Positions 1 through 64,000 of a DNA stretch of 64,000 nucleotides are shown here, one piece after another. The notes beneath the pieces are model-generated. The model saw only the letters and a list, made by a program, of their open reading frames with translations. It ran no database searches and was not told the origin of the DNA. Numbering within the stretch: the first letter of the stretch is position 1; each line of letters begins with the position of its first letter. The DNA comes from Paraphysomonas bandaiensis. Lineage: Eukaryota > Protista > Chrysophyceae. The stretch spans positions 62,001-126,000 of the forward strand of contig CBFFRP010000077.1 in assembly GCA_965644295.1 (NCBI GenBank), in the 5' to 3' direction. Both the position numbers and the translations under genes were made by a program.

Positions 1-844
1 AATTTTAATTAAAGCAATGCTTACTTATATAGTACACCTACTGTCTCTTACTCTCTCGTAGAACCACACATGTAACATGCTAGCTTCAAATATATAGATT
101 GCAGGTAGAGATTCTGGGTGACGTATCTTGAGTAGCCTGATGTTAATAACTGCCTATAGGGTAGCTGCATGTATGCAATTCAGTGTGTTGTATTTCTGTG
201 ACTCTAGCGAGATCATTGTCCGTCCCACTTAACTAATCATCATGTGCTGTTTGCTGCACTTCTTCTGTTGTTGCTTCTCGTACTGTTGTTTCTCTCACCT
301 TGATAATACTACTAACCGCTACTGTGTAAACCATCAGAGTTACACTACCTTTCCCCCCTCTTTTAATCAAAATAACATAGATGAACTCAAAATGAATGTT
401 GATTGACCTCTGGGGAAAGCGTAGCGCAAACTCGGAGTCTTCCAGTACCATCGTCGTCGGATAAGTTCGGATATTCTTCAGTTGAGTTCTTCCGATATCT
501 TGTAAACTGTTTTTAAAAAGTTGCTAGGTATCTAGGTATATGCCATGACTACTGGAGTGGTACGACGGATCTACACAAAGGATTTTGTTTCTATGCGGTA
601 ATTCTTCATCTGACCTTGAAACACTTTCCCTATTTTATTAAAAGTGTAACTGATATGACTGCTGCTATCAATGGATATAGGTTTAGCTACGTAAGTTTTA
701 TCATGGGTATCTGTTAATGTGCTGGAGTTCTATAGTTATGGATTACATTTCAATGGCTATACAAGTGAAGTCTTAGAGCTTCATCCGCATTATTCACTAT
801 TTACATCATTCTAATCGGAAGCCTTAAAATTCACGACGTACATT

Positions 845-3800
845 CTACTTTATATTATTTCTTTTTCCAAAAGGGTTTTTCAACATTTTTTCCTTAGCAC
901 TTTCTCGTACCACAGGCTTTGCAGATGTTAAGGGTACTGAGGATGGTGACGGAGTAGAACGCTTTTTCGTGGTTGTATTTGACGATATTTGCTTGGAGTT
1001 GTCACTGGTTTCCTCCGTTTTCAATGGACTATCCTTGGAAGCATTGCTGTGAGAAAGTTCAGAATAAGATGGCGGAAGTATGTCGCCGCCAGACACTTCT
1101 GAATCTATAAGAACAGGTTTAGGCGGGTCAACGGTGCTGTCAAATTGGCGAGACTGTAAAGAAATATTCCGCTCGCTTTGGGAGACTGTACTATCACGTA
1201 GGGAGGGATGATTTAAATGTAGTTCGGTCTCGTTCACACTGTGAGTACATTTTAACGAAGGCACCGGAAACGTGGTAGATAATTGGGCAGTAGAATTCTC
1301 TGATGACTCCATCGGCATTACACAGTTACTACTCCAAGAGATGCCCAGCGGAACCATTCCACTGTATGCAGCTTTCTTAAACTCATAAAAGTCGAGAACC
1401 CCATCTCCATTCATGTCCACTTTACTTCCAACTTTAATAGCATAAGCACGTGCTTCATCCCAACTTATTCCAGCAGATACCATGACCAAATTTGTCAGTT
1501 CATTCACATCAAGTGCGTTGCTTCGATCCCTATCGTAGGCCTGAAACATGAGCTCTAATTTCTCATCATTACTTCCATTCGTTAGTTTCGCAAAACCAAT
1601 AGCGATTTCGGTTAAGGAGAGGGCCCCATTTCCATCTAGATCAAAAGCATGAAAAATATCGTAAGCAAACTTTTCCTCGAAATTCAACTGTGGGCTAGTA
1701 AGAGCCTGAATGAACAGCTGGCGATCAATTTCAGAAACATTTTTGTGCTTGAAGTAGTCGTAAAAGTCGCTGATTAAATTGACATCAATATCCTTATTAT
1801 AACGTGCACACTGCTTCTTTATATCCCGTATTGCAACCTCTTTAGATCCCATGTGCAAACCATTTGCGAGGGGCTTCTCACAAGCATTCATTTGAACAGG
1901 GCTGAAGCTTGATGTCGTGTTTGCAGTCAGGTAGATGGTTATACAGGGAATAGTTTCAGTGCGATATAATTCTGCAAAACGAATCATTTCACTGAAGTCA
2001 GTTTGGAGGGTCAAAGGAACACATTCATTATTCACATTATGAAACAACGAGACGTCCATTTGACACATTGCACACAGTCTATTTCGCAACATTGTCAGTG
2101 AGATATCTCTCGGAACTGTACACGCATAAGCCATTTCAAATCTTCTGAACTCGTTCCCCTTTTCCCATAGAGGAACTGCACTGATATTAACGCGTGAATT
2201 GAAAGAAACCCATTCGTTTGAGAGAATTGGGACACCTGGCGTGACGTCAACTTCCATCTCTGATTCCCTAAGAGCGATGAAGCCTTCAGCATAAGCGTCA
2301 TTTAGCCTTTCAACCCAGATATCTACTAAGGCTAAGCACTCAGAAGAAATACAATCTACAATAGGTGTTCGGATGGTTGCATGACATTGCCATATCTTTT
2401 CCACAAACTGTAACAGCGCGGCACACATATCAGCTAACTCCTGAGAGTACCTTAACGAGCCTTTACGCAGTTCACGACATACAACATCATGCAGATGGCA
2501 TATTGCATCTACATGATCCACATTAAATACCATCGTATAAAGAGAAATATCCATGAGCAACAACTCCTGTAGGCTTGCAACAGTCATTCTAATGGTACTA
2601 ATAGTGTAAATTGGGCCAACATATGCTCCAAGTACCTCAGATAACGTGTGCCTGTTTCGTTTGAACTTACTAAATAGACCAAAAAAACCATCCGCAACAC
2701 CGCGAGATACACATACAGGCACAAGTGACCGGTGCTTCATACAGTCAACGAGGAATGACGCAACACAATGTCCACATTCAGATGAGGGTAGAAGGGAGAC
2801 GCAGTGCTTCACAATGTCAGTAGTACGCTCGTCACCTAATATATCCACGAATTCGAATTCCAGCAATAGGCGAACTACTTGTATAGCAGACTGTATGAGC
2901 GATGCAATTACTTCATCATCAGGGTAGGAAACTGCACACCTCAATTGACTTGCAACTACAGAGTGAATATCAGTTTCTCTCCACACCTCCCCACAAAAAT
3001 CTTTCGAGGCAGACAAGACCTCTGACAAACACATGTTTAGTGATATGCATACGTACCAGCTGGAGCTGTGTGTGGGCCAGTTGTGCCGATAGAACACTTG
3101 AACTTTGTCAAAAATACTCTGCAATACTGAATAATGAAAAGCCCTCTTACACAGAATATATATACCTTATGAAGTGGGACTGAAGGTGAGCAGAGAGGCA
3201 GCAGATATTTCAGAACAAGCGCAATGTTCATAACCGCCACAGCGTCATACACGCCTGAGCATATCATTCTACCGAGAATGATGTGAGCCATGTGCAAAAT
3301 ATCAAACAATTCCCGTTCATTTATTCCAACTGCAGCCGGAATATTAGTGTGTCTTGAGTCAAAGGAATGAGTAAACCCACAGAGAACTGCCAGTGCTCCA
3401 ATTGCACTGCGGAGTAAGGGTAACTCGATCATATCTTGACGAAGGAGCTTCACTATTCTACTACGAAATTCAAGTCGCAACATGCATTCCAAGCAACCTG
3501 AATTGGTTTCAGAAAAAGCTCCAATGCATCGCATGATTGCAGCAAGGATGTCTTGGTTCCACGTCGTGACAGTGGCGTGTTCATCAAGTAGTTGTACGAG
3601 TCGGAAGGGGAACCTCTCGCTCTCCAGAACCTGCCGAGTAAAAGCATTATCTGGATGCCACACATTATTTTCCACGTTTGTTCGAATGTTAGTAATATTA
3701 GGACCGATGATATAATCTCTAAGGGCATGTAGACAGGGGGTATATACAGCAAGCTGCATCGACGAAGGTACATTAGGAGTCAGAAGGGCGCATATGCGAC

Positions 3801-4545
3801 GAATTATTGAGCCGTCAGAAGACCCTCTGACAAACTACATAAGTAATTCAAACATTTCACAAAATTTTACATACATCTTGCCAGAGTGAGTTATGCCCTC
3901 GAATACTTGAAATATTGTAGGGGCGTATTCGAACTTCTCGTCGGAGGTGTGACACAGTTGTACGATGGACAAAATAGTCCGCACTTTGCATACGCCCTGC
4001 ATTACCGTCTTCCAATCCAGCGAATACAACTCGTCCAGTAAACGTTGACTGCCCTCCAATAGTATACCTTTTATTTCTTCATGAGTAGCAGCTTTCTCAT
4101 CAGTTGACAGCGAAGGATACTCTCGATGGATTGCAATCATATCAACGTATCCATGTTGTCGAGATAGAATTCGGCGTTGTTTCTCATTAAAATCTGGAAT
4201 AGGGGAGAACTGGCGAAAGAAGTTGGCCATTTCAGTCAATACTTTCTTTCTACTATACGTAGGTGATATATTATGTCGTTTCATCCCAACTGTGTCGGGG
4301 GACCGATGCACCATACCAAGCCACTTCAACATTGTATCCAAAAATTCTTCCTCAGATATCATCCCATCTCCATTAAAATCCATCATATTCATACAAGAAA
4401 GTAATTCGACATTTGAGGGCCGGGTATTGCTGTTTATTTTAGTCATGATGTCCGAAACCTCAGACATCGACAAGCGACCATCTTTGTCAGAGTCAGCCAC
4501 TTTAAACAAATTAGAAATTTCTTCAACGGTGTGTTCACAGTGCAT
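845..4545 (-). CDS. Large multi-EF-hand Ca2+-binding protein (N-terminal EF-hand pair, helical/ARM-like middle, PB1-like segment, C-terminal EF-hands); at least 3 exons
   Basis: ORFs 3835-4584, 3037-3759 and 845-3124 join in frame through plausible ~50-nt GT-AG introns (near 3830-3875 and 3119-3167). EF loops are DSDKDGRLSMSE, DFNGDGMISEEE, DLDGNGALSLTE, DRDRSNALDVNE and DMNGDGVLDFYE. The true start is uncertain (4545 to ~4640). Confidence 0.85.
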
Positions 4546-4814
4546 CTGTACAGCAAAAAGAACTGATTGTGCGGAATAAGCCAAGCGACCTGTTTACAAT
4601 CATATTGCGCGGACAATTGACCGAACTGTAGAATTCATCTCATTTCACTGGCAAAAATAGGAATTTCCAGTCGGCGTCCAAATTTTTTTAACTAGGAATT
4701 CCTACGAAGATTTATGTAAAATGAATTACACAACCTAAACTAAAAAATCCCGTTTTTTCACTAAAAATGTAACAAAACTACACATTCTCAAGAAAATAAT
4801 CGGCATATGTCTGC

Positions 4815-4933
4815 TACATACATACATACATACATACATACATACATACATACATACATACATACATACATACATACATACATACATACATACATACATA
4901 CATACATACATACATACATACAAACATACATAC

Positions 4934-4964
<31 letters not shown>

Positions 4965-5141
4965 CATACATACATACATACATACATACATACATACATA
5001 CATACATACATACATACATACATACATACATACATACATACATACATACATACATGCATCCATCCATCCATCCATCCATACATACACATACATACATACA
5101 TACATACATACATACACATACATACATACATACATACATAC

Positions 5142-5172
<31 letters not shown>

Positions 5173-5196
5173 CATGCATACATACATACACATACA
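4815..5196. repeat. (TACA)n/(TATG)n microsatellite, ~380 bp, with some variant units
   Basis: Directly visible; interruptions TCCA, CACA, CTTA and CAAA. Confidence 0.99.
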
Positions 5197-5329
5197 GTAC
5201 AGGACATGTACGTATATACCGCCGTATACCCATATACCCACCAGTCGGTAAAAGATATGTCGCATCTCATTCCACAAGACTCATCCAGTGTGTACGAAGG
5301 TGTGTCTGTGCAGGTATTCGACTATGAGT

Positions 5330-6693
5330 GCCCCTGGCAGAGGTAGTTAACTCATCACTTGTGATATTTTATTATATATATACACGTGTACTCCACTTTA
5401 TACTCCCGACCATCAGCCAAAGAAGCTGTCCAGGAAGAAACTACGTAGTTTTTCTACTGTTGAGGATGTGATCAGTGCAATCAACTCATGTAACAATATT
5501 TTAGTCATCAGCGGGACTGGTATATATCAGTGTCGTGTAGTATTCCAGATTTTCGATCGAAGAATGGTATATACAATACTCTCTGCTCCCAAGATATTGG
5601 AATTCCAGCTGCTGAGTTGCTCTTTGATTTATCATACTTTTGATGGAGCCATGTAGGTAGTCGTTGTAATATGCGTTGAGTGTGTTAGTTTTGTGCTTCG
5701 TATCAGAAACCGTTTTACAAGTATGCTCATAATTTGACTCCACCCCTTCACTGTCACATCACTTTGTTGCCTAGAGTCCAGGAAGAAAATTCTGCGTAAT
5801 TACACACAAAATATCGACGGTCTTGAGAGGGTGGCTGGAGTAACACGGCTTTCTGAGTGCCACGGGCCAATGGGCCTCTTCAAGTGCGTTAAGTGTAAGA
5901 GAAAGATAAATCGAGAGGAAGGTATTAGATCCATCTATTTCCAGGTATTTAAAAGACGATATTAACCGCTGTGACTTGGTACTTGTAATGGGTACCTCGC
6001 TTAAAGTCGGTGGCGCGGTGTTGTCATTATTGAGAGATATCAAATCGGACGTTCCCCAGATTCTGTTGAATCTTGAGGCAGTGTCGCCACCAAAAGGACT
6101 CAGCGATGGATTTGACGTCTCTTTACTCGGGAAGTGTGATGAGGTGATAGCCTGGTTATATACAACCTTATGGGGTAAGCGTAACTCGTAGCAGACGCTG
6201 ATTGACCGAATTCATCTGTTGCTATTGAATTGTGTTTTTGATTGAGATTAACTGTTCTACAGATATTAATTCCTCAAGTTTTGCACCTGCAAAGATAAAC
6301 AAAAATCGCAAGCGGAAAGTTACTGAAGCAACTGTATCGTACGAAGGGACTATTCGAGAGTCGACCAAAGAGTTGCCCTGCTCTCGCCGCAAAGGTGAAA
6401 GAGTGTATTGTTTCACGACTCCTGGTGAGGACCTAAACCCTGATCTGGAAGGGTGTCCTGTGGTATCTCCGTACGTCACAGATACTGAATACAATGATAG
6501 CTCAGAGCAGAATCGTAATAAAGGTATTGACCTCCCTCTTCCCAGTGCCGATATGTCTATGGAGACAAAAGTTACGTATGACCCTCAGTCTGACGACGAT
6601 AAAACTAGTATATGCTTTGCGAAACGCAGCACTGGAAGAAATTTGCGTCAATCACGGTGTACGTCGAGAAGTGATGATTTTGTGTACTTTTAG
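5330..6693 (+). pseudogene. Decayed class I sirtuin (Sir2/SIRT1-like NAD-dependent deacetylase)
   Basis: Motifs NILVISGTGI-SVSCSIPDFRS (broken by a 2-nt insertion near 5522), LRNYTQNIDGLE, ECHG...CVKC, LVMGTSLKV and DVSLLGKCD lie in shifting frames with stops. The second CxxC and the KPxIVFFGE segment are missing. Confidence 0.85.
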
Positions 6694-7511
6694 TTTGCAT
6701 GTTTTAGCGTTCTCGTCAGTGATGTATATTTGTGGTATATTATAATTATTACTGAATAAGATACTGTTGAGTTTTACTTAAAGTTGAGCAATTTAGTGCT
6801 GTAGTTTTAGTTTTATGATTTTTGATTTATTATTGTTTGTGATATAAGAACGTCTGATTATTACAGGAAACATTGTTTGTGATAAATACTGTATATGAAG
6901 ACAGTATTCGATGAAATATTTCAGGTAAATTGAAATGTAATGACTGTATGAGTGGCTGTCTAAAACGTTGGGAATTATCTATAGTAATGTTGGAAATGGA
7001 AAGTTGAAACAGATGACGACACTTATAGGTAATTGAAAGCGGTGTTCACAGAGTTCAGTTAAACTATTCTAATGATATGGTAGCGCAGACGTAAAGTTTC
7101 TACCTAAGTTTGTTCAGTTTGGAGTGGTAAACTAGGTCAAGAAGATAAAGATAAAGGTATGGCTAATGAGAAAAAACAAGTAAAAGGTTGGGTTTGCAAA
7201 ATGAGACTAGTAGTGCACTCATCAGACAATGCGTCAGTGGTTACAACAAAATATAATTAGTACAGCAGCGTGGTAGCCAGTAAACCATCAAGAGCACGCT
7301 TGGCCACATGACGAAAACAACCAAAGCCTTACTGTGAATAGTATATATTGTTTCACCAAGCGGTCTCTCTAGTACCTGGAATGCTAACCATAATTCTGAT
7401 ATAAAATCAGAGAACAATTCACTAGATGTACAACAATCACTGCTTTATCATTATTATAATATATATATATATAGAGAGAGAGAGACTTATTCGGTGAAGT
7501 TATATTAGTTA

Positions 7512-7960
7512 CCCTGAAGAAGGTCGGACTCGCACCTTTTCGTGTGGTGTTCGGGGAATAAATCATAGCTAAATGCTTGTGTGGTACAAGGGACACTACG
7601 TAGTAAGGAATAAACAGGCATCCGGGACAGGGCTCATCTGAAGGGCAACCGGGAATAGGCCGACCTGAAGGGTAACCGGGGTATTGGGCTGCCTGCTGAA
7701 GTCAAGCATCCGGGATGTTCACCTTAAGGACTCAAAAATCAGATGTCAGGTATATCAACATTTTGCTTGCTCACAGTTTTAGCTTTGAGTGATAGAGCGA
7801 AAGTGGTTGCACCTTGGTACTTGCGGTGACGCACAAGCAGCGTCCGTAGCGTTAAATTGTAGGATATCAGAGTTAAGCACTAGTTGGTTAAATTGCTTTT
7901 TGCTAAATTAGTTCTGACTCTTAAACGCCTATATTGCAAATAATAAGACATTCACTACTA
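7512..7960 (+). mobile_element. Ribozyme-headed SINE-like retroposon (family A), degenerate copy retaining the 46-nt intron-like segment
   Basis: Starts CCCTGAAGAAGGTCGGACTCGCACC, contains 27-bp GGGCATCCGGG repeats, and has a LINE-type tail ending AAGACATTCACTACTA. Confidence 0.85.
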
Positions 7961-9139
7961 TATGCTAACCATCGGCAATACTATTTCTAGTGCAGCAGCT
8001 GCTCACGGTTCCTCACTTGAGCGCATTTCGCTGAGGAGTACTCTAGTAGGTATATATGTATTCAGCGACCATCCGGCTTGTAGGCTATTGTATAGTAGTT
8101 GTTCTTGTGCTGTGGACGGTCCACTGTTGCAGCGCAATGCTATGCTGCTGTGATATGTTTTGTTTTGATGTAGAGTTGTTTGATGTTGTTGAGTGCTGGT
8201 TAGGTGTGTAGTAGTAGGCATGATTAAGTTATACATAAATACAGTAATAATGTAGGTAGTGTACTAATTTTGAAGGTTAGGTAGAAAAGGGTATACCTAT
8301 GCACAATAAGAAACTATAAAGGTATTATATTTTACTATAATAATATACCAATCTTTAATAAGTGCCTCAATAAACTTGCCGCTAGCCCGCAGTCATGCCA
8401 ACTACTAAAAATAGGTAGAAGAAATAATAAAAGCCAAAATAGTTACGTAAGCCTGTTGTTATCCCCGTACAGAATGCTAGCTGCCATTGGAGTGAAAGCT
8501 GGGCTTACAGGTGGTGTACTGTATATGTATATAGTGTAGTGCGGACAGTCAGCAAGCAACAGTATGACAGCCAGGGACGGATAATAATATATTGCAACAA
8601 GCAATAATAATAATTATATTTTAAAGACTATGTAATAATAAATAAAAAATATAGTGTAGTAAGTAAAAACAAATAATTGCAATATATTGCAATCAATTAT
8701 ATTTTTACCTAGCCCTGAGTGTAGTGTAGTATATGTGCAGTCCAATCTAGTATAGAGTAAGGACATATTGTATGCCCAGAGTGTAGTGTGTGATACTTGA
8801 CAAGTTTGAGTGCTAGTCATTATTATCACAGATAACCTCTGAGTGAACAAGTTAATAGCACTGTCGCTTACTATCAACTTGTATCTTGCCTTACAACAAT
8901 TCCACAGCAACACTTTATTAACAACATCATAAAATACTGCATTCTTCACCAACAGCTATAATTCATTAGCTTGAATTACTCGCTTTAGGCATAACTCAAC
9001 ATTACAACAATGTATATATTATATATACACTCCGCTATTCCAGGCATTTCAAAACATTAACAAAGAGGTAAAATATGTTAACTGTTTACCAATTCTTCCT
9101 ATCTGCTAAGTATAAATACAAAAGCAGTCTAGTTGTATG

Positions 9140-11173
9140 CTATCGTTTATAGGGTGTGTTAAGAACATGAATAACCTCTGATGACTGATACTTAGCCAAA
9201 AGTAATAGGGTAATTACTGCTTGTGCCATCGTGATGAAAAACACCACCCGCCATCCCCATGAGCCTTTAATATGTGTTATACACACAGAAACAACCAAAG
9301 GTCCGGCGAGTCCCGCCACTGCCCCAAATGTGTTACCAATAGTGTTAGTCATCGAGGAGAAGTTGGGGGCAACATCCAGATAACAGCAAGCGATTCCGCA
9401 TTGTGCAGCGCCGTAACAAAATAAAGCAAACACCATAAACGTGAAAGCTAAGCCTAAAAATCACACTGAATAAGAGACACTGCTGTGGACTTGAGTTCTT
9501 ACCAGGAATATCCATAAAACCACATGCGATTAGGCATAAACTAGACCCGCCATACGCAATTTGACTAGCCACCTGCCTGACCGATCGATCATTCCATCCC
9601 TTGTTGACCTACATATCACCACCAGCAAAACGTTCAGCACCAAATACATACTATAATATTTTCGAATGATACTAATTCAAATAGTATACAAAAGGTATTT
9701 CAAACACTTATACCTGAAATTCTTCGAACATCATAGCAAATACTATAACCGCTACAAAATTCGCTGCATACGGTGCTATACTTAGTAGTCCTGAAGATGT
9801 TAGATCATACCCTAACTCATCTGTCAAATACGATGGTATTTCTGTGAGTAACATGTAGCCAATCCATGAAAACGTCCAGTGACTCAAGAATAGTACCAGC
9901 GTCGCAGGATGCGTAAAGAAAGCCTTCCAAGGGATGTCACTTATAGCATGACTACGCTGAAATTTCACATAAGTACGAGGTTTCTTCGTATCTACAGCCG
10001 TTGCTTCATCGGATTTCTCGTACGGGTCTTCAATGCAAATAGAGCCGTAAACTTCTCCATTAGGTAGAATGGTTTCGCCCATAACATCAGCTAGGCTATT
10101 AGATCGACTTTTCATCCCGCTCTGAGAATTTATAAGAGGAGAGTACGCCTCTGTTGGACTATTATCAGCAGTAACACAACCCCCCCGGCCTGTATACCAC
10201 GGCTTTAGAAATTTCACACCACAATTGCACATACTATTCAGGTGAAGTTATCATAACGTAAAGAAGAGCACAAGAACTAAATTACATAGAGCAGATATAC
10301 GGCGCATAGTTTAAATACTTTTGAGAATGTGGGTAAGTTCATCAGAAGTTATATACGGGTGCTCCTCAGGCGAAGAGTGCACTGCGAAAGCATACAACGG
10401 AGTCCAAAGAATGCCCACCACACCAAAAACATAAAATGCTGACGGCCATCCACCGAGCGCAAAGCCCCATAGCGATATATCTCGACTGGTGCTTACAAGA
10501 TATCCACTAAGCGAAAATCCCACAACTTCACCCTGAAAAACATTGCACAACATTGTTAAATGGAGGCCATATAGATAGCAGATATATCACACAAAATACA
10601 CACCAGAAGCATGCCTGAGCCAACTGCTGAAACCATCAAAGTTTTTTCCTCTTGAGGCACCCATCGGGGAAAAAAATGATACACAGAGGGGAACATAGCG
10701 CTCGAAGCCAATCCTACTAAAGCGCGAACTAATAGACCTAATATGAGAGATGACTCACAGGCAGCAGGAAAGAGTAGATTCAATAGAGACGACATGGATA
10801 TTGCAAAGCCAAAAGTATTCTTGCATCCAATTTCGCCTGCGAGTAGCGCAAACGGAATTTGTCCTGCCGCTACATTATAACATATATACTACATGAGATG
10901 TCATTGCTGCTGAAAACCTGCGGGACTTACCATATCCCCAAAAGAAAGCAGATAAAATATACCCTTTCTCCACTTCAGACCAATCCAGATCATCTGTAAG
11001 GTCATAAGGAAGACATGACATTGAGTTATATACCACTTTATTGTGTGGAGTATTGAGGGGAGTGTACCTTTCATCTTCTGTGCAGCTATACTTAAATTAA
11101 CTCGAAGACAATAGTTTATAGTCACCCCACAAAAGAGAAACATCATTGTTTCCCATCTCTTAGACACCATCAT
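9140..11173 (-). CDS. MFS anion:cation symporter (SLC17/sialin/PHT4-like), multi-exon
   Basis: Motifs INYCLRVNLSIA, LSAFFWGY, RWVPQEEK, GWPSAFYVFG, IPWKAFF, LLTEIPSYL and LDVAPNFS in consecutive exons with GT-AG introns. Confidence 0.92.
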
Positions 11174-11724
11174 TGGTGAACAGCAGATGCCTCACACAAG
11201 AGGCTTCCTGTGTTGAGGGTTTAGGATTAAAATTGACCTGAATATGACGAATCTATTGCTTCTTCAGTACTTTTCCACATATCCATATGCTGTGGTCCAG
11301 TTCACATGTGTGAGAGCTCCATACTTTTGGTACATGTAGAGTATACAGTATAGAAAAGCGTAGGATTACGGGAATACACCCTTTATCGAATGAACTGTGT
11401 GAGAAAACGTATACTCTGATATCATTTGTCGAAACTAGCCAATGACATCAATGGTGCATCAACTGCTGCTGCTTGGTGTATGAGTTAAAGCAAATAGAAC
11501 CAAATGAAGTTGTGGGTTGTATTCATGCCTCGAACAATTCGCTGGAGATATGCAGAACCCTGTGATGTACCATAACTTTATCCAGGAGAACTACGGTGTG
11601 TAGTGATTGCAATTATCAACTATTCTTAAGTACGGTTTCAATATCAAATAGATTCGGATATGGTACCTCATTCGTTTCCTCTATCACTTGTATAGCCATC
11701 TGAAGTTCGAGATATCAGATTTCT

Positions 11725-13371
11725 ATGTTTGATGAATACGAACAGTGCTGGCAAAAGTCATGCGAATATGTCGTCAAACTTTCTGATCCGTTTGTTTGGA
11801 GAAACCTTCAGCGCTTAGATGGTGCTCTTAAACGAGTCGATTGGTCAAAAAGCACAGATGTGAACAATATACAACAATTTGCCCGAGAACTTTTGCATTA
11901 CCTTTGGGAACGCTTACATCAAGGTCACTGGCAGAATGTGAATGATGGATACAGGTATATATATGGTCATGTCGCAGCTACACTTGCCGTGTGTCTTTGG
12001 AGTGGTAGAACTGTCGTGAATTGTTCTGCAGTGAGAGTGTATGAAGTAATTGACAACGGGGTTTTATTGGGATCAAGGGAATTAACACACACGCTAAACA
12101 GTTTGAGCAATATGGTCGCTCAAGAAGATGACAAAAAGTCAACACTTCCTTGTTTTATACTCCAACCCTGTAGTCTTCAAACAACGATTCCTCCTATTAA
12201 TAATACTTTGCGGACTGTAATTCAATCACGGATATGCCCCAGCTTAGTGCACTTTTACAACGAGTATTTTGCTGCTGATATGCCGGTGGTGTTGCAGAGG
12301 TGTATTGACGGGCAAGGTGGGTGGCCTGCTCTATCAAAGTGGAAGAACTTAGAGTATATTAATAGTGGTAAGTTCCGGTTTAATTACTTCTTGATTTCGT
12401 TATGTTATTAATCGCCGTGTAGTCTGTGGCCACCGGACAGTTCCAGTTGAACTTGGAGAAAATTATTTGATGCAGTCAGCTGGGCAACGTCTAATGCCTA
12501 TCCGAGAGTTCATTGAAACCCATATTCTTGGACTATTCGGAGTTCCTCTTTCTGGTACCACTACATATGTTCACCAGCAAGAGGGAAGAGATTTGCATGT
12601 AGTGGAGGATGGAAGATCTTTTAAACGTAAGAAATGTGACGAAATATCGGTTAAAGCGAGTGGATATATTGCCCAACATGGTCTGTTCGACCAAATACCA
12701 GAGCTGAAAGCAGATATCGATATACCTGACTACTGTGCTTTACTCCTACCCAGTGAAGAGGATGACCTATCCGCCTCTGAGGTACTTACCAATGCGTGGT
12801 TCGGCCCTGTGGGTACAGTATCCCCTCTTCATCATGATCCCTATCATAACCTACTTGTCCAAGTCCATGGTATGTTTGAATACACAGTAATATGACATTC
12901 TCTGTAAATGGGTTTTTCGTATGTATTGTACAGGGTATAAGTATGTGCGTTTATATGCGCCTGCTGAATCACCTGCTCTGTACCCAATGAAAACAGAAAC
13001 CAGTATGAGCAATAACAGGTAACTTGTACATTATATTCAACATTGTGTTTCATATACCGTTATGAATGTTTCGCAGCTCTGTGAACCTGATGTCTGTGGA
13101 CGCTGAGTTGCACCCTGATATACTTTTGGCGCCTTATTTTGACACTATTTTGGGTCCTGGAGATATGCTGTTTATCCCACGATGGTGGTGGCACTATGTC
13201 ACAGCAGTGCCCTCGTATTCGGCGAGGCAGTATTGGGAGGGCACCAAGAGTACAGATACTACAACACACAACTATTTTTCAGATTTTGAAATTACTAGTA
13301 CTACTGCTATAGATGAGTTGTTCTCATGGTCAGTCAACTTTTGGTGGGGTTCTCGTTTGTTGAAAAAGTAG
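11725..13371 (+). CDS. KDM8: JmjC-domain hydroxylase JMJD5/KDM8-like, 4 exons
   Basis: WERLHQGHW, spliced [63 protein letters not shown] and SVNFWW. Confidence 0.93.
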
Positions 13372-13692
13372 ATTTGGGAAATTGTGTTTATGGAATTACG
13401 ATTGATTATCCGTTTTGAGTTCAGCTAGTTGTGCTTCTTTAACTTTAAGCAGTATATAACAAACTCTACAAATTCTTAGCTAAAGCAGCACCTTAGTCTT
13501 GATACATGATTAATAAACAACTCTATATGGTGGCAGTAGATATGCTATAACATTATGTGATATACGATATACTTACATCCATCTCTTACCTACTACATCA
13601 CCACCTTCATCTTGATGAAGGATAAGTAAACAGCTCTATATTACAGTGTCTGATACACACTGCTAACTGATAGTAATATATGTTGTAAGTGT

Positions 13693-14010
13693 TAGAATTG
13701 GACATTTCACTGAAGATCACTTGCTCTACACGTAAACCTTAATCTTGCTTGTTGAACACAATGCACTTTCAAGTAAGAAATTATAATTATTATTAATCTA
13801 AACACTTCACTACATATTCATGTAACATCTGGTGAACATCTGCTCACCAGTCACTCCTATATCTTATATAGTCACACATCAGTAACTGAATTTAATTTCT
13901 TTGTAATTATAATCAACCGTTACGCCTACGAGTTGACTTCACCTATTGCACACTATTAACTCACTTCAATTGCGCAATATATATCACATCATATTGCAGA
14001 ACTCAACAGT
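13693..14010 (+). repeat. Old dispersed repeat (family B), copy 1
   Basis: Collinear similarity with 27348-27690 (shared blocks TAGAATTGGAC, TTGCTCTACAC, ATCTGGTGAACATCTG, CCAGTCACTCCTATAT, AGTAACTGAATTTA, TATCACATCATA). Confidence 0.8.
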
Positions 14011-14788
14011 AAGTAAGTGGATATGTATGGACGATATACATCCATCTCTTATCTACGACAGCACCTTTATCTTGATGAATGTTATATGTAAACTTCAGTC
14101 ATATTTACAGGACACAACAGATCATTACGAATGATACAGTATTAGGAGTCATAAGGTCGACAGGCTCTTCACTGGTTGGGTCGTAAGGTGTGTCCCTGTA
14201 CCACATACATATACTCCCACCACCCCCACAACTCATCCACACTCTCATATTACTCATATGCTATCCTTATAGAGGAAGTCCTCATATGGATGATCACCAC
14301 CAGCTCCACTAACAACAGCGTCACAGTCTTCTAACGGATACATATGCTTCCACAGCACCATTAATGCAGATACACCATATAAAATAACATACTCAGGAGC
14401 GCATTAGTGGTGAACGCTTCTGGTTCAGTTATATGGCTATTCAGGGTGCTCCATGCGGTCTATGCATGTATATGTGTGTGGGTGTTCTGTATGTATGTGT
14501 GTGTATCTGCTGCGGTATTATTCATATGATCATACGAGTCTCTCTCCTCATGAGGAGCACACACCACTATACACCACTATGACCACACACTGTTGATAGT
14601 CCTCACTCGTGTCTGTGAGTAGAGGCAGCAGCAGAGCCTCTGAATCATGTACTCGTATATGCATATATCCACATCACATTCACTTCGAAGTCTCCCAGAG
14701 ATACACTCTTATACGCACACGTATACCTATGTATACCATATACACAGTATACAGAGAATACGTTGATTTACAGTTTACTAAGTTTCAC

Positions 14789-14789
<1 letters not shown>

Positions 14790-14819
<30 letters not shown>

Positions 14820-15119
14820 TGTATGTATGTATGTATGTATGTATGTATGTATGTATGTATGTATGTATGTATGTATGTATGTATGTATGTATGTATGTAT
14901 GTATGTATGTATGTATGTATGTATGTATGTATGTATGTATGTATGTATGTATGTATGTATGTATGTATGTATGTATGTATGTATGTATGTATGTATGTAT
15001 GTATGTATGTATGTATGTATGTATGTATGTATGTATGTATGTATGTATGTATGTATGTATGTATGTATGTATGTATGTATGTATGTATGTATGTATGTAT
15101 GTATGTATGTATGTATGTA
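14790..15119. repeat. Pure (TATG)n microsatellite, ~330 bp
   Basis: Directly visible; ends ~80 bp upstream of the SOD-like ATG at 15200. Confidence 0.99.
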
Positions 15120-15199
15120 CTGCTGTGTTGGTTAGTTTAATGTGGATTATTCGTACCCATTCATTCAATTATCCCGCTGCATACATTTGTTTGAATACT

Positions 15200-15797
15200 A
15201 TGGCCCGTTGTGTTGCTGTTATCAATGGTGATGGAATTACAGGCTCTTTGAGTCTGTATCAGGTTAGTCTGGATTTAACGCCCCGAAATAAATTAATTTG
15301 TTATTGCAGGCTCAAGAGGAGGCTCCTACATCTATCGAAGGAACCATCAAGGGCCTCATGCCTGTATTTTATCTATTTTTATTAATATTTTATGTTAATT
15401 CAATGACAGGGAAAGCATGGAATGCATGTGCATGTGTTTGGTGATTTTTCAGAGGGATTTCTTTCTGCAGGAGGTATATTCAACCCTTTTGGCAGAAATC
15501 ACGGTGCCCCTGACGATGAAGAGCGCATGGTTGGTGACTTAGGTTGGTGATGTGGGCATGTTATTGTTTTTTTGAGACGTCATAGGCAATATCGAGGCGG
15601 ATGATGACGGTTGCGCCAATGTTGCAATTGAAGACAGACAGGTCAAGTTAATTGGACCCCACTCAATCATCGGCAGATCGATCGTAGTGAAGTCTAACCC
15701 GGATGATATGGGTCGTGGTGGAAATGAATTATCTCTTAGTACTGGTAATTCTGGACAGCGCCTTGCTGGTGGTGTTGTCGGTATTGCGTCGTCCTAG
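15200..15797 (+). CDS. Cu/Zn superoxide dismutase-fold protein with non-canonical active site, 4 exons
   Basis: Manual splicing (introns ~15263-15309, ~15364-15409, ~15543-15586) gives [153 protein letters not shown], collinear with SOD1. Confidence 0.93.
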
Positions 15798-15802
15798 GTG
15801 TA

Positions 15803-17170
15803 TTAGATCCTTACAATAACTGCAGCTTTATCAATAGTTATTAAGTTAATGTTAGTAGCAGTTTGTCCGTATATAAGCATATAAGTGCTTTCTGAAATTT
15901 CTCTAATACGAATACTTCCTGTGTCGTGGAAATATAGACTAGCTTTTAGCTTCCATACAATTTTGTCCATTGTATATGCCAAAAGCCAGCACAAAACTAA
16001 GGGTAAAATCGTTGGCATGTATATAGTTTAATCAGTATTTTCAAAAGAACACACCTACAATTTACGAGCATACCATAGACAAACAGATATCGCACCCACA
16101 CATTAAAACCAGGGATAGGGAACAATATATTGTATTGCAATATATTGTACAATATATTGCAATATATTGTAAAATATATTGATTGGTGGACTGGTCAAAT
16201 ATTCCATCAATAGTGTTTCTGTTAATAGAGCTCACAATACTATTGCAATATATTGCAATCAATATTATGATAGTCATATAAGAGAAGATCCTCAACTGTA
16301 TGGTGCAAAATATACGCCTCTGTATACAAATATCCGGAAAATAAGAAAAAAAGCCTATTTTTGATGTTATTTTCTATTTTTTATGTATCGCCAGCTCAAA
16401 CAGCACTCTACACCTCTCCACATGTATGTACAGTACTTCTCTTAATATAGTATATATATCCTATAGTGACAAGAAGAGACAACTGAATGATGAGTGCATA
16501 CAAGAGTAGGGACATTTACCGCTGTTTTTGGAGTCCGGTCGAAGGTGTCCCGAACAAACACGAGTGTAAAATCTGCGGACGTAAACGACAACAGAATATT
16601 CGGAATGGATACAACAATCTAAAGGATCACACTTTCTCTCATGATGTGTGGGAGGAGACATTGAAGAGGTATTTACGGGCTGTCTGCACCAATGGTCCCA
16701 TGGATGCTTTTGTTCTGCAGCCTTCAGACAAAATCAAGTGACCTTAGACCTTATAAAATATGGCAAGTACTAAAAATGAAAACTACGGATGTGTTTACTT
16801 ACTGATTAGTCATACTAATATATTGCAATATATTGTACAATATATTGCAATATATTGTACAATATATTGCAATATATTGCAATAGTATTGTAGGGCCGGT
16901 TTAAAAAATCCATCAATACTATTGATGGAACGCTACCTAACAATAGTATTGCAATATATTGTTCCCTATCCCTGATTAAAACCTATGTACCCATAAGATG
17001 CGAGGAAACTGCAATGACCAGTAGCGCAGTAGGTAAGAATCAACTGCAATAATAATAACATTTCCATGATTAATGCCTTCTCCCGCCCGAAGGCTGCAAG
17101 GGTGACATCGAAAACCCCCCAGACGCTCTATAGCGCGAAGTCCAGTAACCGTCCCAGCTCATGTACCGTA
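15803..17170 (-). pseudogene. Possible small membrane-protein gene disrupted by the hAT derivative
   Basis: Removing 16110-16974 plus one TSD restores an open hydrophobic frame (...MLLLLQLILTYCATGHCSFLASYGYIGFN|VWVRYLFVY) that can splice in frame to VLCWLLAYTMDKIVWKL. No family recognised. Confidence 0.3.
16110..16974 (+). mobile_element. Non-autonomous hAT element (865 bp), internal-deletion derivative of 54431-56820
   Basis: 23-bp TIR CAGGGATAGGGAACAATATATTG and perfect 8-bp TSD ATTAAAAC (16102-16109, 16975-16982). Both arms are near-identical to the autonomous copy; the deletion junction is at ~16731. Confidence 0.97.
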
Positions 17171-17850
17171 ACAAACATCACTGCATATAGTGCAGGGCAA
17201 AAAAAACTATAGCAAAGAAATTATCATCAAAAAAATCACCTCCTATATCTGGTCCTCATTGTCCATGCTGTTGTGGAACCTATCGTGCCATCCGCTTCAT
17301 GCATTTATAACTAGATATTATATATAAGAGGTATAGTATTTATACCAACACTGTTCTTCATATCAATAAATATGCATTGTTACAACCATATCGTATTCGG
17401 ATGTCTAGATATAGCACATGCAAGCCAATGTGTCCGTAAATAGCCTCATACGATGAAAGCTACTTCTAGAGAACTGCAGTATACCATAACACAATTCGTA
17501 TATATATCAGCAGCATACATCACATACCTTTATAACAATGGCATTGTGCATTTCTCTGATACTATCCTTTCTTGGCATCTGTGAAGCGCGAGCATAGCAA
17601 CACTGCTGTGCCCAGAAGCAGCCAAACACACAAGATTTCTTAGATATAAGAAAAGTCGAGGAACCGCGTATACCGCGAGTGCGCTGTAGTCTAATATTGA
17701 TAATTTCAATGTGGAAATATATACAGCGGTATACGGTATACTGTATACGGTATATGAAGTGGAGTGTTAGATTTCATTTACCACCCTCGCGCTGTACCAC
17801 CCTCATAACTCAGTGATCGCTTTCTACCTATATCTCTCTACCCCTGTGAA

Positions 17851-19662
17851 ATGTCATGGATTGCATCATGGCTGGCGTGTCTATGGAGTGTACAGCAGTC
17901 TGTCGCCGTATCATTAAATAATGATTATAAGAGCCATACTTTAGAACAGCACATTGTCATTGACTGGATGGAAAGTTATACACCTGATAGACTGACACAC
18001 TTGGTTGAAAGCTTCATGTTGACGAGTTCACTTGTAGTTCACGATGTGCTGTCATTCAACAGCATACAGCCATCAGTGAGGACACAAGTGATGTCCTCTT
18101 TCTATCAACAGTTTGAAGACGATTATCGAGGTGAATATCCATTTACTATCTATCTGGTGAATGATACACGCCCACGTTATGACTACAGATATACCAACAA
18201 TGGAATCAGGAAGGTCAATTCCAACATGCACGGCTTAGGTGCTTTTCTTCAATCAACATCACTTTGTTCTGTCAATAATTCCTTAGCTATTCATGTTACA
18301 AACAATATTCAAGAGACCAAGGACAATCTGCGATCAATGAATCTATTTTATTCATATTATCGAGCACGAGTATTTTCTAGTCTGTCAGAGGTTTTTTCAG
18401 TCTTAAATAGCGGTTTCCCAAACTTTATCTACGTTATTCTTCGACTCTTGGACAATGTACCCCACAATAATGTTGCATACCAAGGAATGCCTTATGTAGA
18501 AATACTTGTCAGTGACTACTTTGAGGCGAAGTGTATTTTAGACGGAGATTCGACTTGCTCTGTTCCCATTGCCAGTGAATGCGACAGCAAGGAGATTTAT
18601 GAAAACGGCGGAGAAAATGTAGGAAATATTATTAGCGTGGGAAAGAAGATGGTGTTTGTGGATATAAAATGGGTAGGAGATGGTAGTTACAATATTAAAA
18701 CCCAGCGAGCACTTTTGGAGCAAAGAATACAAGGGAAAAGTGAAGCATTCATCGCTGATCCTGCGTTGTGGCCTTTTCCCGGAAGCATATCGTCCACGTG
18801 TGGGGGTGACAATATCACCGACGATACAATAGTGACGGTACCAATTCAGGGTATTTTATCAGGGTTTAACGGTGATAAGGAAACTACCCAATTTAGTATG
18901 TACAAAGGTCAAAACCCATATACAGAGGTGTCCTGTTTTTGTGAATTTCATGGAATTAATATCGATTCATGTCATGAATTGCTTCACGTGGTTCTTTCTG
19001 AATTCCGTGAAAAAATATCTGAATCTCATTTACCATTACATGTCAATCTCGTCAGTACAGGGCTATCTGCTCTTAGAAAATGCGGATTGGATTTTGTAGT
19101 TATGAGGGTTACGGATGTGATTGGATTCCCCCATACGCTTCAAGAGCATAAGGATGTCGACATTCTAATTAACCCTGCCGATTCCCTTTCAGATTACGTA
19201 GAATGTCTCGAGAGTGCCTATGACATGTACATGCAATCAACGTATAATAAATCTACAACGTATCGTGATGTCACGCTGATATTACGATATGTTTTCGGTA
19301 GTGTAACAGATAACTGGCTGGTAGATATCACTCTTCCAAGAAGCGATACTTTTATAGTTCGCTTCGAACTACAGAAAAGTGTACACTCCTCCGTGGTTGC
19401 TGTTTCACCACGGTGGAGTAATATGATACTTGCCAGTGCTGTGGAAGTTATTTCACCTGCTGGTTTCGTGTGGAGACGCCCTTGTGACTCAGATGAGGCT
19501 GCACTGCGAGTATTAGCGTATATGAGTGCGCCATCCAAAATACATCATTTAGATTGGATAAAAGCTCACCCGAAAATACATTTTTCTGATCCAAGGACGC
19601 ACTTTCCAAGTAGTCTATATGTGAATGAATATTCTGAATGCTGCTCTATTGTAGGCTTGTAA
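17851..19662 (+). CDS. Intronless 603-aa secreted-type protein with two putative nucleotidyltransferase-like (Y/FVxxR...DxxILx) modules
   Basis: Long ORF with an N-terminal signal-like peptide; motifs YVILR...VEILVSD and FVVMR...DVDILI. The family assignment comes from recall of bacterial polysaccharide-locus proteins and is unverified. Confidence 0.7.
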   Translation: MSWIASWLACLWSVQQSVAVSLNNDYKSHTLEQHIVIDWMESYTPDRLTHLVESFMLTSSLVVHDVLSFNSIQPSVRTQVMSSFYQQFEDDYRGEYPFTIYLVNDTRPRYDYRYTNNGIRKVNSNMHGLGAFLQSTSLCSVNNSLAIHVTNNIQETKDNLRSMNLFYSYYRARVFSSLSEVFSVLNSGFPNFIYVILRLLDNVPHNNVAYQGMPYVEILVSDYFEAKCILDGDSTCSVPIASECDSKEIYENGGENVGNIISVGKKMVFVDIKWVGDGSYNIKTQRALLEQRIQGKSEAFIADPALWPFPGSISSTCGGDNITDDTIVTVPIQGILSGFNGDKETTQFSMYKGQNPYTEVSCFCEFHGINIDSCHELLHVVLSEFREKISESHLPLHVNLVSTGLSALRKCGLDFVVMRVTDVIGFPHTLQEHKDVDILINPADSLSDYVECLESAYDMYMQSTYNKSTTYRDVTLILRYVFGSVTDNWLVDITLPRSDTFIVRFELQKSVHSSVVAVSPRWSNMILASAVEVISPAGFVWRRPCDSDEAALRVLAYMSAPSKIHHLDWIKAHPKIHFSDPRTHFPSSLYVNEYSECCSIVGL

Positions 19663-19714
19663 CTAGAATAAATACGCATGGATACAGTATTATGCCGTGT
19701 GCGATGTACATAGT

Positions 19715-20299
19715 AGTAAATGTCTTATTATTAGCAATAGGCGTGGAAGAGCCAGAACTAATGTAGCAAAGCAATTTAACTAACTAGTGCTTTACTCTGA
19801 TAGTAGTGAATGTCTTATTTAAGCAAAATAAGCGTTTAAGAGTCAATGCATAACTCTGATATCCTACTATTCAACGCTACGGAAGCTGCTTGTGCGTCAC
19901 CGCAAGCACCAATGTGCAATCACCTCCTCGCACCTTTTCGTGGTGTTCTGGGGGATAAGTACCAGAGATATTTCTCCGGGAAACTAATATGTAAGCCGCA
20001 TATATAGTCAGCAGATATTGTTTTGCCTACTCATAGCCAAATGCTTGTGTGGTAGAACGGACACTAATTAGTGTAACTTGTGTGGGCGTCTTTGGGCCTT
20101 GACGAATAAACAGGCATCCGGGAATGGACCCACATGCCCACATCAAGTTCATCCGGGGTATTGTGGGCTGCTTACTGAAGTCTAGCATCCGAGCTGTTCA
20201 CTCAAAAATGTTGTACTCAGCAGATGTCAGGTATGTCAACACTCTGTTTGCTCACGGCGTTTGCTTTGAGTGATAGAGAGCGTCCGACTTTGTTGAGGG
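19715..20299 (-). mobile_element. Family A retroposon copy with an internal inversion (19928-20281)
   Basis: The first 18 nt (CCCTCAACAAAGTCGGAC) are on the minus strand at 20282-20299 and the tail is on the minus strand at ~19715-19927. The body between them reads on the plus strand. Confidence 0.85.
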
Positions 20300-20339
20300 T
20301 GAGATGTACACTTTTGTTTAGAGGAAACTTTTACACATG

Positions 20340-20490
20340 TTTATAATATAATGTCTGATTACTTAGCTATAGGCTTAATATAAATGTTAAAACTAAACAG
20401 AAATTTAACTAGTACTTAATACTAATATCCTACTATTTGACGCTACGGAGGCTGCTTGGAATTCGCTGCAAGCACCACAGTGCAACCTTC
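20340..20490 (-). mobile_element. Isolated LINE/SINE 3' tail fragment
   Basis: Reverse complement of the GGTTGCAC..GTGCTTGC..CAAGCAGC..CGTAGCG..ATAGTAGGATA core. Confidence 0.7.
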
Positions 20491-20590
20491 AAGGTGTGTA
20501 CACATGCTGTCAACCTGTACGTGTGGTAGCCACTATCAGCAATTCAAAAGTAATAGCAATATATCAAGGCATTATTACTATCGTTTACTG

Positions 20591-21009
20591 CCCTACAAAG
20601 TCGGACTCGCACCTTTTCGTGGTGTTCTGGGGGAAACTAATATGTGAGCCGCGTATATAGTCAGCAGATATTGTTTTGCCCACTCATAGCCAAATGCTTG
20701 TGTGGTAGAAAGGACACTAATTAGTGTAACTTGTGTGGGTGTCTTTGGGTCTTGACGAATAAACAGGCATCCGGGAATGGGCCCACATCAAGTTCATCCG
20801 GGGTATTGTGGGCTGCTTACTGAAGTCAAGCATTCGGGCTGTTCACCTTAAGGTCAGAGAGCGAAAATGGTTGCACCTTGGTGCTTGCGGCGACGCACAA
20901 GCAGCTTTTGTAGTAGGATATTAGAGTTAAGCACTAGTTAGTTAAATTGTATTGCTACATTAGTTCTGACTCTTACACGCCTATTGCTAATAATCAGACA
21001 TTCACTACT
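20591..21009 (+). mobile_element. Family A retroposon copy lacking the P4 hairpin and the intron-like segment
   Basis: Starts CCCTACAAAGTCGGACTCGC, has junctions GGGGGA|AACTAA (~20634) and GTCAG|AGAGCG (20857/20858), and its tail ends AGACATTCACTACT. Confidence 0.88.
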
Positions 21010-21129
21010 TGTTTAAAGCCCAATAGTCACAACTCAATGTACTGAGTTCACGAGAACATCATACGTAACAACATAACTCTTACACCTCCTGACCACATTT
21101 CACTACTATACTATTATAACTCACTATAT

Positions 21130-21305
21130 TATACACACTTCAACTATATATGAAAGTCTGATTATTACATGAGTACGGTTGTGTAGAGAAACTAGTTTAT
21201 GTCTATAGACTAGCTAATAACTAGATTTGCTATATACTACTAGTGGCGGGCAACCGTCTCGGGACTGCTTGTGCATCGCTGCGAGCACCATGGTGCAACC
21301 CACTT
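21130..21305 (-). mobile_element. Isolated degenerate LINE/SINE 3' tail fragment
   Basis: Core CTGCTTGTGCATCGCTGCGAGCACCATGGTGCAACC at ~21265-21300; the left boundary is approximate. Confidence 0.6.
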
Positions 21306-21671
21306 CAACTAACACTGCCACTTAAACAATGCTACAAGGAACAAGGAATGATTAATGATTACAATAATAGCTGGCAATTTATGTTTCAAAATCATGGTCC
21401 CCATTATATATCTGAAATTTTGCCGACCTTTTATTGTTGACAATGCGCTACTTCATATATAGAACAGATATATATTTCTATTCCACTGCGATGCGCATAA
21501 ACTGAGTAACTTAGTAGTACTTTCCATATTACACAACTACGTACTGAATTCACTGTGAGTTTCATTTCATCAACTGCTAGGTGGAAAGCATAAAAAGTAA
21601 CTAATAGGAAATATATTACACACTGAAAGTTTTCTAAAATATAAACAATATAAAGAAGTGTCATGGCGATG

Positions 21672-24480
21672 TTAATTCGCAATCGAGCTTAGCATGATAG
21701 AAAATATGAAGCACGTCAGAAAAATGAATGACAAAAAGAACATATCGCGTTCAGATTTTCCGAAAGACAAGTCCGGTACAACCCTGGTAAACAAAAAATG
21801 TTGTTAAAGAACTGTATGGCGAACTTTAATGACTTAGACCTGGCGTTTATGGCCCAGTGATTAGGGAACGGTACAACAATGGGTTTAGGCTCAGCAATCA
21901 CCCCAGGGGCTCGAAAATTGAAAGGGCTCACTGCACCCCCTGACCGACCGTCGCCAAGAAGAGCTAATGACATGGCTGCAGGGGTAGTAGGAGTATGTGA
22001 CTGGTTCTTCCCTGGTCCTTGTTGATTACCATGACCAGAGTCAGTGTCAGAGGGAGAAGAGACTCCAGCAGACCCTGACCTCGGCCGCAGTCTTCCTGAT
22101 GGGGGTGGAGAGGGGGCACCCGCAGTAGACCCACTCTTCTCTCCAAACCCTCTCAGGCGAGGACGCCTGTTACTTTGCGAGTACTCTACACCCGTTAGCC
22201 GCAAGTAATGTGCTTTCAGGTCTTTCACCTCCAGTTGTAAATCACACACCTATGTAAAGGAAGAGATGACAACAATTAATGATGGCCATGAATAATACGG
22301 CCAATTTCACCTGCTGAGTAACACGTGGGTCTACAACCACAGAGGGCTGTGAGCTGATATTTGTAGGAGCAGCCGATGATTGTCTCCCTAGCGACGGCGG
22401 AGTATTGGTAATACCCTTTTTCCTTAGCACTTTCTCTAATCGAGCCAGCTCGAATTCTTTGGTCGCGATCTGACTCCGCAGACTCGATGCTTCGGCATTC
22501 ACCTTGTGGCTGCGCGATATAATACCGTGACGACTGCTAGACGAAAGGCCTCGAGAACGCTCCTTGAGGGGGTGGGAAGGGTGTTTAGGGCCTGTGTACT
22601 TATCTGCAGGACAGTTAAAAACAGTGTGACGAAATTTATAAATCAAGCAGAAATGGACGTACTCGGCTGAGGAGAGTTTGGTCTAGAATGGCTGGTGCTC
22701 TCGTGTATGTCACTGGAATGCGATCGAGTCAGATGTCGACCTCCGCCTCTACCTTCTCCTGCCCCAGGCTGCATGGTCGTTACACCTGTTCCGCCCCCCC
22801 CCGTGCCTACCACCGCAGTGGAATTGGAATGTATAAGTGGCTGAGAATGCCTCGTCCCTCGTTTAGCCGTGGTTGATGGGGGAGCAGTACCGGTCACGCC
22901 AATACCCTCCATATCGTACCTCGACATATAGACATGTTGACGCATTTCCAACAGCTGACCAACAAACTCATTCATGAATTCGTTGCGACTGACTTCCGAT
23001 AGTCTCGCCCAAGTCTTGTCCGTGGTATTTATCTGCACTGTGCACGTCACCAGTGCCTCCATCAAGTCATCGTCAAACATTTCATGATCCCGTCGGGGAG
23101 ATACGGTCAGTACAGCATCCATGGCTAACGGTAGCACCTTCCCACTTATGCCATCCGTGGGGGCGGGATAATCCTTGGTTGGACTTAGTGTTATTAGATA
23201 GCTGCCATCCTCATCGAGGAACCAGAAACGACTTAAACACCCGACAAGATAACCATTTGTACCACCAGTTACACTCTCAACTACAGAAGACCGCTGATAG
23301 AACGGGATGCTTACCCCAAGAATGTCCACATGGTCGTCAATTGCTTGCACTACCTTGACGGTACCCTTACTACGCTTGGGCCAAAACGCCTCATTTACGT
23401 CCATGAGAGAAAGGAAGGCACTGATAGGGCTGCACTGAACGACCACCTGCGTCTTTCGACACACTACATCCGATACCGGAGGCGTTGGTACTCCAGCAAG
23501 TGCTAGGAACGGGTCTGGCTGCTGACCTGATTGGGAGATGGCTTCTGCGCCACCTTGCTGCATAATTCTTACGGCCTCGATTTGCCCCACTTTAACCCAT
23601 CCACCGCCACCTCCGGATATTCCCAGGATATGAGATATAATTAGTGGGTCTGCAGAGGCTGGGAGCATGGGCTTGTGGTTCGCTTCTAGTTTGGCGATCT
23701 TTTCCTCAAGGGCGGCTTTCCATGACAGTGCATCTTGGAGACTCTCTGAAGCGAGAATTAAGCGAGAGTCTGTTGGCCGTCGGTACTGATACGCCACTAC
23801 GACAAAAAACGTACGATTACATAATCGCTTATATCGAACTTGAAACACTGACCTGCGCCGCCTGAAGCTACGGCAGTGATGCCCACAACAGTGATGTACG
23901 GTACGAGGCCAATACCCGCGGTTAAAGCACCCACCACTACGCCTCCCACAGCCACAGCAGCAACCTTCATCCCAATAGACAAATTGTTATCCTGTGCATG
24001 GTGTTTTTCCAATTGTTCTTCGACTCGCCGCTGCTTGTCTCTGTTTGTATTCACTTCTGATTGTACAATCTAAGCAAAGGTTTACTACAAATAAATCGAA
24101 CGTTGAATGCGACATACTTGCTTCAAATCTTTCGGAGGGCGAGACGCTTGAGTACTTGTTACATCTTCTTTAGCATCTTCCTCCCCATCTGAATCATGAT
24201 CCACTTTCTGTGTTTTTTTATCGTCCTCTACATGGGGCCATACGATCCAAAAACTAAATATTTTTTTTCCTTTCTTGGCACCCTTTACATCTTCCTCCAC
24301 TTCAGTTAGGATGCATCCAGGCACTAAATCAAATGTCCCTCGGAGTGTATTAGACTCTTGTTTGAGCTTATAAGTTAAACTGTGGCCGACTAGTGCGAAA
24401 TATCTTGTAGACCACCTGTGCATACGGGCCCCTCTCTTCTTAAGCCACCCCTCCTTATCAGGGGTTATGATGTTTGCCAT
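21672..24480 (-). CDS. Split PH domain + START-like domain + coiled coil + C-terminal transmembrane anchor (EDR2-related lipid-transfer protein), ~6 exons
   Basis: PH start KEGWLKKRG..WSTRYFAL and PH end LILASESLQDALSWKAALE; START-like VVQAIDDHVDI..SRFWFLDEDGSYLI. Intron 21784-21839 yields the terminal MFFLSFIFLTCFIFSIMLSSIAN*. Confidence 0.82.
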
Positions 24481-24642
24481 TTCTCTTGGATGTATATATC
24501 TGGTGGTGTGAGAAGTTGAAAGGGAAGGTTTGGGTGTTTGGTGGAAGTGGTTGATGCGGTAAAGATGGTTTAGTGAGAAAATGGGCTGGTTTATTGTGTA
24601 AGCAGGACGTGTTGAATCTATCTGTATTGAGACGTAAATATT

Positions 24643-25079
24643 CATACATACATACATACATACATACATACATACATACATACATACATACATACATACA
24701 TACATACATACATACATACATACATACATACATACATACATACATACATACATACATACATACATACATACATACATACATACATACATACATACATACA
24801 TACATACATACATACATACATACATACATACATACATACATACATACATACATACATACATACATACATACATACATACATACATACATACATACATACA
24901 TACATACATACATACATACATACATACATACATACATACATACATACATACATACATACATACATACATACATACATACATACATACATACATACATACA
25001 TACATACATACATACATACATACATACATACATACATACATACATACATACATACATACATACATACATACATACATAC
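24643..25079. repeat. Pure (CATA)n/(TATG)n microsatellite, ~437 bp, in a divergent intergenic region
   Basis: Directly visible; ~160 bp from the ATG at 24480 and ~190 bp from the ATG at 25270. Confidence 0.99.
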
Positions 25080-25269
25080 TGTGTACATATCTTACATGTT
25101 TCTGTCATTCCCAATTTATTCATATCAATAATAATATTATTCCATCTGGTTCATATGCATATGGGTCTGCCCTTAACGATTTAACCAAGGCATCGAATTA
25201 CTCAGATATAATCTTCAGTGCACAGATATAATTAATTTTGGTATAAGTTATTTACCTTCCGAAAGAGTG

Positions 25270-26904
25270 ATGAATAAAAAGATTGAAGAAGTCAAGCAGA
25301 GGGTGGAGGAAATATTGCGATCTAAGATCAACCTGAATGATGATTGGAAGCTGGATGATGTAACTAGAAAAGTCAAAGACAGCATTATTCGCCCATCTAG
25401 TCGCTTCGTTAAGAAGAAGTGGCGGAAAGCTGTTACAGGAGATGAGAAGAAGCGTGTTCGAGATTTGATCAAAGAGAAGAAAGAAAAACCACAGTACGTG
25501 AAATTGTTTGATAAAATATCATTCACTGTAGGGGTACTCAATATCCCATTCTGCCAATTTTTTATGCTCAATCGACCAGATCTATTCGGAGTAATGTTTT
25601 GCATTGTCATTACTATCCTCCTTTTGACACGCTACTTTTACTTCAATTCCATCAAACTCCAGTACTTTCTATACGATTTCTGTTATTTCACAAATCTTCT
25701 TAGCATATTATGTGTGTTTGTGCATCCATATATGCCGTGGCTCTTTCGCATGACGTTTATATTCACAAATGGTCCGCTGACCTGGGCCATTATTGTTTGG
25801 CGGAACTCTCTTGTATATCATGATTTTGACAAAATGACATCTATATATATACACATTCTCCCTGCGATGCTGACCCTGGTCCTGCGGTGGAACGTCATTT
25901 CTCCAGAATCCATTTCACCCCTTAGTTGGCAGGACTTCATTATTGCAGCTGTGGGTTATATTTTCTGGCAAGTTAGCTATTACATAAAGACAGAGGTAAT
26001 AGACCGGCATGTACTGGACAGTAATCCTGAATTACTGACCTCCCTTCGATGGTTGGCGAAAGATAAGAAAAATGCGACTGCTCGCGGTGTCTTGAAGATT
26101 TTAAAGCGTGTAGGGGTAATGGGGAAGGATGAAGACTACCAGGCCCACGAATTCAAGACCAAACTCATATTCATGACAAGTCAGTTCATATACACTGTGG
26201 TGACTTTTCTTCCTTCGTTTGTTTTGTATCAGTCCTATACAATCCACGTGGGATATATGATTGCATTGTTTGTTGCGTCTGTTTTCAATGGTGCTTCGTA
26301 TTACATCGAGGTGTTTTCCCAGCGCTACCAGTTGAAGTTCTCCAAGAAGGAGGATATGCAGAAGGTGGTCCAGGCTGCAGCAGAGATTGCATACCAAGCT
26401 GCAACAACGCAGGGACAAGGGTCTCCAGCCCCTATACATGGCCGTAGCACACAGGAGGTCCTTCCCGTTTCCCAAAACGCGGATTCCCAAGAGGCTCAAG
26501 AAGTGAGGAATGGAACCAAAAAGGAGATTAATTCAGAGTCGCCCAGAGAACTTCATGACAAAGACGACATTTTAACAGATAACTCTCCCGATGAGTGGAA
26601 GGACGACAGCGTTCGTGGCATTATTGAGGCGGCTACAACTGCCTTTGTGGACGAGTGGCACAATATGGAACAGAGCGAATATGAGCACGGTTTCGAGAGC
26701 GAGGATACGGTCTCGGAGCATGACTCCTCGTATTACAGTGATCGGTCTCGGGGAAACTCGGAGGACCTCACGTTGCCCGACAGATCCATGCATACTGCAT
26801 GCAGTGCTCCTGGTAGCGAGAAGTTGTCGAAATTGCCCGAAGCTCCGGAACTGGATGTCTGCTTCACCAAGGAAACAGCTCAAAACAAAGACAAAAATGT
26901 TTAG
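25270..26904 (+). CDS. GPC1: Glycerophosphocholine acyltransferase (GPCAT, DUF2838)
   Basis: YFLYDFCYFTN, GPLTWAIIVWRNSLVYHDFDKMTSIYIHILP, TSLRWL and NGASYYIEVF; multiple TM segments. Confidence 0.93.
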   Translation: MNKKIEEVKQRVEEILRSKINLNDDWKLDDVTRKVKDSIIRPSSRFVKKKWRKAVTGDEKKRVRDLIKEKKEKPQYVKLFDKISFTVGVLNIPFCQFFMLNRPDLFGVMFCIVITILLLTRYFYFNSIKLQYFLYDFCYFTNLLSILCVFVHPYMPWLFRMTFIFTNGPLTWAIIVWRNSLVYHDFDKMTSIYIHILPAMLTLVLRWNVISPESISPLSWQDFIIAAVGYIFWQVSYYIKTEVIDRHVLDSNPELLTSLRWLAKDKKNATARGVLKILKRVGVMGKDEDYQAHEFKTKLIFMTSQFIYTVVTFLPSFVLYQSYTIHVGYMIALFVASVFNGASYYIEVFSQRYQLKFSKKEDMQKVVQAAAEIAYQAATTQGQGSPAPIHGRSTQEVLPVSQNADSQEAQEVRNGTKKEINSESPRELHDKDDILTDNSPDEWKDDSVRGIIEAATTAFVDEWHNMEQSEYEHGFESEDTVSEHDSSYYSDRSRGNSEDLTLPDRSMHTACSAPGSEKLSKLPEAPELDVCFTKETAQNKDKNV

Positions 26905-27347
26905 ATAGTCATGTATATATTTCACCTTGCGTTGTTATGTTATTGTGGCCGTTCGATGCTTGTTTAGCAAGTGGACTCGCTAGTGATACGACCTTGTAAC
27001 CGTATTCGGTGATATAAATACAAGTAACGCAAGCGATTTCTTTTTTTGACATAGTTGCTATTACTTTGGAGACACACTACTTCTACTTTAGTCGGACAAC
27101 ATAACTACTTCAATTGAAAAGTAGAATATTGGACATGATGACGAGGTACTAGGTAGGACAAATTCTATTCACGTCTTCAATAATATAATGTATGATGGGT
27201 CAAACCAAGGCCTTGTCACCGTTAATGGAAATGTCATTATAATCGCCGGGACCTATTTCATTTATTGTCGTTGTAATTACAGGGTACAGAGCACCCACTA
27301 ATGATTTGAATTATTAACTAATTACTGCATATGATTATTACGTATGC

Positions 27348-27690
27348 TAGAATTGGACCTTGCTCTACACTTAAATTTTGGCCTTGCTTTGTTGCACACA
27401 TTGTAATTTATTTCAAGAAATAATTATAAATCTCAACACTTCACAACTTTAGAACATAATTATGTATGTAAAATCTGGTGAACATCTGTCCTCAGAAACA
27501 TCACTTTATCATATGTTTACCAGTCACTCCTATATTTTATATAAGTATGCATAAGTAACTGAATTTACTTTTTTTGTAACTACATTCACCCGTTACACCT
27601 CTGGGTTAATTTAATCAATTGCACACCATTAACTCTCTTCAGTATCACAACTATATGTATCACATCATACTGCAGAGCTCAAAAAGGTAT
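27348..27690 (+). repeat. Old dispersed repeat (family B), copy 2
   Basis: Collinear with 13693-14010. Confidence 0.8.
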
Positions 27691-27886
27691 ATTCGTTCTG
27701 TTTTACTACTTCGTAGTGTTCTTTACTACACAACTAGCCTATGGTGAGTTACTACCGTCACAGCATCAAGCTAATAATTAAAGAAATTAGATTTAAGTAT
27801 TTTATTTGCCGGTGGATGTAGTGAATTACTACAATGTGTCATATCAATATCATGGATTGACATTTTGACTCTTGAAGTGTGTTAAC

Positions 27887-28772
27887 TAAGTAAACAATAT
27901 GCAAACGTGGGAAATTTTCAAAAATTTGGGAAAATCTAGTAGATTTTACTAGACTTTTAAGAATTTTTGTAGAATGATTCTAAAAGTGCTTGAATGCACT
28001 AGTACAGTAGTGTTAATAAATATTTAGGTTTTATAGGACACACCAACAGCACGTTTCCTTTTACCAGTAACTACGTTGTCTGCCCTAATACTACTACTAT
28101 CAACCCACTGGTCTGCATGTGCAATTATTGAGTAGTTCCCAGCAGACGACTAATATATATCAATACAAATGCAGAGAACTATTTATTTGCACTCTAGTAA
28201 CTAGCTAGTTTTAACAGCGACAACAATGACACCAACCTCGACTCATGCCAGCTCGCAACCACGTCGCACATACCCCACCACCACCCCGACGATCCTCCAG
28301 CTACTTAAAGCAACATCCACCCCCAGAGCCGTGCCCCACACGAGACCCCGCCCTCAACGCAGGCCTGCCAACCCGATCCGGAGGCAGACAACACTCATTT
28401 CCGACAGAACCACAACCACAACTGGTAATCCCAACACCTCCGCTGACACACATCCACAGAATGGCACGTCACCCCCCACACCCCGACTCGCATGCGGATA
28501 TGGACCACCAGAAACACTACCCAAAGGACGACCACCAGACTAAACTTAAAACAAGGGATGGTTGCACCAAGGTGCTTGCAGCAATGCACAAGCAGTCCCG
28601 AGATAACTGAGCATTTCATAATTTGTGTTACAACTAGTCTAACGTAATAGATAGATAAATGCAACAAGTTCTCTCATGTAATAATCAGATCTAATTATAG
28701 CTAGTTTTAACAAGGAATGTACGTCAAAAACGCGGGGAATTTTTTTTCCCACGTTTGCATATTGTTTACTTA
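27887..28772. mobile_element. MITE-like element bounded by a perfect 28-bp inverted repeat (outer TA possibly a TSD), carrying a nested LINE fragment
   Basis: TAAGTAAACAATATGCAAACGTGGGAAA at 27887-27914 and its exact reverse complement at 28745-28772. Confidence 0.7.
28217..28697 (+). mobile_element. 5'-truncated LINE 3' end (481 bp) with 15-bp TSD
   Basis: TSD TAGCTAGTTTTAACA at 28202-28216 and 28698-28712. The ORF end PKGRPPD matches the other LINEs, and the conserved GCACCAAGGTGCTTGC..CAAGCAG 3' core is present. Confidence 0.88.
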
Positions 28773-28906
28773 TACTGAACCCTTTAAATATCACACCCTT
28801 TAACTGAAAATTTGAATGAAAACAGAATATTCTGATTCTTAGCGACGACAAAGTATTTGATAGTATATATTATAATATTATGTATTTTATTATATAGTAG
28901 ATAACA

Positions 28907-28955
28907 TTATCCCCCAGAACACCACGAAGAGGTGCGAGTCTGACCTTGTTGAGGG
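28907..28955 (-). mobile_element. Family A head fragment (first ~50 nt)
   Basis: Reads CCCTCAACAAGGTCAGACTCGCACCTCTTCGTGGTGTTCTGGGGGATAA on the minus strand. Confidence 0.85.
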
Positions 28956-29002
28956 TTAATTTTTAGCGTCTACTTCAATCAGTTACACTCCGGTAGTACC
29001 CA

Positions 29003-30187
29003 GTTGAACAGTTGAGTATTAAGAAGCGCAAGCTTGTGCGTTGCCGCGACCAGCCTAACAACTCGCGCGACACTATAAGCATAACAGAACTCTCATCTAG
29101 TTACTATTGCATGCACCGACAAGTGCTCAACTATACAACACGATTTAATTAGCTACATCATGGGCATACGACGAGTTGCGTGTTTAAGCCGGATCATACG
29201 CTCCTGTCCAATTTACTTGTCCTAACACAAACAACTTCCGGTCGGTGTCTTCAGCATATGTCTCCTGTATATGCGGCAGATCTTTAGGTTCCTCTTCAAG
29301 GTGGTGTTCACAGCAGCAGGTAGTCTGAAGGGGAGAGAACAGTAGAGTAGCTCTAGCGCCGGGTCCTCCCACGGTCACGAAGCGGTCTCACTGGTGTAAT
29401 TTTACCAAAATCTGTTATAAATTCAAGCTGACTCCAATGTCTTCCCTCCATTATGTGCACTCGTCTAGCACATGCATCCACCTTGCACTCTTCTCCAGAG
29501 TGACTTACGTTAGTAGGAAACCGTGCACCTTCTCCGCTCCGATAAAAATCTACTAAAAGTAAGAAACAACATAAAAGCACACAAAAATGTACCTGACACT
29601 GCTTGGAGAACAGTGCCAGAGCCTTGATATATTCTCAATGACCTGGGTCAGGAGAAACCAAGACTAGGCAGTAGACGTGCGAGAAGACATGACAGGTCTA
29701 ATCACATCATTGCCATTGCCACGCATTCATGTCTTACCTCGGTCGTTGGCCACACAGATACCGAATAATGTGAACGCATATACTCAGCATCAATCAGTCA
29801 AAGCAAACACAGTGAGCAAGCGGAATGTTAATATACCTGACATCTGCTGACTTCAGGTTTTTGAGCTCTTAAGGTGAACACCCGGATGCTTAACTTCAGC
29901 AGGCAGCCCAATACCCCGGTTACCCCTCAGGTGGGCCCTGTCCCGGATGCCCTTGAGGTGGGCCCATTCCCGGGTTCCTGTTTATTCGTCAGGGCCCAAA
30001 GACGTCTACACAAGTGACACTTATTAGTGTCCCTTTTGTACCACACAAGCATTCGGCTATATGAGTGGGCAGAACAATATCTTCTGACTATGTTTGCGGC
30101 TCACGTTAGTTTCCCAGAGAGAATCTCTCCGGTACTTATCCCCCAGAACACCACGAAAAGGTGCGAGTAGTCCGACTTTGTTGAGGG
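29003..30187 (-). mobile_element. Long family A retroposon (1185 bp) with ~0.8 kb cargo and a divergent tail
   Basis: Perfect 15-bp TSD CTCCGGTAGTACCCA at 28988-29002 and 30188-30202; the 5' end CCCTCAAC is at 30187. Confidence 0.93.
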
Positions 30188-31918
30188 CTCCGGTAGTACC
30201 CACGCTGATTAGAATAAACCTGCGCAACAGTCATTCAGTTTTCAATACATATAGTACATATACATCACAGCGTAAGAGGGCTATATTTTAGTAACGGAGG
30301 TATACTCTATTCTTATTCCTTAACTTATTATATATATATTATAGTGTGTGTAGAGATGTAGTATGCACGAGTACTGGAGAGAGGCCCTCTCCACGAGACA
30401 CGACGCGCACTTTGAGATTAGTCAGGCGTGTGACGCTCAGGATGCGAGCGGACCCAATTGATTTTCCTATTAGTCCACGTTGTTTTGGCCGTTGCGATGC
30501 TCTCCAGGAAGACGTACGAATACAATGGTATTTACATATAGCAGACGAGACTGCAAGGGGAGACTGGTTGGAGGTCGACCGTGGTTTAGGCCGTGACAAT
30601 TTTACACTCTCTGCGAAATCGATGTTGCAAGAGTTATGAAACGAATACTTACATCCGCAATATGGCAATGGCGTCTGTCCGGAACACGCCAATGATCACT
30701 AACTTCCAATCCCTTCGTGACCAGCGGACTCTAGAGAGTTTTACACTGCTCTACGCGACCAACTCTATGGTCATAATACCTGAACCGCGCGCCCGGATAC
30801 AGGAAGGACAGCGGCGTCTTACTTCCGCACAAACTGGCCCTCGCTGGTAGCGGCAGATCTAAGATCAAGAACACATCACACCTACGACAACGCATATACT
30901 CAATACAGCCTTGACATGGGACTAATCATACAGCAATGTATGGTAGAAATAGGGCCAAATTTTAAACAAAATTAGGACTTAACCTGAACAAAGCCAGATG
31001 CTCTAACTGCGGCTTTCGGCTTGACTCCCTCAAACATATGTGTCTTGATTACTGTCAGCACACCTCCATTTCTCAGGTACGAGAATCTGCCTTTTTCAGA
31101 GGCATACGGAAACTCCCAATTGATCCAACCCTTCCACCTTGGAGTTCTCCCATTCTAAAATACTATCTCGTAGAGCCTGGAGTACCTCACTTCCGCAGGT
31201 GTCGAACGATTTTGGACAGGAACCATTACTGAGACCCAAATGGAAAGCATCTTCGAAACACAGTACAATTGCTCTCTGTCAGTTCGCGTGGACTACGTAC
31301 CATAGATAATGCGGTTGTAACCCTTCTTCAATCGCTTTACACAAACAACAAATGCTTCATGATCGTAGTGGGCGTTATACTGCCCACACCTAAGGGGCCA
31401 CACCGCCTTCCCCCTAGAGACTGCGTCAGCGACGTGGACGCACACGAAGCAGCATAGGTAGTACAGCTCGGCCTAATCGGCAGCCTTCCCCCAGCATGCG
31501 CTCAACACGGCCTAAATCGAGCAACACCCTGCTGGGACCACGAGTTCTACGCTTACTACACGCGTCCCCTCAGCTGCCCTCCTCTTCCACCACCCCTTTC
31601 CCCGCAGAGAATTCAAGGGACGATGACGTCCCACTCCACCCCTTCGCACATGTATATCAGGTTAGGTACACTCGACTCACTAATTCAGAATCCTCACCCA
31701 CAAAGTCCTGAAGAACCCTATCCTAAGGGGCGTGCTCCTGACTGTTTCTTCTGTATTTTATGTACCACACAATGACCTAAAAATCCTATGATCCTTCTGT
31801 CTTTCATGGACTAATGCCCGCTGAGAGACTCTCCCTCACACACAAGAACGGAAGTGGTTGCATCTTGGGGCTTGCGGCGACGCATAAGCAGCTTCTGTAT
31901 CGTTAAATAGAATCAAGA

Positions 31919-32008
31919 CCCTCAACAAAGTCGGACTACTCGCACCTTTTCGTGGTGTTCTGGGGGATAAGTACCGGAGAGGTTCTCTCTGGGAAACTAA
32001 CGTGAGCC
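31919..32008 (+). ncRNA. Putative HDV-like self-cleaving ribozyme (L1Tc/ingi Pr77-like), representative copy
   Basis: Manual fold: P1 CCCUCAAC(31919-26)/GUU[CU]GGGGG(31957-66); P2 CUCGC(31939-43)/GUGAG(32002-06); P3 ACC/GGU around L3 UUUUCGU; P4 hairpin CCGGAGAG/CUCUCUGG framed by AGUA/GAA; J4/2 CUAA (31997-32000). Confidence 0.65.
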
Positions 32009-32430
32009 GCAAACATAGTCAGAAGATATTGTTCTGCCCACTCATAGCCGAATGCTTGTGTGGTACAAAAGGGACACTAATAAGTGTCACTTGTGTAGAC
32101 GTCTTTGGGCCCTGACGAATAAACAGGCATCCGGGAATGGGCCCACCTCAAGGGCATCCGGGACAGGGCCCACCTGAGGGGTAACCGGGGTATTGGGCTG
32201 CCTGCTGAAGTTAAGCATCCGGGTGTTCACCTTAAGAACTCAGAGCGGAAGTGGTCGCACCTTGGTGCTTGCGGCGACGCGCAAGCAGCTTTAGTAGCGT
32301 TCAATAGTAGAATAAAAAAGTGTGTACTGCTTAGTTACAGGTAGAGGTCTAACTAGTTTGTCTAGCATTCCTCTAGCTACTAAGTTGGTGCAGGTTTTTA
32401 ACGCCTATTGCTAATAATAAGACTTTCAAT
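31919..32430 (+). mobile_element. Full-length short family A retroposon inserted in a LINE 3' UTR
   Basis: CCCTCAAC start; tail ends AAGACTTTCAAT; degenerate TSD TAGAATCAAGA / TAGTAGCAAGA. Confidence 0.92.
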
Positions 32431-32828
32431 GTAGTAGCAAGATAAGAGAGCTTGTGCTAGTTAGTTACAAGTAGACGTTTATCTAGCTTGACTAGGTTAC
32501 ATCTAGCTACTAAACTGGTGTAGATTCTCAACGCCTATTGCTAATAAAAGGACTTTATCATCATGCAGAGGTGTAATACAAATTAGAGAAAGTAATAATT
32601 AATATGAATCTTACATCTCCTTATCTATGCATTTAAGAAAAATAACTATCATTATACGAAAACAGTAACGACCATGTAAACACCAGCACTGGGCAACAAA
32701 ATGTATAAAGAATCATATATTTACATTTCGCAATAAGTCCAATCAACAATAGGGAAATAGAATGAAGAGTTGTGAAATCTATTCGGTAATACTTTCAGAA
32801 ACCGAATGCTTGCCTACATTGGAAAATA

Positions 32829-35473
32829 CTACATCCATTTGTTCTGTCTCACGAGCCTACAAAATGATTTTTGAGGTAAACTCCAAGTGGATTTTAGTGG
32901 GGTTGCATCTTGTTTGTTCAGTTGCACAAAATACCTGCATACACAAAATGATAACAATCGACTAATGAACAATGGCAATATCTTCACCTTGCCCCAGATA
33001 TCAGATCAAATTCTTCCACCCATTCTGGAGCTTCCCATCTGCTTTCTCCGGTAGTGGAGTTGTAATAGTATGGATAGCCGCTTTCGTCTAACTGTTCGTA
33101 CCACACGTCCACCGATGGACCGCTTCCCTTATTTGCCTCCTCTGTGGGGATAAAATCATAGTCCTCTCTAGCCGTTCCTCGATTGGTTGCACTGCCATCA
33201 ACAGCTTCCTCGGGTATAGGAGCACACTTCGGTTTCTTAATTGACTTAACGGAGACTGGAATGGGACGAAGAAACACATGGTCACGCTGGAGTCTGTCAT
33301 TCCATTCAGTGCGCACGGCCCAACCCCATGTAGCGTCCATCTCCTGGCTGCCGCGCTGGTTTGGAACACTGGCTTGGTCTGGAGAAGTTGTGTTCCAGTG
33401 CGCCAGCACTAGCACCCAACCACTCAATCGCTTCTTTGCGAGAATTTTATTCGCGGTAGAAATGTAACCTACAACAGGGGAGCGTTCCTTACTGGCTGCA
33501 CGGACTGGATGCACATATCGTCCTGTTCCAACATGAGAATCTGGGGGTATTAATTGGTACCACTTAGTCTCCCCTTCCTCGAACACTTCCTCCGTTTCCT
33601 TTTTTTTACCTTTCTCTTTTTCTTCGCTACCTAACTTGTTCTTTTGTATAGGCTTTCTCACCTGAGGATTAGCTTGACTTCTGAATCCTCTCCTAGGAAT
33701 TGAATCATGTGAATCCTCATAGTCATCCTCACCGTCACTCTCCACCCATTCATCGGGAATTATGTCATCATCACTCAATACTTCTTCAGGAAGAGAACTC
33801 GCCGATCCAAAACGCTTACCATACAACGAGGCACTGGTGTCATTGCGTGCAGACGACCCATGTGCCTGCCAGGTACGTCGGCCGGACTTACTATTCGACC
33901 CACATCTATTGCCATTGGGAGACGGCATAAATAATTCATCGTCTTCTTCCACTTCCTCCGCAACTGCGGAGTTAACGCGCTGGAGAGGGCGGTTTGTCTG
34001 TGGGAATATGGACTGCTTGTTCAAGGGTTTCGTCCCAGATGAATTCGACGGTGCGGATGATGTCGCTTTCTTGTTTTTCGGTATGCTATCACCACCACAG
34101 GTGGTAGTTTCTCTTTGAAGTGTGACACTCACAGGATCACACCAGGGACCCTTGCTTCCTATACACAAGCCAATACAATAAGTGAGCTATAGACGTAAAA
34201 ACAAACAGGACGTATTTATACCTCTTGTATTGTCAGTGGATGGCGGGATGAGGTGTCTAACTCTAAACTCATAGTAACGTCCAGGTAAAAGGTTCTTCTT
34301 AATCACCCTGTCCCCAGATATCATTACAGCCACAGCTTCCCACTCAGGTCCATCTCGCCAGCTCAACTCTGTCCGTAAGATTCCCGGGTCGATTTTATCG
34401 GACACGGAAGGAGGATTCCAATGAAGCTGCACAATTGTGGAGTCGAGGGGCGAGGCGGAGAGGCCGGTAGGGACAGGAAGAGAGATTGGCTGACGACTTG
34501 TCTTCGGTCGCCGCTCATTACCTCGATCGTTCTTTCTATCTTTCTCTTTTCCATGTTCTCTACTGTGCTCTCTCTTATATGAAGCATGTGGCTGTTTGCT
34601 CTCTGCTTTCTGGGCATGAATATTTGGACCATGACTGTAAGTCCTATGACCATAGCTAGTTTTGGCTCGTCGTTCCGCTGCCCTAGCCTCAGCTGCATCC
34701 ATCTCACGTTGCCGTGCTTCCATGCGTTCACGAGCATGTTTTTCTTCCTCTGTCTCACGCCGAGCACTTGACGAATTAGTTTTACAACCTTGGTTATTGT
34801 TCCCCTTATTGTGATGAGAGTTGGAAGAGGCCGTGGACTTCCGGCTTGAAGTTCCATCAGTATTTGAATGTCCTCTACATTCTTGACGGCTACTCTCTTG
34901 AGAAGGAGATTTTCTGGGTGCTTCGCTGGAATTATCACTTCTTGTAGTCGTTGATTTCGTCGCCGGTGGAGGGCCTGGTGGTTTGCTTGCGGCAGCAGCA
35001 GCTGCTGCCGCTGCTGCTTTTTGCCTAGCTTCCTCAGCCTTACGACTGGTTTCATTCGTGAGTTTTTCGTGCGCGCATTGAATGGCCTGAAAAAGGGGAG
35101 TCGTGCATGGATTTTTATCTGTACATGCATTTAATTTGGTTAACACCACTCCAAATATGCACCAGATATGCGTATTACCTGGGTGGTATTTGAGTGCGAG
35201 CTTCTTATAGGCCTTACGGACATCAATAGTCTGCGATCCAAGCGTAATATCAAGCGCCTCAAAAGGATAATTGGCTAAAAAATGAAGCCCTTGCTGAAGC
35301 AACTCTCCAGCATCAGTTGAACCGGAAGAATCTTCAGCTTGGTCTGATACAGATATGTCGCTCTTTAGCAGCAGTTCGACCCCGTCTCTCACATCCTGGC
35401 CTGTTTTCTTGCGAATCATAACAGCAGCACGCCTGAATTTGTCATGTGGGACGAATACAGATGGAGCGCTCAT
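32829..35473 (-). CDS. J-domain (DnaJ) + fibronectin type III + WW domain protein, ~4 exons
   Basis: VRKAYKKLALKYHP|DKN (HPD restored by splicing ~35122-35179), FN3-like VPTGLSA..VQLHW..NLLPGRYYEFRVR, WW-like WYEQLDESGYPYYYNSTTGESRWEAP. The last exon ends at 32829. Confidence 0.87.
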
Positions 35474-36095
35474 CTAGATGTGACGATATGACCACTAGGG
35501 GGGCACCATATAATCCAATAGCAAAAACTGCGACTCGATAGGCTCCACACGGGCTACATGGGAGATGGTATTGGGTTAATTGATAGGATGGATTCCATCG
35601 CTGGTGAAGTTTCGTTCTATGTGTGATATATGGCCATGTTGGCCTCAATGATGTTAAGGTTGAAACAAATGCAAACGGCAGGGGCCGGCTGTAACTGTGG
35701 TGCGTACACCATGCATGTACAGTACCACAGAGGCGTCCGTGGTTAACAAAAAAAATCGTGTCGAGAACCACTTCGTATGACGTAAAAAAGTTGAAAAACA
35801 GGCATTTTGTGCCTCTTTTGACATAACAAGTGCATTTTTCACTACAGAAAGTGTTTATAATCTGCAGGTTTTCACTGATGTAAAACAGATATACAACCCA
35901 CCCAAGAAATTGTTCTGGTTTGGATACTAAAAATAGTTCGAGTCCACGCACATTCCACTGGACATTTTTCAGATCCGTTTGCAGCACTGCAGCATTCCGT
36001 ATGATATCTACATATATATCCAGGTTCTATGACAATTAACCCTGTTCTACACTCTGTCATCACAATCACGGCTTTTATCTCTACAACTTGATAAC

Positions 36096-37709
36096 ATGGG
36101 GGGCTGTAGAGGTTCTAAACTATCTATCTATGCCCTTATTCCCTCAATAACCAAGTGGAAGACCCAGTTTGATGCTCTCAGCCTCAGCGATGGCGATATT
36201 ACTACTCTATACCATATATTCAAACGTATTGGCGGCGTTAAGGCAGATCATATTTCTGTTTCGGATATGCTGAAGTACTTTCATCTGGAGAATTCTGAGT
36301 TCATGCGGAGGGCGCTGAGTGTGTTTAGCAGCACCAAGTATCAATCAGAAGAAATCAACTTCAGAGAATTTGTTTTCATTATTTGGAACTATTGCACCTT
36401 GGGAACAGATATAGGTATGCCTGATTTGATCGTAATCCTCTGTTAACGCATTTTTATTCCACCAGCGCTATTCGCATTCGACATGTATGATTTCGACGGG
36501 AACCAGTGTCTGGACGCAGCTGAAGCGGATATTTTATTGAAAGATATATACGGCAAATACTACGTAAAGAGCAAGAATGGGCAGCGGTAAGCCACGATTC
36601 GTATTTTATATGGGACACACCTCAGTGACTATACTAGGCTGAACGAAAAGATTCAACAACATGGTGCACATGGAGTTCAAAGATTTTACTTCAAGGAGTT
36701 CGTAGTGGCTAACCCTGCAGTGGTTGCACCCTGTTTTGAATACCAGAAGCGAATAGTGAGTCGGACGCTTGGAAGCAATGAATGGGGGCGCCTCACTCAA
36801 GAGAGAGTGATACTGACCAGAGGAAAATATGCAAGTCCCGGGGAAATACTTGCCCTCTCCAAGGCCCGGGCACAGAGCAGGTCTTCCTTTGATGTAGAGA
36901 CATCAGGTTCAGGTATAGTCTATGAGCATTTGATTCTAGGATTTGCCATCTACTGCAGTGATAAATAATAAGGATGAACAGGTCGAAGTGGCTCGCTGGA
37001 CGATATCATCCAGACGAAAGCCCATTTGTCATCGCGGCGGAGCTCACGCTCCTCACGCAACTCTATTGATCGCAGTTCAGTGGATAGCTTACCTTCAAGA
37101 ACGTCTGGCGAATGCCCCAGTCCTGCTAATAGAACTGCTATCGGTCAGGTGGGATTTGAGGACGATAGTAATCCCACTCAACCCCACCATACCAAGAAGG
37201 GAAAGAGGCGGTATTCCATCGACAGCTCTAACTTGCAGACTATGTCTAAGGAAAGCGTTTCCCTCACCGAAAGCAACTCACGAGGTGCATTTCGACTTCT
37301 GCATTACATTTTTTTTCTACGTTTTCTCAATATTTTTGATATAGGCTCATTCTCTGTCAACAAGCACAGTACAATTCCTTCTGGATATGAACCCATCGTA
37401 GAACACCAGGTATATGATTTAAATGTACCTTTGGGTATGTCATCTCCCATCGATAAGCCATCTTCAGCGAAGAGAAAGAAAGTGTCTACTCTTAGCTCTA
37501 GAGTGAGTATAGCGAACATATCATGTATTATACGCTTGATCATTTATTAGATGCGAAATTTAGAATAATTTGATTATTTCATTTTGTAGGTATCTCCGAA
37601 CGTTCGCAATCAGCCACCTTCTCGACAGCTTTCGCGGCGAAACTCACTAGGCACTGTTGACTCGAAATCTCCACAAAGTACATCAAACCGACGCTCTACT
37701 TTTGACTGA
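36096..37709 (+). CDS. Calcineurin-B/CBL-like EF-hand protein with long S/R-rich tail, multi-exon
   Basis: N-terminal MGGC (possible acylation), INFREFVFIIWNYCT, FAFDMYDFDGNQCLDAAE; GT-AG introns. The 3' exon structure is less certain. Confidence 0.8.
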
Positions 37710-38957
37710 CAATACTGCTTACTGCTAGACCCAAGCAATCTATTATTCATTCTATTAAAATTACTGTTGCTGTATCTTTCGAGTACGTTACCGCGTCCGA
37801 ATTCTTTTTATTATTCAGTGAGTTCAGCTGCAATCGATATAATCATTCTGATATATTGTCATGGACGATCCGTTGGACAAGAAATTGTGTTTGTTGTTGT
37901 GGGCATTCCCACATGTTGTTCTAACTTTCTGCTATCACAGCTCCGAAATTTTTCGTGTTAGTTGTTCTAAGCTCGGAAAAGTCTGTGTTAATAAATAGAA
38001 CAGGATCTATTATTGGAGCTCTAGTCTATTTGGTGTACATTGTACATTCTTAGTCGCGCCAAGAATGGTGTAAAAACGTAGTCAAGGGCTTGAGAATCTA
38101 TTATAATTATATGTCAACGTGTACATTACATTTAGCCTTTTTATTAGTTTGTAGTTTGGTGGGATATGGTGCATGAATGTAGCTCTGAGCCCGGTTGAGT
38201 GCGCACTATCTATTCAAAATTAAATGCTGTTTGATAGTCTACAAAATAGGTTACTGCAGTGAATGGAAAGTTATATAATAATATAACACAATAATATATA
38301 TTGATGGTCTACTGAAGTCATCTATTTAAGATCACAAGTAATTAGAAACAAAGTAGCAATGAGTAGAGCAATGACTGTTGGCAACTACACTTATGTTGCT
38401 CATCAGGATGATCTCTGAGTTGACAGTAGTAGTAGTAGTAGTATGAGGGCAGATAACGTGGTTTCTGGAAGGCGAAAACGTGCTTTTGTTACATCCCACA
38501 CGACTTAAATGTTAATACAATTAATACTTTTTGCTCTACTTCACAACACACACCTTATACCACTACTGTATGATGCTTAATGGGCCCCACTGCACGACAC
38601 ACACCTCATTCTACTGATGTTCTGCTGCAGCTCAACACAGTACACTTCAATGATACTGCTTTTAGGAATATATCGACTCCCTACTGTATGCATTGATATA
38701 TAGTAGACAGATAGTGCAGACTTGATAAAGCAGTTTAGGCACTAAACGACAAATAAGTTATAATAAGGCGACAAAAGTAGCATAGCATATGATTAAGTTT
38801 GATGTCACTGCTTTGTAATTTGAGCACTGTAGTCCACAGCGTGCACACGTTTATAGTTATAAAATCAGTAACGTATTTTTTACTTCAGTGGTCGTACATA
38901 AATGCTTAACTATTGTTCTAATCTGTCGAACAATGCTTATTTTCAATGCTTTTTAGA

Positions 38958-39140
38958 CCCTCAACAAAGTCGGACTCGCACCTTTTCGTGGTGTTCTGGG
39001 GAATAAGTACGGAGAGATTCTCTCTGGGAAACTAACGTGAGCCGCAAACATAGTCAGAAGATATTCTTCTGCCCACTCATAACCAAATGCTTGTGTGGTA
39101 CAAGGGACACTAGTTAGTGTAACTTGTGTAGACGTCTTTA
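38958..39140 (+). mobile_element. Family A copy, intact 5' head, 3'-truncated
   Basis: CCCTCAACAAAGTCGGACTCGCACC ... GTGTAGACGTCTTT, then unrelated sequence. Confidence 0.9.
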
Positions 39141-39459
39141 GGTACGAAACAATGAAATCGGCTCCGCCTTAAATCGACAATTTATGATAAGTAATAAGGA
39201 ATGATGACACATGTCAATTTAACCGCAACAACGCCGAATACATCGCGACCCACTCATTTGCAATTAAAATTATATCATCCAGCTTAAGTAGTCACAGCAC
39301 TGTTGTCCATATTTAGACATGTATTAACTAGATCACTGTACACCAGTTTAATGGAGTAGGGTACGGGGTAGACCATCGTATAACATGAGGAGGGGTATAT
39401 AATGCACGACATGTTGATTAATACTTACTTGACCAACACTTCTGTATACGTTTATAATA

Positions 39460-39950
39460 CAGACACATATGAAGGAGTCACACATATCCAGCAAGGACAG
39501 TATAACCCTTGTGTGCTTTGTGAAGCGCAAAGTAAACATACACACCATATACAAGTATACGACATATATATAAAGTCCTTGCGTGTTTACGTGTTGTTTG
39601 AAGTACACAAAGTGAATATACAAAGCATATATCACACGTATAGTTCCTGTATGTTGTACGAGGAGCACAAAGTCAACACATACCTAATATAACACCAATA
39701 TAACCCTTGTATACTGTGTGAAGCGCACAAAGTGAACATACACATCACCACATACATAGTCCTTGTGTGTTTGCGAGCTGTAAGAAGCGCGCAAAGTGAA
39801 TATACAGAGCATATGTCACACATGTATAGTTCCTGTGTATTGTATGAAGTACACAAAGAACATACAAATCATATACCACATACATAATAGCCCTTGAGTG
39901 TCGTATAAAGTACACAGAGCGAACACACAGAACATACACCTCATATCTAG
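39460..39950. repeat. Degenerate tandem repeat, ~61-bp period, ~8 units
   Basis: Core (T)GAAGYRCACAAAGTGAAYATAC recurs at ~39521, 39599, 39659, 39719, 39783, 39845 and 39906, each preceded by a TA(G/A)(T/C)CCTTG-like block. Confidence 0.8.
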
Positions 39951-40671
39951 ATCTCTTACAACACCTATAATAATATATAATAGTAGAATACGACAAGGGA
40001 CTATATAACACATTTATATACTCTTCCACTCAAATACCTCATCTTCAATGCAGACGACGCACACATAGTGTAGACATATATCGCATAGATTAGATGATAT
40101 CTGCTGAATACTTTACTATCGACTGCAATGAGATCCCTCATTCTTCAATCAGAGCAAGGAGATTATATCCATAAATACGCTATGAATGGGACAAATAATA
40201 AAGTGAGGTATGTCCACGGAAGACTCGCTATTGTCTATATAGTAATTAAATAAATATTACCCCCAAAATGCAAACAGTGAGCTACAGGAAGTCACAGCAA
40301 CTCTGAGTACATTTTCAGTTTCAGAGGACCAGGAATACAACCCTCTCACTCCCCATCATCTGATATTTCAACCAGATGTTAGTGTTGATATGACTGACCA
40401 CTGGAAGCATCCACTCTTATGTATTAGTGTAGATATTATTAAAGCAGTACTACATGCCTGATATGGATATCCGTATGATGCATGCCGCATGGATCTCCAC
40501 CTCCAGCCCTCCCAACTAAACTAAACTGAAAAAAACGGCATCGAAAGAATGAGTGAGTGGTGTGGTGTATGGTATGGTTAATAAGCATAATACATATATA
40601 GAAATCTCTATTAAAGACAATGCACTCCAGAGGCATAGCAATACACAAGAATAAACCCTGTTAGCTGCGAT

Positions 40672-42205
40672 ATGTTCTACGATCTCAACGTGAAGCCACG
40701 ATCCAGCAGAAGTCAAGACCGCCAGAACATAGCAGTGCGCGCTTTAGAGTGTATGTTATATTATATATTGTAATGTTGTAGACGGTGTGTGTAATGCTAT
40801 GAGATATGACTTATGTATTATGTCTATGTATCTGTCGTGTATTAATACAGAGCGTGTAGTAGGATACTCCTGCATTGCTTGGAATGTGTGCACTTTCGGC
40901 AAGCTCGGAGCAAGCAAACAGGTGACTGTTAGCATAGGAAAAAGAGCTCCGGTAATGTTATGTACAGCATAAACCGCTGCAGCCAGTGGAGCTCAATACA
41001 ATGCAACTGAAAAACTCGGTACCATTGAGGAGCATTGTAACTAATGCTCCCGTTCAGCTCCGCCAGTTTTCAAGAGTTACAGTGTTCGTCGACGAACTGG
41101 CAGATGCACAGAGCCTGTTGTCTGCCAACGAAAATATGAGTGCATTTGACATCGTCGCTGCGTGTCCCGCAACATCTAAAGTTTTGTCATTCTTATGTAA
41201 GCAAGCGGATATTGATATAATTTGCCTTGATTTCACTCACCGATTGCCATTTTCTCTAAACAAGAAGCTGGTCAGTTTCTAAATTGATTCTGTCCTGATT
41301 TCTTTAACGTTGCCGCAGATTGACGCGGCCGTATCACGAGGGATAGTATTTGAAATAGTATATTCATCACTTATTACCAGTAAGCCTTACTGCATTGTTG
41401 TTATACCTATTATTAATATGAAGGGTTGGATATATAGCTCCTGGTTCTAGGCGCCAAATCATGTCCAGCACTCGTACACTGATACAGTTTTTGCGGGGGT
41501 CGAGCATCATCATTAGTAGGTAAATGGGAATATCAATCTACGCCATGTGTGTTTTATAGTTTCTTCATACTTTGCAGTGGCAGCGAGGCGATGAGTCATA
41601 TGCGTGGCCCTCAGGATATCGCCGCCATAGCGCAACTACTTGGCGTGAATGTCCAAAAGGTGTTGATAGAGTTCTTTGTACATTTAATGTATTGAATTTA
41701 CTCATAAATAGGCTCGTAAAACCATGTCAGAGAATTGTGCGGTGGTTTTGAAGCATGCAGCCTCTCGAAAACTGAAGCACCTTCCTGTGGAAGTGATTTC
41801 AATGGAAGAGTTCCATCGAAGGTACAAAGTGATGTCTTCTTCCTTTCAATTACTCATAATTTTATGTGGTTTGGCAGGTGGCCAGAATATGGTGCGCCTA
41901 ATGTGCAAACCTCAACCGAGAATGTAGTTAATGTGCCAACTTCAAGCGACAGCGTCCATTCCGACAGCAACAGCAGTAATGATGATGGTGGAAGCGATGA
42001 GAGCGAAGATGAGGAAGAGGCAAGAATTCCAGAAGCAGATAGGCATATGTCTGATCAATCTGGTGTGGACGGATTCATTCGACTTGCTGATCTCGAGGAT
42101 CGAAATAGTGATGACGGCAGCGATGACGTGGTAGTCGAGAAGAAAGAAAAGAAGAGGGTACATAGCGAGAGTAATGTTCGGAAGCAAAAGAAATTGCGGA
42201 GGTAG
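40672..42205 (+). CDS. RPP30: Ribonuclease P/MRP protein subunit p30, multi-exon
   Basis: Start MFYDLNV; GYSCIAWN; QFSRVTV; FDIVAACP; DIDIICLD; GIVFEIVYS; IIISSG..MRGPQD; acidic/basic C-terminal tail. Confidence 0.9.
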
Positions 42206-42940
42206 CGTTCAGTTCATAGCGTCAGTGTACCTTTGGTGTGCGTTTAGATTTAGGCTTCTATGTATATATGGCATGGACTTAAGAGAGTAAAGTGAATATG
42301 TATTCAGAGTATATTACACACAGGTGACAGTATGTCGTGTAGGGATAAATCTGAGTAATATATATAGCGAAATGTTTTCGAATGGTTTAAACTTTTTCGC
42401 TTGGTGAATAATGGGCCAAACGACATGTGTGGTAGAATTTCTGAAGAAATTTGAGATTTAAAAAACATAAAATAGAAATCAAGTAATACTTTATCGACGT
42501 AGTTGTAGTTTTTGTATATGTTGTATTTACTGTGAAGAAGTGATGATCGTGCCCCAGCATGATTAATAGTTCAAAGTGTAACTGCTCATGTAGGACTGTG
42601 CACTCATTTCTCATGTATCTCAGTATGAATTTATCAGCATTATGAAATGATATATGACGAATCTTTGGTTTGTTGGTTACAAGTAATGAATTATAATCTG
42701 GTGGTATAGTAATGCGTAATGCATGAGGTACAGGTGTATATCGTAGCCGTAGAGTTGCAATTCAACAACGCCCTATCTCTACTAAATACATCAGAACCTA
42801 ATATAAATATTTCAACCACTCTTTGCATATTTAACACAAATCTTTTGAATTTTTGAATTAATTTTATAGGTTACTTGTAAATTGCTTCCTGACAGAAAAG
42901 GTACTATAACAGCTCAGCACCACAGTTATGCCAACACTAA

Positions 42941-44371
42941 CTAGTCAAAGGCATTATTGGTAATTGATATCAAGCATGAATCTTTGCCCCACTGAGCGAC
43001 ATCTATGGGGCTTTGTGAATTCACAAGCGTAATGTCCCCAGTATTCATAGATACCTCCTCTTTGCCATCAACAGATATTTTAGAGCTTCCCTTCCACTGC
43101 CACAAGTAGGTATCCTGCGCATTTGATTAACAGCAGAACTGCATATATCTACACATATATCTACACAGACTGATACATAAAAATGAGAACATTGTAGTAG
43201 TGAAATAAAAGCAAGCCCAGGACTAGAGGTGAACTGCAGGAATATACAGCGCCGTACCGTTGCATGACCTTTACGACCAGGTTGAAGGTTACCACTATAT
43301 GGTCCAAGAGCGAGGTTGAAGTTGAATTCTCTTCCCTTCACTGCAGAGGTTACTAGACTGCCGTTCTCATTGCTGTAGCCGGGTAAAGAATCACCCAGCT
43401 CTGTCACGAACTGCGACCAATTAAATGGCTGGGCTAGGATTGAGGTGTCTGTGTCAATTTGAACAGGTGGGTTCTTCACAGGCTGATAGCAAACATAGAT
43501 ATCATTATTCCTTTTATCATGCGTTACACACATTCACACAATGTACCATTCCTGGGGCGGGGGTATTAGTCTTAGAGGCCTCCGATGCAAAAAACCTAAA
43601 TTGAAATTTATTTATATAAAATGTAGTTCCATACACCGACCTCTGAATTACTGGCACGAGCTCAGAGCCAAGGTCGCGACAATGAAAATACTCTTCGTAC
43701 AGTACATCCGTGGTGCCAGGTACAAAGTAGCGTAGACCGTCGTGTTCATGTTTATGCCGCAGTCGCTCCACGACCATACCAACCGTATTTTCATACCTGT
43801 ACATAAGAATTACTTATACTGAAATATATGAGGGACGTTATACCGTTGAGGAGAGTGAGGAATTCGGCTAGGAAGAATAAACATGTAACCCTCAGGTATA
43901 TGAATGTTCTTGTGTTTCCCGTGTTCAAGGATGTTTAGGTCCATGCCTCCCTCAATTTGGTAGAACACTTCCTACGAAACACTAACTGCTACATTACCCT
44001 TCTAGTCTATCAAGCATACCTCCCCTTCATTGATGTGAAAATCCTAGTTGTACATCACTAAGTTCATATTCATTATACTCAATTCATTACTACCTTTCGC
44101 TGATTCGGTCCACCCACAACCATTACTTGTAACTGCTCGTTGTAGATCATTTTATTTGCAACAGGCGGTTTTAGTTCCGGCTTTATATCTTCGAGGTATC
44201 TTAACAGCAGCATGTAAGGGAATTTATATTGAGAAATATATACATGAATATGATATTAATATGGATTACATCGACAATTACGTACTTGTGTAGGGTGAGG
44301 GGAGCTCGTGTGCTGAGTCCTCGATAACGGCAAGGATTCAGAGCACATCTAACTCGAGATAAACCTATCAT
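42941..44371 (-). CDS. HAAO: 3-hydroxyanthranilate 3,4-dioxygenase (two-domain, animal-like), ~7 exons
   Basis: Spliced translation LKPPVANKMIY..VMVVGGPNQRK|DFHINEGE|EVFYQIEG..LPSRIPHSPQR|YENTVGMVVER..DGLRYF..LYEEYFHCRDLG, plus a second domain with DTYLWQWKGSS. The Fe ligands H, E and H are present. Confidence 0.93.
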
Positions 44372-44732
44372 TATTTTATAAAGTCAGCTTACTTATATTG
44401 AAAGTGGTGCGAGGATTGAGGAGTTGGAATGTTGGGATGATATCTATGCACTGCTGCAGCAGGACGACGCCTATCTCTAGTGCTGGAAATATACCTCCAA
44501 ATACGGAATACTGGAATACAATACAATATACAATACACTGGGGCGGGGTGGGCACCTAATTGCGGAACATCAGGACATGCGATATACTGTACACAGCAGT
44601 CTTACTTGCTGCCATATCATATGAAGCAAAAGGAATTCTGCACCACTGTCGAAATGAATGTATGATATATTGAGTAAGATAAGCATTATTGCCAGTGGTT
44701 TACGTACCCTGTACACCCCTTCTACCTAAACC

Positions 44733-47123
44733 ATGCAAAGAAAAATGATCCCCCGAGCTCGTTTATATCGCGCAATACACATATCCCGCCACAGGGCTCC
44801 TCATATCATAAACATGAGCGAACCCCACTTATGGTACCCTTTAGCCCGAGACCTCTCGCCAAGAAAGGTCATTTGCCACGTAGGACCTACTAATTCAGGG
44901 TAATTTGTACTATATATTGCTAAAATTGTCATTATGATAGATACTTAGAAAGACTCACTCGGCATTGGAGTCACTTGCAAAGGCGAAGACTGGTGTGTAC
45001 TGTGGGCCCCTGAGGCTGCTTGCGTGGGAGGTATATGAGGCTCTCCGAGAGAAGTCAGTAAAATGTGATTTAATAACTGGTCAAGAACGAGACCAGATTC
45101 CGGATGCAACTCACGTGTCTTGTACTGTGGAAATGACTGACCTCAGTACTCAGTATGATTGCGCTGTTATTGATGAAACACAGGTAATCAGTAGATCACG
45201 GCTTATCATGTGATCTGATTGTAGTGGCACAGGTTATAGGTGACTCTTCAAGGGGATGGGCATGGACGCAAGCACTGCTTGGGGTCCAGGCAAAGGAAAT
45301 ACACCTCTGCGGTGAGCCTTATGTGTATCTCCTGTTTTGCGCTTTAATGTACAGCACGTCTTCAGGAAATGCCTCTTTCTTGCCTCTTATTCGCCGAATT
45401 TGTCACTCCACTGGGGACACGGTAGAGGTCAGGGAGTACACACGACTGGCCCCACTAGTGGTCACTCCAAATAGCCACGTTCAATCTCTGAGAGCTGTGC
45501 GTAGAGGTGATTGTATTGTGGCATTCAGCCGCAAAAAACTATATAAAATTAAGGCCAGTATCGAGAAATTAAACCCCCAGTTGAGGTGCTGCATTATATA
45601 GTAAGCAATTTACCAACTACGTCGAATTTCACCTGAATATATTATTTTCAGTGGAGCGCTACCACCGGATGCCCGCAGGCAACAGGCACTCTTATTCAAT
45701 GGATCACATGAAGCAACCACGTTCGATAGAAAGGGGCAAAAAAAGTCTCGCTCCCAGTTTGACGTCTTAGTGGCATCGGACGCAGTAGGCATGGGTCTCA
45801 ACCTTGCTATCAAGAGGGTTGTCTTTTCTTCTCTCGTTAAGTTCGATGGCACAGAGACAAGGCGGCTCCTCACTTCTGTAAGTGCAGTACATCACGACCG
45901 TATGGAGTTTTATTTAATTGAGCAGGAGATAAAGCAGATCGCTGGAAGAGCAGGACGATATGGATCTGAATTTGAACAAGGAGAAGTGACCGCTATGAGT
46001 AGAGAAGATGGTCTGTAGCTGACCCATTAATATAATATTCGTATATTAATGCTTCCGCCACAGTGTGCTATCTGAAGGAGCGTATTGAGATGCCAGATGA
46101 CGATATCCATAGGGCAGGTAGATAGACGTACCTTAGCAATATGTGATTTGTTATAATACACCAGGGCTCTTTCCTACGAGGGAGCAGCTGGAGTTGCTTG
46201 GCGCATTTTTGGATACAGGTGTTAGTCGGAAGGAGCTGAAATCATTTTGGGCAGATAAGTTACGCGGAGCACGTACAACTGAGCAGCGTATGAATAACCG
46301 GCACGTCGATGCTGATGACTTCTACCGGACCTCATACGTACTTCAACACTTTCGAAGTGTTGGGGCTTTCGCTTGCGCTCTGAGAGACTACGTTGATTAC
46401 GTCCGATCTAGAAAGAAGTCTAAAGGTCGACGGAAAGGTCGGGATATTATATATGCCAGTGACAGTGACGACAGTGATATGTTTGATTCGGATGACTCGG
46501 TGGACACACTCGACGATGGTCCCAGGACTCCTCTTTCTGTTCTATTTGATGTCTTTAAAAACTGTGTTGAGCTCGGTACCGATGGTATATATTTCATCAA
46601 TGACCTAGATGAAAAGAGAGAGCAAGCTGCCGCCATATCAGAATTTCGCATGCGTTTCAGGGATCGATACATGTTTTGCCTCGCACCAGTAAATATAGAT
46701 AGCAAAGATGTCATGAAAGCATTTCGTAGTATGGCGAGGCAATTCTCTCGTGGGGACGAGGTGATATTGTCCAAGAAACATATTCCTCCCCTGATCCCGC
46801 CGAAGGGACCCGACGAGTTGCTCATCTTAGAAACAGCACACCAGGTGACATCTAATATTTTGTACGTATCAGCGTAATATTTGTGTTTTCAGATTATGGA
46901 TCTGTATATGTGGCTGAGCTTTAGGTTCCCGGAGCAATTCATCCAGGCTAAAGAAATTTCAGCAATGAGTGCAGTGTGTGTGTCTTTAATTGACTCGGCT
47001 TTGAAGAACTTGAGAATGCGGAGTACGATAACAGGTAGAGGTCATAGCGAAAATGAGAAGAAAAAGATTATGGTATCTGGAAAAAGGACTAAAAAACGAA
47101 AAAACTATAGACATACTTTTTAA
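44733..47123 (+). CDS. SUV3: Mitochondrial ATP-dependent RNA helicase SUV3, multi-exon
   Basis: WYPLAR..HVGPTNSG|KT, YCGPLRLLAWE, SCTVEM, VIDETQ, RGWAWTQALLG, GDCIVAFSR, VASDAVGMGLNL, KQIAGRAGR and DLYMWLSFRFP. Confidence 0.96.
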
Positions 47124-47575
47124 ACTTGCAGATTGTGAGGCACTTTGTTTTTATGTTAAAATTCCAATATATTGTAAAGTAAATTTACATTCACACTGCT
47201 GGAATTCGACATAATACTGAAGCTAAATTTTTACTATATAAACATCAAACTTGCTTTGTAGTAAAAGAGCTGAATTCTCGGAAAACACTTTCTGGAAAGA
47301 ATTTTAACTGTTACAGTTATTATTGATGTATGGGACGCATACAACATCTGGCGCAATACTTCGAGGTAGAAGTGAAGATGTGAATATTATTACGTCAACT
47401 CAATGACTAAAATCTTCCAAATATTGAGCTTGTTGAGTATTGTGATATTGAGCATTTAAAAGCTGTATATTAAAATATTCGAATATTTACAGACATGAAG
47501 TTGATGATGATGTCCTATGAGTTATGAATGATGAAGAAGCTTAGCTAGACTGAATTATATTGACTATCTAAAACC

Positions 47576-48820
47576 CAGGGTTGCGTAACAATTAATTGAA
47601 TTGCAATTACTTAATAATTGCAATTATAATTGCTCGCTGTAAAGTTGCAATTAAATTGCAATTATTAACTATATAGTATAAGAGCACATAATCTTAGAAT
47701 TAGAAGTTGCAAAACATTAAGGACGATGGCCATTTATTGCCCTTAATGGCTATTACAATAGTGGGAAGGTTGGCATCTCATTATCTTTACATTAAGAAAT
47801 GTACTGTTTTTTTGAGCGGTCGATTATGTCTCTTTCCTCTTGATTTTGAGCTACAAAACTCCCTCAACAAAGTCGGACTCGCACCTTTTCGTGGTGTTCT
47901 GGTGGATAAGTACCGGAGAGATTCTCTCTGGGAAACTAACGTGAGCCGCAAACATAGTCAGCAGATATTCTTCTGCCCACTCATAGCCGAATGCTTGTGT
48001 GGTACAAAAGGGACACTAATAAGTGTCACTTGTGTAGACGTCTTTGGGCCCTGACGAATAAACAGGCATCCGGGAATGGGCCCACTTCAAGGGCATCCGG
48101 GACAAGGCCCACCTGAAGGGTAACCGGGGTATTGGGCTGCCTGCTGAAGTCAAGCATCCGGGATGTTCACCTTAAGAACTCAGAGCGGAAGTGGTCGCAC
48201 CTTGGTGCTTGCGGCGACGCACAAGCAGCTTCCGTAGCGTTAAATAGTAGGATAAAAAAAGTGTGTACTGATTAGTTACAGGTAGAGGTCTAACTAGTTT
48301 GTCTAGCATTCATTTAGCTACTAAGTTGGTGCAGGTTTTTAACGCCTATTGCTAATAATAAGACTTTCAATATAAGACTTTCAATATATGAGCGACAAAA
48401 CTTAGTTCATCTCGATCCATAGTGTATATGTAATGCTCAATACCACTCTAGTTGAAGATATATATCTATATGTAGTGTGGCAATCATGTTCTTCCGATCC
48501 TGGACGCCTTACAGGACACTGTAGGGTTGAATTTCACTACGAACTGGATGTGCAGCGGTATGGACATGAATTATCAGGGCTATTAACTGTTTTTTTGCAG
48601 ACGAAAACCTAGATATTTAGAGATTTGACCATGTAAATGTCATACTCTGTCAATTATATCATCATACGGTTGAAGATGCTATATGAGTATTCAATGAGTA
48701 ACTAATTAGAAAATAATGGGCACAATTAAATTATAATTGCGCGAGCTATAACTAATAATTGCAATTTAATTGCAAAAAAACATTTGCAATTAAATTGCAA
48801 TTAATTGTTACGCAGACCTG
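47576..48820. mobile_element. Second non-autonomous hAT-like family (older), carrying a nested family A copy
   Basis: TIRs CAGGGTTGCGTAACAATTAATTG / CAATTAATTGTTACGCAGACCTG; degenerate 8-bp TSD CTAAAACC / CTAAGATC; subterminal ATTGCAATT repeats. Confidence 0.85.
47861..48388 (+). mobile_element. Full-length short family A retroposon (528 bp)
   Basis: 14-bp TSD TGAGCTACAAAACT (47847-47860) / TGAGCGACAAAACT (48389-48402). The tail ends in a duplicated AAGACTTTCAATAT(AT), like the LINE end at ~56830. Confidence 0.95.
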
Positions 48821-48856
48821 CTAAGATCTGATAAAATTGATTGGCAGTAGAGAAAA

Positions 48857-49175
48857 CTCTCAACAACGTCGGACTCGCACCATTTCGTGGTGTTCTGGGG
48901 GATAAGTACCGGAGTTATTTCTCTGGGAAACTAATATGTGGGCCGAATATATATAGCCAGCAGATATTATTCTGCCCACTCATAACCGAATGCTTGTGTG
49001 GTACAAGGGACACTAATTAGTGTAACTTGTGTAGACATGTAGACGTCGTTCGGTCTTGCCGAATAAACGGGCATTCGGGGTGTTCGGATGCCTGCTGAAG
49101 TCATGCATCGGGCTAGTTCACTTTAAGGACAAAGAGAAAAATGGTTACATACATCTTGTGCGGTGGCGCACAATG
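48857..49175 (+). mobile_element. Degenerate family A copy
   Basis: CTCTCAACAACGTCGGACTCGCACC head, collinear body with deletions, decayed tail. Confidence 0.85.
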
Positions 49176-49926
49176 TAGCACATGAAGACAATGATGATGA
49201 GAATATTGTATCAACTGAATACATATATTGAGAGTGAGTTTTATTTCAAGTTCAGTTACTTATTTCTACGTATTTCTACGTCGTAGACAAATTATGAAAC
49301 TTGCAAACTACAAAAGCTGAAGTTGTAAACTGAAAAAGGACTCAAAATATACAGTGCATTCCATCTGAATACTGAAATGGAGATATTTTATTCTACGATA
49401 TATATATACAAGATATAGATGATGAGAAGCGATAGGTAGTACAAACCCGTTACAAACGTTCAACTTTTGGAAGTGCCATGTAGGTGGAGAAAGATTAGCT
49501 GAAGTTTACTTCACAGCGTTTATCTATCTCATAAAATACTGCTCCTAGCTGCCGCATTATTCACAAACAGTTTTCCTAAACCTGAACCTACAGCATTTAG
49601 TTGCTCACTTTAGCTAAGCACAATACGATAAACCATTTTGCTACATAGCATCTATTGTCTAGCTGTCCAGCTTTGAGCGAACTAAACACCTTAATCAATG
49701 TTCGAATACCAATTCAAGACCAATAACAGCATCATAGCTGTCCTAATGGGTCACAAAGGATTAAGGATACAATTCATCGCAGCTACTTTAATATGAAATA
49801 CTTCGAAGTATAATATTATAGCCACTGGGTCTCAAGTAGCCATCATTAACACCATAAGACGACAAAATCAACCTACTGGATAGCATATTCAGCCTCGAAA
49901 AGATGAAATCACAGCTTCTCCTAACA

Positions 49927-51485
49927 TTAAACGCCAACGAATTCTTCCTCTTCTTCTCTGAAATTGGACCCTGCTGTATTGGAATTCGAAGCATTGGCAA
50001 ATGTCTCATCGCACTTGTCATCAGCGCAAACGTCATCTCCAGTCACCGCTGTGGTATTTTCACCAGATAAGGATGGAAACGCTGTTGAAAACGGAAGCCC
50101 ATTCTCGGAACTTATTCCTTTGAGATATGGAATTAAATCCCCCCAAGCCTTTTCAGCCTTTCGATTAAACTGAATCTAGAAATTTATGCATAAAATCCAC
50201 AGCCTGTAAGTTGGTAAATACGTACTTGAAGATTTACATAGTTAAGCAGAATGAGCTTCATGTCTTCAGCCTTTTCTCTCTTAAATCGATCAAACTCTTC
50301 TAAAAGTCTCTCAGAAACTTCTTCGTACTCTACACGAGCTGACTCCACGTTCGACTGTGACTTCTCCACCAAGGCTAATTTCGCGTTTGCGACATCTTCT
50401 TTCCCAGGAACACCACGAACCTTGCTAAAAGAGGACTGCTTCGACTCCAGGTCAAGAATAGCGTTCACATACATAGCTTTCTTCTCTTGACGACGCTTCA
50501 TAGCCATTTTCACAGATGCAAGCATGCGAACATATTCCTCAAGTGGTTCTTCCAGCATCACACACTCTGACTCTGCATTCTCTGTAGCAAGAACAGAGAG
50601 TTGATCAGCAGTGTTCCCCATCTATATTATATCAACACATAGATGTTAGAGTAGACAATATACATTTCATCGTACAAAACCTGTGTGAGTGCTGCTCCAA
50701 GTGCATCTCCTTCACTTTGTCCGAGCCATGTAAAGGCTTGTCCGAACTCGAAAAGAGCATTGGCCAACGCTCTATTCTGTTTAACGAGATTAGATGTGTG
50801 TTTAGATACACTTTCCATTTGATTTTCTAACTGAGAAACATACTGTAATATCTCTTCAAACTTCAAATCTGCTGCATTCTTCTCGAGCCCACCCTGGAAA
50901 TATATATAAAATCATAGTGTTTCGGGTTATATTCGACATTAGTTACTTGCGAATTGGTGGCTGTAAGAGCATTTACTTTAGTTTCAAACCAACTAGCAAG
51001 AGTTCCAGACACTTTCTCTCTTTCTAATCGGAATTCTTCCTTTGATTGTGAAAAAGCGACATCGTCAGCTTGTAGGAAAGCCTGTAAACATTCAGCGTCT
51101 TTCAAAGTGGTGTGCTTCGTAACGCGACTCATGAACTTTTCCAGAGCACGCCGTCTACATTCCACGAATTCGGTCGAAAATCTCCCAACTGCTTGTTTTT
51201 CTGGCAACGGAGGAACGATAGCGCCAGGATAAGAAAAGTTCAGTTGATCATGAAGCCATACGAAGTCACTAAATCTTCTAAGCACAGAAAATTCAGAAAA
51301 TTGAAATTTTGAATGATTGGTTGTAGTGTTCACTTTATATCTGTCAAAACAAAAATTAACACAGCAACTATTCTGGGATTAGCATACATCATATAGCTTC
51401 CGAAGCTGTCACTCTGCTTCAATGGGTCTGTAATTGTAACACGAATAAACACTGCAGGTTCATCCAACTGATTGAATTCAGACAT
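49927..51485 (-). CDS. Sorting nexin, PX-BAR (SNX1/2, Vps5-like), ~5 exons
   Basis: VTITDPLK, SVLRRFSDFVWL, PGAIVPPLPEK, EFVECRRRALEKF, EPLEEYVRML and EFDRFKREK. Confidence 0.93.
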
Positions 51486-51948
51486 ACTGATATGAGACGC
51501 ACACAGAATATATAATTTGGCAGTATATGATGCTTTAATAACTGCTATCACAGAAGCATTATATATTGAATGAGCCAAAGCGTGTGTGTATGTGTATTTA
51601 CTTCACTCCACAAAAATCTACATATCAGATCTGGACCTCTACGCATGCAAGATCACAAGATATACTCTGTATTCTTGTGTAGTTCACGCCTAAGAATACA
51701 GTACCGTGTTACAGGAAGGGAGAGTCTTATAACTGATATCTGGTATACATACCTACTGTATACCTATACCTACTCCACACTTTAATATGGAATCCTACTC
51801 TGCAGGCACACACATATCCACTATGTAGCGTTATATATCACCATAGCATATGGGAAGAACCCCAACAAAACTTAAAATGAGAATCACTTAAACCCTCTTT
51901 CGACATCCCAAAGAAGAACTTGTTAGGCAACGATAAAAGCTTGTAAGA

Positions 51949-54075
51949 ATGCGGCCTTGTGTTTTGGATGACAAACTTGATGCTGAACAACATAATGATT
52001 ACGCTTCTTCTGATTCAGGAAACTTATATTCCTCAATTCCCTTACACAATATTTCACTTAAGAATGCTCTTTTACTACATAAAACCGGTAGAGTCAAAAT
52101 TCCTTCACGGCATAAAAATCGTTCGCCATCAAAGACAGACAGATTAAGGTCAGAAGTGAAATCTAACTGCACGAAATTCCCGGATTTGAAATTAAAAAGC
52201 GGCAGCGAGACGGGCACATCTTCTCAGAGTTCGGATGATATATACCGAAAATATAGAGTTGCAATCAAACAAACTGAAGATTACATTAAGAGTATCCATG
52301 ACACATCGGAAGATCGAATTCATAGTAAGCATATGGATTTGTCAATGACATGTAACGTAGAGGATTGTGCGGATGAAAAAAGCGAGGCTCATACCACGAT
52401 AAAACGTAAATACGTGATGCAAGTCGATTGTGCAGTTGAAAATAAGCAGCAATATAGCGCGCTCGTGCAATATCATCGCGCCAAAATAAGTCACCTGCTC
52501 CCAGATTGGGTTAAGAAAATCAGTGCTGCCATTACAGTAATCCGAGGTCAGGGGCACAATGATGCCCTCCAGTGGCGGTCTGCAGCGAAAGGGTTGTTGA
52601 AAGAAGCGCTAGTGCGTAGTGATGATGACTGTGGTGCTCATGATAGCCGGGTTGCCCTGAGGCGGCTGATAGTGACCGTGAATGCACATAAAGCCCAGAG
52701 GTTAATCACCAAGCTCATTAACATACAAGAAAATTATATCAAAAGCCTTGACAGTTCCTCGTCTCTTGGACAGCATTGCCGACAACTCAATGCTATGCTA
52801 AATGAGCGAAATGGAGACCCAGTACCGCTAAGTCACACAAATTGGAGTGTGGACTTACAAAAGGTCAGCAAGGCAACAATGCCTTTGGATATGTCACCAA
52901 AGGAATCGACCTTGAATTTATTTACCGACCCCAATACTGCGGAATGTAGTGATACTGATCGTAGTAATATTAATGCACCACTAGATGATGCGTCATGTCG
53001 GCGAGCAGCTAATAGTGTTACAACGATGAATACCAACTCTGCTTCTGCGGACACAAAAAAAACACCCAGGTTTGCTGTTACGGATGGACTTGTACTTTCA
53101 CGATCATTGCAGAGTGGAAATACTTACAGCCTAGTAGCAAAGCAATTGCGAGAAGCTGCTACTGATGGTCGGCTGAGAGATGCTTGGAATATTTTCAATG
53201 CAGTTTACGGCGAATTTATCGTTCAAAATGGGGACAAGGCATTTTTGAAAAGGACTCTTAGAATCCCTCCCAGTCTTGTAGAGTTTAAAGTGTTAGTGTG
53301 TGCATATAAAAACTCGTCGTCTGATAGTTTTGATGATGTTAAAAATATTTTCGAAGCTATGGGTCGTGCAAGAGTGGTACCAGATGTATCTATATTTAAT
53401 ATGGTGCTAAAGGCCTGTGAAATGCGATGCGCTTGGCGGCGAGCAATACAAGTCATTGGATATATGCAAGAGAAATATGATATTACGCCCAATACACATT
53501 CTTATACATTATTAATTGATTGCTGTCGACATGCAGTCGATACCCCTGCTGTTGTGTATGAAACCCTGCGGAATAAAGGCTTTCCTCATGAGTACGTTCA
53601 AAGCTTGTACTATCGCCATATGTTCACGTTGTTACGATAGGTTATGCTATCAAGCAGCTGCATGTAATGCAGGAAACCGGGTATCAAATGTAGCCGCACT
53701 GCATGCATTCAATGACGCTCTTGATGATTACCATCGTGGTTCGTTGGAATCGTCATCTAAATGCTTTTCAAGCAGTAACAGCTATCCTGATATTGAATCG
53801 GATGGGGCAAACAGCAGGATTTGGGACTGTTTCAACAATAGAATGAGGCAAACGTTGCAACCACGATCGCCGGCAAAGCATTTAACAGGTTTTTATTTTA
53901 GAGTATATGACTTAATTAGTTCATAGTTGGTGCAGGGACGTCGCACTGTAGTTTCAATGAGCACATTTCTCGTACTGTCATTCCAATACACCAACGTAGT
54001 TCCTGTAGCAGTCTATTACCGGGAATCGCTCTGGAGGGATCAGACATATTTGATGAACATTTTTTTGACGTTTAG
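51949..54075 (+). CDS. Pentatricopeptide-repeat (PPR)-containing protein
   Basis: PPR-like units PSLVEFKVLVCAY, PDVSIFNMVLKACE..WRRAIQVIGYM and TPNTHSYTLLIDCC. The 3' exons are inferred from GT-AG sites. Confidence 0.75.
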
Positions 54076-54430
54076 GTAACGATGGCCCTCTTGGTGCTGT
54101 TTAAGTTCTTATTTATATCTATTACTTTGGTTTTTGATAAGTTTGAGAGTTGAAAACTACTCACATAAGCAATGTTTTAGGTTCTTGAATCTATGCAGTT
54201 TTGTATGTTTATCATGATATGTGCGGTGCTACTTAGGAATTCTAATATACATACTCACCAGGGATAGGGAAAATATATTGCAATACTATTGTTAGATAGC
54301 GTTCCATTAATATTATTAATGGAGTTTTTAAACCGGCCCTACAATGATACTATTGCAATATATTGCCATATATTATTATGACTAGTCAGTAAGTAAATAC
54401 ATCCGTAGTTTTTAGTACTTGTCATTATAT

Positions 54431-56820
54431 CAGGGATAGGGAACAATATATTGCAATACTATTGTTAGGTAGCGTTCCATCAATAGTATTGATGGATTTT
54501 TTAAACCGGCCCTACAATACTATTGCAATATATTGCAATATATTGTACAATATATTGCAATATATTAGTATGACTAATCAGTAAGTAAACACATCCGTAG
54601 TTTTCATTTTTAGTACTTGCCATATTTTATAAGGTCTAAGGTCACTTGATAATCAAACCCACTACTCTTAACTAATTAAAAGTTTCCTCATACTCATCCT
54701 CTGAGCCATCATCGGTGACATCATCATCACCATATTCATTCAATATTGATTGAAATATGCTTGCATCCGGCCACAACTGTCGGTTAGCTTTCAGAAACAA
54801 CAGCATATTAAGTGTAGTAGGATGCATACGTTTGCGCAACACTGATATAATCAGTTTTGCTGCGCTGAACAGGCGTTCACACGTATTGGAAGTACATACT
54901 ACATGACTCGTGCACCTGTACTTAGATATTTCAACTTTTCGCTTCTTAAGTTTTTGAGCTGATTGAAGAATTTTTTCCGCATAGCCAACTTCAGCTTCAT
55001 CATCCTCTGTATTGTTGCAATAATCACTGTCTGAACGGAGATATATTCTAACAGCATCTTTCTCAGATCTTGTCAAGTCCAATTCTTCGCCTGCTTGGAA
55101 TTTTGCAATTCCATTCTCGAAATTCGGATCATTAACAATGGGACTGTTTTTCTGTAAAGCAGATAGTGGATACTTTGGCCTAAAGTCCCTCAATAAGCCA
55201 TCAAATATGTTCCGGCATTCATAAAGATTCACTTGACTTGATCCTCCAGTTTGAAGCAATTTCGAGACGCTTTCAAACTTCCTCAGGTCGTCTACAAGGG
55301 CGATTATTTCGGTATTCTGTCGAGGAGTAGGAATCATATCAGTAACTGCAAGCGGTAAGTCTTCAATTTTTAATACATGATCTTTTATACGCATCCACTT
55401 TACGAGAACCTGAAACATAGAAGACCATCTTGTGACATTTACCCTTTCTGGTAGCAGACTGGTTTGGCCACGTAGCAATGCAGCATTCTTAATCTGCTTC
55501 AACTTCCCCATTAGTAGGTCTACTTTGCGAATAAGAGGCCTAATGCCTTCGTCAGATCTTGTCACATCTCCTTGGTTATTCCTCTTCTCTTTGCTGCCAA
55601 TGAGTTCATTGACAGCGAGATTTAGTCGGTGAGATGCACATCCAACTAGGGGTACACCTAATATATATTATAACATTCGACAATTTCACACAAGTAATAC
55701 GGTGTTACCAGAATCAGTAGCCAATTTTCTGTTTGTAGCACAGTTATCTCCAAGATAAAACTCAACAATGTCGCAAACATTGTCAGCGTTAACCTCAACT
55801 CCAAATTTATTGAGAACTTCTACGATAGTATCAAACCAATCCGCAGCAGTGAATCCGTAGAATTTCTCTTCATCAGGTAGATCTTCATCGAAAACAGTGT
55901 TGTCATCAATATCCTCTTGCACATTACAAGACAACAATAACAAATTCGGAGTATTGGTTCGGTCGCAAAAGGTTGCAAATATTGCACTGTAGTGGTGGGA
56001 GTCCGACGTCCAACCGTCCATGACTAGACCAAATGTTGGTGGTAATATATCTTTAATCATATCACGTAGCTTCAGTTCCAACAGTCTCATATATTTTTTC
56101 AGTGTTTTTGTAGTTATCTTACCCAAAGAAGTCTTATTTCTAGTTAATTTCTTCTCACAGAAATTTAATGGAAGATTTTCCTCGACAATCCACTCCACCC
56201 ACTCATAAATTGTTTTCGCCTTGTCTGAAGGCTGCAGAACAAAAGCATCCATGGGACCATTGGTGCAGACAGCCCGTAAATACCTCTTCAATGTCTCCTC
56301 CCACACATCATGAGAGAAAGTGTGATCCTTTAGATTGTTGTATCCATTCCGAATATTCTGTTGTCGTTTACGTCCGCAGATTTTACACTCGTGTTTGTTC
56401 GGGACACCTTCGACCGGACTCCAAAAACAGCGGTAAATGTCCCTACTCTTGTATGCACTCATCATTCAGTTGTCTCTTCTTGTCACTATAGGATATATAT
56501 ACTATATTAAGAGAAGTACTGTACATACATGTGGAGAGGTGTAGAGTGCTGTTTGAGCTGGCGATACATAAAAAATAGAAAATAACATCAAAAATAGGCT
56601 TTTTTTCTTATTTTCCGGATATTTGTATACAGAGGCGTATATTTTGCACCATACAGTTGAGGATCTTCTCTTATATGACTATCATAATATTGATTGCAAT
56701 ATATTGCAATAGTATTGTGAGCTCTATTAACAGAAACACTATTGATGGAATATTTGACCAGTCCACCAATCAATATATTTTACAATATATTGCAATACAA
56801 TATATTGTTCCCTATCCCTG
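54431..56820 (-). mobile_element. Autonomous-type hAT DNA transposon (2390 bp)
   Basis: Perfect 23-bp TIRs, perfect 8-bp TSD CATTATAT (54423-54430, 56821-56828), and subterminal ATTGCAATAT repeats. Confidence 0.97.
54672..56465 (-). CDS. hAT transposase, ~580 aa, 2 exons (intron 55658-55708)
   Basis: BED-type finger CKIC..HTFSH; DGWTS, GDNCATN, GCASHRLNL (made continuous by splicing), TRWSS and CERLFS. No stops after splicing. Confidence 0.95.
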
Positions 56821-56828
56821 CATTATAT

Positions 56829-59299
56829 ATATATTGAAGGTCTTTTTATTTAGCAATAGGCGTTAAAAACTCGTTCCGATATAGTGGCTAGTTGAATGCT
56901 AGATCTACTAGTTAGACCTCTACCCATAACTAATCAGCACAAATTCTATTATCCTACTATTTAGCGCTACAGAAGCTGCTTGTGCGTCGCCGCAAGCACC
57001 AAGGTGCAACCACTTCCGTTCTTAAATGTTGTGTGTGAGTTCGCCCTGCTCGTGTGTCTGAGGACTCACTGGCGCGTGTTGTCCGGGGGTCTCCCCTTGG
57101 GATAAGGTTCCACCTGGCTCTGAGGTACAGGGTTCTGTATTAAGGTCCTGAGTGTACCGAGCACTAGATGTGTGTACTGAGAGGTTGATGGTGTGGTGGA
57201 ATGTGGCGGTGTCGCCATGCACCGTCCGGGCGTTGGGCATAGGTGGAGTTGCCGGAGACGTCGTCGCCGTTGTCTAGGGCCTGTTGGTTTCATACGGTCC
57301 GGTGCTATGGTCCTTTGTGTATGGTTGGTAGGGTTCATAGGTGCGGTGGGCGGTGTTCCAGTCTCGGTTCGTCTGTGGATTCCTAGTAATCTTAGCACCC
57401 TTGGGCGTTTCCGTTTCTGTCTGTGTTTTGGACGCGGCCGCGGTAGTAGCCTTGGGGGACCTTTCTGTAGGGTAACGTATCTTCTACTTCGATCTTGGAT
57501 CATTAGCTTTGCTGCAGCGAAAAGCGGTAGAAGTAATTTGATGATCGCTGATTCGATGCTGCGCAGTCCTTGGGATGTCAGTGACTCATGGATGTGATCT
57601 CCAAAAACCATTTCAAGCTGTGTAGTTGTGATGGTACCCGTCCAGAAACTCTCCACCTGTGGCACGGAAGGGTTCCAGGCCCTGCTGGAGAGCCGCTGGA
57701 GTACAGTGGTGGTCCATTGGGGTAGTTCCGGATTTCTCATTTCTTCTAGAAGTGCGTTTTTGTGGCTGTGAAATGCAGACTCCCTTATCTGCGTTATGTT
57801 GTCATTTGTACAGTCTAGACACATATGCTTGAGTGAGTCTAGTCTAAATCCGCAGTCAGAACATGCGGCTTTAGCCATGTCGAGTCCGTGTTTGGTTTTC
57901 GCCCGGTTTCTTCCTATGCTGAAGGATTTGTCCCATGTCAGTGCTGCATTGAGTACTCGCTGGCGCAGGTGGGAACTCACTTTGTCCTTTGATGGTCCAC
58001 CATCTGCTTGCGCCAGTTTGCGCGGAAGTAGTGCTCCGCTGTCTTTCCAGTATCCAGGAGCCCGGTCAGGATTGTGACCGTAGCGTTGGTCTCGGAGAGC
58101 TGTGTAGGCCTCCAGCGTCCGTTGATTACGGAGGGATTGGAAATCCGTGAGCAGGGGGCTGGTGCGATACGGCCGTCGTTCCCCAGTTAGACGCCAGTGC
58201 CATAAACCCTCGGTGAGTATTCTCTCAATGGCTTGGTCCACTTCTATGTTACAGACAGTGTAATTTTGTCGTCCGAGTAGTCTATCTACCTCAAGCCAGT
58301 CCTCTCCTGCTACTGCGTCGGCAATGTAAATTCCTTTGTCTTCATATGTCCATTCAGACTCATCAGAGGTACGTCGTTCGGGGTGTGATCGGACCCATGC
58401 TACTGTCCTTGTACAATCGTTGTTTGCTGCAATGCTTTCGAGCAGTACACCTTTGGCACGATGCCCCAGTGCCCGACGTCTGGTGGAAAGTGCTTTGTGT
58501 GTGCGTATGCAGACGGCCTTATAGTCCGTGTTTATCGGTATGTGTGATGGGAGTCGCGCAGACAGTATAAGCGCCACTGCTGCTCCCATGAGCTCGTATG
58601 CATACGGGCCAAGTCCAGGTACGTCGCTGAAGGGTGTCTTAATCGCAGTATTTTTGTCGTACCAGTCTTCCATTCATCCTCCGGGGGGAGCCAGACTGCC
58701 GCCGCTCCTCCATAATGTGCCCATCTTGTGCGTGGGTGTACATGCGAAATGCGGCGCGGGGATAGGGCTGTAGGCGTGTATGAGCCGTCCGTGAAGATTG
58801 CCTTATAGGTATCCGCGTTTACATCATCCAGTCCTAATGTGCGGATAATGTTGGTCAGGGTGTTGGTATCTTGAGGTTCCGGAATGTCGGGTTGGTGGAG
58901 TGTGATGCCAACCTCCGTACCCCATTCCCGTAGGCTTAAGGCAAAGTGGTGGTAGTTTGGGTACGGAGCGGTAGTCTGTGTTAGAAGAAAGTCCGCTGCG
59001 TCACCGGCATCCCCGCCTAGGATTATGGCGCGTTGTAGGGAGCCCCATTTTTGTTCTTGAGCGGAATCTAAGAAGCGTTTCATTCCAAGTCCATTATGCC
59101 TGAGAGAGAGGTAGATCATTCCGTGGGGTATCCAGGACTCAGGCTTAGTGCTTTCCTGTAAAGGGTTGCGCAGGTGGAATCGATGTCCTTGTAATATTGT
59201 AGGGGCCAAGAAGCCTTGGTGGCCTTGTAAAGTAGAGTGGGGATGATTTGGGTCTCTATAACCATGACTTTGCAACCCGCTGAGGCGTGCTTGATCCCA
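56829..59299 (-). mobile_element. 5'-truncated non-LTR retrotransposon (post-RT region, RNase H, CCHC finger, 3' UTR, (TA)n end)
   Basis: ORFs 58532-59275 and 57066-58673 (frameshift near 58680): IYLSLRHNGLG, AIFTDGS, YELMGA, NTDYKA, WVRSH..ADAVA and CSDC..HMCLDC. 14-bp TSD TACTTGTCATTATA at 54416-54429 and 59300-59313. Confidence 0.93.
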
Positions 59300-60180
59300 T
59301 ACTTGTCATTATAAGGTCTAAAGTCACTTGATAATCAAACCCACTACTCTTAACTAATTAAAAGTTTCTTCATACTCATCCTCTGAGCCATCATCGGTGA
59401 CATCATCACCATATTCATCCAATATTAATTGAAATATGCTTGCATCCGGCCACAACTGTCGGTTAGCTTTCAGAAACAACGGCATATTAAGTGTAGTAGG
59501 ATGCATACGTTTGCGCAACACTGATGTAATCAGTTTAGATGCGCTGAACAGGCGTTCACATGTATTGTCATTCTCTGTATTGTTGCAATAATCACTGTCT
59601 GAACGGAGATTTATATACATGGACTAATATTTTTTACCCTACAGTTAAGAAGCTTTCTGTATATGACTATCATAATATTGATTGCAATATATTGCAATAT
59701 ATTGTGAGCTACTTTAACAGAAACAATATTGATGGAATACTTGACCAGTCCACCAATCAATATATTGTACAATGTATTGCAATACAATATATTGTTCCCG
59801 ATATCCCTGCTACTTACATGTGACAACATCGGGTGGGTTACGGTCTATTGTTGTGTGTTGAGAGTGATGTGGGTGATATAGCAATAAGTGTAAGTGCATA
59901 CAATGCAATGTTAATACAATGATGACAAGTAGTAAGGCATAGTGAGTGTGGGGTACATGCAATCATATATGTAATAATAATATCTCTGTCTTTAAAATAG
60001 ACCAACTCTCCTGTATGATTGCCACTTAACCATACCTTTCACCAGCTAATTCAACAACCAGCAGCATGTGGCATGAAAGAACTATGAGCTCATGTATTCT
60101 CATTGAGGTTATGATCATATCACAGCCTGCGTTCCTCTTGTTACTACTAGAAGTATCGTATCGTATCCTTTATGTGAAGC

Positions 60181-60388
60181 TATGTATGTATGTATGTATG
60201 TATGTATGTATGTATGTATGTATGTATGTATGTATGTATGTATGTATGTATGTATGTATGTATGTATGTATGTATGTATGTATGTATGTATGTATGTATG
60301 TATGTATGTATGTATGTATGTATGTATGTATGTATGTATGTATGTATGTATGTATGTATGTATGTATGTATGTATGTATGTATGTATG

Positions 60389-60418
<30 letters not shown>
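60181..60418. repeat. Pure (TATG)n microsatellite, ~238 bp
   Basis: Directly visible; ends ~85 bp upstream of the ATG at 60504. Confidence 0.99.
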
Positions 60419-60421
<3 letters not shown>

Positions 60422-60503
60422 GTACACAGTCCATATTAGGGCAGTGCGTGATTGGGTGATATTCATTACAGTCACATTGTGCACATCACTCTATCCCCCT
60501 ATC

Positions 60504-63125
60504 ATGCTCCCATGTCTCACCTTCCTACTTTTCCTACTACCATACACCACCCCAACCCCCTCCAGTAGAGACATATGGTCTCGTCTCCATCCTCATTGGG
60601 ATGAGTGGATAGAGATGTGGCCAGGGGTGGGCTACTGCCGCTATGGACAAAGCCTTATTGCAGACATCAATAGCGAAGTGTGTACTCGTAAGAGGTGTTT
60701 ACTATCGTGGAATGCATCGAGTTTGATCGATTTGGATAAGCTGATAGGTGAGGAGGATGTCGTTCATCACGATCATTTGCATCACTGCTATTTACCCACT
60801 GGGGGACAGAGTAGACATACGGGTAAAGGGTCTCCCCAGGTTAGCTTTGTGGTGACTGTGTATGCGGATGATATGACCTCTGCTATGTCTCTTTTGGAGC
60901 TATATCGTACTGCCTCTGAGGTTCTTAGCGGGGAGTTCGTTTTGGTGTTCGACGTTGGCAGTTCTAATATGCCAGTTACGTTGCGTCTTATCGAGTATCT
61001 GCAGCGCATGTTTAATGCAGATATAACTGTAATCGACCACGTTGAACCAAAGGGCTATCTGATGAGCGCGAACGAGGGAATGCGAGTTGCACGCGGTAAA
61101 TATGCATTGCTGCTGAGTAGTGATGTGATTGTACTACCTGGTTGGATCGCCCTTATGATGAAAACGATACTTTCGCATCCCTCCAAAGTTGGTATGGTCG
61201 GACCGCTGATTCTAAATCCTGAAGGAAAAGTACGCGAGGCTGGTGGGTTCTTTCTCCAAGGAGGAAAGCTACAACGAATGGGTATTGGGGAAGTGCCCAA
61301 GAGACTGCCCGTGCGCCACGCCAGTGTTGTCGACTACCTTTCCCCTGCATGTGTGCTCGTTGACCGTGATTTATTCCTGCACCTAGGCTTGTTTGATACG
61401 CAGTTTAACCCGGCCTTCTATGAAGACCTGGATGCCGCATTAACGTATCGGTCCTTTGGCTATACCCTTGTACTACAGTCGTTAGCTGTGGTGGTGCGCA
61501 CAGATTCATCATATTATGGACCATCTGAAACACAACGAAACCACATTATGCCCTTGCATAAGGAGTTGTTTGAAAAGAAGCACGCAAGCGTACTGGGATC
61601 TTTCTGTCCCGAGAGGCCGCCCACTTGCCCTCAACCAGTCAGTCCGAGCGAGAATCATGCTTTTAGTTCATTTATCCGACAGCCAAACAGAGTCCTGATT
61701 CTCGATATTGTCCCTCCAGAGCCTGACAAAGATGCTGGATCCATTCGTCTATCCGAAATGATTGGAATCCTTCAGGGGGCGGGATTTTCGATAACGTTTG
61801 AGCCTTTTTCTACTGGACGGCATCCAAGGTATGTCCTGAAGATGATTTCTGAAGGTGTCAGCTACTTGTACCCGAAAATAGTGCAAGGTGTTTCCAAATA
61901 CGCTCAAAAGTACGGGCCACGACAACCTCTGGAAGTATGCCCCTGGAAGTTAATTATTGCTAGTCGCCGTGATATCTTCTGGGCGAATGCACGACACTTA
62001 AAGCGCCTCTGCCCGCGCACACCTATCATATTCGACACAGTGGATGTACACTTCCTCAGAGAGATACGCAAGTTCGACCAGGAAAGGAATGCACTTCTCA
62101 CCACACTACAAACTAGTGAAAGACATGCTGCGTTAAGTCGTCTGATGCAGATGGAGTCAAAGCTGATTACAATGACCGACAGAGAGATTAATCTAATGAA
62201 GATTGCCAATATAACATACGTGGTGAGTGCCTCTGAATACGAGTTGATCCGTCAGAAAGCTCCAGAAGTGGATGTGCGGATTGTATCAAACATGTACCGC
62301 CCACCTGTCAAATTTCTATATAGTGACCCGGTAATGCGTAACGGGGCTATATTTGTGGGGTCCATGTGTCACCCTCCTAATGTGGGTGCTGTGGAGTTCA
62401 TCGTGGACGAGATTCTAAGTAACAAAACTTTTCCGTTTGGCTTCAAGATGCACATAGTTGTTTCTCGATCAGCGGAATGCCCAGATACGATTATTGAAAA
62501 GGCTGCAGCGCATCGACTAGTCGAGCTGCATAGAGATATCTCCAACGAGGCGCTAGCAGATTTGCATGAACGCGTCAAAGTATGCCTTGCGCCAGTTAAA
62601 TATGGTGCAGGGGTGAAAGGCAAGGTGAACTATGCACTGCTGCATGGAGTTCCTGTAATATCCACAGTCGTTGGGGCAGAAGGGATGTACTTAGTGGACG
62701 GAGATAGCGTTATGATTGCAGACTCAGGACACGAGTTCTACACATCGTTAATAAAATTATACAGTGATGTTGAGCTCTGGCAGAAACTTCGCGCTGGGGG
62801 ACTCAAGGTTATGCAGGAGCATTTCAGCGTAGATGTTGCTCGTCAAACGATACTTCAGAGCTTAAAAGATTTAAATATAGAAATGGACTCAAAATCATGG
62901 ATTTGCCCGTATCGATCCCAATGCCCGTCACTGTTAAAACACGGGGGATTGACGGTCTTTCACTCGAATAAACCAGATAAGTTGTATGTAGGCGAGCCGC
63001 CGAAAGAAAAGATTGAATTCTTTAAGCTAGAATATATGTACCCATGGATAGTGAATAGGACAGCTATAAATGCAAAGAAGCAGAAAAAGTCGATTAGTAG
63101 AGCACTGAGAGGCAATGGAATGTAG
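60504..63125 (+). CDS. Intronless bifunctional glycosyltransferase (GT2 + GT4-like) with signal peptide
   Basis: MLPCLTFLLFLL leader. GT2 motifs GYLMSANEG..ARGKYALLLSSD, VDYLSPAC and FNPAFYEDLD; GT4-like motifs PEPDKDAGSIR, IFDTVDVHFLRE, FVGSMCHPPN and APVKYGAGVKGKV. Confidence 0.9.
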   Translation: MLPCLTFLLFLLPYTTPTPSSRDIWSRLHPHWDEWIEMWPGVGYCRYGQSLIADINSEVCTRKRCLLSWNASSLIDLDKLIGEEDVVHHDHLHHCYLPTGGQSRHTGKGSPQVSFVVTVYADDMTSAMSLLELYRTASEVLSGEFVLVFDVGSSNMPVTLRLIEYLQRMFNADITVIDHVEPKGYLMSANEGMRVARGKYALLLSSDVIVLPGWIALMMKTILSHPSKVGMVGPLILNPEGKVREAGGFFLQGGKLQRMGIGEVPKRLPVRHASVVDYLSPACVLVDRDLFLHLGLFDTQFNPAFYEDLDAALTYRSFGYTLVLQSLAVVVRTDSSYYGPSETQRNHIMPLHKELFEKKHASVLGSFCPERPPTCPQPVSPSENHAFSSFIRQPNRVLILDIVPPEPDKDAGSIRLSEMIGILQGAGFSITFEPFSTGRHPRYVLKMISEGVSYLYPKIVQGVSKYAQKYGPRQPLEVCPWKLIIASRRDIFWANARHLKRLCPRTPIIFDTVDVHFLREIRKFDQERNALLTTLQTSERHAALSRLMQMESKLITMTDREINLMKIANITYVVSASEYELIRQKAPEVDVRIVSNMYRPPVKFLYSDPVMRNGAIFVGSMCHPPNVGAVEFIVDEILSNKTFPFGFKMHIVVSRSAECPDTIIEKAAAHRLVELHRDISNEALADLHERVKVCLAPVKYGAGVKGKVNYALLHGVPVISTVVGAEGMYLVDGDSVMIADSGHEFYTSLIKLYSDVELWQKLRAGGLKVMQEHFSVDVARQTILQSLKDLNIEMDSKSWICPYRSQCPSLLKHGGLTVFHSNKPDKLYVGEPPKEKIEFFKLEYMYPWIVNRTAINAKKQKKSISRALRGNGM

Positions 63126-63289
63126 TTAGTGGAATAAACGACGATATTTTTGACATTGTACCCTGCATATTAATTTTTAGGCCTCCCCAGAAAATTGGGC
63201 ACTTTGAGCTCGCTGTTTTTTACTTCAGTGGATGCGGGTGGCTGAGTCAACTTTTGACGATTGAAGGAGTTGAAACACTATCTTTAACT

Positions 63290-64000
63290 ACTATTATATT
63301 TTATATTCTTAACTCAATGGCTTTAATTAAATCTTGTCAATCTAGATAGATTTCTACCTGTAGCTAAAACTACTACAAATTCTCATATCCTACTATGTAA
63401 CGCTACGAAAGCTGCTTGTGCGTCACCGCAAGCACCAAGGAGCAACCACATCCGCTCTTTTATGTGAGGGAAGATCTCAACGGACGTGAGTCCTTGGAGT
63501 GCAGATGCGTTTGGTCAGGGGAGCGCCCTTGGGGTAGGGATCTGCAGGGCTTCGGGAGGCACATCTGAATTTGTGAGTCGAGTATTCCTAGCCTGAGATA
63601 CATGGGCGAGGGGGTAGATTGCGGCTTTGGCGTGTCTGGAGGCGGCGCGAGCTACGAGTTGGGCTAGCTGGCGGAGACGGCGCCGTGGTATTTCCACTTG
63701 TGTAGGGGTTGGGGGAAAGGTACACGTGTGGGGTAGTAGGTATCCTCGCTGCACCTAGAAGTCGAAGAACCAGCAGTTTCCGTCGTGTGCTTCTACGTTT
63801 CTGACATGTTCTGGGGGGGAGTCTATGTGACCCCTTGGGTGTCGTAACGTAGCGGCGGCTGCGGTATTGAATGATTTATTTGGCTGCAGCATAAAGCGGA
63901 TGGAGAAGATCGACAACTGCCTTTTCTAGAGTACGAAGTCCTCGCGAGTTTAAAGCACAGTTGTATTGCGCTCCAAAAACATTCTCTTGCTGGGCCTCAG
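63290..64000 (-). mobile_element. 3' end of another degenerate LINE copy (runs off the window)
   Basis: Conserved 3' core at ~63400-63457; CCCTACCCCAAGGGCGCTCCCCTGAC (PYPKG..PD-like); similarity to 31250-31750. Confidence 0.85.

Follow-up and report, generated by a model that had tools for sequence, protein, structure and literature searches.

A transcribed SOD1-like gene in Paraphysomonas bandaiensis

The window, by which we mean the whole stretch of 64,000 nucleotides of Paraphysomonas bandaiensis DNA that was analyzed, carries on its forward strand a gene for a protein with the fold of Cu/Zn superoxide dismutase 1 (SOD1). Paraphysomonas is a colourless, phagotrophic, silica-scaled chrysophyte. 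The gene has four exons, and its open reading frame of 462 nt encodes 153 amino acids and a stop codon (Table 1). The protein is a single 153-residue domain with the C-terminus GIASS; exon 1 begins directly at strand 1, and the protein thus has no presequence or signal peptide.

Table 1. Features of the SOD1-like gene and its surroundings (positions in the window; residues in human SOD1 numbering, with the human residue in parentheses where it has changed)
Feature	Position	Strand	Remarks
JmjC/Cupin_8 gene	11725-13371	+	upstream neighbor, multi-exon, KDM8-like ARM N-terminus
(TATG)82.5 microsatellite	14790-15119		perfect array with its end 81 nt upstream of the ATG
SOD1-like gene	15200-15797	+	four exons, ATG to stop
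5′ UTR	15163-15199	+	at least 37 nt; 15163 is the most upstream base in a spliced RNA contig (X2) and a lower bound, as contigs do not define the true transcript start
Exon 1	15200-15262	+	ATG, residues 1-21, β-strands 1-2; joint 15262/15310 in RNA contigs
Intron 1	15263-15309	+	47 nt, GT..AG; skipped in X1 and X2 contigs
Exon 2	15310-15363	+	residues 22-39
Intron 2	15364-15409	+	46 nt, GT..AG; skipped in RNA contigs
Exon 3	15410-15542	+	residues 40-84; Cu-strand HxH, loop IV, Zn loop
His46 codon	15425-15427	+	exon 3
His48 codon	15431-15433	+	exon 3
Phe57 (Cys) codon	15458-15460	+	exon 3
Ile63 (His) codon	15476-15478	+	exon 3
Phe67 codon	15488-15490	+	exon 3
His71 codon	15500-15502	+	exon 3
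Met80 (His) codon	15527-15529	+	exon 3
Asp83 codon	15536-15538	+	exon 3
Intron 3	15543-15585	+	43 nt, GT..AG; skipped in RNA contigs
Exon 4	15586-15797	+	residues 84-153 and TAG; Greek-key loop, loop VII, strand 8
Lys120 (His) codon	15690-15692	+	exon 4
Asp124 codon	15702-15704	+	exon 4
Thr137 codon	15741-15743	+	exon 4
Arg143 codon	15759-15761	+	exon 4
Gly146 (Cys) codon	15768-15770	+	exon 4
3′ UTR	15798-15897	+	at least 100 nt; polyA-library contig ends at 15897, culture contig extends beyond 15950
AT-rich tandem array	16122-16181		downstream intergenic region
AT-rich tandem array	16817-16890		downstream intergenic region

Four public sequencing runs were aligned to positions 15150-15950, among them a polyA marine metatranscriptome (X2), a Paraphysomonas culture run (X1) and a DNA run (X18). 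All three modelled introns were skipped exactly in the X2 contig and in the X1 contigs, and the DNA run was unspliced. In addition, a database protein from a Paraphysomonas transcriptome (P0180, MMETSP1103, taxid 36769) is identical to the spliced model letter for letter. In full-length analyses, database proteins stood in for the spliced model, at first P0002 and then P0180. The splice joints and P0180 confirm the clean four-exon reading frame of normal SOD1 length that had been proposed in a first-pass annotation made from the letters of the window. The same annotation had named a lack of expression as an argument against its reading, which is not the situation found, given the spliced transcripts, and had proposed that cDNA be compared with the genomic sequence for signs of RNA editing. 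The sole difference from the window in the coding sequence was a synonymous A>G at 15469, seen in all four runs including the DNA run; two more differences fall in the 3′ UTR. Because the only coding change is synonymous and also present in DNA, RNA editing is excluded as the source of the unusual residues described below.

Neither of the neighbours, the JmjC/cupin gene on the upstream side and an open reading frame of 603 amino acids without annotation on the downstream side, gave a hint of a function for the SOD-like gene. The (TATG) array sits just upstream of position 15163, the first base covered by RNA, and is absent from the 120 nt upstream of the second copy of the gene discussed below. 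The two AT-rich arrays of the downstream intergenic region have the common unit AATATATTGC, with periods of 10-12 and 22.

Active-site residues and predicted structure

Exons 3 and 4 matched the Pfam family Sod_Cu (PF00080) at 55.7 and 53.9 bits, respectively, against a cut-off of 28.9. Gapless alignments of these two exons to solved SOD1 chains were used to map residues in human SOD1 numbering. His46, His48, His71, Asp83, Asp124, Thr137 and Arg143 are kept, and the changes are C57F, H63I, H80M, H120K and C146G. These alignments bore out every residue call of the first-pass annotation, which had listed the same five changes and had given His46, His48, His71, Asp83 and Arg143 as kept. In the electrostatic loop, Glu133 is replaced by Leu and Lys136 by Ser. 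Of the four Cu histidines (46, 48, 63 and 120) only His46 and His48 are left, with Ile at position 63 and Lys at position 120. The Zn ligands (His63, His71, His80 and Asp83) are likewise reduced to His71 and Asp83, position 80 being a Met, and the intrasubunit Cys57-Cys146 disulfide has lost both partners, to Phe and Gly. The alignment spans all 153 columns of human SOD1, and loop VII is therefore of full length. With these residues the imidazolate-bridged Cu-His63-Zn binuclear centre would be unable to form, and the canonical Cu(II)/Cu(I) dismutation cycle would for that reason be impossible. From the ligand chemistry we infer that activity has been lost in the Paraphysomonas protein and in the other members of its remodelled family.

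Structure prediction had been suggested as a further check. AlphaFold without an alignment gave a model with a pLDDT of 29, which was discarded, and we used the model built with the family alignment (A2). This AF2 model has a pLDDT of 96.1 and superimposes on human SOD1 (Foldseek, 4oh2_A) with a TM score of 0.97 and an rmsd of 0.9 Å over all 153 residues, which means that all loops are of full length and that the eight-stranded Greek-key barrel of the Cu/Zn SOD superfamily is retained. A homodimer was also predicted (ipSAE 0.85 compared to 0.00 for the best control, partner pLDDT 94, 100% contact agreement between runs), but this result may only reflect memory of solved SOD1 dimers and is a measure of likeness, not a proof of binding. 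In a calibration of the dimer score, the mark was reached by 21 of 30 solved homodimers and by 0 of 23 single chains. The predicted interface is formed by residues 4-7, 48-53, 112-115 and 146-152; it is the classical SOD1 interface, and few positions of the family alignment are as well conserved as its residues.

Distribution, ancestry and selection of the remodelled family

When exon 4 was used as the query of a word search, 77 fragments with 57-88% identity were retrieved, nearly all of which have Lys, Thr or Tyr at position 120 and Gly or Ala at position 146. Searches with the full-length proteins P0002 and P0153 yielded well over 100 full-length relatives. The family covers Chrysophyceae, Xanthophyceae, Phaeophyceae, Raphidophyceae, Bolidophyceae, diatoms, Pinguiophyceae, Pelagophyceae, Eustigmatophyceae and Dictyochophyceae. 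Its members include the chrysophytes Chlorochromonas, Epipyxis and Hydrurales as well as Tribonema, Ectocarpus, Choristocarpus, Chrysoparadoxa, Phaeothamnion, Chattonella, Fibrocapsa, Triparma, many diatoms, Phaeomonas, Pinguiococcus, Aureococcus, Aureoumbra, Chrysophaeum, Nannochloropsis and Octactis. A search for orthologues with the same substitutions, as proposed in the first-pass annotation, thus found them across all major ochrophyte classes. The database names of members are superoxide dismutase, CuZn SOD or oxidoreductase, and a look-up in the ESM Atlas gave only generic Cu/Zn SOD clusters.

Conservation was quantified over 64 full-length rows. Phe67, His71 and Asp124 are present in 100% of them, Met80 and Asp83 in 98%, Ile63 in 97% and Arg143 in 95%; for the set His46, His48, His71, Met80 and Asp83 conservation ranges from 88 to 100%. 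No row has a Cys at position 57, which is Phe, Leu or Met, or at position 146, which is Gly or Ala. Canonical SODs vary at position 67, in contrast to the invariant Phe of the remodelled family. Position 120 is Lys, Thr, Phe or Tyr in these rows and is class-specific, with Lys in chrysophytes and several other classes, Thr in raphidophytes, Phe in pelagophytes, and Tyr or His in diatoms. The window protein has the features of the clade (Ile or Val63, Met80, no Cys57 or Cys146, a residue other than His at 120, and retained His71, Asp124 and Arg143), and its signature, HHFIHMDKDRG, is the commonest one in chrysophytes. His46, His48, Met80 and Asp83 are almost invariant in eight non-diatom classes. 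In diatom members, His46 is replaced by Ser, Thr or Ala and position 48 is Asn, His or Cys, and pennate diatoms have in addition exchanged Met80 for Lys and Asp83 for Ser. The diatom members still keep His71, Asp124 and mostly Arg143, and the protein stays conserved, which argues that a function shared by the family would not depend on His46, His48, Met80 or Asp83.

Two database entries with other labels fall in this ochrophyte clade. P0002, named 'sod1, partial [Symbiodinium microadriaticum]' at NCBI and located on a 2.2-kb contig, is 88% identical to exon 4 of the window, and P0043, a 'hypothetical protein [archaeon]' from a MAG, is 78% identical. Given their clade membership, P0002 looks like a contaminant and P0043 like a mis-binned eukaryotic contig.

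A tree calculated from the complete set of columns has a branch with an SH-aLRT value of 98 that sets the remodelled rows apart from the others. Grouping within the clade tracks the ochrophyte classes, with diatoms beside Triparma. When the ligand columns that define the trait were masked, a free quick search misplaced a single canonical row among the remodelled ones or the reverse side of the split; a tree constrained to hold all remodelled rows in one group nevertheless gained 19 lnL (p-AU 0.845), and monophyly of these rows is thus preferred and not rejected. In a tree built without the trait columns, the window protein falls inside the clade, in a chrysophyte/pinguiophyte group of 28 rows. 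The canonical sequence nearest to the clade is that of Platysulcus, a deep-branching stramenopile. We read these trees as showing that the clade arose once from the cytosolic SOD1 of stramenopiles and was then inherited vertically. A conserved oomycete SOD-like protein (P0219, P0220, P0224, P0227, P0229 and P0232-P0234) has a site that is reduced further still, with the signature H-N-G-V-H-R-S-H-D-I-Y/F, in which His46, His71 and His120 are kept and the changes are H48N, C57G, H63V, H80R, D83S, R143I and C146Y/F. In a quick LG+G4 tree, these rows and a small group retaining His63 and His80 were placed inside the diatom branch. We regard this placement as unreliable, since such long, degenerate rows are involved and a reversal to His63 and His80 is implausible.

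A PF00080 search of the Paraphysomonas genome turned up, on contig C405, a second gene that is built in the same way and the protein of which (P0078, MMETSP1103) differs from the window protein in one residue (N9T). Both copies are transcribed. Their coding sequences differ at 76 of 462 nt, with 75 synonymous changes and a single non-synonymous one, corresponding to a dS of 1.90, a dN of 0.003 and a dN/dS of 0.0015 by the Nei-Gojobori method. The introns agree in neither length nor sequence, and introns and flanks could not be aligned. In a tblastx comparison of the whole window with some 21 kb surrounding the gene on C405 (taking in no part of C405:183000-191346), the SOD gene was the only similar part. 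The two copies are for this reason dispersed old paralogues, and a collinear block or haplotigs as the explanation for the pair was rejected.

For the canonical Cu/Zn SOD pair that this genome also contains (C295/C618), dS is similar at 1.70, but dN is 0.033 and omega 0.019 over the 95 best-aligned codons, and constraint on the remodelled protein is roughly ten-fold tighter. The dN/dS between the paralogues, far from a value of about 1, shows directly that the remodelled gene is under very strong purifying selection and excludes decay. The first-pass annotation had argued for a selected rather than a decaying gene and had asked for a dN/dS calculation; the paralogue value, the conservation across classes and the transcription of both copies agree with it.

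The contig pairs C77/C405, C295/C618, C269/C39 and C244/C62 share gene families in this genome. Both SOD pairs have a dS of about 1.7-1.9 with similarity confined to exons, which, for the two pairs measured, hints at an old genome-wide duplication or a hybrid origin of this Paraphysomonas. Canonical Cu/Zn SOD genes are found at C295/C618 and C363. A further SOD-like gene lies within C43:26000-34000 (about 3800-4720 of that stretch, + strand). It keeps His63, His71, His80, Asp83 and His120, has no Cys at positions 57 and 146 and a replacement of Arg143, and carries a C-terminal tail of about 100 amino acids that is acidic and rich in Ala, Glu and Asp.

Possible roles and relation to known SOD derivatives

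We give a slightly better than even chance to the reading that the gene encodes a selected, cytosolic, dimeric pseudo-enzyme with the SOD1 fold, a member of an old and vertically inherited ochrophyte clade that derives from the stramenopile cytosolic Cu/Zn SOD. In such a protein the hydrophobic residues Phe/Leu/Met57, Ile63, the invariant Phe67 and Met80 would replace the Zn site and the Cys57-Cys146 disulfide as stabilizers of loop IV, and the small Gly or Ala at position 146 would make room for them. Folding could then proceed without Zn, a copper chaperone or oxidative disulfide formation. The product would act as a non-catalytic SOD1-shaped dimer, in which the channel lined by Arg143 and Thr137, together with the His46/His48 pair outside diatoms, is a putative pocket for a ligand or partner. 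What speaks against a pseudo-enzyme is the near-invariance of His46, His48, Met80 and Asp83 outside diatoms, which is hard to explain unless these residues have a role of their own, possibly in metal binding.

These residues are the reason to consider a new mononuclear copper site, most plausibly for Cu(I), built from His46-x-His48 with Met80 or water, or from His71, Met80 and Asp83; the protein would then serve as a cytosolic copper buffer, chaperone or redox protein and not as a classical SOD. We regard this as unlikely but worth serious consideration. The conservation of all five candidate ligands across the 64 rows supports it, as does retention of the copper-pocket residues Arg143, Thr137 and Asp124. 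The exchange of His for Met is a soft-ligand swap that lies three base changes away from a His codon and does not look random, and in peptidylglycine monooxygenase the CuM site is likewise made up of an HxH pair and a Met. However, in known SOD1 structures the side chain of residue 80 faces the Zn position, about 6 Å from Cu, and by the same structures Ile63 would now stand between the two metal sites. Position 120 also varies by class (Lys, Thr, Phe or Tyr). Diatoms have replaced His46 and His48, and pennates Met80 and Asp83 as well, in a protein that is still conserved, and because the remaining ligands were dropped and the protein was kept we favour a pseudo-enzyme over a new copper site. 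The suggestion in the first-pass annotation that a His/Met set could suit Cu(I) thus gains from the near-invariance of His46, His48 and Met80 outside diatoms and is weakened by the diatom losses. The fuller proposal of a mononuclear copper centre in the SOD barrel (His46-x-His48 with Met80, or His71/Met80/Asp83) that has been conserved in most ochrophyte algae and lost in diatoms strikes us as doubtful; if it were true, the family would be a previously unrecognized class of cytosolic cuproproteins that might, for example, buffer Cu(I), serve as sensors or activate oxygen.

A role as partner of canonical Cu/Zn SOD, as a heterodimer through the SOD1 interface, a regulator or a CCS-like maturation factor, appears improbable to us. 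The conserved interface residues and predicted SOD1-type interface would suit it, canonical genes are present in the same genome, and no classical CCS was seen beside a Sod_Cu gene, in that none of 19 HMA matches among the best candidates of the own-genome search lay on a Sod_Cu contig, C405 and the window's own contig C77 included. The protein has, however, no Atx1-like domain, CxC tail or conserved cysteine pair with which to pass on copper or a disulfide, and most diatoms express only the ligand-poor form (PMC4460010), so that the family persists where the supposed partner was not detected. We rate still lower a working superoxide dismutase with a reduced ligand set. Arg143, Thr137, Asp124 and a full-length electrostatic loop are retained and members bear the name superoxide dismutase in databases, but all characterized active members of the fold keep the four Cu histidines (PMC13017621), two of which, including the bridging His63, are missing here; Glu133 and Lys136 of the electrostatic loop have become Leu and Ser, and diatom members have lost the remaining pair of Cu histidines as well. 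The loss of catalytic residues would also be expected of a young SOD1 duplicate on its way to a pseudogene. That explanation is refuted by the dN/dS of 0.0015 between two old paralogues, by correctly spliced transcripts from both copies and by conservation of the same substitutions across ochrophyte classes, and we give it practically no weight.

The clade is a natural experiment in how a SOD1 barrel and dimer can be stabilized without the Zn site and the disulfide, the loss of which destabilizes human SOD1, a matter of interest in ALS research. Ochrophytes, among them diatoms, kelps, pelagophytes and chrysophytes, are responsible for much of the primary production in the sea. Trace-metal strategies have been deduced from their 'Cu/Zn SOD' transcripts; pennate diatoms, for example, are supposed to have shifted from Fe-SOD to Cu/Zn-SOD (PMC4460010). 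If the clade is not a dismutase, such deductions and many database names would be wrong.

Part of the family has been encountered before. Most diatom 'Cu-ZnSOD' transcripts were reported to conserve only His71 and Asp83 and were still counted as Cu-ZnSOD, and fully canonical transcripts were found in four diatom taxa only (Groussman, Parker and Armbrust 2015, PMC4460010). These transcripts belong to the same clade, as the diatom rows branch beside Triparma within the remodelled family. That study was confined to diatoms, defined no family and included no selection test. The Paraphysomonas protein is a less reduced form than the diatom ones, with His46, His48 and Met80 still in place. In the literature on stramenopiles, brown algae, Nannochloropsis, Chattonella, copper-limited diatoms and Paraphysomonas we found no definition or test of the family, and only PMC4460010 touches it. 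Peterson and Culotta, who reviewed the derivatives of SOD in 2026 (PMC13017621), discuss CCS, Cu-only SODs, CSRP and dominin and do not list the Ile63/Met80 family; their text nowhere uses the terms stramenopile, algae, diatom or methionine. The family is a large, old, mis-annotated and uncharacterized SOD1 derivative, in which ligand loss in diatoms was noted in passing in 2015.

Compared to SOD1 itself, the Paraphysomonas protein belongs to the same Pfam family, has the same length with 54% identity to the human enzyme, has loops IV and VII at full length and keeps the dimer-interface residues; it differs in the absence of His63, His80, His120 and the Cys57-Cys146 disulfide and in the changes at Glu133 and Lys136. 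Bacillus subtilis YojM has the SOD fold but neither an intact copper site nor SOD activity. Oyster dominin/cavortin, which acts in immune recognition, likewise has the fold with no intact copper site and no SOD activity (PMC13017621). Both are of independent origin, are extracellular or lipoproteins, and lack the Ile63/Met80 signature. Domain II of CCS is the textbook non-catalytic descendant of SOD1, in which the catalytic copper ligands have been lost and the dimer interface kept (PMC13017621). CCS has three domains, with an HMA domain (MxCxxC) and a CxC tail, whereas the Paraphysomonas protein is a single domain with neither. Cu-only SODs, such as Candida SOD5, and animal CSRP are also derivatives of the Cu/Zn SOD fold without the Zn site. 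Cu-only SODs keep the four Cu histidines and the disulfide, have no long loop VII and occur as secreted or GPI-anchored proteins (PMC13017621). Unlike them, the Paraphysomonas protein has only two of the four Cu histidines, no disulfide, a full-length loop VII and no signal peptide, and the first-pass annotation was right to place it outside the SOD5 class. The ochrophyte family would therefore add to CCS, Cu-only SODs, CSRP and dominin another natural derivative of the SOD1 template, one under tighter constraint than its parent enzyme.

Follow-up and report, generated by a model that had tools for sequence, protein, structure and literature searches.

An abundant non-autonomous retroposon family with an L1Tc/Pr77-type, predicted HDV-like head and a LINE-derived tail in a non-kinetoplastid protist

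The element at positions 31919-32430 of the window (the whole stretch of 64,000 nucleotides that was analysed) raises the question of how a short retroposon comes to have the same 5′ end in copy after copy, and whether a head resembling a trypanosome ribozyme could provide that end in a host that is no trypanosome. A blastn search of the window with positions 31859-32430 gave 5′ ends at 7512 (+), 20299 (-), 20591 (+), 28955 (-), 30187 (-), 31919 (+), 38958 (+), 47861 (+) and 48857 (+), recovering all nine of the copies with a common start that had been described from the sequence alone. The start motif CCCTCAAC occurs nine times in the window against 1.1 occurrences expected. This uniformity extends to other contigs. 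From these, 30 loci were fetched, and each of them starts exactly at CCCTCAAC, with the same C, below upstream DNA that is unrelated. When the first 102 nt of the element were used to query the genome assembly (62.5 Mb in 669 contigs), 1822 first-look candidates were returned, and the 23-mer GTGGTGTTCTGGGGGATAAGTAC of the head, allowing at most one mismatch, has 850 occurrences in the genome against none for the reversed control. We regard the observation as confirmed: it is real and lies far beyond chance.

The head is common to three length classes: those of family A, at about 485-512 nt, which differ by one internal 27-nt repeat, and the longer family B. In family A, the ribozyme-like head is followed by a body of about 230 nt with internal repeats of 27-37 nt, and then by the LINE-derived tail. 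From end to end, the index copy has 94% identity with copies located on other contigs. Family B measures about 1.27 kb and has its first ~320 nt (including the head) and its last ~65 nt in common with family A; it is non-coding, with no open frame longer than 128 codons. At least 40 genomic copies of family B are 99-100% identical to each other, indicating recent activity of a very young family. The 3′ end of young elements reads ...AAGACTTTCAAT(AT), and there is no poly(A). ARAGORN found no tRNA gene in the window and Rfam gave no small-RNA match there, in keeping with the initial remark that the element has no tRNA A and B boxes.

Of 14 distinct full-length copies, 11 have target-site duplications (TSDs) of 10-15 bp directly next to the first C, where the sequence-only reading had seen them in two copies; within the window they belong to the copies at 47861 and 20299 (Table 1). 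The index copy itself has no recognisable TSD and is flanked by fragments of other tails. Two copies (L012 and L006) are nested inside older heads and have TSDs, which marks the nested copies as true insertions. Together with a 3′ end shared with LINEs and the lack of coding capacity, these duplications are what is found in LINE-dependent non-autonomous retroposons.

Table 1. Features of the index element, of its predicted fold and of related copies in the window. Fold numbering follows the dominant form of the head.
Feature	Positions	Strand	Description	Basis
Index copy	31919..32430	+	family A non-autonomous retroposon, ~485-512 nt	blastn
P1			C1-C5(A6) pairs with (U40)G41-G45	
P1 5′ strand	31919..31926	+	CCCUCAAC; predicted cleavage site directly 5′ of C31919	
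J1/2			AAAGU	
P2			CGG-A-CUCGC with GUGAG-CCG	
P2 5′ strand	31932..31943	+	CGGACUACUCGC in the index copy, with 3-nt insertion; dominant form CGGACUCGC	
P3 and L3	31944..31956	+	ACC/GGU around L3 UUUUCGU	core pattern match
P1 3′ strand	31957..31966	+	GUUCUGGGGG, 10 nt	
P1.1			single pair, third L3 base (U) with A31967	
J1/4 and P4	31967..31996	+	J1/4 AUA, AGUAC...GGAA base of P4, P4 hairpin (7 bp in dominant form)	
J4/2	31997..32000	+	CUAA (C76-U-A-A in dominant form); C31997 is the candidate catalytic cytosine	
P2 3′ strand	32001..32009	+	CGUGAGCCG	duplex test against shuffles
Tail	32242..32430	+	copy of LINE 3′ UTR, ends ...AAGACTTTCAAT, no poly(A)	82-87% identity to two LINE families
Family A copy	47861..48385	+	full length, dominant head, 14-bp TSD with 1 mismatch (TGAGCTACAAAACT / TGAGCGACAAAACT), last 14 nt duplicated	
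Family B copy	29003..30187	-	~1.2 kb, non-coding	blastn
5′ fragment	38958..39139	+	intact 5′ end, 93% identity	
Older diverged copy	48857..49127	+	86% identity	head matched by model R1, 28.3 bits
Older copy	20591..21006	+	head without J1/4 and P4 (GGGGG/AAACTAA, joined at the slash); tail end ...GACATTCACT as in LINE family 2	
Older copy	19715..20299	-	~11-bp TSD, split by + strand head fragment at 19923-20133	
Old copy	7512..7956	+	internally deleted, intact 5′ end, family-2-type tail	
Head-only fragment	28873..28955	-	~50-80 nt	
Giant LINE, 5′-truncated	56829..58673	-	3′ end; last 535 codons 57066-58673, 3′ UTR 56829-57026; tail source type	

The host was expected not to be a trypanosome, and its genes agree with this. 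In RNA contigs, a gene at 32.7-34.4 kb has had two introns (GT-AG, 53 and 63 nt) spliced out, and the genome holds at least seven silicon-transporter genes, which together indicate that the host is not a kinetoplastid. No match to a light-harvesting protein or to a paraflagellar rod protein was found in the genome, and the sequencing runs holding matching DNA are marine. In poly(A) metatranscriptome contigs, the element has a summed depth of 149-545 against 2-16 in its flanks, a difference that says little on expression per copy, since more than 850 copies add to the depth. These RNA data are assembled contigs, without RNA 5′ end information.

The nested double pseudoknot that was first read into the head contains P1-P2-P3-L3-P3′-P1′-J1/4-P4-J4/2-P2′, and all of these elements are present in that order. 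The index head does differ from the earlier description in one respect, as it carries a 3-nt insertion (ACT/TAC) in the 5′ strand of P2, which also occurs in the neighbouring copy at 30187 but is absent from the dominant genomic form. The P2 duplex of the dominant head reaches -11.0 kcal/mol (p 0.02), against -7.8 kcal/mol (p 0.15) in the index copy, where the insertion weakens it. At the level of sequence, the signature of the catalytic site is present in the CUAA of J4/2 and the U...G of L3, with a C at +1 as in L1TcRz; the candidate catalytic cytosine is the C of ACUAA. The HDV J4/2 counterpart of this C-N-A-A motif is C75-G-A-A. One pair of P4 reads G-C, G.U or A-U across the subfamilies of the host genome, P3 is invariant in all relatives, and CUAA does not vary among the relatives or in the heads published for L1Tco and TbSIDER1.

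P1 is the helix that fits the HDV fold least well. It can be read as six contiguous base pairs at the cleavage site followed by a 3-4-nt GUU(C) insertion after P3, or as eight base pairs with a CU bulge. Its 3′ strand is 10 nt long, against 7 nt, directly after P3, in 10 of 10 environmental relatives and in the published trypanosomatid heads, and the index family lacks the continuous P1 of about 7 bp, with its 3′ strand right after P3, that is expected of an HDV-like ribozyme. The longer P1 3′ strand goes together with a longer J1/2. The nested minimum-free-energy fold of the head is no better than that of shuffles (z -0.19), a comparison that is uninformative for a pseudoknot, and the Rfam HDV-like models gave no match to the head at the gathering threshold, at E<=10 or at E<=5.

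A core pattern taken from the published heads, ACCTNNNNGTGGTGN{2,6}GGGNNNNGTACN{10,40}GGARNCTAA, with 25 specified bases, matched three heads in the window against none expected by chance, and all 30 head loci. With the GTGGYG variant of this pattern, 11 metagenome contigs were found. The pattern behind these contigs set no P1 or P2 sequence; a perfect 7-nt P1 complement lies upstream in nine of the 11, and the other two have imperfect ones (6/7 and 5/7). The P2 duplex beats shuffles in the dominant head and in nine of ten relatives (the exception being L067), with a sequence that differs from lineage to lineage and a complementarity that is kept. In two pairs of related contigs from different contexts, the similarity is limited to the ribozyme and begins at the predicted cleavage site. 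Among the ORFs beside the environmental ribozymes, Pfam identified a Ulp1-like ORF, Ist1 and one Tc1/mariner transposase (on a contig of these pairs), and neither APE nor RT.

A covariance model, R1 (Infernal), was trained on four of the environmental ribozymes only and the rest were aligned by Infernal, because a MAFFT alignment of all ten misaligned the 5′ strand of P1. R1 finds the other six environmental sequences at 39-71 bits. Every intact head in the window and among the fetched copies is found as well, with scores of 18-28 bits and E-values of 2e-4 to 0.05, and position 1 of R1 falls on base 1 of the element (for example 31919), which is the TSD-defined 5′ end. LINE and control loci, 175 kb in all, gave no false match. 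A scan of the whole genome with R1 returned no version with a canonical P1, the best matches scoring 33-35 bits.

In the alignment of the class, pairing holds in 94.9% of cells; shuffles give 81.4 +/- 1.5%, and the observed value is attained by 0 of 500. Compensatory changes affecting both sides occur at seven pairs. Covariation scores 0.391, compared with 0.171 for shuffles and at most 0.084 for slid controls, in an alignment that was fitted to R1 and is hence biased toward structure. Across the class, covariation is seen in P1, P2 and P4 as well as in the single P1.1 pair. The P1.1 pair is U-A in the index family and most relatives; L074 has G-C at this position, and the trypanosomatid heads in the literature have A-U, which upholds the covariation with L1Tc that had been suspected there. 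A covariance-model search and a covariation check thus both favour the sequence-only reading, the heads being found by an independent model and the helices P1, P2 and P4 covarying. None of the 11 metagenome relatives reaches the Rfam threshold, so that current models may miss a whole subclass, and the shared core suggests that the environmental relatives form such an unrecognised subclass.

Based on this evidence, we consider it probable that the element is a ribozyme-headed, LINE-tailed, chimeric non-autonomous non-LTR retroposon whose head is a predicted HDV-like fold of the L1TcRz/Pr77 type. In transcripts bearing a copy, the first ~90 nt would adopt a double pseudoknot of this HDV-like type, and the fold would cut the RNA directly 5′ of C1; such a cut, we propose, would give each RNA an identical 5′ end whatever the DNA upstream. 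In vivo, the head may cleave itself in this way. The reverse transcriptase of the giant SET-APE-RT LINEs, recruited by the ~190-nt tail, would then carry out target-primed reverse transcription and yield full-length insertions with TSDs of 10-15 bp.

The precise 5′ end could equally arise from transcription initiation at +1. If so, the head would be only an internal promoter or initiator that sets the start of transcription to C1, and its HDV-like fold would have lost activity, a relic with a P1 that the insertion has damaged. The precedent for this is Pr77 itself, which is documented to be both a ribozyme and an internal promoter, initiation and cleavage falling on one nucleotide (PMC3383444, PMC3185411); the head described here may have a promoter role too. 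The departure of P1 from that of all relatives points the same way, since P1 defects have been tied to lost in-vitro cleavage in other HDV-like ribozymes and P1 mismatches can abolish it (PMC3774820), as does the lack of a matching Rfam HDV model. Against a mere relic, however, all active-site residues and four helices have been kept in a currently active family, and J1/2 has lengthened alongside the P1 3′ strand as if compensating. It can also be argued from the two environmental families, in which conservation is limited to the ribozyme module, that the RNA fold is what selection sees. A promoter with no ribozyme activity therefore seems to us an unlikely explanation of the family.

Returning to the reading of the element as a ribozyme-headed chimera, its second component is the tail. 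Element positions 324-512 (~190 nt) match LINE 3′ UTRs at 82-87% identity, including positions 56833-57022 of the window, so the match to a LINE 3′ UTR first noted at 56829-57020 was recovered. Identity is 82-83% to one LINE family and 86.7% to the other, and the two LINE families are 69-72% identical to one another. Conservation between LINEs and SINE subfamilies is at least 90% in the first ~60 nt of the tail, a stretch predicted to form a multi-stem fold; the role of the tail is presumed to be recognition by the LINE reverse transcriptase, and mobilisation by the LINE enzyme is what we infer from this. Older SINE copies end in ...GACATTCACT like LINE family 2 and young ones in ...CAAT(AT) like family 1, and these two tail types indicate that the head was joined to more than one tail. 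The giant LINE encodes SET, APE and RT domains. Its previous label as an RNase H element was not confirmed, as Pfam gave no RNase H in the last 535 residues of the window copy, even at E<=1.

Whether the element is truly a chimera depends on the 5′ ends of its partner LINEs, which were compared for the two giant SET-APE-RT families only. A copy of family 2 (L059/L060) has the TSD CCTTGTGGCTT on both sides and an open frame of 2823 codons, stop to stop. It starts 15 nt before the ATG, and this only full-length, TSD-bounded partner LINE has no head at its 5′ end. In two family-1 LINE copies, the 5′ end lies no more than ~20 nt from the corresponding point. A head 4.5 kb upstream of the C143 LINE was considered as the 5′ end of that LINE and rejected, being a separate diverged SINE copy; a long upstream frame in c433 was likewise rejected as part of a LINE, being a PT-repeat gene. 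Since the head is absent from the TSD-bounded full-length partner LINE, and the tail is that of a LINE 3′ UTR, the element looks chimeric, as had been claimed.

The alternative is that there is no chimera, and that the element is an internally deleted derivative, similar to a SIDE or NARTc, of an unsampled, head-bearing autonomous LINE in the same genome. The known ribozyme-headed elements NARTc, RIME, SIDER and the R2 SIDEs do come from head-bearing LINEs, and one could be supplied by other LINE-like RT families of the genome; there are at least two of these, with RT matches 834-840 nt long and open frames of up to 3731 aa. Such an origin is nevertheless at odds with the headless start of the LINE family closest in its tail, and with the similar starts in the sister family. 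In addition, none of the 100 head sites listed has the head upstream of an RT or LINE match, R1 found no ribozyme in 13 LINE loci and three related LINE contigs from ENA, and the genome-wide scan gave no higher-scoring canonical version. A full-length LINE with the same head, which would have reclassified the element, was thus not seen among the LINEs examined, and we hold a deletion origin to be quite improbable. That the HDV resemblance is due to chance or low complexity, in a 5′ region without RNA-level function, would fit the nested fold energy and the missing Rfam match, but is hardly credible given a 25-base core with no chance matches expected, an independent model that recovers every head and nothing else, a predicted cleavage site that coincides with the TSD-defined 5′ end, and covariation in P1.1, P2 and P4.

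The strategy of a ribozyme-headed, LINE-dependent element is itself already known from NARTc/RIME/SIDER and from the R2 and R2/R1 SIDEs; the novelty lies in the host lineage, in the apparent lack of any head-bearing LINE and in the expanded P1. Our results thus widen the known range of a known strategy. If the head cleaves, the L1Tc/Pr77-type ribozyme would be no kinetoplastid peculiarity but a widespread device for the 5′ ends of retroposons, a use outside kinetoplastids for which we found no report in the literature searched. A young and abundant family of this kind would also be a natural system for the mobilisation of a LINE-less head via borrowed tails, and its P3/P1 junction, longer by 3 nt, would show how far the HDV fold tolerates change there. 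A bolder idea, which we put forward tentatively and consider doubtful, is that the L1Tc/Pr77-type head is a portable cassette of ribozyme plus initiator that passes between unrelated retroelements and from one eukaryotic supergroup to another, captured here without its own LINE and fused with tails from two or more LINE lineages, with the extended P1 and longer J1/2 forming an active new variant of the HDV fold.

Among the known systems closest to the head is L1TcRz/Pr77, found in trypanosomatid ingi/L1Tc LINEs and in the non-autonomous elements derived from them (NARTc, RIME and SIDER). L1TcRz cleaves in vitro at C1 and has a CCC/GGG base of P1, a 3-bp P3 and a one-pair P1.1 (PMC3185411). Published heads are those of the T. 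congolense L1Tco (CTCTGGCGCAGCCGGCCACCTCAACGTGGTGCCAGGGTCCAGTAC...GGAAGCTAAG) and T. brucei SIDER1, as given in PMC4035085, and the L1Tc/Pr77 skeleton named in the sequence-only reading agrees with both. The index family shares with this group an HDV-like first ~80-90 nt, a C start, the CCC/GGG base of P1, the ACC/GGU P3, a 7-nt L3 ending in CGU, the one-pair P1.1, AGUAC...GGAA and the CUAA J4/2, and the position at the head of abundant short non-autonomous retroposons (PMC3185411, PMC4035085). The resemblance to the 77-79-nt Pr77 hallmark appears in the core pattern, with no matches expected by chance, in a comparison made with an IUPAC pattern and by eye. The index family differs in its non-kinetoplastid host, in a P1 3′ strand of 10 rather than 7 nt, in a longer J1/2, in having no poly(A) tail and in taking its tail from a headless SET-APE-RT LINE. 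Pr77 proper stands at the 5′ end of kinetoplastid ingi-clade APE-RT-RNase H LINEs or their deletion derivatives, and the index family belongs to neither. The head therefore appears to fall in the same structural subclass as L1TcRz, a likeness of structure rather than proof of descent from Pr77.

Convergence of active sites is documented for HDV-like ribozymes (PMC3774820). The bacterial ribozyme Rfam RF02682 (drz-Fpra, F. prausnitzii) has the consensus core aCCUCUaCGUGGuG ... GCUAAGA and the same active-site solution. Two of the environmental sequences, L070 and L069, align with it over its entire length, although their scores of 22-23 bits stay below the threshold of 44. RF02682 has no link to retroelements, however, and the index head gives no match to it. 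The Pr77 skeleton is hence not confined to Pr77, its core being present in 11 metagenome contigs and in the consensus of RF02682 as well.

With canonical SINEs the family shares its shortness, abundance, lack of coding capacity, partner-LINE tail and TSDs; those elements have a tRNA, 7SL or 5S head, in contrast to the index element with no A/B boxes and no tRNA or Rfam match. R2-type SIDEs are site-specific to rDNA, few in number and derived from head-bearing LINEs, whereas the index family is dispersed in at least 850 copies and no head-bearing LINE was found for it. Its layout is nonetheless that of the Drosophila R2 and R2/R1-hybrid SIDEs, which are non-autonomous elements that retain an HDV-like ribozyme at the 5′ end, where it generates that end, and a LINE 3′ end that serves reverse transcription, and in the R2/R1 hybrids the head and the tail likewise come from different LINEs (PMC3414825, PMC3774820).

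The head, the predicted self-cleaving HDV-like ribozyme of about 90 nt that opens the short non-autonomous retroposons (family A), is also carried by a longer element, family B, whose first 320 nt, head included, are common to both families. As at least 40 copies of family B are present in the genome at 99-100% identity, the sequences indicate that it has probably been active very recently. One head variant in the window (20591-20660, + strand) lacks any J1/4 or P4, with GGGGG running straight into AAACTAA. In HDV ribozymes, the domain that can be dispensed with is P4.

Two independent young copies interrupt older heads at positions 40-42, between GTGTTCT and GG; the LINE endonuclease may favour such a target, or the shared insertion point may be due to chance. 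The full-length family A copy at 47861 closes at its 3' end (window 48358-48385, + strand) with a tandem duplication of the last 14 nt of its tail (ATAAGACTTTCAAT), consistent with slippage as reverse transcription starts.

LINE families that are only ~70% identical elsewhere keep at least 90% conservation over the first ~60 nt of the tail shared by LINEs and SINEs (…CGGAAGTGGTTGCACCTTGGTGCTTGCGGCGACGCACAAGCAGC…). Modeling predicts a three-stem fold for this segment, which is probably where the reverse transcriptase binds. The giant LINE itself is ~8.7 kb long, with a single SET-APE-RT frame of ~2820 codons, a 5' UTR of just ~15 nt and an 11-bp target-site duplication.

For the host, RNA contigs from four runs splice out two short introns of a gene in the window. 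Silicon-transporter genes number at least seven in the genome (L063, L064 and five other places), and light-harvesting chlorophyll-binding proteins gave no match there, which together suggest a silicifying, non-photosynthetic marine protist.

Features by location (L066, L070, L074 and L075, metagenome contigs; other L numbers, loci of the same genome)
Feature	Location	Strand	Remark
Family B	window 29003-30187; L004:335-1599	- in both	1.27 kb, non-coding; head in common with short family
Young copies nested in older heads	L006:1600-1641; L012:1600-1639	-	
First ~60 nt of LINE/SINE tail	window 32242-32300; 31845-31910; 56960-57022		
Giant LINE loci	L059/L060 (G000:C433:105800-119000); L055 (C146)		
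GT-AG introns, 53 and 63 nt	window 32933-32985 and 34158-34220	- (gene)	spliced RNA contigs
Environmental HDV-like ribozyme	L070:127-207	+	putative; L1Tc-type core
Environmental HDV-like ribozyme	L074:1770-1856	-	putative; L1Tc-type core
Environmental HDV-like ribozyme	L075:1037-1137	-	putative; L1Tc-type core
Environmental HDV-like ribozyme	L066:4730-4816	+	putative; L1Tc-type core

None of the 11 ribozymes predicted on metagenome contigs (L065-L075) reached an Rfam threshold, the top match being RF02682 at 22-23 bits against 44. Judged by their sequences, all would be canonical HDV-like ribozymes whose core is of the L1Tc type (ACCU..CGUGGUG / AGUAC..GGAA.CUAA), and in two pairs of these contigs conservation is limited to the ribozyme module.
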